DNA of 64,000 nucleotides from Podarcis melisellensis (taxonomy: Eukaryota): the NCBI GenBank assembly GCA_964234715.1, contig OZ174280.1, one strand, 5' to 3'. The position numbers and the translations under genes are program-made. This document shows positions 1-64,000 of the stretch, piece by piece; the stretch's first letter is position 1, and each line of letters begins with the position of its first letter. Below the pieces are notes generated by a model. The model saw nothing but the letters and a program-made list of their open reading frames with translations. It did not search any database and had not been told where the DNA came from.

Positions 1-3000
1 TGAAAGTGCAGTGTTGTTTCCTTTTTTTATGTGGTGAAATTTGAGCAAGGCCTAGAGGTTGTAGCCTTGGAACCAGGGGACCTGTGGCAGAGTCGGAAGC
101 TGCTGTCCCTTGGTTATCTTTAGTATCAAAGCAATTGCACTTTAATGAACTCCTGACTAGCTACGTAAATGTTTATACATTGACAGGATTACTGGGTCTT
201 AATGTTGATATTGTATATATCTTTTCCTTCACTACCAAACATTGATTTCATTGTTCATCATGGTTTCGATGTTAACCATCCTAGCATTGGTAAGAAGTTC
301 TGCATGTTTTTGGGTGAAGGAGACTTGGCTCACCAATAGTCTGGATTCATTCTTGCTGGAGAGATATTTCCATTTTCTGGTAGTCTCTACATTTGTTCAG
401 GTGATAATTTGTTCTTGGTGAGCCCATGCAGGTATGCTGTGTCCTTATTCTAAACAAGGAACAATTCAGAAAGTCCTCCATCATGAGTTGAATGACATAT
501 TTGTTCTTGTATTGTGTGGTTGCAATTTATTGGGAACCAAAAAAGCGTTAACACTGTTGGGGGAAATGTGATGAACCATGCAAAAGGTGCACAGTGGACT
601 CTTCCCCCCCCTTCAGTTTGTTTTGTCAACAAGCTTTGGAGCAGTTGTCCTACAACAGTCCTGTCCCAGCTCTCTGGGAGCTGTTGGTGGCTTCAACTGG
701 ATTAGCCCAGATGATTTGGTTAAGACTTCACCAGTCAGGGTTGAGGAATGACAAACAGCAAACTAAGCTCTGACCTTCTGATTGAAACTCAGCTTCTTTA
801 AGGTCATTTTACCAATTGGACACAGACCTTGCTTAGAAGCAGAGAGTTTCTTACTGGTTCCTGTTGGGACTAAGCAGTCTGCTCACGTATACCACTCTAC
901 TCAAACAGTACTCCATTTCCTTTTCTCCTTCATTATATCTTATTTGCAGCTAGGGTTCTTCTGCCCCTCCCCTCCTCTTTTTGCAACTTTTCCAGTGGTA
1001 AGTGTGACTCTTAGTTCCCCTTTCAGATCAGCATGGATGGGAAGAACAGAACTTCTCCTTTTCTAGCCATGATTACTACAGCTGTACCAGGGAGGACATT
1101 AACATTTTCCTTTCTTTTCAGTAGGATGTGAGCATAGATGCCTCATGGTGGGTCTCTGAGTATCGCCCTGTCTTGGCTTCTGTGGACCCTGAACCAAGCA
1201 TGGTTCTGTTATTACTCTGGGACATTCATGCACCTCAGTTTTGTCAGACTGGTGGCTGGGGACTGTGGCCAGGAAGGAATGTGCTCCAAGTCATGAGACA
1301 TCTGTCCCAAAATGTGAGAAGCTATTTGACTTATAGATGGGCTACATAGGTAGAAATACCTTACCCCATCCCAATATGTATGTGGAAGGGACAATGAAGA
1401 ACTCTTTCCTATAACAGTACTTCAGTGTTCTGCCTCATGACTAAACTTATTGGAGAGGAAGCAGAGCGGAGCACCACTTGAATGAATAAATGATGTATGT
1501 AACCGTACTCAGGGGGGGTAGCCTGTCATTTGACCTTGCTACTATAGGGAAGAAGCAGTGTGATGAATGGAGGTTTATTCACTGTGCTGTCTCTTCTTTT
1601 TTATGGTAGCTTGGGGTAGCTGTTGTTGCAAAACAGGGACTTAACTTCTCAGATGTGATTGAATGATTAATAACTTTGAAGAGTCTTAAAAGTTTTGGAT
1701 CTTAACCTTTAGGATCACAATCTTTAATGTGAAGGATTTACTGAAATGGTATTCTCTCTAGGTTTTATGCTCGAAACACTGTTCCATTTTTATTTTTTCA
1801 TCATTGTTAAACAATTAATAAGATCAGTTGTACAGGCCAATTCTCAAAGCATCAGCAGAATCATGGCTTCACTGGTCAGTTTGCTGTTGTGCCAACTCTA
1901 CTTTGTGTAATAAACTACACTTAACTTGGTTTTCCATAGTGTCTGCTAACAATTTTGGGACTTTGTATGGGTTGTCTGGGGGGTGGGGAGTTAATTTCCC
2001 CCAAGAATTCTTGTAGCTTTAAAACTTTTTACATGCACTGCATACAAGGGTTTCACTCATGTCTTCTGGCAGGATGATGAACCATTTGGTCTTGGACTTA
2101 GAGGTAGGATAGGTTTGTGTTGCTTTTTATACTATCTGGCCCAAATTTTAAGAGGGCTCCTGTACCTCTAGGAGTTTTACAGAAAGTAGTGTATTTTCAT
2201 CAATTGCTGCAACACTGCGTTGGGTAAAACAACTCTGAAAAAATGCTACCTGTATTCTGAAATAATGCATTCCAAAATAGTATTGGGCCTGAAAGTGGTA
2301 GTTTGCTTCCTTTCTTTGCAATTGCATATTCCATCCTTGCTATGTGTTATATACTTGTAATATAAATCAAGGAGGAGAAAAGTGAATGACTACTACAAGA
2401 GACAAAAATCTGGAGCTGGTCCTATTGAAAGTAACATATCAAGATTAGCATTGTGGATCTGAAAAGTAAATACCAGAATTCTGGGTGGGAATCTTTAGCC
2501 CACTTCCTGTTAGGCCTCACAGGGTGCCATGGAATTTTCTCCCCTTCTGAAAGTATAGAAAGAGACTCTCCAGTCTACTGAGTGTATTCTCTACTGCTTA
2601 TAGTACAAATTGATTTGGAATATAGAGAGGGATTGTCCTAGTCAGTATCCACTGAGAAAGCAGTGAACAAATCCACATAAGGACAGGAAGCTTCTTTTGC
2701 CAGCTCGCTTCACACTTTTCTTTTGAAGAAAAGTAGAGGTGTCCTTAGGGTTCATTTTTGGCCCTTGAGTTCTCCTGCAGTATGTAAAGAAGATCCTTCA
2801 AGCAGTGTGAGTAAACTACCGTTCAGCTGTGCTTTGTCTTATTATGCCTTTCCATTCCTGTATTCCTCCATTGTTGGGATGCCTTCAGATACCTGATTTC
2901 TGACTTCAAAGTTCACATTGTGTACTGTGTCTGAATGATGCTGTTGTAGTACTTGAGGGTAGCTAGAATTACTGATATGTTTTCCTACCATGTTGTAAAG

Positions 3001-3299
3001 ACTTGGGATGGATTACAAGAACCCCTCTTTTTTAGTAAGGTTCTTGCACTCAGTGGGATATGCCAAGGTTGCCCACCACCCCAGGATGTTTTATTTAATG
3101 CTGCTTAGCATGAAGCCATTGGTAAGGAGAATTTTGAGCTAATATTTGCCAGATTTAAAATTTACTTGTAAATCGGTATGCACTAAAATATAGCTTTGGT
3201 ATAATATAATAAAAATATAACTATATTTTATGTAATAAATTATTATAACCAGAGAAAAAGCTTTAATTTATGCTAGTTGATCTAATTTTCTACATTAGA

Positions 3300-3760
3300 A
3301 AGGGGGACCATAAGTTCTCAAATTGTCCCGTTTATTTGTCTACTTTTGCTTAATTGTACTATTTCTCTTTAATTTCGTTACTGTAGCAAGATACCAAACT
3401 CTATCTAACCATTCTCATTCTGTTGAAATGATTGGAAAATACCATTTCACTTCCAAAATATATATTTTGGCAGCAGCTAATAAAACCCAAATGAATTCCC
3501 ATGTTCTGATCTGACATCTTCATTAGGATATTCCAGAAAAAATATTAGCAGATTTATAAGTATGTGATATGCAATTATAATTATATAAATGCATCTAGTG
3601 GTCTTTCCTACCAAATTCCTAATTTTGTCTCATGTCCATCAGACATTAATATAACCCTCAACTGTTTCCCCACATTTCCAATATATTCCACTAATGTCTT
3701 TGGTTATATGTTTGGTGAATATTTGAATATAATTTGATGTGGTGTCTTTTATAAAAAAAA
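3300..3760 (-). mobile_element. Degenerate L1/Tx1 ORF2 C-terminal fragment
   Basis: The minus strand reads ..GIYWKCGETVEGYINV*WT*DKI.., a decayed form of the L1 CWKC..G...HMWWxC..I zinc-knuckle region. Boundaries are approximate. Confidence 0.5.
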
Positions 3761-3879
3761 AAATTTGAATTGAATATAATCTGGAGCTTTGGGCAGTGAT
3801 GTTATTGACATAACACCAAGCTGTAAATGTTGTTAACTAAATGAACGGGTACTACTATTTTGGTTTTAGTTAACATTGA

Positions 3880-4230
3880 CACATTTTGGTGGAGTGGATG
3901 GTTAAACAAACTAGATTTGAATTTAGGCAAGTTGAAGATAGTTCTGGTAGATAGTTCTGGACTGGTAGCAGCCCTGCCTCTATTAGACAGAAGTGACAGT
4001 CACCGCATCAAACTAGTTAGGTGTCTAGAAGTATCGTACCCTTAAACCCTGTCTTATTTTTTGACAGGCAGGTTTGGGGGTTTCCAGGAGCACCTTCAAT
4101 CAACTACATCTATTGTGTAGCTGTGTAGCTTTCTGGAGAGGAAGGCTCTAGCTATGCTTTTTGATATTGTGTAACCAGTACTGTAGTATGGAACTTCCAG
4201 AAATTTTTGAATTAGATACCTTTCTGGGAA
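3880..4230 (+). mobile_element. Degenerate L2 LINE fragment (post-RT region)
   Basis: WLNKLDLNLGKLKIVLV..PLLD..VRCLEV resembles the L2 motif WMxxNKLKLNPxKTEVL..PVLDG..VRSLGV. Confidence 0.5.
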
Positions 4231-5724
4231 ACTTTCTTATGCTATTAGGCTAATTTACACTGTAGATAATTCAGTTTGTGTTGGAAACTTTTATTACACT
4301 CCCAATTTAGCATGTTCATTTTTCTAATATTTTGTAAACAAAGTAAAGAAACTTGGGCATTGGCAAGCTTGCCTGTGTTTGCAGTTGGCATCCAACTCAC
4401 AAAATGGGGGTGGGGGGATTCCACAGCAAAATAAATCACTGGTAAATTTTCCATTCCACATCTTGGTTTGTAACTGCCGGGTTTGACTACTTTTTGTAAG
4501 GAAGACTGCAAAGTGCAGTTAATACAAAATGGCATCAGATTATATCTTATGCTAACTTTCTCAGTGTTGGTGGCATGGCTTGGCAAGGAAGGATGCTATG
4601 CCACACTCCCCTCTTCTCCAACCTTCACCTGGGTTGCTCCAAAAGAACACTTTGCCTTCATGGGGCCCCGTTCCCCCCTTGTGCATAGACTATTAACCTG
4701 CACAGCATACAAATTTGAATAGATTCTGCTCCTAGTTCTTACCTAAATGTCAGGAAGAGTGTAGCTCTCCCTGGGTGTATATGCCCATTATCTCTCTCTC
4801 TCCAGTGTTGCTTTCAAAGCCTGTGTGTGCAGGGAAAGGCAGCAGGCTGTTGGCTCCTGGTGCCAATTTTTTTTGAGATCAGAGTCTGCTGCTGCTGAGT
4901 GAAGGTTCTGGAGTTGGCAGTGCCTGGGGCTTAAAGCTGTCGCTTGGAGCAGGCTGCACACCTATGAGCAGCTAGGCTTCTGCTCACAGGGATGCGAATA
5001 TGACCCTGATGAGCTCTGAGCCATTGAATAGAGTCTTCAGTTTCCTGACCCACTTTCTTCTGCTTCCCCATACATGGTTAATTCTACCAGACTTGTTTTT
5101 GGTGTGGTGTATTATATCTACAATGTCTACTGATAGGGACTTCACACCCTCTGTTGAACTGCCTTGTTGTCTAACACTTCCTAATGTCAACACTATTTTT
5201 TAAAAATAGATCAAAGGGTCACCCTACTTGCATTCTCTCTTTAGTTATTCTCCATGGGAGCCAATCTATCCTTTCTTCCCCAGTTCTGTGACTCATTTGT
5301 TCTCTATCCTGCCCCATGATGCTCTGTTTCTGCAGCCTTGCTCTTTCTTTCTCAGCTCCTTCCCACCTCTGTGTCTGTCTGTGTCTTTTTTCACATTGTC
5401 AGGCTCACAGGCGGATAGTTCTGCCTGGACCTTGCAAGTGGAACATTTGCATCCTGTGACTGTCCCATCATATTCTATTCATATATCCCGAAATACAGTT
5501 CCCATCATCATGTCATTGACTCATCTTCTTCCACTCTGCTTCCCAGTCTGAGATTGTGGGGTGATTTTCCCTTCCTGTCTGCAGTATGTGATACTGCTAA
5601 CTTTTTCACAGCTGGTTTTTGGAGGAAAAAAGGCCCCCAGAGCCAGAATTTCTGTGGATGTGAAGGCACACCATTCTTGCTTATCTAAGAATGAAAGCTG
5701 CTGGGGATCCTTTTGGTATTGTTA

Positions 5725-6050
5725 ATAATAATAATAACATTTCATTTATCAGTCACTTTATGCAATAAAAGGTCTCAAAGCAACTTGACAAATTAAATTA
5801 CAACACCATTTAAAGCCAGAAAAGTTTAAAACAGCGAGAATATATAGTACATAAAATGCACATTCATCAACAAATTAATAAGGACCAAGTCCTACCCACC
5901 CCACTAAAAGATGGGCCCCACCATAGGAGGCAATATTAATTAACCAAAGGTCTTGGCTTGCTGCGCCTAAAAACTGACAAAGATGGTGACAGGCGCATCT
6001 CCCTAAAAAGAGCATTCCACAGGTGAGGCGGTTGGGAACATCACAGAAAA
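5725..6050 (-). mobile_element. L2 LINE 3' end
   Basis: The minus strand encodes an LWNAL..EMRLSPSL..FRR-like L2 C-terminus followed by an AT-rich tail. Confidence 0.5.
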
Positions 6051-6399
6051 GAATGACTGATTATAAAAAGACTTCATGAATAACTTTGTTTATTTGGGTT
6101 GGTCACGAGTAGTGTCACAGATGGATGTGCTTCAAACTGCAGCTGTTAGATAACTTTTTTCATAGCAATCCCCATTAGGGCTACCACAAAGGGGCCGTGC
6201 CCTTCCAGTTAGCTGTGTGAACATGGGGATTTTATTTTTTATACATAAACATAATATTTCAATGAATATTAAACTAAGAAAGATTTTCATTTATACGTAC
6301 AGAAAAAATGGGGCGGGGGCAGAAAAGTGTTTCCATTACTGCACACAGTAAAATCAGCAAATCTATAGACATAGATTCATTAAGCATTATATTAAATCA

Positions 6400-7250
6400 C
6401 CCTGCTCCTTATTTATTTTAGGAATTGCAGTACATCATTTCTCCTGAAAGCCGACATTTTGGCTAGATAAGATGATTCCCAGACTGTCACTGATCCTTCC
6501 CTGATGATATAGATTGTCCTTCCCATTGTTTGGCATAAATCAACTTTGCAGCAACCAATAAATTTGAAATCAGCTCGTGCAATCTTTCACATATTCTTCT
6601 GTTACATAATTCAAAAGAAGGAGGATCAAATGGCAGCTACATTTCATTTTATCACTCCCACTAGCATTTTCCAAATTCTCTGGTTCTTATACAATTTCAC
6701 TACCTGCAGAGAAAATGTGTTTTCTTTCCCTGATGCTAAAAAGGTACCCAGTATCTGGTTTACACATTTCTGTGGCGTAAGATGCCACTGAATTGCCATG
6801 TTATAGCAGTTTCCCCTTAAATTGAAGTACAACGAAAACATTGACCTTTTCATAAATAAAAATGTCTGCACTTCCACAGAAGTTTTGTAAGTTTCTTTTT
6901 CAGTTTGTCATAAAAGAATTTGACTATATGCACTAATGGAAGATGATACAAGGGTGGTTGTGGTTTTTTTTAACCGGAGTTCATTGCCATTATCTCTCTG
7001 AACATTTCATTTTCTTTTTGTAGAGTGAAATTATGAATATAGGGATAAAAGGCCATATTCTTTGCCTCCAAGATACCTGTGACTTCTTTATAGGCAATCA
7101 TAGGAGATCTTCGTTACATTTTTCCAGTAAACTGAAACTTTCTAAATATTGATAAAGATCTAAATCACTTGTTACCCAAGCCAATGTGTTGTATCAGGAG
7201 CTGTTGTTTAGATTTTGAGGATAGACATAGACAAAGATACATTAATGATA
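6400..7250 (-). mobile_element. Degenerate L1/Tx1 ORF2 3' portion
   Basis: Minus-strand fragments QWHLTPQK and LLVAAKLIYAKQW match the L1 C-terminal motifs RWYLTP and AARxLIAxxWK. Multiple stops and frameshifts. Confidence 0.55.
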
Positions 7251-7937
7251 GGTGGAATGATTACATCTCTTGAGTTTTTCTATAACTGCCAATTGTGCCA
7301 TTAGGAAGCTTCCATCATAGCTACACAGAACATCCTGCCCATACATTGGTGGCTGTTATCTTGCCTTTGGCTGAGCCTGGCTTCTGCACGGGCCTTGCAG
7401 AAGTTCGAAAGTGATTGTTTGAGGTCCAAGGTGTTGTATTCCTATGTGGGTCAGTGCTGCAGCACTCAGAAGATAAAGAGTGAGGTAGCCAGTATGGTAC
7501 CCCAAATGTTATTTTTGCACTACTGACTGGAGATGATGAGAATTGGAGTTGCGCAGCATCTAGAGGATGCTCACATTGGCTACCCTGGAACAGAGAGGGG
7601 CAAGACTTCCTGTTAGTGCTGAAAGGATTAAAAAAAGTGTGCTGGTAGGAAGCCTGTAGGATAGGATTCCTTTTCTGTCTCTTATTTCTAGTAAGTAGTG
7701 ACCTTTTGGGTCTTGTTAAACAGAGCACAATAGAAAGGAATAAGTGATAGTTTCCCCATGAAAGAGGTGATTTGGAAAGGGGCAATTTGTGGTGTAAGCT
7801 GTATGAAGACTATATAAACCCTTTCTGCTCTCCCTGTGGGAGATCAGCACCGGTGGCAAGGTGTGAGCATCACAGATTGAGCTTTGAGGAGACCAAGACA
7901 AAAGGCGGAATCATTCTGTGTTTCTCTTGTTTTTCAG

Positions 7938-13546
<5,609 letters not shown>

Positions 13547-13851
13547 GCCCTTTGCCACCAGCCTGTCTGCCAGCTGCAGACTCTGTACATATTTATTTAA
13601 TGTCTTCTGTTGGCTTGGGATGGAGCTTGGTGTATAAATTTATTCCCGTGATCTTTCCCTGCGAGGCCGTGGAAGAACCTGACCAATTGATGTGTGTGTG
13701 AGAAAGAATCTGTCCTCCTTTCCTTCCATCCTTTCCTGCTCCACTTCCCCTGAAAGAAGGGTCTGGATGGACCTAGGAGAAGGAGCCTAGAGTCTTCCAG
13801 CCCTCCACTCTTTGTGGCAACCACTGCCAACAGCAATGCCATGTTCTGTGA

Positions 13852-13857
13852 AATAAA
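13852..13857 (+). terminator. Putative ATP6V0B polyadenylation signal AATAAA
   Basis: First AATAAA about 305 nt after the stop, followed by GT/T-rich sequence. Confidence 0.65.
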
Positions 13858-16800
13858 CTCATCCGTGTCCCAAGTAGTTTCCCTTCCTTGTGCTGCTGTG
13901 CCCCTCCTGCTACCCTGGCTCCTGCTGCCTCTCACTGTCCACATTTTCTGGAACAGCCAGTGGTACTGGCTGAAGATTTGGCTCTGCAGGCTATGGGAGG
14001 TGCCCTCCTAGGCACATCTGTTCCATACTGAAGGGGTGCATAGGAGCTAAAAGTTGTGATTTTTTGAGTTCCCTGAAACTTCACAAATGATTGGTTAATT
14101 AAAATTAAATATGGGAAATGTCTTGTCCGGTGATTAATCGTTGCTGTTTCTCTGTGGTGTGCCTGCTGTTCATCAAACTGCTCAATGCAGGGCTGGGCAA
14201 ACTTCAGGCTTATCTGATTGTCTTTGTTTCTTTAACTGGAATCCAAAATCTACTAACCAGGGGCAAAATATAGATTATTATTCTTTAGAAGGGGTTCCTC
14301 TGAGCCCATTTTGAATCCTAGGAATTGGTTTTCAGTACTAGAACGGAGCTCATAGTCCTTTTGCCCAAGTCTTCTCCTGCGTAACTTTCATCATTTCAGC
14401 GGCCAAATTTAGATGGGAAAGGTCATTTTGTTATTTCCTTTAGACAACTGATAGTTGAAAAGCCCTGCTGATTGATTGCAAATCACCCAGAGGTTTGATA
14501 GAGCCTGTGAGGTAGGTGCAAAGGCTGTAACTGGCCCAAGGTCACCCAGTGAGCTTCATGACTTGAGTGGGGATTTGAACCCTGAAGTTTTAAAGTGTTG
14601 TAAACTTTAAGGGTTTTTTTTCCTTTATAATGTGGTATAGAAATGAAATTAATCATCATCAACATCATCCCTGAGAAAGAAAATGAGACCTGGACATTCC
14701 ATTGTGGCAGCCACAACCTAGGTTTAAATTACCATTTAGCGAATAGCTTATATATCTGAGTCTCTACACTGGACCCCCATGGATTGGAGGTTCCCTCTCC
14801 CAGGGTAAAGAGTATTCCTGCTACCTCTTCCCAGGGGTGGGTAGTTTTGCAGTCCTAGGACCATGAAGCATATTAATTTACAAAACTGTATTTGTATCCT
14901 ATCTTGGGAGTTGCCAAAGGCAGCTTTCAGTTAAAGCAAAACTTAGCTGAAAATTAGAAGCCAGAGAGTCACATTGCAGAAGGGGAAACACTTCTTATGG
15001 TAGGATGAATCTACAGATCTTATAGCTTAAGCCCTGAGCAGGATTTGCCATCTGTAATCCAATCCCATGCCAGCCTTACCTGGTAACTGTAAGGGTGGGA
15101 GGAAGGAGCTGGATTCTAGGCAGCAAAAATTGTTATTTTCCCTGCAAAGTTTAGATAGTCAAATGGGGGGGGGTGTATTGTGATATATTCTTATTTTAAG
15201 GAATATATAAAAAAGAAAACTGATTCTGTTTGTTTGTTATTTCATTATTTACAGCAAGACTTCACTGTTCTGATTGGCTCAGTGCTTTTGGAGAACAACA
15301 GAGCTGTGCTTATTTTTCTACAGGAACTAAAAAAATTATGTGGCAGGGTGTTTAGTGTCACCTTTTGGGTTCCTTGCTGGGACAGAGCCCCACCCCGGGA
15401 GATTTCCTGAAACACTTTTGACAACTGTATATTTAGCCTCTTTTCCACGTTTCCCACTACTCTGAGTAAAAACACTTGAATTTACATGTGTGAGCCATTC
15501 TGGTGCTTGTTCTGAAGGCAAAGATGTTCCTTTGGGACACTCTCGGTACTTCTCAATGACATAACTAGTGTTCATCTAAATAAAGCTTTTAAGAACATTG
15601 CTAGTGGGGCAAGATCTGACCCATATAAGCTAGAGCAGGGCTACCAGATGGGGTTGCATGTTCCCTTGCTCTCCATAGTTTAATTCTCAAACTGTAGCTT
15701 TATCAGCATGTGGTTATAAAAGTCATCAAAGGATAGAAAACATCATCTTTATGTTGATGATACCCCGATGCTCTCTCATAGGCTGACTGAAATGGATTCA
15801 TTTAGTGTTTAAAAAATGATGTAGGTCAGGTGGTGGAAGAAGCCCTCCAGTAAATGGCTCTGTCAAGGACGTTTCCTTCAGTTCAGATCTGTACATGTTT
15901 TGATAGCTAGATGTGATGGCTTGTGTAAATTTAGAGGACATAGAGCCTCAAATTTCAGTTCAGCTTGATAACTGACAAGCCTAACATCTTGCTGTGGGGC
16001 AAAACGGATTTCAAAAGACAAACATTGTTTTGTCTAGTGCCACGTACATTCTTTCCTGGTGATGTATTTACAAAATCTTTCCTATTTAAAACATATAGGA
16101 CTATAACAATATGTCCAGAATAGCCTTAACACAAACTGGAGTTGCTATGGGTGGGGATGAGGGATTTATTTTCCTAACCTTTAAGCTGCGCTACAAGACT
16201 TACCTGCTTTTGAATGCAGCCCAGTGGTCCCTACACAACATTTCTTAAGCACTGAGATATGTATAACAAGTCTCTTCAAGGTCTGCATCTCAGTTACTTG
16301 TGATGGCTTCGTTCGCCTGCAGTTCATACTCTTAATGTTCTTCTCATTGTGATTGCAGCTCGGGGGGGGGGGGCTTTTCCTTACATAGATAATAACTCAA
16401 AATTTGACCTGTACACGTAACCTCAGGTCCTTGATTTTGCATACCCCACTTCTGTGTATTTAAATACAGTCATTGGGTGAGCAGTCAGTATCAGAAGATG
16501 AATCTTGATCCAAACAAAACACCTACATTCTGATTGTCATATGTGAAATCATAGTAACTGTCACTGTTCCAAGAAATGGGCTAGTTTGGCTTTATTCTCA
16601 TTGGAAATATGCTGGAGAAGTTGTGAGGGTTCCTTCAGATCAGGACAGGTTGCTGTTCTGTGGCATGAGTAGGGCCTGCTACACTGTAGCTCCACATTTC
16701 CCCCCTCAAAACATGTTGTGGTTACTGCCTTGAGGTGGCTTATCTTGCTGAGGCATAACCCTGGCAAGCCTATTGCTTTTTAGGAACCTTACACCGGCCT

Positions 16801-19800
16801 TGCGTGTTTCTGTGCTGCAGATAATTCTCTCTATTTAACAAATGTGTGCCCTGCCCTGTCTGCTATGTGCCAGGCTGATGGTAATAAAAGCAGCTTAAAA
16901 GAAGAACAGATTCCGACTAGTGAGCAATGGAAGTGGCAGCACAATCAAATGCTTGAAAATAAAAACAGCAGCAAACTACAAAACATTTCAACTGATATTT
17001 AAAAGGCTAGGAAAATAAAAGTCTAGGAAATTAAAAGGCTATGTGCGTCACATCAAAAAGGCATTGTAGTTGGCACTAGGTGTGCTCTCTTGGGAAAGCA
17101 TTCCAGTGATGTGCTAAAATGGTGAAGGCCCTTTCTGTAGTCCCCACCTGCCACCTGCTGTGTTTTTTCCTACACTGAAATGGTGTTGCTTCCTAGCACT
17201 ATGTTAGGAGCTGTTGTCCTCAGGAATCTTGCCACACCATTTTTCTGAGGGTGTTTCTTTCCTTAGTGCCATGAGGTCCTGTGTCTCATGTGGATGACCT
17301 CTGAGGCGGTGCAGACTGGGCCTGAGCCTACACAAGGAGTGAAAGTGAAGTCCTCCATTTTCCTCTCTAGGAGGCTTAAGTACAATCACAGTGCTTTTGC
17401 TGGCTTAGTGTTGGCTCCCTGGGTGATTCTGCCACATCCCTGCAAATCTGCTGTAAGATGCAGAAAATCCACTCACTTTGGATGTTTGTAGAGTGCCCGG
17501 CATAAGGAGCCAAGCTGGCTCATCAGACTAATGAGCTGGCAGGGATCCTTGGAGCATCGTGGGTGGGTGTTGTGGGGAGAGTCTTCCAGGATATTTGTAT
17601 CCTGCCTCCCACTTAATGAGCATGCAAGTTGCTGGGTGTGGTAGGAAGGTAAAAATTACCAGATCGAGGCACTAGGCTGGCATGCAAAGCTGTAAAGAAG
17701 AGCTGGGGAGCTTGACAGCTCTCACACAGAGAGAGAATAATAAACACATGAGCCCCGCAATATTGCACTGGGACTGAAGGAGCTCAGATGTGCTTGGGCA
17801 AGAATGTTGGCATGGCTTGCAGAGTGCCTGGAAGCACTGAACTCATTAGGTTACGTTACATGATAGTTGGAGGGGAAGGCTGGGTGGGGCTGGGTGGCTG
17901 AGGGGAGAAAAACAAAAGAAGCTCTTTGTTCAGAACTTACAGGGTTCTCCAAATTCTAGTGAGGAACAGACAATACTTCCTGATGATTCTTGAGGGTATT
18001 AGGGTGTGGAGATTTTGGAGGCTAGTGTTAATGACACTGTCTTGGCAACAGCAGCATAGTCCTATTGGCAGAGGTTATACCGGTAGTTCCCTGGAGGAAA
18101 ACGTGTTTTGCATGCAGAATGCCCCAGGTTCAATAATTAGCATTTCCAACTGAAAAGATACCAAGTGGAGAAAAAGATGAACCTTGGACTGCCACTGCTA
18201 AGAGAGACAGTGCTGTCTATTGTGAGTTCTTCCCAAGGTCTATGTAACTATGACAAGTTCATCGTTCAAATTTCCTGGGCGCCTCACCATTGTTAACATG
18301 TAGCATGTCTGCCAAACCATATTCTCATTTAATGAGCTCCTTCTCTCCTAGAATGTCCTTTATGAAGAAGGCTCGGTTCATTTCTCAGTTACCTGGAAAT
18401 GTATCCCAAAAGCATTCTATAGTACAGCTGGAAAGAGAAACTTTGGGAGGAAGGAGTCACAAATTGAACTGAACTGGTGGGGTGGGGGGCGGCGGCAGAC
18501 AGACAGACCAAGACAGAGAACATTTGAATGGTCCACGCCAGGTAGGAAGGTGACAGTGCACTAGCAGACACAGGTTGGATAACAGTCTCCTAAACACATG
18601 GACATTTTGGGAATCCTAAGCAAGTTAATACCTTGCTACAGCCGATGAGTTATATTTTATGTATGCTTTATTTTTATTCATTTTGCATATTTTTATTAAT
18701 GATGTAGTGCTGGAAATGAAGAACCCAAATCTCTGGTGTTAGGCACATCTATACCCTACCAAATTCCATGGGTCTGATTATGCACCCCCTTGTCCAAATG
18801 ATAGCCCAAAGTTCTTAGTAATACAGAGCTTGCTTCAGGGAGAGGCAACTGCCACTTGCTGGGTTCTGTTCTACTCCAGCATGCCTAGAAGTGTGACTTC
18901 TGTGTGCCGTTTCTGTGGGCAGCATTGGCATCACCCTATCATACCTTCGGCAGCATGAATTTCCCTTGCATCTCCACTTCATTTCCAAGTTGCCTAACCA
19001 AGCACCAACATGGTGACAGCCACATTTTACATTTCTGGCTATATAACCCTGCTGAGAGGCGGGTCCTGTGATGCGACATTTAGTGGAAACATTCAGTTAA
19101 CACTGTCCTGGGGCCTCAGCAGATGTGCTTATAAACTTGCCACCTGACCATTTATATGCCAAATTCAGAGAAGAGTGGAGAGGCATCAGGAAATGGAAGG
19201 ACCTTCCCCTTTGCTTTTGCAGTACCCTAGACTTGAAAGGAATCTTAAAAGCAAGATTTAAAAAAAAATAAATTCTAGAGCTGCAGATTGGAAGGAGGCC
19301 CAAACTTCCTTGTTTGTTGCATTTCACCAGTTGGGCTCAGGCTCCCTGATGGTTTTGGTTACCCTAAGTAACACCATATTCTAGCTTAAAACATGGCGGG
19401 CAGGACTAGTAAGTGGCCTATGATGAACCACAGTGCCACAGAAAATGGGTCAGGGTGGCGAGCTCTGTGGAAGGAACAGATGGGCCACCACCCTATCTCA
19501 CATGTCAAAAACTCACAACCACAGAAAACATTAATTTTGGAATACCAACTAAATGCTCCTTTTTTTTGATGTGGCAACCCAACTCCTCCTGTTCGATGTA
19601 CCTTTGTAAGAGTGGGGCCTAGATTTCTGCGTACCTGGGAGTCGTGCTGCTAAGTTCAAAAGTGAGAAAAAGGAGTGGGCTATTTAGAAGGGAGGGAGAT
19701 GCATTCTGTATGCAGTCAAACCCGTTCCCTTGTTGCATCTTCACATGCTCCAGAGCCCACGACTGAAAACGTGTGTGTCCCATGGAGCTGAGCCCACAAC

Positions 19801-20089
19801 GTTTAATATATGCGATTCTATTTCTTTTATTTGCAATATGGTGTGTACAGTTGACATTATGGGAAAATATCATGGCGACGAACAGCATAAAATCAACAAT
19901 AACATGCGATTCACAAAACAAGTACGAAATACATCACAGATCGGCAGAGGAGGTCAATACATCGCCGGTTCACCCCTCAGGTGAGCATCATCACCACTGG
20001 GTGATGAGATTCATGCCTTGGTTGGAGTGCGTGTGTGATGAATGGGTACTCCCCACCCCACCCCCTAGGATCTTCTCCTCTGATCGGGA

Positions 20090-21250
20090 CTGAGAGCCGG
20101 CGAGGAACCTGTGATCTCCACCAATCCCGAAGACGCTCTCTCCGCGTTCCCTACTCTCCCACGTGACTTCTTGGAGAGCAGCCCCCCGTCCTGTTGCACT
20201 AAACGGGGCTGACGAGGGCGGCGGCGGCGGAGACGGCGGCCCGGGGAGCGGGCTGGCTGGGAATGGCTGGCCGGAGCTGGCAGGGGCGGCGCTGAGCGCG
20301 CAGGAGGCGGAGCTGCCGGCGCGCCCAAGCAGGCCTGATCCGCTCCCCGGTGTGGGCGCCGCTCATCGTCCTGCCTGGGCTCCGCTGTGCTGCCCGGGAT
20401 GGGGCGCAGGAGCCGCTGTTGCAGCTGGCCGGGCAGCCGCCCGCTCTGAGGCCGGGCCGGGCTGGGCTGGGGCCGGGGGAGCCGCCGCGCCGTCCCCTGA
20501 GCCGCCCGGCCCGGGCGCCGAGAGACAGCGGCGGCCCGGGCGCCGAGAGACAGCGGCACCACGAGCGCACGGCGCGGCCGGGAACGAGCAGGCGGTGAGC
20601 TGGAGCGAGCGGGGCCGAGCCGGGGAGGGAGTCCGCTGCTCGGGCGCGGGGAGCCCAGAGGGGCTGCACCCATCGCGGGCGGCGGGTGGGCGAAGAGAGA
20701 GACCCTGCCTTTGCGGCCGCCAGCCTCCTTTTGTTGTGGAGAAGGGGCTGGGTGTGTTCCCAGCAGGTCTTCCTCACACGGCTCCTCTCGGCGCCTCCAT
20801 CACCTGCACCCACCTCCGGGGTTCAGGGGCGCATCCCCAGGCGGGGCGCTTCCTCCGGCACCTCAGCCATGTTTCGTCTGATCACCCACTCCTGGGCAAA
20901 CTGGGCATTGTGTGGACCGATGGGCTTGGGCATAGGTGTGTCGAGAGGCGCGGATGGATGCTCTCGCGTGTACCGGTTCTCGGTGGTGTGCAGCGTAGAT
21001 GCGTGTCTCTAGAATAGATAACAGTTGTGCACGGATGTCTGTTTACAAGCAGGTACGTGGGCGAGAGTAAAGGTGTGCCTCTGGCTGTCTGTCTGCGCGT
21101 ATCTCTAGGATGCTGGCACTTGAGCCCCTCCCCCAGCCAGCCTCGCTCCCCCTCCCCCAAGATGGCTCCTGCACAATCCCCAAGGCGCTTCTTCGAGCAG
21201 AGAAAGGCTGGGGCTGTGTCTGGGCCGCCTGGGAATTGGGGAGGGGGGCG
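20090..21250 (+). promoter_or_regulatory. CpG island, promoter and non-coding first exon of B4GALT2
   Basis: Very high GC and CpG density. Candidate donor GCG|GTGAGC after 20594. Lies upstream of the first coding exon (acceptor before 28325). Confidence 0.8.
20507..20556 (+). repeat. Perfect 25-bp tandem duplication (CGGCCCGGGCGCCGAGAGACAGCGG x2)
   Basis: Units 20507-20531 and 20532-20556 are identical. Confidence 0.9.
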
Positions 21251-24200
21251 CTCTGGCACCTGCTGCACAAGCTTGTTCTCAGCCCCTCCGCCTCTGGGCC
21301 GGATCACTTTTGAGGTTCTTCTACCCGTTTGAGGTTCCTGACAAGACGGGGGATTTCCTGTTCCAGGCAGGGGGATCCGTGGAGAAACAATGTAGCCTTT
21401 CTCTTAGGAAAAGGGAAGGGGCAGCTGCTTTTAGGAACGAGGGGCCTCACAGCCAAGGCAGCCCAGGCGGAAAATAATGGAGCTTGTATATGTTTACCAG
21501 GCTGTGTGGAACAGAATGGCCTTGTTGCTGTCTTTTGGATCAGTTTTGCAAAAAAAGAAGAAGAGAGGAATAAACACACACACACAACAGCAACCCTTGG
21601 CTGGCATCCACTTACCTTTCCCAGAGCTTCCCCATGGGCTTGTCTTCAGCCAACTGGTTTTTTGCCCCTTGGGAGCCCATATGGGACTAGGGGCTAGCAC
21701 TATATATAGCCTAGAAATGTGTGTGCCTGGGAAGCAGGGGGCTCTGTGCTGCCTCTGCCTTCCTGCAGGCACCATTTACGAATGTTTCACTTTCCTGTTT
21801 TCACAGATAGGTAGATAGGTAACTTTCCAAAACAGGTAACTGTTAGGGATGCTTATGCCAAGTCAGGTCAGCAAGGAACATTATTGACCCGAGACTATGT
21901 TTTCTGACTCCAGTTAAAACCTGGATATTTTTTAATGCCCACAAATTGTATAAACATTGGTGTCTGCTCTCTGGTGATCATCAGGCAGAAGACAAGACTG
22001 AATTTCCAGATAAATTATTCACAGCCAAGAAGCAGCCCAGCTGCAGTCTGGCTCCATTAGTGGATTGTTAACATTGCAAAAGCCCATCTCTCCAGCTTTG
22101 CTAACTTGTATTTTGCACAGCTTGCCTGCACTCTGTTTGTACAATGGGCTATCCAGCTACATACTTAATCGAGGGGAAAGGAATGGAGAGACTCCTGTGA
22201 GGCAGGCAGACCTGGGATGCCATCTCATTTAAGAGGCTGCTGTAGATAATATCCTAGGAATAAGATGGTGGCTAATGGGCTCCTGCAATGTGTACTAGCT
22301 TCACAAATAGTCTTTCTTGCCCCAGAGATGAGCTGTCTCTGACACACGGGCCAAGTTGCCACTTAAGCAGTTTCTGACTTCTGCCTCTGTTTCTCGTCCT
22401 CTTGTGTGAGAGGAGGCCAGGGGTTTTCTTGAATGCAGTGGATGTAGGTTGGCAAAGGAAGTATCTGAGGATGAACTAGGGGACCAGCAAAGCTCCTGGG
22501 AGGAGATAATTATATTCCTTTGGCACCCACTCCACTAGCCAGAGTGCAGCAAAGCCATAATTTTGAAGGAATTACATGATGGACTACAATTTTACCAGGC
22601 CCAGCTAGCATGTGCCATCTAGGGCTGTTTGGGAGTTATAGTTCAAAACTTTGGAGGGTGCTATGTTGACAAGGGCTGCTTTAGGACAAGAGACGTCTGG
22701 TTGACAGGTAAAACATAGTGGTTCTAGGATGCCAATGTGTATCCACATATTCTGTTTTGAGATATTTTGTTCCTTAAGAGGAGCCATCTTATTGTGAACA
22801 AGGATGTGTCTGGACTGGTTTTCTTAATCTTCAGGTTCCCAGTGGCAGACTTTGGATCCCCAAATTTCAGTGGCACCCTGTGTGATGCTAAACTTTGGTT
22901 CCCCCCTCTCATGCCCCATTCTACATCACTGTTGTGGTGCCCCCCTGTGGTGCCAGTTCCTAGTGCGGCCAAACTGGCTGCGCTACCTTAAAACTACCCT
23001 TCCATTTAAGCAAGGCCTTGTTATCTTCACCACGAATAGAGCAAACTCTGGTGAGGTTATTCATCTAGCAGACTCAGCAAGGCACTGGGATGCTGTCCTG
23101 GCACACGTTCTGAGAAATGGCTACTTTTGAGATTCCAGCTCTGCAATGTGGTTGGAGTAGAGCAAGTGCACCCGGCCCATTGCGAACCGTTAGGAAGCTA
23201 CATGGCCCTGAGACCAGTGTGATGTGCTCTGCAGCCCGCTTCTGCTTGGAGCATGACACATATACAGCAGTGGTGCTGGTGTCAGTTGGTTTGGCAAGGA
23301 AGCTGCAAATTTGTACGGGGCTTCATTCATTCCCTGAACCATCAGAATGCCCCTGGCTATGTTGTCTTCTGCTCTTGAGCTCTCCTTAGTGTATGCTTTG
23401 TTGGGTGTGCCGTAGTGGCAGGTGAGATGTGTGAATCTCTGGAATGGGAATTGTTGCTTCAGCTCAGTTGTTTATATTGTTCCTCTCATTGCACTTTCCT
23501 CACTGTGTCCTGGAGCAAGTAAGTAGGGTGTTTGGGACATGCAAGGTTAAAATTAAATGAGAGTGCCTTATAAATCCTTTTTCCACTCTGCTGCATTCAC
23601 AATAAACATACTTAGGGGCATCACTAGGACCTTAAAATACTCAGGGCACATGCCCATGATATATATTTGCATATGTTAATTTCCGTTCATGTGTAGGTGT
23701 AAATTTAGGCTCCCTTTCAAAGGGAAAGCTAGCCTGTAAGCAAAATGGTTTTGAAAAGAAAAAAAGAGAGAGGGGGGCAAGAGATCTAGGACCTAGTGCA
23801 AAAGATCCAGGACTCAAGACTTCTGTTCTATCCCCCATATAATGTCCCAGCATGTATTTCAGAAGTTGTGAAAAGCTGTGGTTTGTGTGCCAGGGTGAAC
23901 ACTGTCGTTTTAGTTCAACTCTTTTCAACCCCTAGCTCACAGCTGATATAAAAACTCCCTGCTCATAGAAATGTGGGTGTTTGGGAGAAATCCATGCTTT
24001 CCCTGACATTTACATTACTTTGTGGGTGCATTTTTCCCCATGGGAAAGCATTCAACCTCACTCCAAACCTTAAGGTCAGATGATAGATCTTTAGGAATAG
24101 TGTTACAATTTAATCTGTTGGTTGTGTGATCTAGACCTGGATGAAGTGAAGATTCCTATCCATTAGGGTTGCATCCAAAGCAGCATCAACAGAGTCCTGC

Positions 24201-24520
24201 TGGCAACAGTGGCACTTCTGTTTCTTCTCCTACCCCTGGTGTTCCCCCAAAATCTTCTCCAGAGGGTTCCCCAATCCTCCAGAGCTGATTGTGCATGTGG
24301 AGCTGAATGGGAGAGGAGGTTCCATTCCATTAGCACAAGGTCTTTTGTACCAGTGGAACAGGAGCGTTGGACAATGCCCACAGTCATTGTGAATTTGGAG
24401 GCAGAAGGAAGTAGTGATGATCAACTGATTGTTGTAAAATGAATACAGGAGTGTTTTCTTGTGCATACATATTTTGGAAAGAGTGACTAGTCCCACACCC
24501 ACCACCAAAAATTTATTCTG

Positions 24521-24670
24521 ACAGCTCAATTAAAAGAGCATGAGACTCATAATCTCAGGGTCATGGTCAAGGGTTCAAGCCCCATGTTGGGTGAAAGATT
24601 CCATTGCAGGTGGTTGGACTAGAATAGATGATCCTTGTGGTCCCTTCCAACTCTACAATTCTATGATTCT
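24521..24670 (+). mobile_element. tRNA-Lys-derived SINE with CR1-type 3' tail
   Basis: Head AGCTCA..GAGCATGAGACTCATAATCTCAGGGTC..GGTTCAAGCCCCATGTTGGG resembles tRNA-Lys(CTT). Tail GGTTGGACTAGA..GGTCCCTTCCAACTCTACAATTCTATGATTCT is the CR1 3' end. Confidence 0.75.
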
Positions 24671-25088
24671 GTTATTCACTGCCTCCCCATGTAAGGAGAG
24701 AGTTATTGGCTTCTTCCCTTTTTGTGAGGGTCATAGAACTCTATAGTGCAGTAGTAAGGCAGAAAGTCTGCTGTTTCAGTCACAAAGGATGAAAGAGATT
24801 TTATGGGATTAAGGTATGTGGGTGAATGTACTGAATATGCAGCTGTCTAACATGCTAAATGCTTTGTGATTAGCCCAGCATTTGCCTGAATGAAACAGCT
24901 TATTATAACTTTCCTCTGTATTAAGCTGAGAGCCAGGTGCTTTGTCCTGGTGCCTGAAGTAGTTACTTGAAAACTCCTATTTCCTTCCATCAATGGCAGT
25001 GAGTGCAGTGAAATGTTTGACTTTGGCATAAGGTAAGACTCCAAATAAATAAATCTATTGTTATAGAGACTTTATTCTTCTTCTAACA

Positions 25089-25224
25089 CAGGGTTGCAGA
25101 ACCCCTGGCCCTCCAGATGTTTCTGAAATACCCATCAGCCCCAGCGCAGAAATGGACAGTGGACAGGGATGATGGGTGTTGTATTTCAAGCAACATCAGG
25201 AGGGCCAAAAGTTCTCCACCCCTG
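25089..25224. mobile_element. hAT (Buster/Charlie-type) MITE
   Basis: CAGGG..CCCTG termini with a perfect 8-bp TSD TTCTAACA at 25081-25088 and 25225-25232. Confidence 0.8.
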
Positions 25225-26628
25225 TTCTAACAAAACCTACTTACACACAGTCCCATGTTCAGTACTTCCTAACATTTCAAACAGCTAGAATGAATTAAAG
25301 GAGCAGGTTTATTATTATTTTTAAGCTGATATTTCATGCACAGTAACTTGAGATGATGATGATGATTATATATTTATGCCCTGCACTTTTCCCTCACAGG
25401 GATTGTGAAGGTCTAGGCGGGGAAACAAAAATATTTGGAGGGGATATCCAGTTCCACACCAAAAAGCCTTACCCTGCCCCCTAAAGTGAAAAAATAGGCT
25501 TATGAAACATTTTCTTTTGGAATGGTGGATAGAGTTTTACTCCCCAAAATGATTTCTAAAAACTTCATAATAGGAAGACTTTTATGTAAGACTTTGTACA
25601 GTACAAGATCCTTACAATATTATTCCTGTACACTTAGAAGTTGCACACTGAAAGCACAATTCTCAAATGCAAAAGCAAGTTTCATTGCTACCTCTGTGAG
25701 GCACTGCAATTGACATGTGAAAGATCCAGTTACTTTGCTTGTCGGCTTCCTCTTGTTGGCACAGTTGTTGGGTTTGTTTCTGTGCTCTTGCCTGGGCCTC
25801 AAAGGACTGTGGGTGTGAGTGGAGAAAGTAGAGGTTTTAGAAGTCTCTGATAAATATGACGACAGATATTAAGAAGCGGAAACTGATGGCAATAGCTCTG
25901 AAAATGAGACTGATTAAATTCCATGTAATATGCATTGAGTCTTGGTCACCCTCTTTCCCCCTCTCAGTTCTTTTTATGGAATTGAGTGCTTTATGTCTGC
26001 TTGACACTGGAAGTCTGGAGGAGACAATAATATTCTTTGTCTTGCTATAATGTTGATGATTCATTCTCTCTGTATAGTGTTTTGCCTGCTCCTCATAAAC
26101 TGGTAGAACCAAAGAGATGCTAGGTTCCTTACAGCCTTCTTGACCATTTGGCCCACTATTGGTCTCTTCTGCTGAACATATTGGAGCTTGTCTTTGCATA
26201 CAGGGAAAGTCCTTAACTTACTGAGCATTTGAGATCCATTGGCCACCCTTACCTGGTTTAGCCAGCCAGTTGAAGCCATTTCCTGGAGTGTGCCACTGTC
26301 ACATTCTGACAGCCTATAGGAGCCACAGGTGAGAGCTGAGTGCAGGGTGGGAACCAAATGTGGACAAACTTTCCCAGAAAGAGCTTTACAACTCCCCTGC
26401 CAGAGGTACTCCTCCTCCCCTAACACCCCTCAATCTGCATAGTGCATTAAAAAAGTATTGCAAATGTTTCAGGGTCCCCAGAAATGTCTGTTTTGAGGTA
26501 GTGGTGGGGAAAACCCTGGGTTTTTAAATCATGGCTTCAATATTTCCAGAAAATTTACTTCTCTAGTTAGACCTTAGACTCCTTGGGAATCCTGAGAGTG
26601 CCATCCTAACCATTCCTATTCAGAAGTA

Positions 26629-26970
26629 AAGGTACCCTTGACCATTAGGTCCAGTCGTGTACAACTCTGGGGTTGCAGCGCTCATCTCGCTCTATAGGCC
26701 GAGGGAGCCAGTGTTTGTCTGCAGACAGGTCATGTGGCCAGCATGACTAAGCCGCTTCTGGCAAAACCAGAGCAGCGTAAGGAAAGTCGTTTACCTTCCT
26801 GCCGGAGCAGTACCTATTTATCTACTTGCACTTTGATGTGCTTTCAACAGCCTATAGGAGCTGGAACTGAACAATGGGAGCTCACCCCATTGTGGGGATT
26901 CAAACTGCCGACCTTCCGATTGGCAAGCCCTAGGGTCAGTGGTTTAGACCACAGCGCCTCACGCGTCCTT
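26629..26970 (-). mobile_element. Sauria SINE (squamate-specific)
   Basis: Minus-strand tRNA-like head GGACGCGTGAGGCGCTGTGGTCTAAACC..GTTTGAATCCCC, the typical core (CATGCTGGCCACATGACC, GAGATGAGCGCTGCAACCCCAGAG), an ACCTTTAC tail, and a TSD CTATTCA(G/A)AAGTA at 26616-26628 and 26971-26983. Confidence 0.88.
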
Positions 26971-26983
26971 CTATTCAAAAGTA

Positions 26984-27242
26984 CCGAATTTTTCGCTCTA
27001 TAAGACGCACCAGACCATAAGACGCACCTAGTTATTGGAGGAGGAAAACTAAGAAAAATAAATTCTGAATCTCAGAAGCCAGAACAACAAGAGGGATCGC
27101 TGCGCAGCAAAAGCAGCGGTCCCTCTTGCTGTTCTGGCTTCTAGGATAGCTGCACAGCCTGCATTCACTCCATAAGATGCACACACATTTCCCCTTACTT
27201 TTTAGGAGGTAAAAAGTGAGTCTTATAGAGCAAAAAATATGG
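26984..27242. mobile_element. Tc1/mariner-type MITE, copy 1
   Basis: TA|CCGAATTTTTCGCTCTATAAGAC ... GTCTTATAGAGCAAAAAATATGG|TA inverted termini with a TA TSD. Confidence 0.82.
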
Positions 27243-28391
27243 TATGGTAAGTCCTATTAAACACAGTGGGGCTTACTCAGATAATTGGGGCTAGGAGTGC
27301 AGCCCTGCTCTGCATTCTGTTCTTTCTGCCTGCTTTCTGCTATTATCCTACAAATTCATTTTCACAGATGGGGGGGGGGGAGATCCTGCTGATAAGGATA
27401 AGATCAGATACTCTTCACATGTGTGCAATTGTGCCTTAGATCCAGCTTGCCTTTTTTTATCCCCTCCACACACACAAAAGGGACTCCAGCATGGGATGGC
27501 AGGATTTCAAAGTGAAAGTGGAACAGCCCCTCTTCAATAAAGCTCCTGTTGAGAATTGTTCCCTTCCAAATGCTGTGGAACTGGTGCCTTTTTCTGATAA
27601 GAGGTGTGATGATGGGTGATTGATCTGTGTTATCTGTCATGTCTGTGTGTGCAGGATGTAGGTCTTTGAGGGAGCAAAGGATAATTGAATACAGAAAAGG
27701 GGGCGTAGGGGGTGCTGGTCTGGTGTGGTAAAGGTCTAGTTCGAGCTGGTATCTGAGTCGCTGTTGGAGAGATAAGACAGGCCCTGGTCCCTGGAAAGGG
27801 ATGCACTGCCTAACTTGGATCATTCCCCTCTTGATTCCTGTGTCTGCCCTCCCCAAAGCTCAAGGGACATCTGCCCTTCTTCCATTTCTGATGTTAAGGG
27901 CAGGAGGATATCAGTGCTGGCAAGTGGGAAGCCCTCTCCTTCCTTCTTAATAACCCCTTGTTGAGTGCCAGCCCTTCATCTCTTTTGTTTTTGTTTCTTT
28001 GGCTGGCCTGCTTCTTGCCCATTTGCCAACATTTCTTTATAGGGGGAGATAGAATGTCAGGAGAGTTATTAGATTGAAAAAGCTCATCTACTTAGACTGG
28101 AATCAATGCCATAGTGTAAGCATGCATAGTCATTCTGCAGGTTGTGGGTGATGGTAGTGATAGGATGGCCACCCTTTCCCCATGAAACATGCCCAAAATT
28201 CATGGGGAAGACAGAAAGGGTAGTACTCGCTTGCCTTTAACACACTGTACTCTTATGAGAGTGATTGGTGGGTGCTGCTGGTAGGGAAGGTGTATTTGCT
28301 GACCCCTCCATCTTTCCCAAACAGGCTTGGTGCCTGGGCCAGAGCCCCCTACACTGTGCCCCCCTGATGCTGGCTGGCCTGTGCCCAGAAG

Positions 28392-31300
28392 ATGAGCAGA
28401 TTGCTGGTGGGAGTGACCCTGGAGAGGATCTGCAAAGCTGTGCTGCTCTTATGTTTACTGCACTTCCTCATCATCATGATCCTCTACTTTGATGTCTACG
28501 CCCAGCGCCTGGACTTTTTCAGTCGCTTCAATATGCGCAACTCCTCCCGCACTCTGCCCTACGTCAACGTCTCTCGGCCTAACGGGACCGCCGGGCCTCT
28601 GGGCCCTGAGCTCCTGGCCCCGAGTGTGAAGTCCGTCAGTATGAACAGCACTGTCACCGAGAAGCCCTTACCACCTTGCCCAGAGATGCCTCCTGGCCTA
28701 GGTAAGATTACAGATGAGCTCTGTCTGCCTCATGCCTAGTCCTACAGAAGGCCCTTTAGTAGGGAAACTGTATTGCAGTTATTGGGTTTATTTGTGCCCT
28801 GCTTGCCACCTGCTGTTTCCCTGTCAATGCAAATATGTCAAGTGGCTTTGGCTCCTGATAATAGGAACTAGAAGATCTAGGAATCTGCAGAACAGGCATG
28901 GTATTGCAAATCATAGGCTCCAATAGCCTCTACCATTGGAGCCAATCCTGCAGTGGAAAAACAGTTGGGAATATGTGGACAGTATTTGTTGAAAGCTGGC
29001 AAACTGAATAGTGTTCTTAGTATATTTACAGTGATCAGATAGCGGATTTTTTATTTCCCTTTTTGCCATGGCAACTCATTGTCTCTTTCCAACCCCACTG
29101 TACCTAGCTGGTGCCTTTCTGCAAGTGGGCTATAAGTAATTGGGGAAAGGGCTCAGCTTCTGCACAGACACGGCTTAGTAGGGGCTACAAGAGTTAGCTC
29201 CTTCTTATGCTGATCTCTTTGAATGAATGCATGACCAGCTTTCACTCACCTGATGCCCTCCAAATGTATTGGACTATAACATGGCTGCGGCTGATGAAAC
29301 GTAGCACAAAAACATCTGGAAAGCACCTGGTTAGTGAAGACCAAAGTAGACCATCTCCTCACCCTAGGGGGCGAAACATTTAAGGCATAGAGAACTTAAT
29401 AGCCTTATTCCTGACAGGTGAATAAAGAGTTGAAGCATAAGCTTTGGTACAGTGGTACTTCTGGATGTGAACGGGATCCATTCCGGAGCCCTGTTCGCAT
29501 CCTGAAGTGAACGCAACCCGCGTCTACGCGTGCGCGGGTCGTGATTCGCCACTTCCGTGCATGCGTGTTATGTCATTTTGACTGTCTGCGCATGTGCGAG
29601 TGTCAAAACCCGGGAAGGCCCCGTTACTTCCGGGTCGCCGCAACGCGCAACCCGAAAATACTCATCCCGAAGCTACTTTAACTCAAGGTATGACTGTATT
29701 GATATTTAACTGGGGCTAAAACTTTTATTAAACAATGCAATCTGCAACAAGCAACAACCTTTCCTGTTAACTCTGAATCACTTAGCGGGGTATTCAAGTT
29801 AACTCTGCTTTGACTGTTTGCTGTCTCTATGCTTGATACATGTGTCGGTATTTAGGTTTCTTTGCTGGTTTTTTTCTGGGCGGTGCCCCACCAACTTGGC
29901 TGGTGAAAGGGACATGAGCTGTTTGTGTAAGTCAAGAGGCTGTGGCTGATGCATAGATAATGGAGTCCTTTCTCCTGCAGTGGGCCGGCTCCTTATCGAG
30001 TTCAGCACTCCCATGAGCATGGAGCGGGTGCAACGGGAAAACCCAGATGTGCGGGAGGGCGGCAAGTATTCTCCCCCAGACTGTGTGCCTCGCCAGAAGG
30101 TGGCCATCCTCATTCCGTTCCGGCACCGGGAGCACCACCTCAAGTACTGGCTGCACTACCTGCACCCGATTCTACGGCGCCAGAAGGTGTCTTACGGCAT
30201 CTATATAATTAACCAGGTGCGTAGAGAATGATAATGTGGGGGCAGTGGTGCAGTTGGGTCATTGAGTATTCTGGACTGAATGGTCTCATGGGCATCCCCT
30301 TCAGATGGTAATGTGCATTACTTCAAAATATGGTGTTCCAGCCCTGCTGTGCTCCAAAGCAGAAGGAGTAGAGCCTGGATATCTGACCCAAAGTTCTGTC
30401 CTAATGGCACCACTGATGCGGAAGAGAGCAAGATGGTTGGGTTTAGAACATATTGCCATCCGGTTCCCTTGAGAGGAACCTGATTAGGGAAAGCGGTATG
30501 TTAGTTTTCATGAATATATGCCTCTCTGTTCTGAGTGGAAGCAAAGGCTTCCTGCTTTGTGGGGGAAGTTGAGTGTGGGCCTTACAATGCACCATGAACT
30601 TTGCACCTATGGTAAGTGTGGAATGTGACGTAGATGCTTCTCACTTGCTTCTTGTTTAAGAAAAAATCAGGCCTGCTCTCTGACATGACAATAAATCTGC
30701 AATACAGTTGGTGGGACTTTGCAAGATCTATAAAGGGAGATATAACAGTTCTAGAAAAAAATAGGAAAACAGTAGAATGTTATTCACAATGAAATGTAAC
30801 AAGCGAGAGGTCAGCCAGATGCATCAGGTAAGAGTAAAAGGGTTTGTGGCAGTTGATGTGATCCTGTCCTTCATTATCTTTCCGTACAGTTTGGTGAAGA
30901 CACCTTTAACCGAGCTAAGCTGTTGAATGTGGGCTTCCTAGAAGCCCTTCGAGATGATGAGAGCTATGACTGCTTCATCTTCAGCGATGTTGACCTGGTG
31001 CCCATGGATGACCGGAATCTCTATCGCTGTTATGACCAACCCCGGCACTTTGCTGTTGCCATGGATAAGTTTGGCTTCCGGTGAGTTTGTGCACTTTGAT
31101 CTTTTTTGAAATGCCAGTGGCCCCTTGAAAATGTTCAGAGTGTCAGAGGCAAAATTGAAGGAGGAATATATGACTTTATTGCACACATAACTTATGGGCT
31201 CTCATTCTGTGTGGCTTGGACATTGTGGGGACCTGCAAGCTGTGAAATGTGTTTCTTAACTAGATTGCAGTACAGGAACCTCCCCCATTCTTAAGACTAC

Positions 31301-34300
31301 CATGTCACATTTCTTCATAATTTGCAGGGGTTTTGTACTTAAAAGTGGGGATATACAACGGCTTTGGGTGAATCCCAAGCCAAAGCAGGGTGCTTTGCAG
31401 GGATTCTGGGATTGTCTGAGACAAAGTGGAACCTCTTCAAGGATCCAGAGACAAAGTGGGGAGTTCCCAAAGTGCCTCATGGCACCGTGACAACTCTGAC
31501 AATTGTCTGCTGAAAGCAAAACTAATGTAGCTAACCTTAGTGTATAAGGAAAACACAAGGGGTGTGGAACAGCAGAAGTAGAACAAATGCCATGGTAAGG
31601 GGGACGGGATTCTGCTGTGATGTGACTGACAGGTCAAGCTTGTAACCAGAGGGAATGAGTTCACCTGGAGTCTTCAACCCCAGTGCTTTGTGAGGAGGAA
31701 AGGAAATCCTTTTTAGTTCTGTCCCCTGCCTCCCAAGATTAACTTTAAAAGTCCCTAGTTCACAAAAGTTGAACCAATTTGTCTGCCATTGGCAAGTTTC
31801 ATACCTAGGGAAACCTCTTTTGTGTCTGGTTTCCGAACAATTGCCCTCAAAAGACATGGGAAGTTTAAGTGGACACTTTTTACCCATCCCCAAACTGTGA
31901 AGGCTGTCCTTGTGGGGAAAACCAATGAAATTATCATTCAGAAATTTGACAGGATTCATCTTTCTTGGAGACTCTGATGCCTGCAAATTTCATCCAATAG
32001 TGGGGGAGGGGGAAAAGTTTCCTTAGAAAAATAACCATAAAATTTCAAAGGTACCTGACAGAAAAAAGCCCCACCCTGGAACTATTTGGCTGGCTGAATC
32101 CGCTGTGGAGCGGCAAATGTGCCTGCAAGGGGGAAAGGTATAGCTTAAAAAACAACAACAACCCAATAGTGAACGAGGGGAAATGAAATCTTGTTTTCCC
32201 CCAACTCAGACTCAGAAGCACTTGGGACTGAGGCATGTTGTTTTCTGAAGTACTGACTCAAGGTCCAAACTGAATCTTCTGTTTGGTGCACACCCCTAAT
32301 TTAAACTTTGCTGCCTCTTATATGACTAGATGAAATGCTCCAGGGAAGTCCTTGTGATACTACATTATGGAATAGGCACTTGCAAAACCTATATGAAGGT
32401 GATGTAAACAAGCAGACAGGATCCCCACGTGAATGTTCTGTGTTGCCTATATTCTTACCTGCCAAACATGGCAAAAGGAGATGGAGGAGGTACAGTGTGT
32501 ATAAAATGGAACCCTGCATTCCAGCTAAGGAGAAGGGAAATGGGAAGGATTTAGGAGAGACCTGATGCAGTGGGAGCAATGGGTGACATCACATGGCTGA
32601 TTTGGAAACTGGGATTTAGACTGTGTCAGGTGTAGCTTGGACCACCCAGGTTCTGTGCTCCTGAACCCATTCGTGGCTTGACTGATTCCCATCTCTCCTG
32701 CTTGTCCTCTGCAGGCTGCCATACTCTGGCTACTTCGGAGGTGTCTCTGGCCTGAGCAAGACACAGTTTCTGAAGATCAATGGCTTCCCTAACGAGTACT
32801 GGGGCTGGGGTGGGGAAGATGACGACATCTTTAACCGGTGCGTGAGAGGCTGGGCCAAGCCTAGCCAGAACTTGTTCTCTGCAAGTTGGTTGTAGTAGCC
32901 ATGTAGTCTGTTTTTCCGTGTGGTGTCTCCTGGGAATGTGCTGAGTGGCAGGGAACAGCATTCTCTTCTGGGGTGGGGTAGCTGTGCAAATGGCAGGTGG
33001 CAATATGCAACACCTGCCTTTCCTATAACAATGCTCCCAAATCTGAGACAGGGGGACATAGGCAGGTAGGTATTCCACAGCACATAACAGGCAGGGCCAA
33101 ATAGAAGGCCTGGGGAGCCAATACTCTGAAAGCCAGAAGGGGTTGGGGGTGCTGAGGACTGGAGGGTGAGGACTAACTCCAGCTTTATTTAGAATTTGCC
33201 CCCAACCTGTCTGCTGGTCTTTGAGCTGCACTTTTTCTTTACACAGGATCTCGCTTAATGGCATGAAAGTGTCACGTCCTGATGCCCGCATTGGGCGCTA
33301 CCGCATGATCAAGCACGAGCGTGACCGACACAACGAGCCCAATCCCCAGCGGTGAGAGAGACAATGTGCTTGCTAGCTCCCTACCTAGTCCATTGCAAGC
33401 TACATAAGGAGATAGAAAGCTCCCACATAATTTCTGCACCATTTCCCTGGGCACATAATGGCTTTCAAGCCTGATTTCCAATGGAATATAATCTTCCAGA
33501 CACATCTTCCCTTTTATAGCATACTACTCTACACCTCGTGAGGAGAGAGGGGCCACATTTGTTTGCCTCCCTGTAGAATGTACATGAAACAAACCAAGAT
33601 AGCCTACAAGTCCTTAGCCTTCCCCCAGAGAGTGTTTTCTATTACTGCGTGTGCATTCCTCTCTTTCTGATCTACCCCCAGTTTTAATTCCACTCTCTGC
33701 CTCTTCTAAGAGACACAGACATGAATCAGAGTCCCAACCATGCACCAGGTGTGTTTGGTTAAATCTATGTTATGCTAGTTCTAGGCAAGGAAAGAGAAAG
33801 GGCCTCCTGTCCTGTGCCCTAACATTTATTGTCTGGAACCAGAGAAAAGCCACAGCTGGCATGGTTTCAGGGCAATACACTAAACCTTATTTCATGAGAC
33901 CCTGACATTCCACTTGAGAAGGTTGTGTGGTGGTAGTAATCACCTATAATGAGAACTAAATGCAGTCACCATCCATGGCCCTCCAGGATCCTATGACGCC
34001 ATCACACTTTGCAACCTTGCTATATCATTTGACAGGGACTGTTGTTTTACAGCTGAGCTCTGGGTAGAGAAGCTCACTCTGTTACTTGGGACTTTCAACC
34101 TGGAAGGGCTGTGCATGGTGATTGTCCGTTCATGTGTTCATGAAACACAATTTCATTTCGGAAGTCCCAGTGCTTTGTATGCTGGAAATCTGACTTAAGA
34201 AATTGCTTTATTGTGTGTGGATAATGCCACATAAGGCTCTTCCCAAAATTCTTCCAAGTGGCCTGAGCTGTCATTAGACTCTCTATTCCAGGCTTCCTCA

Positions 34301-34677
34301 AACTCAGCCCTACAGATGTTTTTGGCCTACAACTCCCATGATCCCTAGCTAGCAGGACCAGAGGTCAGGGATGATGGGAATTGTAGTCTCGAAACATCTG
34401 GAGGGCCGAGGTTGAGGAAGCCTGCTCTATTCCATTCATCAAGGAATGGCTTGTAGGTTTAACTTGAATTAACCTAACTGCCTACTTTCATGTGTAAGAT
34501 GACTTTCTCTCTGGTTCTCCTGGCAGGTTCACCAAAATCCAGAATACCAAGGTGACCATGAAACGCGATGGCATTGGCTCGCTTCAGTACCGCCTGGTGG
34601 AGGTGGTTCGTCGTCCCATGTACACCAATGTAACCGTGGAGATTGGCCGCCCACCACCACGCCCCCCTCGGGGCTGA
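28392..34677 (+). CDS. B4GALT2: Beta-1,4-galactosyltransferase 2 (371 aa)
   Basis: Coding exons 28392-28701, 29981-30216, 30890-31080, 32715-32837, 33247-33351, 34527-34677 (TGA) total 1116 nt. N-terminus MSRLLVGVTLERICKAVLLLCLLHFLIIMILYFDVY is a type II anchor. GT7 motifs FNRAKLLNVG, DVD and WGWGGEDDD are present. C-terminus is PPPRPPRG. Synteny with ATP6V0B and CCDC24 agrees. Confidence 0.97.
29450..29696. mobile_element. Tigger/pogo-like MITE
   Basis: TA|CAGTGGTACTT...AAGGTATGACTG|TA imperfect terminal inverted repeats with a TA TSD, and a CpG-rich interior within an AT-rich intron. Confidence 0.75.
34289..34424. mobile_element. hAT (Buster/Charlie-type) MITE
   Basis: Perfect 13-bp terminal inverted repeat CAGGCTTCCTCAA / TTGAGGAAGCCTG. 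8-bp TSD CTCTATTC at 34281-34288 and 34425-34432. Confidence 0.88.
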
Positions 34678-36050
34678 CTCTTTGCTGCCTGGCTCTGCCC
34701 ATGGCCCCATGCATGAGGAGCTGTGCGGATCCCAGCCCTGACTGGTTCAGAGGACTGTGTCCTGGCTTGGAGGAGCTGTCTGCCTCCTTTGTGGGGATGC
34801 GGGAAAGGCCAAGACTACACCTTTGCCTTGCCCCAGCCTTTGGCTGAAGCCCATCTCCTGATCACTAGTCAGTTCTCCACAGTGCCCTTCACAGGTTGGG
34901 GAGGAAGTATGAGTGTGTCATGGTGCCTGGCGCAGCGCATGGGGGTCCTGGGCACAGCCAAGCCCCACTCCTGGCTGGAAGGCACTGAGAGCAGAGAAAC
35001 CTTGTGCAGGTTCTTGAACCTCCCTATCCTCTCCCAGAACTTTTCACAGAGCGGCATCCCTTAAGGATCCCGGAAGTACAGTACAGGTAGTTGTTTTCCT
35101 TTCCTCTCAGTGTGCAAGAGTGCCGTTTGAGCCTTCCTTCCAGGGGGTGGCCTGGCCTTACGACAAATGCCAGCTCGCAAGGTGTCCAGGTGGTTCACTC
35201 GTGCCCAGCTGAGGAGAAGCTCTTCCAAAGGAGAAGCTCTCATGGGCCTGGCCACTGCCCACCTCCATTCATGGCTTGGTGCTGTCCCCCTGCTGGGCCC
35301 TGGGTGTCACTTCTGGCTCCAGTAACACAGGGGCGTTTTATACAAAACCCTCATTAGAATACTTGAGTGCTTCCTGGGTTAGTTTGACAGGTAGCCTGTC
35401 TGTCAAGGGACAACAGGTCATTCTTCCTAACAGTGTTTGCTCTTCTGTCTGTGAATGGGGAATATTGGTTGGGCAGTGTGTGCTTCACTTTTCAGCAAGG
35501 ATGGAATCAAAATGGCATGGTTCGGCCTACTCTCTGGTGTGGGCTGGCTTCTCTTTTTTACAGGCACCAATGGGCCTATGGCCATACAGAACAGAGGAAG
35601 GTGAAGTTGGCTTCTTGCTGCCTGTCCCCTACCTCTCACCTCCAACCCACTTACCCCATACCAACCCTCACTCACCAATCAACCTTCCCGCCATCTGCCA
35701 GGCAACCTGCCGTTGACCACTCATCGTGCCCTCTTTGTCAAGCTGCCATCTGCCACCACCTGAGGCCAGGCCCCTGGGTCCGACCGTCTGCTCATGACAC
35801 ATGGTGGCCGTGTGCCTAATTCCTGGAGCTTGGAAGCTGCTGGTGTCCCTCATCTCTGGTTATGGTGCCTGGCAGGTAGAATCTCCTGTGCCGGTCCACT
35901 TTGGGATGGCAGCTGGGCCAGGCTTGAAGCCAGGCACCAGCGTGTTGCGCAGCCCAGGTGTTGGTGACTTTTGTACATTTGAATGTTTTGATCCCTTTTC
36001 AAGCCTATGGTGAATGCAGCACTGGTCACTACGATCAGACTTTTGTATTC

Positions 36051-36056
36051 AATAAA
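36051..36056 (+). terminator. Putative B4GALT2 polyadenylation signal AATAAA
   Basis: AATAAA about 1.37 kb after the stop, just before the convergent neighbour's 3' end. Confidence 0.7.
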
Positions 36057-36331
36057 GTTTCAAAACTTGGGAGACTCCTTGCCTATGGGATTCAGGTGGG
36101 GTCTGTGGATAGGGGCAACGCTGCAGGTTTATGCAATCTGCAGCCTCCCCTCCTTGGGCTCATCTTGGCAAGGTACAAAATGAAGAATTAAATTCGTTTC
36201 CAAATGAATGGCACCTCATTGTGCTTCCCCAACAAGTTTGTTTAAAGCAGGGACTGGGTTTTCTGGCCCAGGAAACTCTGGGCATAGTTACTCAGTCCAG
36301 AAGACAAGAGCGAACTATTCTACAAGGTTCT

Positions 36332-36337
36332 TTTATT
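36332..36337 (-). terminator. Putative polyadenylation signal of the VWC-domain gene
   Basis: TTTATT on + equals AATAAA on -, about 470 nt downstream of the TGA at 36804-36806. Confidence 0.6.
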
Positions 36338-36440
36338 GATGCTCACACAGAGAAAAACTGTTAAATAGTAGCAAAAGATGCTATGTTTAGTTGAAGCTGG
36401 AGTGGGAATGTGGTGGTGGTTGGTGGGTGATTCCCTAAAT

Positions 36441-36563
36441 CATATGGGGAACCTCTGGCTCTCGAGATGTGGCTAAATTATTCCTAGCCATTAGTCATGC
36501 TGGCTACAGCTGATGGGAGCTGGGAGTCCAACTATATCTGAACGGCCACAGGTTGCCTATCCA
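36441..36563. mobile_element. hAT MITE (degenerate) in the 3' UTR of the VWC gene
   Basis: Same family core (CTGATGGGAG..AGTCCA..ATCTG..GGCCACAGGTT). Near-TSD CCCTAAAT/TCCTAAAT. Confidence 0.6.
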
Positions 36564-36803
36564 TCCTAAATAAAATGGGCTTTCTCATATGAGCTACTCC
36601 CCTGTGTAATAACTCTAGACATTGTCAAGGGAAAGGGGGTAGATCTGGAAAGGGGTCTGCGACTGGCAATTGCTTATGTGTATGGTTGAAGGAGTTGGGC
36701 CAGGGCTGGGTGTAAAGGCACACTAGGGCTTGTCTGAATAAGCAGAAGCCTTGCAGGTGCTGAAGAATGGCTGGCCCGGGAATTGTTTGGTGTTTGGAGC
36801 AGC

Positions 36804-39800
36804 TCAGGTGTGATGTGCACCTGTAGCCCGGCATCCCCGTAGCCGCTCACATTTAGCTAAGCGGTTTCCTTCCCAGTAACCGGCGTCCTGGCCATCATGA
36901 CAGTGGCAACGGGTGCAGGGCCCCACCCATATGCTCTCCCCAGCAGGAATTACGCGTCGCTGGCTCCCATCCACGTAGCAGTTGGGCCCTGTGGAGAGAC
37001 ATGTCCATGTATTAGAGTCTGCCATTGTTTGCAGAAGTCTCATCATGACTCTTAGAAGCAGAAATGGCAAGCAGTTTAAGAGTACATATGTAGGTGGGGG
37101 GCAACCCAGCCAGATGGGCAGGGTATAAATAATAAAATTATAAATTATTATTACTCCAGCCTTGCACCCCTATCCTCTACCGGGAGCTCACCTAGTGCCT
37201 GTTCGTCCACAGGTTCTGTGCTAGAGGCTGCTTTTGTACCAGGAGGACATTTTTCATTTTGGGGGGAGCCCCTCTTCTAACACTAGGGCCAAACACCTGC
37301 CAAATCCTTCAAGATGAGGTGGGGGCTACCAGGTGTCCCACCATCATTTCTAAGTAGGAGGCTTTCTGTTCAGTTAAGCAACCTTGTGTCTCGTCAGCTT
37401 GGCCCAATTCCTCTCACTTCCCTGCTCCAGTAGGACAGGGGCCCTGAACAGTGAGGGAGACAAAGTTCTCTCCCCCTTCTGGACAGCTTGAAGTGGAACA
37501 TTTGTCCCTTGCTGTGAAGGTGTGTCTTTCTCACCGTCCTCACAGGTGGGGCAGCAGTGGCCCTTCTCGTAGACTGGATTGACGCAGGGCGGAGGGGCGC
37601 AGTCTGCCACTAGGCAACGAGCGATGCCATCGAGGTCACAGGTACACTGCTCACACTCTGAGGGCTGTGAGAGACAAATATTGGTCAATACAGCAAGGCA
37701 GCTTTACGTGGACAGCACACGGTTATGATGATGCAGCTCCAGAACTATTTTGCATCAGTGGTGCAGAAGCTTATTCTTTTCTGAGAATTGCATTCCCTTG
37801 GGAATCTGTTCAGAATTGCATGCCAGTGGTGTGCTGGTCCAGAGTCAAAGTGGGTAGGGCACCTCCTCTGCCACCCTGTTTCCCTCCCCCTTTTCCTCCT
37901 AATGAAATTAGGCTGAGAGAAATAGGTTACCCATCCACCCCACACCACCATGTTGCAGAACTGACTGGATTTTGCGGTTCCAGAATGAATTAGTCATGTC
38001 TTCTGTCTGTAATTTGCAAAGAGATGTGTGTATGCAAGCAGGTGGGAAACTCATGCCTCAGATACTTAATTGGATTAGGCTCCTGGCTGCATCTTTGCTT
38101 ACCTGTATCTGTGCTTTAAGTATCACAAAAGAAATAAAAGGCCCATCATCTTCCTTTTTTTGTAATGTGTGAAGAAGCATTCCAAACTGAATGCATAGCC
38201 ATGGCAGTACTGGGATTATACCATCAGATGGCACTATCAACCAAAAATTGATAGGAGGGAGAAAAAGCTTCTGTCCCAATCTCCCTTGACTTTGTGTATC
38301 TTGTCAGCTCTGGCCAACTCAAGATTACTCTCAAATAATAATGCAGCTGGCCACTGGGGAAACTGACTGGTCATAAGAAAATATTGAATAGAGAAGACTG
38401 TGAGTGAGTGAGATATTGTCCCCAGTAGCACAGAACCATCAGGGATCCCAATATGCTAAAAAAGGCCCATGAATGTGTTTTGGAACCCATTACCCAATCA
38501 AGCTCCTTAAAATATCCAGCAAAGGAGACTGAAGTCATTTTCAGCACCTCACCTCTCATTCGCCTTCTCACTAGCAAAACATGAGGCTAATTCTAGCCAA
38601 GCCACATGCTTTTGTTCTCTGCCCTAAGGGGAAAGTTCCAAGATTCTACCTTCTGTCAAATTCCCTCCGTCCTGAACTGTCTGATTTCACACCTTCAGGG
38701 TGGGTGATGATAAAGACTGGTCTCCACTGAACTTCAAGTGGTTGCAGATAAAAACATTGGTCACTTGCTCTAGATCACTCCTCACAATACTTTAAAATAT
38801 TACAAAGCTGGAAGATGACATCAACATTTAACACCAAAAATCATATCTTAATGATATAATTGTCCATGATCATCTTTATAACTCGAGGGAAAGAGATTGC
38901 ACAACTTCACTGGCAAGTTGATATCCTGCCCTTACTACAAACCTACAGTACAAAGGAAAGTGTTTACCCTTCCTAATTACAGAACTTTTCTCTCTCTAGA
39001 TCTATAGCACTTGTCTTGCTTATAAGCAAATGCAAGATAACCTAGTTCCAGGAGGTGCTGGGAAGCAGCCCTATATTACTGTATCCACAACCCAGATGTT
39101 CTGGACCTAGAGCAAAATCTGGCCATCCCTAGTAAAGAACTGAGAAGCTTTGGCTGAGCAGAGTATTTTAGGGCAAGTTAGGCCCCAGCTGAATGGTTCT
39201 GGATAATCCAAAGCTTGCTTGCTATTTTATGATATTTCGGTTGGCCATAATAAAGTTACTATTTTGGGGAAAATTATGGCTCAATATTGCTTTGCAGAAA
39301 GCATTTACTTTCTGTGTACCTTTCAATAGAATTTTGTGTTTGGGTAAATGGGACAGGCCAAGAGATAAGTCATCAAACAGACACACAATAATTTGGTGTT
39401 TAGGTAACGGACAATTCACCTAGGAAGAACCCCACTGCCCATTCTTTGACTATATGTAGCAACTGGTCCTTTCTTCATCAATACATTTATTTTTTGCAAA
39501 CACTCAATTCATGATATCCAAAGAGGCATGGAGCCCAGGAATGGAGGGCTTTGATCTTCCACCTGCAGCCTCAGGGCCAGAATTTGACTCCCTTCGGCTA
39601 GTGCAGGCTTAGTGCCAAAAATACTCCTTTCCGAACCCACCCTCAATTGTCCAAGTCAGCCATGCTAGAGATTGTTTGGTCTGACTCAAGTCCTAAAATA
39701 AACTACACACATTTTTGGCAGCAACAGACAATAGCCAGAAGCAAGGTCTGAACAGGTCAATGTCAGGCCTAAAAAATGGATGAAAATGAAATTCAATTAG

Positions 39801-40575
39801 TCAAAGGATGCTCAGCTAGGTACTACAGCCAATAAAATTGCCTTCTGAATTATTGGTTTTATGGGAATATCTTAAGAGCACCTACAGCTTCATAGAGCAC
39901 TTTTGATTTGGTGCTTCTCACCCCTTTTGGAAAAATGCAATTTATTAGTTTTGTTTGTATTTTCTTTTGCTTCAGCCAGTAATGAACCAACTATAAAGAC
40001 AGCGTTCCTGCTTCCAGTCTCTTACTCTCCTGCCTAGGCCTCCCTTTCAGAACAAGATTTAAGAAACAGAAGGGACTGCTAGAGATTCTTTTTCAGGAGC
40101 GCTCGCTTTTTCTCCTGCTTTTGAATATCCTCACTTTGCCTATCCATCACCTATTCATCCCTGCCCACCTCGCTCTAGATTCCTTCTCATGCCACCCCTT
40201 TGCCTAATTCTCCCTTGAATGCCTTACCTGGAAATGCTGCCCCAGCTCATACACTTGTCCACGGTGCTCACAGCCAACCCTTTCGCAGCGTGGGCAGCAG
40301 TCGCTGGGGTAGTGGCTGACGTGAATGCAGGCAGGTGGCAGAGCGGTGCAGTCCGTGCGGGCGCAGGCGGGCCCCTCCGCTGTGCACTCGCACTGGGTGC
40401 AGTGGTCACTGTCCAGGAAATACCACTCCCCAACATAGTACAGGCTCCCGTTGGCATCGCACGTGGTCACTGGCCCTGCCAGTCCTGGGATGGGCACCAG
40501 AGTCAGCAGCAGCACTAAGATCAGCTGTGCCAACGGAAAGGGCATCGCTGAACTCGAGGGACAGATGCCGGGCAT
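36804..40575 (-). CDS. Secreted von Willebrand factor C domain protein, brorin (VWC2/VWC2L) family paralog, 210-220 aa
   Basis: Exons on -: 40575-40228 (ATG...CAG|gtaagg), 37664-37535 (tcacag|...G|gtgaga), 36988-36804 (ccacag|...TGA), total 663 nt in frame. Protein: MPGICPSSSAMPFPLAQLILVLLLTLVPIPGLAGPVTTCDANGSLYYVGEWYFLDSDHCTQCECTAEGPACARTDCTALPPACIHVSHYPSDCCPRCERVGCEHRGQVYELGQHFQ|PSECEQCTCDLDGIARCLVADCAPPPCVNPVYEKGHCCPTCEDG|PNCYVDGSQRRVIPAGESIWVGPCTRCHCHDGQDAGYWEGNRLAKCERLRGCRATGAHHT. It has a signal peptide, two 10-Cys VWC domains (CxxCxC...CCPxC) and a 6-Cys partial module. An alternative ATG lies at 40545. Confidence 0.92.
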
Positions 40576-41510
40576 GGGAGTTGGCGAGAGGGAGGAGCAG
40601 AGCAGGAGTAGGGAAATGAAGCGGAGGAGAGCTGGCGGGGAAAGTGGGCATCCAGTCCGCTCCAATGCCGCCCGCGGGGTCCCGCCGGGAGGTTGCCTGC
40701 TGAAGCTGCGGCTAAGAACCGCCCTGGCGTGCCTCGGCCTTTGTGTAGCCGCCGCCCGGCCCGGTCCGCCCCTTCTTGCAACCCGAGCCCGCCCAGGGGC
40801 ACAACACCCCCTCCCCAACGGAGCGGGCGGGACCGGGGCGGTGGGAGGGACCTGGCCCCCTATCTGCACCTCAGGAAAAGCCTACTAAGACAAGTCCACT
40901 GTGCTCCCTCTCCAAACCCCTCGAACACTTATCCGGGGAGCCAATGCTGCGTCTCCCCAGTTCCCAGTCTCCGCGGCCTCCAAAACACGCGCGGCGCTGG
41001 ATCTCTCTCTCTCTCTCCCCACCCCCTTTATTCCTAGGAACATTAATGGGCAAAGAAAGAAGTTTCTCAATACTGTACTGTTGCCAAAGCAAAAAGCCAG
41101 TGGGACCCCTTCCGGATGAAAACTGGCCGACGTGTGGCTGCTCTTTACCTCCGATTGCTTGGGTGCAAGCGCGGGCGCACCAAGAGCTTCAACGCACACG
41201 CTTCCTTCCCCCGAGACCCCCGTCTCCACGCTCGACCGACATCCTGTCTGCCTCGTGGGCACGGCTCCTTTAAGAGGCGAGGCTTCAGAGGAACGCGGCG
41301 GGGCGTTTCCATGGAGACGGCGAGTTTATATTCCAGAGAGTTAGAGGGTGGAGGGGGCTCGCATAGGGCAAGACGCCTGGCCCTCCGCCCGGTGTCGCCG
41401 GTGAGGGCTACCGCAGTTATGTCCGTGGGTCCGTAGTAAGAGAGGAAGTGTGGGGAGAGTAAAAGGTCTGGGGCGGAAGTGGGCTCGGTGGGCCGAGACG
41501 TAGGTGAGTT
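40330..41510. promoter_or_regulatory. CpG island and bidirectional promoter shared by the VWC gene (-) and CCDC24 (+)
   Basis: CpG-rich stretch between divergent genes. GC boxes, ETS-type GGAAGTG at about 41444 and 41475, and candidate CCDC24 non-coding exon donors CCG|GTGAGG (after 41400) and TAG|GTGAGT (after 41503). Confidence 0.78.
41305..41318. promoter_or_regulatory. RFX X-box motif GTTTCCATGGAGAC
   Basis: Near-palindromic match to the X-box (GTTNCCATGGNAAC) close to the probable CCDC24 transcription start. Confidence 0.6.
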
Positions 41511-41569
41511 AAGCACTGGGGAGCAACTATGGGGAGGGATAATGGGCAATAGGTTACATTTGGGGCTAT

Positions 41570-41751
41570 AAACAACTACCTGACATTCAGAAGACATCTG
41601 AAGGCAGGGTCCCCTGAAGTTCAGGGAAGTTTTTAATGTGTGACATTTTAATGTATTTTTAATCTTTGTTGGAAGCCGCCCAGAGTGGCTGGGGAAACCC
41701 AGCCAGATGGGCGGGGTACAAATAAATAACAACAACAACAACAACAACAAC
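41570..41751 (+). mobile_element. L2 LINE 3' end with (CAA)n tail
   Basis: GGAAGCCGCCCAGAGTGGCTGGGGAAACCCAGCCAGATGGGCGGGGTACAAATAAAT followed by (CAA)n. A shorter copy of the same tail lies at about 37097-37150. Confidence 0.65.
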
Positions 41752-42737
41752 GATTAACGGGAATTAGTATGACTCTCAAGGTTAATGTGAGGGGATGAGT
41801 TTGGTATATGGCGAGCAAGAAAAATTATATGCTCTTATAATTTGTAACATGATTTGTAGACAGTAGTGCAACTCAGGGGGAAAGTACAGAGCACCACAAA
41901 AATGGGGTGCCTCAAATGGCCATTCTAGAGAGTGTCAGGTGATGGAGTCAGGAACAAACGACCTGTGGCAGCACCTGGGCTGGCATGGGCATGTTGTGGT
42001 CTATTGGCGCTGATGGTAGTCACAGCGGCATCCTTGTTTTCTACAACAGTTTTAGTCAGAGGGTCGTTAGCCAGGCATGTACATGGCACTCAATTCTATT
42101 TTTTACTTTTATTTTCATCCTTGGTGCTCCCCCACCCGAATAAACGTGTTTAACATCAGGGCAGCAGAAGCAAATTCCATTGTATTCCTGTAATGCTAGT
42201 GCTATGACTTAAGTGAGTTTAGAATGTGAAACTGTACATGCTCAGAGTATTTCACAACCATTTATCTATTGTGCTAATGTATCAGGAATGTAGGAGCAGT
42301 TATAAAACATGGGAATGGCTTAACTGACAACTGACAAATGTAGTATGTGTGACTGTCTAATGGGAGAGGGGTGTAAAACCATGGATGTGGCCAGGATTTT
42401 AGTTGGGGAGGGACAAAGTTGTTGAGCTTTTCTTGGGAAATCATGGGTGAAAATACCTCATAAATAGGACATTGCGGGGGGCCAGGCTTCTGTTGGGGGG
42501 GGCAGAACCTCACATAATTGAATACTTTCAATGGTTTTCAATAATATTTGTGAATCTCGGGAGGACAGCAGCCCATGTGTAAAACCATTAAGTTCAGTGT
42601 CTAAAATTACCTAGGTGCACCACTGCATGTTGCACCAAGTACAGTAGTTGTGATGTGGAGCTTCTACTCACTGTCTCATTGGCACAATCTTTTTTTCCTT
42701 TAAAGCCTCATTTATCGTGGAATCGGATACAGCACCC

Positions 42738-45700
42738 ATGTTGCCCTTGCCTGGTGCATCTGGGGAATCCTTGCAGTCCGTGCCATCACTCTGGACAATG
42801 GTAGAGGAACAATTAGCACCCAGTGAGAGGCTTGAGGCGAAAGCTATCTTGGGTCATGGCCTTGTGGAACGGAGCTTGGAACTTCATGCTGAGGTTAAGT
42901 ACCAAAATACTGGATCTCCTATTCAAAATGATTCACAAAAGAGCAGAACAAACAAACCACCTCTCTTACTACACAATTTAGAAGTGGCTGGTGACAAAGG
43001 GATATCTGAATAAAGCATCAAATCTAGGTTTCATCAGCTAAAGAGGCAGCACTAATTTTGTAAGGGGATTTGACTGATGAAAGGGCCCGCCTTTCATGTC
43101 TATAGATTTGAGTGGAGTGGACAGTGCTAAAATTGAGTGGAGCTAAGGGAGGGCTTATAAATTGTATTAAGCCCCCTTTCACTGAGCAATGGCCACTAGT
43201 TTTGGCATACATGCATTTTCATATAGAGTAGCATTCATGTGTATGATAATCTTGTATGGAGAAAACCTCTGGTTTGCCACTTACATCTGCTTTGAGTGCT
43301 GTTTAATTTAAGTGAAAGGAAAGCATATCTGAGAAGGCAAGTCAAGGAGGGGATAAAATATTGCAACCACCCCCTCCCTGTTTGACAAGGTCCCCATTTG
43401 CCAGCTCCCAGCTCAGCTGGTTCCTAATGCTTGGCCAGAGCCCCTAATCCATGCTATTCCAGGCCCTTTGTTCTCCTCCAGCCATTCATGCCCTTTCTTT
43501 ATTCAGCATGGTCCTGACTGCAGCTGAGAAGAACAGTAAACATCCCAGAGGCTTTTCACATGGTAATTGCCTTACCTCCTCCTGAAACCAGAAGAGCAAG
43601 CACAGCACACCCTGACAAGATGGCACCTTTTTCACTCTATCACTTCTTCATGTTAGAGCTTTGCTTGAGATCCAGCCCCCCCCATTGTGATTAGTGACCC
43701 CTCCCCAGCCTTTATGGGGTCTCTCACCTGGCTGTCTATTACCTCTTCATCACAAGCCTGATAAATGTAGCCCAGGTACTGCCTGTCTCCCTGCTGTGTT
43801 CTTGTATGTGTCTCTGCTCCCCTCCCCAATTGGATATCTGAGAGGCCGCCCAGGGAAGCAGCTGTACCATAACGTTCCTCTTGTGGATGTGTGGGGCCAG
43901 AAAGGGAGTTCTGGCGCTCGCCTGCCTTACAAATATCCTGCAGATATTTTTGCGGCATGACCTTGACTTTCCTCATGGGGGGAGGGAGAGAATGATTGTG
44001 GGTGGGCTGTCTGCAGCTTTGCACCTTTTATGGAGTGTACAGACGGCAACAAAGTAGTGCCCTCTTGCCAGCTACATTGGAATGACAGTGTCCTGGCTGG
44101 TGTTCTTATCTTCCGCAGCCAACTTTGCCCATTTTCTGCAAAAGAGTTGTTTTTTTAAAACCTAAAAACTTCACTCTTAATCCTAAAATACACTTCACAT
44201 AAACTAATAGCCTCATAGTCTGTTCCCAGTCTTTGGGGAGATGCAACGTTTTACTGAATTCAGTGTGCTCTCACACACATTTATCACATTTGAGGCATCT
44301 TTTATTCCCCTGATGTATGACATACTTCCAAAAAGTTGTCAGTTCCCTGACTGTGGCCTTTATGAAATGTAATTGTCTACCATCAGGTGAGTAATTAACT
44401 CATGGCTAGGTATTGGTTTTCTTTTCTTGCAGGCAGGCACCTGGCTTGATTTCCAGGTGTGCAGAATACCAATACTGGGAATGGGAGTGCAACGTGTATT
44501 TTTAGGTTGTGTCAGTGCTCCATCATTTGGGGAGGTGGAGGGTGGGGGAAAGATTACTTTGAGAAAGTTACTGCAGTTTGTGTCAATGTGCACATGTGTG
44601 AATTTCTGCATGTGGCAATGCACTCCAACCCCTTCCCTATTTACAGGTGCGGACACTGTTGGAATTACATCAGGAGTTGCAGTCAGGCTGCCTTGGAGTG
44701 GAGCAAAGCCCACTGCAAGCGGATGACAGCTGGGCCTTGCTGGCAGCTCCCCCCAACCTCAAGGAGCTGGTCAGGGAGGAGATCCGCCTTCTTCTAATTG
44801 GCCTACAGCAGAAGGCATCGCAGGAGGGCAGGTACTGGAGATTGGAAGAGAAGGGACTTGAGAGAATTAAGGGCTGAGCTGAGGGGGAGCAGGTAGTAGG
44901 GATAGAAGAAAAGCAAGCAGAATATCTTAGGACCTGAAGCCTATTTGATATAAAAATGAGCCCATTGGTTTCCAACTGATGTGGCTGGTGGTATTTATGT
45001 GTGCGGAATGGGTGAGTTTTATATCATCTTTTGGCCAAAGCAGTCTAGATTGAGGAAGCCATAACTATTTGTTATGAGAGGCTTAGAGTTTCATGGGACA
45101 AATCAGTTAGGAGGCTAGACAATAACCTGATTGTCTCTCTTAACAAGAACAGGATGAGGGAAACCTCTGATTCCACTCAGATATAAATAAGTCCAGTGCC
45201 ACCTAGTGACTAAACTATATATTTACACTATTTATACAGTATTCTTTCTCCCTTTGCCTTCTAAGGGTGACTGTTCCAGAAATGCTTACTAGGAAATATC
45301 AGCTCCAATGCAATTTAATTGGCAGTTCCAGTATAGTTTCAACATGATTGCCACTCGGATGGCCAATGTCCAGCAAAAATAACCTGTACCAAACATATGT
45401 TTGCACCACACACCTCCATCTGTAACTTGCGCTCCCATTCAAGTGCAGCTTGTCAGTTTGTGTGTCTCTCTAGTCTTTTTTATATGTAGAATTAATTCCA
45501 GCCTTACATTCCCATTCTTTGGGTCTCAATCATATAACCTTTGTCATTCCCACTTAGCTCCCTTACATCATGCAGGAATTGCATTGCTGAGCGCTTCTAT
45601 CAAGAATGCCAGTCCTGCTAGTGCGTTTGTTTTTTATGGTGTGTTCAGTCCATAGCCTGAGGCTGAGATTATGTCCCACCTCCAAGTTCAAAGTGAGCAT

Positions 45701-48700
45701 TCATCCAAGTGAGCACTGGGATCAGCACCTGCTGGAACCCTTGCCTGAGGATTTGCTCCCTGCCTTAGCCCTGTGTAACCAATGAATAGTTCAGTGAAGG
45801 CACGGATTAGAACAGGCTGGCTAGTAAGGGATGAGCTCTCAAACTCCTCATGCTGGAGTTGTTTGTACCATGTTGCCGTATCGGAGAATCCCTTCACACC
45901 CTTCAAACCTTTCTACTATCTCTCAGTCACAACCTGAAATTCTGCATTTGTTACTTACTTTCAAATAGCTCCCCTCTTGTTGAATTGACATGAGCACAGG
46001 TCATGGCTCCCTGTGTTCTGCCTAGAACTGGGTGGTCCAATAAATGGCCTGAGGGCTGCATGTGGCCCTCAAGGCCTGTTTTGTTGGCCCGAGCAACATT
46101 TGACACCCTCCCCAGCCCTCATGCTGCCTTCCCAAAGCCAGATAAACAAGGCACTAGGCTTAGCGAAGGAGGTGTACAGGATCTGGCAGGGTCCTAAAGT
46201 CCTCCTGTCTCCTACCCAAAGCCTAATTGCTACTTCCCTGGAGTGCTCTAGGACCCTCCCAAAGCCTGTTGTCTCACTTAGCTGGCTTTGGGAAGGCAGG
46301 GCAAGGACTGGGGGGTGGCATCAAATTTTTGCCTCAGTCTCCCCACTGCACAATACAGTATGTGTTCTGTTGGTTCTGTGTCAAACTACTTTTGTGGTCT
46401 ACCTTGGTATGGAAAATTGGACCTCACTGGGCTCTTTAGTCCAGCTTGTTTTTCCTTTTAGGCTTCTATTCATTCCAGCTACTGGGTGGTTTTGTGACCC
46501 TGCACTGCCACCAACTGGTCTTCTCTTGTCCTTGTCAGCCCAAAGACTGGGGATGAACAATTGCCTTATAGCTGTATGTTTTCTGCTTCACAGGAACCAA
46601 GATTGTGCCATCGCTAAATACAGCCCTCATGTGGTCACCTTTGCATTGAAGGCAAATGCTGGCAATAGTCAGTCTTCATCTGGGAGCAGTGCTCTAATCA
46701 GGTAAGACTGAAGGAAGCTGCAGCCTCCACACAATGAGCCTCTGGCCTGTGACTTGTTCTTACCCGGAACACCATGAACTGTATCACCACAGGAGGTCTC
46801 AGAATCCAGGACTGATTTTGTCTGTAGGAAGCCTAACACCACAGAGTGCCATATGCCATAGACTTAGAAACCTAGCAGCGATAGGTTCTTTTTGCATCTA
46901 TGGGCAGTTTGGGGCTGATCACTATTATCCCATTTGATCCTTATACAAGTTCCAGGAGCGGGGTCTTGCAATGAGTTGGCCTCCCTGCTGGTTTCAGTCC
47001 CATTGTGGCATTAATCTAGAAATGTGTTTGCATTATTTATATAGATATGCATATTATGCATATGTAGAATTAGCAGTGGTGTGCCCACTCAAATTATAAG
47101 TCTCCATTTTGGATAGAACCTTAATGTTAAGTCAGAGAGGCTGTGAAATTACAGACTCAGCCAGCAAAGATGGGGCAATACCAATGGGGTGGGGTGGGGA
47201 GACTCACTGAGCAAGCAGAAATCTTTGTGCAGGGCTTCCACTGACAGAGATGTAGGTGAATCCCACCCCTAGTATGTTTTCCTTTTATATCTAGTTGAAG
47301 AAACCAAGAGCAGGTTGGTATGCGGAGGTACAGTCTCTCAAACATCTTGGTGAGGTTCCTGGGCATATCAGCTCCAGTTTCTGTGGTGTTAAGTACCACC
47401 TGTAGGTGAGTTTCAGAATGAGTTCCCTTCTTTTGGCTGATATGGACTTAAAGGGAGGTATAGACCACATTCTAGTCCATTGGGTGGGGTTAATTTCATA
47501 GCCTATATCATGCTCCCATGGTTCTTTGATTGCATCAGTGTTGTGGGGATTTACTTTAGTTTGTTTTGGAGAAATGGGTGTGCTGTTGTGGGGATGTTTT
47601 CGATGGTATCCCCATGAATTTTTGTTCTTCTGCAGTTATGGTTGGCATGGTCAGCCCTGTTAGGAATCTTCTGATTTCATGTTCAGGTGGGTTGCGGGAG
47701 GTGTATAGGTTGGCATAAAATTCTGAGGTTATTTCTTTGGTGGTGGATGTTAACGCAATCGTCTTTTATAGTGACACAGTATATACCGTATTTTTCGCTC
47801 TATAACACGCACCAGACCATAACACGCACGTAGTTTTTAGAGGAGGAAAACAAGAAAAAAAAAATCTAAATGAAATAGTGGATATATGATTTTTGTGGTT
47901 CATGCTGTGGCCACAGACATGTGATCTGACAGTGAGTTTGGAGTAGCCCAATGCAAAAATCCTGAGGATCCATGTGGATCCATGCTTTGTAACCACGGGG
48001 GAGGGAAGAAAGGGGAACCATGGATCCTGTGCTCACGACTGCAGCAAATCCCCCCCGCCACCCGCAGGCATTCGCTCCATAACACGCACAGTCATTTCCC
48101 CTTACTTTCTAGGCGGAAAAAAGTGAGTGTTATGGTGCAAAAAATACGGTACTTGTTTTGAGTGATTCCCCCCCCCCCCCGCATCTGTTTGCTAGTAGTC
48201 TGGAGTTCTTCCCTCCATATTCGTAAAAGCATTGTTTAGGATATAGGATGTTAATCATTGTTTTATTGATTTCTGGAGAGTCAATTTCCCTTCTTTTTTG
48301 TTCTATGAATTTAATGAGGGTTTTTTTGGCTCCTGTTTGTTTGTAGTGTGATGACAAGGTTGAAATGTCTTGTTCTAATTTACCAATTTTTGAGGAAGTT
48401 TGTTTTTTAAGGGATGTCCTCTCCTTTATGTAAGCTCCTCTGATGACCACTTTCATTGTGTCCCAGAGAAGGGGGGTTGCAATGTCGTCTACATCGTTGT
48501 CCTTAAAGTAGTTTTGGAGAGTTTTCAAGAGACTCTCTAGGTAGTTCATTTGTGGTTAGGATGGGGCTGAAGGACCATGATTGGGTGGTTTATGCTTCCT
48601 CTCCTGTTAGGAGGGTTGCTTCTACTGGGGCATGGTCTGTGATTTTAATGTTCTGTGTCTGAGTCCTAAGAAGCATGCTAGTTCGGTTTGATGAATCCCT

Positions 48701-50754
48701 GTCCTGTGACAGCCATACAGAGAGGATGGGAGTACAACTTGTTGAAAGAGACTAGGGGTCCTGGAAAGAAAATGACTGACATCCCCAACCAAATTCTGTT
48801 ACCTGATCCTTGTGCCAGTGTCCCATTCAAGCTTTGTTTAGTGCAGGAATGCCCAGTTGCAGGCATCAAGCCCGTCTGGTCACAGGAAAATGCAAGTCTC
48901 ACCCAATTTCTGTTTCCTTAGGCCATTATTCTCCAGAACCACTAATCTGGAATCCTTCTGTAATAAACTGAATATTGCCCATATCAGTGAGGTAGCCTCT
49001 CAACTTCGGTAAGTTTTTGCTCTATTAGGTTTTTTATTTGCACAAATATTGTAAGAGGGAAGAAGGCACAAGAGGGTTACAGGTATCCGTTGCAGGTGTC
49101 TGGAAGGCAGATATAACAGAAGACCTTGTGTCTGAGAACAGTAAACTCACTGCAGAGACAGAAGGGAAGCTGGGGATGGCATTGTGTGAAAATGTGTGCA
49201 GATGGACCCAAGCAGCTTGAATTCTACCTTCTAACTCTCCCCATCAGCTGTCTCCCAGTCTGGCCTATACCACAATCATGAAGACAAGGAGGGGCAAGAG
49301 TCTCTTTCCAAACTTCCTCTGGGTACAGATATAGTTTCTATGGCACATTTTGCTCTGTGTAATTGCAAGGAGTGAAGCAGATGAAACAACAGTTGTGGCA
49401 GAACTTGGTGGGAAGGGCATAGCATAAAAAGGTGGGAACCTCAAGAGAAGGTCAAGAAGCAACACAGGAGTGTGGTGTCTAAGCCATACATAGTCTTGGC
49501 TCCCAGTGCAGTCTCCAGTGGGGAACACACAAAGGGCTTTGTAAAGATTCTTCCATCTTGTGCCACTGGGCATCCTGCATATTCCAGGCAGTATGTATAG
49601 TTATTGAAGGGAGCTTGCTCAAGTCCACCCTCAGAAATGCCAGAAAGTGTTCAACAGCAGAGTACAAAACAAGGTTTAGAAACACTGTCAGCATTAGAGA
49701 TACTTGTGCCTAGTTACGAACTGTTTCAAAGAAGTGTGGTTTTCTCTTCACATCCCTAGCAACATGAGCTGCCATTGCAAGCAGATGGTGGCTATCCTCA
49801 CATCTAACTTTCATTTGAATTGCCAGCCCCCACATTGGGAACGTAAACAAAAAGTGAGGAAGATGTGGAGACACCAAGTCTGCAATGCTGGCAATTGTTT
49901 TCTGTCCCAAATGTATCACCTCCTTTGGGTCTCACTGGCTGTACTATTTTTTCTAGAACCTTGCTAGAGGATGAGTGCTCTGATCTGGAAAGATACATCC
50001 CCTATTTACAGGTAAGGGCTGAACCCTTCTCATCTCAAGGAGGGTCTCTAGAGTTCCTCATAAACAGTGTTTCTCCCATGCGCTTCCAAGCATCTGCTTC
50101 AAGTTTTGGCCAATAGGTCTGTGAGACTGGTTTTTGTTGCAGCTTGGGTAGAGCATCTGCAGCAACATTTCCTCAGCCCTTCTAGACTATTGTGTAAGAA
50201 CAGAGGCAAGGCTCTGTGGGATCTGACCAAAGCCCCATCTAGTCTAGCACCCTGTTCTCACAGATGCTTATAGAAAACTTGCATGCAGGATATCCCCATG
50301 GCACATCATCTAAGTTGGCACCCATCCCTATATCTCATGGGGGCAAATTCCATAGTTAACTTTTGTTTGTCCTGAATGTTGCAACCATCTTCTTCATTGG
50401 ATGGACCCAAGTTCTAGTATTACTGCTCTCATGTCTTCCCTCCTGCCCACGTACATAGGAGCTTGGTCTCAGAGCTGTATCTACAAAGCTGTTCCCATGG
50501 CTATGGCAGCCTGGGTTAGAACAGGCCTTGGGTCAGAACTCTTGAGAGGAGTGACAAGGGTGTTTGGCTTCCATACCAGTTCTACAACTGCCCAAATAGC
50601 TAGCTTTTTTGTCTCCTTCCCAAATCTGGGGGACAGGGAGCAGCTGAGGAAAGATGTGAGTGGCAGGAAAACTGTTATGATGATTTGGATGTGAAAACAC
50701 CATCACATTGGGCTGCAGGACTGCTGCAAGAGTACTTCCTGTCACCAGTGTCTG

Positions 50755-50796
<42 letters not shown>

Positions 50797-52499
50797 TTAA
50801 AAACACACCTTTGCAGCAGTACACCCATAGTGCTGAGAGCTGCCAAGTTATGAAATCACAGTGACTTGTGACTGCGGAATCAGGGTCAAAAGAATTGTTG
50901 AACTGCAGTTGGCATGATCATCTAGTCCCAATGATCATCTACTCCAACCTCCGGCAATGTAGGCTATCCACTGCTAGAGCATCCCTGAGAAGTGGTCATT
51001 TAGCCTCTGCTTAAAAGCCTCTAGCAAATGAGAACCTATTAAGTCAGCCCACTAAGTTTCTAAGTCAGCAACCTGACAGACTATTTTCCAGAAGAATATG
51101 AAACGAGCGTCATCAGCTGAAGGGACTGGATATGCTGGTGTGTATCCATTAGCTTTCTGCAGTGACTGGGGCAACTAGAAGGCTGGGAGGGAAAGTAAGG
51201 TATTTAATACGGGAAGACATTCCAACACGAGGAAAACCTGTAAGCAGAGACATGTACATCTTTAAGAGAAATTGTATAGTTAAAGGTGCAGCTTCTTTCT
51301 TCTGTGTTGTGTTTCCTATAGCATTTTTCATGTTCCACAGTGCCAACTGGAGGAGGTGCATCAGCATGCTACAGAGCTGCTAGAGGCAACACATGAGCCC
51401 ACCATGGCTGGTATGAAGAACCCGAGTCTCGGATAAGGCCAGGCTGGGAATTGGGGAAGGGATGCAGCATCATGGTGCCTATAGCCATCATCTTTAGGCA
51501 GGTGTTGCCAAGGAGAGGCGTTTGCAGTGGGGCATGGTCTCTTTGTGAGTGCCAGCCCCAATGCTCTTCATGATTGTTGCTTCCCCCAACCCCCATGAAA
51601 TAGGGTCTTCTCTCCGCAGAATTACAAGAGGAGAAACGTGCCATGGAACGGGATTTGCAGCTAAGCCAGCCTAAGCCAGGCACCAGCCCTTCCCTGATGT
51701 CGAAACATCTTGGGAGTAGCAGCTACCAGCCGCAATTCAGGTGGGCCTGCAAGCACCAAAGCTATGATACCATGAAGCTGCATAATATTATAACTGAGGG
51801 GTAGCTGTCAAACTGGCGCCTGCAGCAGAGAGGTGCAACCATAGTTCAGGGTTGGTTTATTATTCTATGGCAGGGGTCACCAACGCAGCACCCTCCAAGT
51901 GGGGCTGTTGGGAGTCTAACATCTAGAGGGGGCATCTTGTTGGCTCTTTGTGCTGTATGGTCTCTAGCATACCTGCCATATTTTAAGTAAAAATTCTGGA
52001 GTTTGTTCTGCGCAGGACCCATTAGTTCTGCTGTAGTGACTAAAGCTTTTCTCTCCTTGATGCTTTACATGGAAAGATGCTTGGTCAACACCTCCTGCTT
52101 CTTGGTAACCCCTTCCTTTCCCTTCGCAGTGGCTTGAGAGGCTCAGCAAAAGGACCAAGCTTTGGAGAGGTCAGTCCTGCTTCTTCACCAACTCTCAGAG
52201 ACCAGGCTTCTCCTTTATGCCATCAGGCACTACCCCGGCAGGGCCACTCAGCACGAGGGTCCTATGGATGGCCGCAGCGAGATGGTGAGGAACCCAACCA
52301 TGCCAGGAAGGACAATGATGTTCTGTTGCCCAGACCTGTGCTGCCAGTGCCTCTGAAAGGGGGCAGGATTGCTTCATCCTGCGGGCTGGCAGTAGCAGGG
52401 TTGGACCATGTCTTCCACCCCACGCCTCCTACAGAGCCATGCCCAGTGCCCCGCTTCTGCCCTCGCACTCGGCTGCTGCGATGCAAAGGACCCAGCTAG
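42738..52499 (+). CDS. CCDC24: Coiled-coil domain-containing protein 24 (about 383 aa)
   Basis: Coding exons 42738-42893, 44647-44831, 46594-46701, 48922-49008, 49957-50011, 51341-51410, 51620-51740, 52130-52499 (TAG) total 1152 nt with consistent phase. Blocks PSLWTMVEEQL..ILG..SLELHAEV, LLAAPPNLKELVREEIRLLLIGLQQKA, YSPHVVTFAL, KLNIAHISEVASQLRTLLEDEC and EPTMAELQEEKRAMERDLQ resemble human CCDC24 as recalled. It sits in the expected syntenic slot next to SLC6A9. Confidence 0.9.
47150..48670 (-). mobile_element. L1/Tx1-type LINE ORF2 remnant in a CCDC24 intron (RT core absent, MITE inserted)
   Basis: Minus strand: ITDHAPV (end of endonuclease), LWDTMKVVIRG...FYEYGGKNSRLLA, EFYANLYTS..IRRFL..MPTI, then WEHDIG..YRWYLTPQKL..PRCLRDC. 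Confidence 0.82.
47786..48149. mobile_element. Tc1/mariner-type MITE, copy 2 (nested in L1)
   Basis: TA|CCGTATTTTTCGCTCTATAAC ... GTTATGGTGCAAAAAATACGG|TA, with the same subterminal sequence as copy 1. Confidence 0.85.
50755..50796 (+). repeat. (ATT)14 microsatellite
   Basis: Read directly. Confidence 0.95.
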
Positions 52500-52884
52500 G
52501 GAATGGAGAGCTGCCGCCTTCCCTTAAGTACCCCATTTCCCGCTCCCATGCTGCAGAGTCTTCAAGGGACCTAGCCCTGCAGCATCCTGTGCCTCAAGAG
52601 TTGCTGCGGTTGCCTTTTGCTCATCCTTGTGAACAGGGTCAATGGGATTCCAGGGAAAGCGAAAAGGCAAAGAACTGCATACACACAACCTCCCCCAACC
52701 CATGAATGCAGATAAACTACTTGCAAGTGGGACCCATGCCAGTGAGATGCTTCTTCTCCTTCTTGTCCACAACACAGGACAGTGGGCCTTGTGGCAGTGA
52801 GGCTGTGAACCCAACCCACACCTTCCCCATTCCTCCACGCACACCAAAGAACTGTACCACCCAAGGTTCAGGAATATAAATTTC

Positions 52885-52890
52885 ATTAAA
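52885..52890 (+). terminator. Putative CCDC24 polyadenylation signal ATTAAA
   Basis: ATTAAA in an AT-rich patch about 385 nt after the stop. Confidence 0.5.
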
Positions 52891-55023
52891 ATCTATCAGA
52901 CTTTAAAAATCTACAACTGGAAGAGTCACAGTATGGGAGACGCGTCACAATTATTGCTATGAACAATGAGGCGGCAATGCTAGCTGCCGCCTTCGACACA
53001 GGAGGAAAGGACAGACACGGAACCATGCATTAAATAGTGCAGCCTTGGCGCAGAGGAGGGAAGGTCTGGGGGCTTGCGGCTTAGGGCAAAAGTACCATCA
53101 TGGCATGGAGCCATCTGTCCCCCCTCTCCCTCTTAACTGCTCACGATGCAGACGTTTGGCACTTGAACGCTGGCTGCTATGCCCATGCCACCGGCTGGAG
53201 CAGGTACCACGTGGGTAGGAGCCAGGTGTGCCCTTGCTGTTGGCACCATGGCTACACCGCAGCAATCGTGCACGGCTGGGAGCTGAGGGGTGCCCCCCGA
53301 CATGCACTGTTTGGCATTGGTTAAGTGAATTGGCATCGGGGTACAAGACAGGATTGTGGCTGCCGGGGTCTCCTGTCTCCTCCACCCAGGCGTTTCTAGG
53401 GGGTAAAGTGCAGGCAGCAACACTGACATGGAAACACGGGACGGTGAGGCCAGAAGACGGAACCATTAGTACCTCCTACCCATCTGAGGCAGCACAGGCC
53501 CTGCTTTGTGTTAGGGAGAAAAGCCATGGAGCTGGAGACGGGGCTGGTGCCTATGGCCAACTTCTCCATGAAGCTAGCAGCTTCTGCCCCCACCACTAGT
53601 GGAGAAGTGGGCCACATGGAACCCAGGCCTGGCCAGGATAGCCTTTAGGGAAGCTTGTGCTTTTGCTCTATGTGTGTGTGTGTGTCTTTCCCACCTGCAA
53701 TGGTGTGGGCAGGACTTGGCACATCATCTGCTCTTAGCACCATGGTTGGCTCTGTCCCTTTCCCTGTGGGATAGGGCAGAGCTAGGTCCCAATGGTCTCT
53801 TACCTTTGTGGAGACCCCATTCAAATTAATTTATTCCCTTTAGGGGAAGAGTGTAGAAAAGTGCTTCAGAATAACAGGCTTGGGGGAGCATCCAGAAGAT
53901 GCTGTCTAGACCAGGAATGCACACCTGGGCAAAATCTGTCCAGTGGGTTGCGTGTGCTGCCCAGAGTCTGTGGCACTGCCCAAGATGTCTATCATGGTAA
54001 TACGGTGCATCCAGCCTCTCAGCTGTCACTTTTTCTATTTGTGAGAGATGCTGTTTGCTTATGTTTCGCTCTGCAGGTGTGCGATTCTGGAAGGTGTGCA
54101 AATAAGGCTCAATATTAAGATCAGGAGGGAGACAAGTGCATATTTTTGTTCATGGAGTTGTGATCCTCCCATGCTCTTGCAACCCAATTAAAGAGAGCTC
54201 TCCTGCCCCCTGCCCACCCACCCCAATCATTAACCTGCCAAATTCAATACTAAGGTTCTAGCAGGAACGTTTCTTATCATGGGAGACCATGGCGAGAAGT
54301 GCAAATTGGTAAGTGCTGGGGAAGCTAGCTTTCCTTTCCTAGGTGGGGAAGCTGGGAAGGTCTGTGCAGTGGTTGGGGGGGGGAGGTGCAGTCTTAAGTG
54401 CATCTCTGGAAAAGCCCTCGCAGGGGCAACAGCCTAGCTGAAGGCTGCCTAGCCTGTGGCCAAGCGATGCCTAGAATGTCAGGATTAACATTTACAATTA
54501 CAACCAACCCTCTTGCCCTCCCCCCACCCCAATCCCCCATTTGCTTATCTGTGGGGCCAGTCCCCAGGGCCCTGATCCAGGGCAGTATGGGGCATACCAC
54601 CCCCAATAGATACCAGACCCCCTGGGCCCAGGTGCAGCTGCCAGAATCCACCCCCAAAGGGGTTGCTGAGCCAGCGAGGCTCCAACCGACCCTCCTCCTG
54701 GTGCCCTTTCCCAAGGCACCCCCAACGGTTCAGCCAGTACACACCCTCCCCACCCCTGACCCTGGTCCTGGTTGCGAATTGGGGCCATCCGAACATGACT
54801 GTAAACATGAGGGTTACAAGATGGCACGGGGGCACTAATGAGGTGGGTGGGGTTGGAACTCACAGCCCCTCCCCCAGAGTCCGGCGCAGCCCGGGAGCCA
54901 GGGCTCCCCCACCCAGTGGGGGGCGCTGTCATATATCTGAGCAGAGTAGGGTTTGGAGAACCAGGGCAGGTGGGAGAGGGGAGGTGCAAGGAGGGCTCCC
55001 TGCCCTGCCTCCCAGGCTCATGT

Positions 55024-63715
<8,692 letters not shown>

Positions 63716-64000
63716 CTGCCAGAAGAGGACAGTCAGTTATTGCAGGTAGGGGAATGGCAAGAGGGTGGGCGGAGGTAAGTTATCCTATTCCTTCCTTCTG
63801 GGTCTCCCCTACTGTCAATCCTGTAAGGTCTTCCCACAAAAAGAGGGGCTTTAGAAGGGGCAACAGGCAGATAACAAAACAAGTCATATGGATGGGGACA
63901 CACACACACAAACACACACCCTTCTGCAACTTTGGATGCTTGCGCTGCTGGTGGTTTAAAGTCACTCCCCTTCCCCAGCTGGAGGCAAAGCAGGCAGGGG

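Follow-up and report, generated by a model that had tools for sequence, protein, structure and literature searches.

Two secreted proteins, brorin (VWC2) and brorin-like (VWC2L), antagonise BMP signalling (PMC5407822); both have also been identified as constituents of AMPAR complexes, where their role is unknown (PMC6502786). In the literature, these two proteins are treated as the whole family (PMC5407822, PMC6502786). VWC domains also have partners other than BMPs, as in NELL2 with ROS1 and NICOL, and in VWC2L, which binds CD36 in a screen (PMC9578707). Here, a window of 64,000 nt (the whole stretch of DNA that was analysed) from Podarcis melisellensis (GCA_964234715.1, contig OZ174280.1) was studied, in which an initial annotation had proposed a third gene of the brorin family. 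The explanation that best fits the data as a whole, to which a probability of roughly 0.85 is given, is that of a third-lineage gene kept by selection, coding for a probably secreted VWC protein with a BMP-type role assigned by homology.

The gene consists of three exons on the minus strand, with a coding sequence running from 40575 or 40545 down to 36804 and a precursor of approximately 210-220 aa. Coding exon 1 (40228..40575, minus strand; Pfam VWC2L_1st) comprises 116 codons from the first ATG and is followed by a GT donor at 40227-40226; it encodes the predicted signal peptide, the whole of VWC domain 1 and the start of VWC domain 2 (15 residues). The latter domain is interrupted by intron 1 (37665..40227, minus strand; GT...AG, phase 0). 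Coding exon 2 (37535..37664, minus strand; 130 nt, AG before and GT after; Pfam VWC2L_2nd) begins in phase 0, ends in phase 1 and carries the remainder of VWC domain 2, including CLVADCAPPPCVNPVYEKGHCCPTC. After intron 2 (36989..37534, minus strand; GT...AG, phase 1), the codon split as G and GG across exons 2 and 3 is restored in ...CEDGPNC.... Coding exon 3 (36804..36988, minus strand; AG before; Pfam VWC2L_C) encodes the C-terminal module with six cysteines, in the order GPNC...IPAG...CHCHDGQDAGYWEGNRLAKC..., and ends with the stop codon TGA at 36806-36804. With GT/AG at both introns and the stop in place, the intact three-exon reading frame with canonical splice sites described earlier was confirmed. 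A second in-frame ATG (40545-40543) aligns with the annotated start of the gecko orthologs (MPF..., 210 aa). As it displays a better -3 purine than the first ATG, position 40545 is the likelier translation start, rather than 40575.

A CpG island was measured at 40000..41750 (GC 0.57-0.66; CpG o/e 0.49-0.81, where the whole window averages 0.25), in agreement with the CpG promoter announced previously. It spans exon 1 and the gap up to CCDC24, is common to both genes, and is presumed to be the bidirectional promoter region of the VWC gene and CCDC24. A candidate polyadenylation signal, recognised by its hexamer match only, is located 466 nt past the stop (AATAAA, 36332..36337, minus strand); the signal mentioned in the initial annotation does exist at 36337-36332, but outside the range 36804-40575 that had been given for the gene.

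The predicted signal peptide (40477..40575, minus strand) covers residues 1-33 from the first ATG, or 23 residues from the second. Inspection of the sequence revealed a hydrophobic core, LAQLILVLLLTLV, and an end in GLA followed by G, with small residues at positions -1 and -3, and the alignment showed that the position of this signal-type N-terminus is conserved among orthologs, all of which fits a putative signal peptide as first proposed. In the AF2 model of the ortholog P0005, a low-confidence helix is present at the N-terminus. Cleavage would most likely take place after GLA. An N-glycosylation sequon N-G-S (40444..40452, minus strand; residues 42-44) lies three residues past the first cysteine; in the alignment, the motif ANGS is retained all the way from lamprey to squamates, but turtles have lost it. 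VWC domain 1 (40285..40461, minus strand) extends from Cys39 to Cys97 and contains 10 cysteines with the clade-specific spacings C-x2-C and C-x9-CC.

The exons served as single queries in every search, Pfam included. Exon 1 matched VWC2L_1st (E 1.8e-14, 53.8 bits), exon 2 matched VWC2L_2nd (E 4.7e-10, 40 bits), of which the profile positions 1-15 correspond to the end of exon 1, and exon 3 matched VWC2L_C (E 2.6e-17, 62.9 bits). With a cut-off of 27 bits in each case, all three domains of the brorin family were recovered above the curated thresholds. The cysteine count is 10 + 10 + 6, and all 26 cysteines are intact in the lizard gene. The sequon, the two 10-Cys VWC domains and the 6-Cys module reported initially were hence all retrieved. 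The alignment also supports the earlier remark that the predicted signal peptide leads almost directly to VWC1, without the acidic stretch of VWC2L. The product is predicted to be secreted and N-glycosylated, with some 187 residues in its mature form; in the precursor, the signal peptide would be followed at once by VWC1, VWC2 and the 6-Cys C-terminal module.

For structure prediction, the ortholog P0005 (87-93% identical per exon) was used as a stand-in for the whole protein. Its AF2 model (pLDDT 78.8) resembles the tandem VWC domains of NEL/NELL2 and the single VWC domains of CCN3, collagen IIA and the BMP-2-bound CV2-VWC1. The best structural matches were the NEL/NELL2 VWC arrays in non-BMP complexes (NELL2 with ROS1 and NICOL). 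A sequence search of the PDB with exon 1 gave marginal matches only (CV2 VWC1, E 0.56). By homology, a secreted and N-glycosylated third-lineage protein would use its VWC domains to bind BMP-type ligands extracellularly, as brorin and brorin-like do, and this binding would damp BMP signalling; the chances of such an activity are considered about even. A synaptic role for the protein is purely conjectural.

Alternatively, the gene may encode a genuine secreted third-lineage VWC protein with a conserved non-BMP partner, serving another receptor or a matrix component as ligand or co-factor. This view, possible though somewhat doubtful, would accommodate the NEL/NELL2 arrays in non-BMP complexes as top structural matches, the binding of CD36 by VWC2L in a screen (PMC9578707) and the AMPAR interactions of brorin and brorin-like (PMC6502786). 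Identity between lizard and lamprey reaches 84-88% in VWC1 and VWC2 (88% in exon 2), yet only 35-45% with the BMP-binding paralogs, a pattern compatible with a different and strictly conserved partner. It has to be weighed, however, against the fact that BMPs are bound by both characterised family members and by CV2 VWC1, the closest VWC domain whose function is known, and that domain order and many motifs (VADCA.P.CVNPVYE, GPNC) are shared with these BMP binders.

Orthologs of the lizard gene are widespread. Members of the third clade were identified in lamprey, sharks, ray-finned fish, lungfish, amphibians, turtles, tuatara and squamates. Protein searches delivered 65 close matches at 58-94% identity, from squamates to sharks, and a lamprey cluster at 84% identity. 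Among the approximately 130 named cluster members are Anolis carolinensis XP_008107712, Sphenodon, more than 10 turtles, Ambystoma and zebrafish NP_001013504.2 (zgc:113531/LOC541359). NCBI and UniProt hold entries of this clade for well over 100 species under the label 'VWC2L-like', and the gene is present, unnamed, in zebrafish, Xenopus-type frogs and axolotl. No paper on zgc:113531, LOC541359 or vwc2l in lamprey was found in the literature, nor any published functional study of a third-clade ortholog; the description of the gene as an uncharacterised paralog holds, although it is automatically annotated as 'VWC2L-like' in many genomes.

Searches of 5.8 and 1.84 billion proteins yielded no third-clade protein from any mammal, bird or crocodilian, and these three groups are also absent among the named cluster members. 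Judged on predicted proteomes rather than genomes, this absence from the protein sets suggests that the gene was lost in mammals and in archosaurs. The idea of a gene retained in reptiles and lost in mammals was accordingly right for the protein sets searched as far as mammals are concerned, and too narrow for the remainder, since the distribution is pan-vertebrate and includes lamprey. That the absence reflects an annotation or assembly artefact, with the gene persisting unassembled or unannotated, is considered unlikely. Bird assemblies often lack GC-rich genes, the searches covered predicted proteomes only, and the turtle orthologs display a skewed composition and a fast-evolving VWC1. Nevertheless, hundreds of well-annotated mammal and bird genomes stand behind the collections with zero matches, orthologs from lamprey, shark and fish were readily found at 62-84% identity, and B4GALT2 and CCDC24 are, as we assume, direct neighbours in human.

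The genomic neighbourhood of the VWC gene was analysed next to its coding sequence. Ten long ORFs around the gene gave no Pfam match; the exons of the neighbours are short and were identified via synteny and in-frame pieces. On one side, a convergent B4GALT-family gene occupies 29950..34700 on the plus strand (Pfam Glyco_transf_7N 1.2e-31 and 7.1e-21, Glyco_transf_7C 6.2e-22). Its coding exons recognised in the window lie at 29950-30228, 30869-31081, 32686-32883 and 33233-33352, with the last one at about 34462-34680, all on the plus strand, and are collinear with the gene annotated in Gekko and Phrynocephalus (371 aa). On the other side, part of a divergent CCDC24 gene was found at 42735..46702 on the plus strand (Pfam CCDC24 5.9e-11 at 44617-44865 and 0.0074 at 46580-46702), collinear with the CCDC24 genes of the same two lizards. 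Both Pfam and collinearity support the location between B4GALT2 and CCDC24, with the neighbour identified as a B4GALT-family member; the name B4GALT2 is presumed from the adjacency to CCDC24 at human 1p34.

The order CCDC24, third-lineage gene, B4GALT is the same in the window and in Gekko, Phrynocephalus and Esox. B4GALT adjoins the gene in Emys and Petromyzon, and CCDC24 does so in Rhinatrema. The survey of synteny that had been suggested was in part realised, with neighbours kept in lizards, turtle, caecilian, pike and lamprey. The linkage with B4GALT has been kept since before the divergence of lampreys and jawed vertebrates, and that with CCDC24 on the other flank is at least as old as bony vertebrates.

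The locus contains an intact gene that is kept by purifying selection. Values of dN/dS were 0.070-0.090 for the lizard gene against three squamates, far from the value near 1 against which the initial annotation had proposed to check, and 0.06-0.17 when turtle, caecilian, pike and lamprey served for comparison. Evidence for splicing came from mRNA contigs of related species and not of this lizard. The gecko-like Logan contig L007 (SRR31912492; 1001 nt) contains an uninterrupted 633-nt coding sequence and matches the window as three adjoining blocks that end at 40228, 37664/37535 and 36988 (block limits 40548-40228, 37667-37534 and 36989-36769); the first splice junction is also present in contig L008. 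The predicted junctions 40228/37664 and 37535/36988 were in this way matched, albeit across species. The zebrafish ortholog has a curated, cDNA-based NP_ record. A decaying or unexpressed relic with a fortuitous open frame, for which only the origin of the transcripts from other species could be invoked, is highly improbable: it is contradicted by dN/dS of 0.07-0.09, the 26 intact cysteines and the intact splice sites and stop, and also opposed by the spliced mRNA contigs in related species and the CpG-island promoter.

For phylogenetic analysis, the window was represented by exon 1, mis-spliced 50%-cluster representatives of VWC2 and VWC2L (P0142, P0132, P0126, P0099) were replaced by better orthologs, and the primate proteins P0213 and P0284 were left out. 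A clear gap was already seen in phmmer searches, with E<=1e-41 within the own clade and 1e-6 to 1e-4 for VWC2 and VWC2L. The third clade shares only 35-45% identity with these two characterised members. In the ML trees, VWC2 and VWC2L together with the other cyclostome copies were set apart by a branch of 3.2-3.6 (support 100/98-99). The third clade, including zebrafish, lamprey and exon 1 of the window, was monophyletic at 90/84, and exon 1 was nested among the squamate members (99/94-95). The third-lineage gene was excluded from both the VWC2 clade (100/95-97) and the VWC2L clade (98-99/94-96), and AU tests rejected its grouping with VWC2L (p 0.014) or, even as a sister group, with VWC2 (p 0.02). 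Cysteine spacing gave the same partition, with the states 2/9/4 in the third clade and Ciona and 1/7/6 in all VWC2, VWC2L and other cyclostome copies. By its sequence relationships, the lizard gene is a member of a third brorin-family lineage and neither VWC2 nor VWC2L, as was claimed at the outset.

Both paralogs coexist with the third-lineage gene, VWC2 in Candoia, Esox, Rhinatrema and Geotrypetes, and VWC2L in Anolis carolinensis and Danio. Squamates possess their own VWC2L, 92% identical to the bird protein (P0341 from Anolis, P0369 from Pantherophis), and a separate brorin (Candoia, Lacerta, Anolis sagrei). That the lizard gene is a VWC2L or VWC2 ortholog or a recent translocated copy, as the NCBI label 'VWC2-like' of its orthologs and the match of all three VWC2L Pfam domains could suggest, is the least tenable explanation of all, ruled out by the 100/99 branch, the AU tests (p 0.014 and 0.02) and the spacing, and opposed by the separate VWC2L and brorin of squamates and by a locus conserved since lamprey.

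According to the trees, the third lineage predates the VWC2/VWC2L split; this age leans on the rooting and on three shared indel states, because the Ciona root branch is very long (about 5 changes per site). Its separation precedes the divergence of lampreys and jawed vertebrates. The alignments further indicate that it has retained a tunicate-type cysteine spacing and a short N-terminus. A broader scenario, in which the third lineage would be the conservative and slowest-evolving descendant of a single ancestral chordate brorin, with a strictly conserved extracellular partner and an independent loss in mammals and archosaurs, and with VWC2 and VWC2L, the two members studied in mouse, as the derived branch, is put forward tentatively, at a little under even odds.

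With the third-lineage reading, the brorin family gains a rooted history and a third member, which predates the other two, is far better conserved and was found, among the major vertebrate groups tested, in all but birds, crocodilians and mammals. It also offers an example of a highly constrained, probably secreted signalling protein apparently lost in mammals. In fish and frogs, the third member may buffer or confound knock-down or knock-out of brorin and brorin-like. As it is not a new type of molecule and gene models already exist, the advance is one of classification and of drawing attention to an unstudied gene.

Among known systems, VWC1 of Crossveinless-2/BMPER (PDB 3BK3, with BMP-2) and the single VWC domains of CCN3 (5NB8) and collagen IIA (5NIR) display the same fold per domain (TM by target 0.54-0.60); for CV2 VWC1, which has a BMP-contacting N-terminal clip, sequence similarity to exon 1 is marginal (E 0.56). 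Brorin is secreted, as is predicted for the window protein, with the same order of VWC2L_1st, VWC2L_2nd and VWC2L_C, 10+10+6 cysteines, the GPNC and IPAG motifs and a C-terminal loop (TYEEGTWRIERQ in brorin). It differs by a ~130-residue N-terminal extension ahead of VWC1, which is lacking in the window protein, by the spacing 1/7/6 instead of 2/9/4, by three more residues ahead of IPAG, and by an identity of 35-46% per exon and a separate clade; the human VWC2 locus is presumably near IKZF1, unlike the B4GALT/CCDC24 locus. VWC2L is similar in length (about 220 aa), in its three domains and in the CxVADCAxPxCVNPVYE motif of the second VWC. However, its VWC1 is preceded by an acidic stretch some 30 residues long, missing in the window protein, and by DYRGKGC; it shows the spacing 1/7/6 instead of 2/9/4, falls in a separate clade and is without the NGS sequon at the corresponding site. 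In bony vertebrates, VWC2L has a shortened C-terminal loop (HNGDWWKPAQ), and GQDAGYWEGNR in the last module, taken for an insert in the initial annotation, turned out to be the ancestral loop. The VWC2L-like protein of Ciona intestinalis (XP_026691205) shares all three spacing states (2/9/4) and, in its C-terminal module, a YW.G loop, so that the architecture of the third clade looks ancestral, although this protein is very divergent (terminal branch, about 5 changes per site) and has an N-terminal extension of about 90 residues. The closest counterparts are the annotated 'VWC2L-like' orthologs, which share the clade, exon structure, 2/9/4 spacing, NGS sequon, CHDGQDAGYWEGNR loop and CCDC24/B4GALT neighbourhood; they show no difference of substance from the window protein, and the nearest squamate models are 87-94% identical to it per exon.

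Inspection of the minus strand of the window revealed a clean three-exon coding model for a brorin-family gene (VWC gene). Exon 1 (40575-40228; 116 codons) ends with ...CAG followed by GTAAGG, exon 2 (37664-37535) is preceded by ...CACAG and followed by GTGAGA, and exon 3 (36988-36804) is preceded by ...CCACAG and terminates with TGA at 36806-36804. Intron phases are compatible (0 after exon 1, 1 after exon 2), the split codon yielding ...CCPTCEDGPNC.... The product starts with a hydrophobic signal-type segment ending at GLA/G, with the first cysteine five residues further, then an N-G-S sequon, and a cysteine count of 10 + 10 + 6. Because a second in-frame ATG at 40545 displays a purine at -3 and aligns with the start annotated in gecko orthologs (MPF..., 210 aa), it would be the likelier start of the CDS; a putative signal peptide follows either ATG. 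Analysed singly against Pfam, all three exons exceeded the curated thresholds, matching VWC2L_1st (exon 1, E 1.8e-14), VWC2L_2nd (exon 2, E 4.7e-10) and VWC2L_C (exon 3, E 2.6e-17). A candidate polyA signal (AATAAA, minus strand) is located at 36337, 466 nt past the stop, and a CpG island at 40000-41750 (GC 0.57-0.66, CpG o/e 0.49-0.81 vs 0.25 for the whole window). The intact CDS with canonical splice sites, the cysteine pattern, the NGS sequon, the CpG promoter and the polyA signal listed in the initial annotation were thus all recovered.

Several checks proposed in that annotation were carried out, among them those of the splice junctions and of dN/dS. The junctions 40228/37664 and 37535/36988 were both matched by a Logan transcript contig (L007, SRR31912492) of 1001 nt, 88-95% identical to Gekko. 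It harbours an uninterrupted 633-nt CDS, and three abutting segments of it aligned at 40548-40228, 37667-37534 and 36989-36769 of the window. This contig is the spliced mRNA of a related squamate, with junctions exactly as predicted. The first junction was also detected in a second contig (L008), apparently amphibian, and annotated orthologs have exon breaks at the same residues. The dN/dS ratios, obtained from Nei-Gojobori counts summed exon by exon with the exons unjoined, were 0.070-0.090 among squamates (0.078 vs Gekko, 0.070 vs Phrynocephalus, 0.090 vs a gecko mRNA), and 0.06-0.17 vs turtle, caecilian, pike and lamprey, distances over which dS is saturated.

The window was collinear with two squamate loci in tblastx. 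Pfam analysis of in-frame pieces identified, on the plus strand, Glyco_transf_7N (29950-30228 and 30869-31081), Glyco_transf_7C (32686-32883 and 33233-33352) and CCDC24 (44617-44865 and 46580-46702). The gene order is therefore B4GALT-family gene (+), VWC gene (-) and CCDC24 (+): the VWC gene converges on the B4GALT-family gene and, on its other side, forms a divergent pair with CCDC24 over the CpG island. The galactosyltransferase is presumably B4GALT2, which also neighbours CCDC24 in human 1p34. One single CpG island takes in the 5' end of the VWC gene as well as the gap up to CCDC24, which suggests a common bidirectional promoter; loci of gecko, agamid, pike and caecilian retain the divergent pair. 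Region 35200-36130, located between the convergent 3' ends, is 65-90% conserved with Gekko and Phrynocephalus in all reading frames and is therefore non-coding. With a plus-strand AATAAA at 36051, it probably represents the B4GALT 3'UTR, whose end would lie some 280 nt away from the candidate polyA signal of the VWC gene.

All homology searches were done with single exons. When 5.8 billion proteins were searched by word index, the exon-1 portion of the long ORF 40869-40207 gave 65 matches (58-94% identity), from squamates, frogs, caecilians, lungfish, gar, teleosts, sharks and one turtle. Cluster look-ups added many lizards and snakes (including Anolis carolinensis XP_008107712), tuatara, more than ten turtles, salamanders, rays, zebrafish (NP_001013504.2, 'uncharacterized protein LOC541359 precursor') and four lamprey species, the lamprey protein being 84% identical to exon 1. 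The gene, proposed earlier as retained in this reptile, thus ranges from lamprey to squamates. No bird, crocodilian or mammal member was present among the 65 matches or the cluster lists. This absence from predicted proteomes agrees with the proposed loss in mammals and suggests that birds and crocodilians lost the gene as well. Across 1.84 billion cluster representatives scanned exhaustively with phmmer, there was a sharp gap between the new clade (E<=1e-41) and VWC2/VWC2L representatives (1e-6 to 1e-4; 35-45% identity).

CCDC24 (divergent), the VWC gene and a Glyco_transf_7N/7C gene (convergent) follow each other in Gekko, Phrynocephalus and pike; the B4GALT gene lies downstream in the turtle Emys and sea lamprey, and CCDC24 upstream in the caecilian Rhinatrema. 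As B4GALT adjoins the gene from sea lamprey to squamates, their linkage dates back to the origin of vertebrates. In Rhinatrema bivittatum (LR584396.1, 1-25053), CCDC24-type genes flank the VWC gene on both sides and two distinct 215-aa new-clade proteins (XP_029473681, XP_029474255) are encoded on one chromosome, as if the CCDC24-VWC pair had been duplicated locally.

Phylogenetic analysis included named brorin (VWC2) orthologs, true VWC2L (brorin-like) orthologs, cyclostome copies, a Ciona protein and new-clade members, with window exon 1 entered as a partial sequence. Two ML trees from careful LG+C20 runs were concordant. VWC2 (100/95-97) and VWC2L (98-99/94-96) each formed a clade, and a branch of 3.2-3.6 changes/site (100/98-99) separated the new clade from VWC2, VWC2L and the other lamprey and hagfish copies. 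With the Ciona root, the new clade including lamprey members and window exon 1 was monophyletic (90/84), and exon 1 was placed within squamates (99/94-95). Assignment of the gene to VWC2 or VWC2L was ruled out by this branch and by AU tests rejecting the grouping of the new clade with VWC2L (p 0.014) or VWC2 (p 0.02), in agreement with the distinct paralog initially proposed. The VWC gene coexists with brorin in Candoia, Esox, Rhinatrema and Geotrypetes, with VWC2L in Anolis carolinensis and Danio rerio, and with three other brorin-family copies in Petromyzon. The brorin family numbers at least four to five genes in lampreys (P0378, P0384, P0387, P0186, P0404), one in the new clade and the others basal to or within the VWC2/VWC2L group. 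Two short proteins without the long brorin N-terminus, P0399 (Paramormyrops 'si:dkey-283b1.7', 230 aa) and P0381 (Rhinoraja 'brorin', 232 aa), were placed outside the main VWC2 clade, sister to it (99/96 and 100/94); they may represent a further fish paralog lineage or merely fast-evolving copies.

The fold was analysed using the annotated ortholog P0005 (87-93% identical per exon) as stand-in. Its AF2 model, built from an alignment of 35 new-clade members, reached a mean pLDDT of 78.8, and >85 across the two VWC domains. Structural matches were tandem-VWC NEL/NELL2, single VWC domains of CCN3 and collagen IIA, and CV2 VWC1 in its complex with BMP-2; no solved structure of any brorin-family member was found in the PDB. 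Brorin and brorin-like are secreted BMP antagonists (PMC5407822) and constituents of AMPA-receptor complexes (PMC6502786). By homology with them, the VWC domains of the putatively secreted product would capture BMP-type ligands extracellularly, the likeliest mechanism, with a probability of about one half. The chief alternative, a strictly conserved partner of another kind, is kept plausible by three points: the new clade is extremely conserved, it shares little identity with its paralogs, and other VWC proteins have non-BMP partners (structural matches; PMC9578707).

The gene itself is no discovery: well over 100 genomes already contain a model of it, and the zebrafish record is curated and cDNA-based. 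Full-text literature searches found no paper naming or studying it, and the brorin literature describes two members only. No report appears to exist of the third lineage as such, of its ancestral type, its pan-vertebrate range or its apparent absence from mammals, birds and crocodilians.

The alignment showed that the lack of a stretch before the first VWC domain, already annotated, is real and typical of the new clade. The NGS sequon is kept from lamprey to lizard, and turtles are without it. Turtle orthologs (Emys locus; P0064, P0450) keep all cysteines, but their VWC1 is strongly diverged (57-60% identical to lizard vs 84% for lamprey), with a skewed amino-acid make-up and a dN/dS of 0.17. 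The Petromyzon ortholog P0404 carries an acidic poly-glutamine C-terminal tail of about 30 residues, which jawed-vertebrate orthologs lack. In the last module, the new clade is marked by three residues added before IPAG and by a near-invariant CHDGQDAGYWEGNR. The GQDAGYWEGNR stretch, initially described as an insert, is none: an equivalent loop is present in brorin (TYEEGTWRIERQ), ray VWC2L and Ciona (NYGRYWAGSDQ), and is shortened in bony-vertebrate VWC2L.

Three spacings (Cys2-Cys3, Cys7 to the CC pair, and VWC1-VWC2) were scored as discrete characters independent of the trees. As spacing 2/9/4 is common to every new-clade member and both Ciona sequences (and one unnamed distant match), the new clade appears to retain the tunicate-type architecture, and VWC2 and VWC2L together would form a derived branch, with a root that depends on a single, very long Ciona branch and on three indel characters. 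In contrast, the 1/7/6 spacing was seen in each VWC2, VWC2L or other cyclostome copy inspected, and in 37/39 unnamed distant matches.
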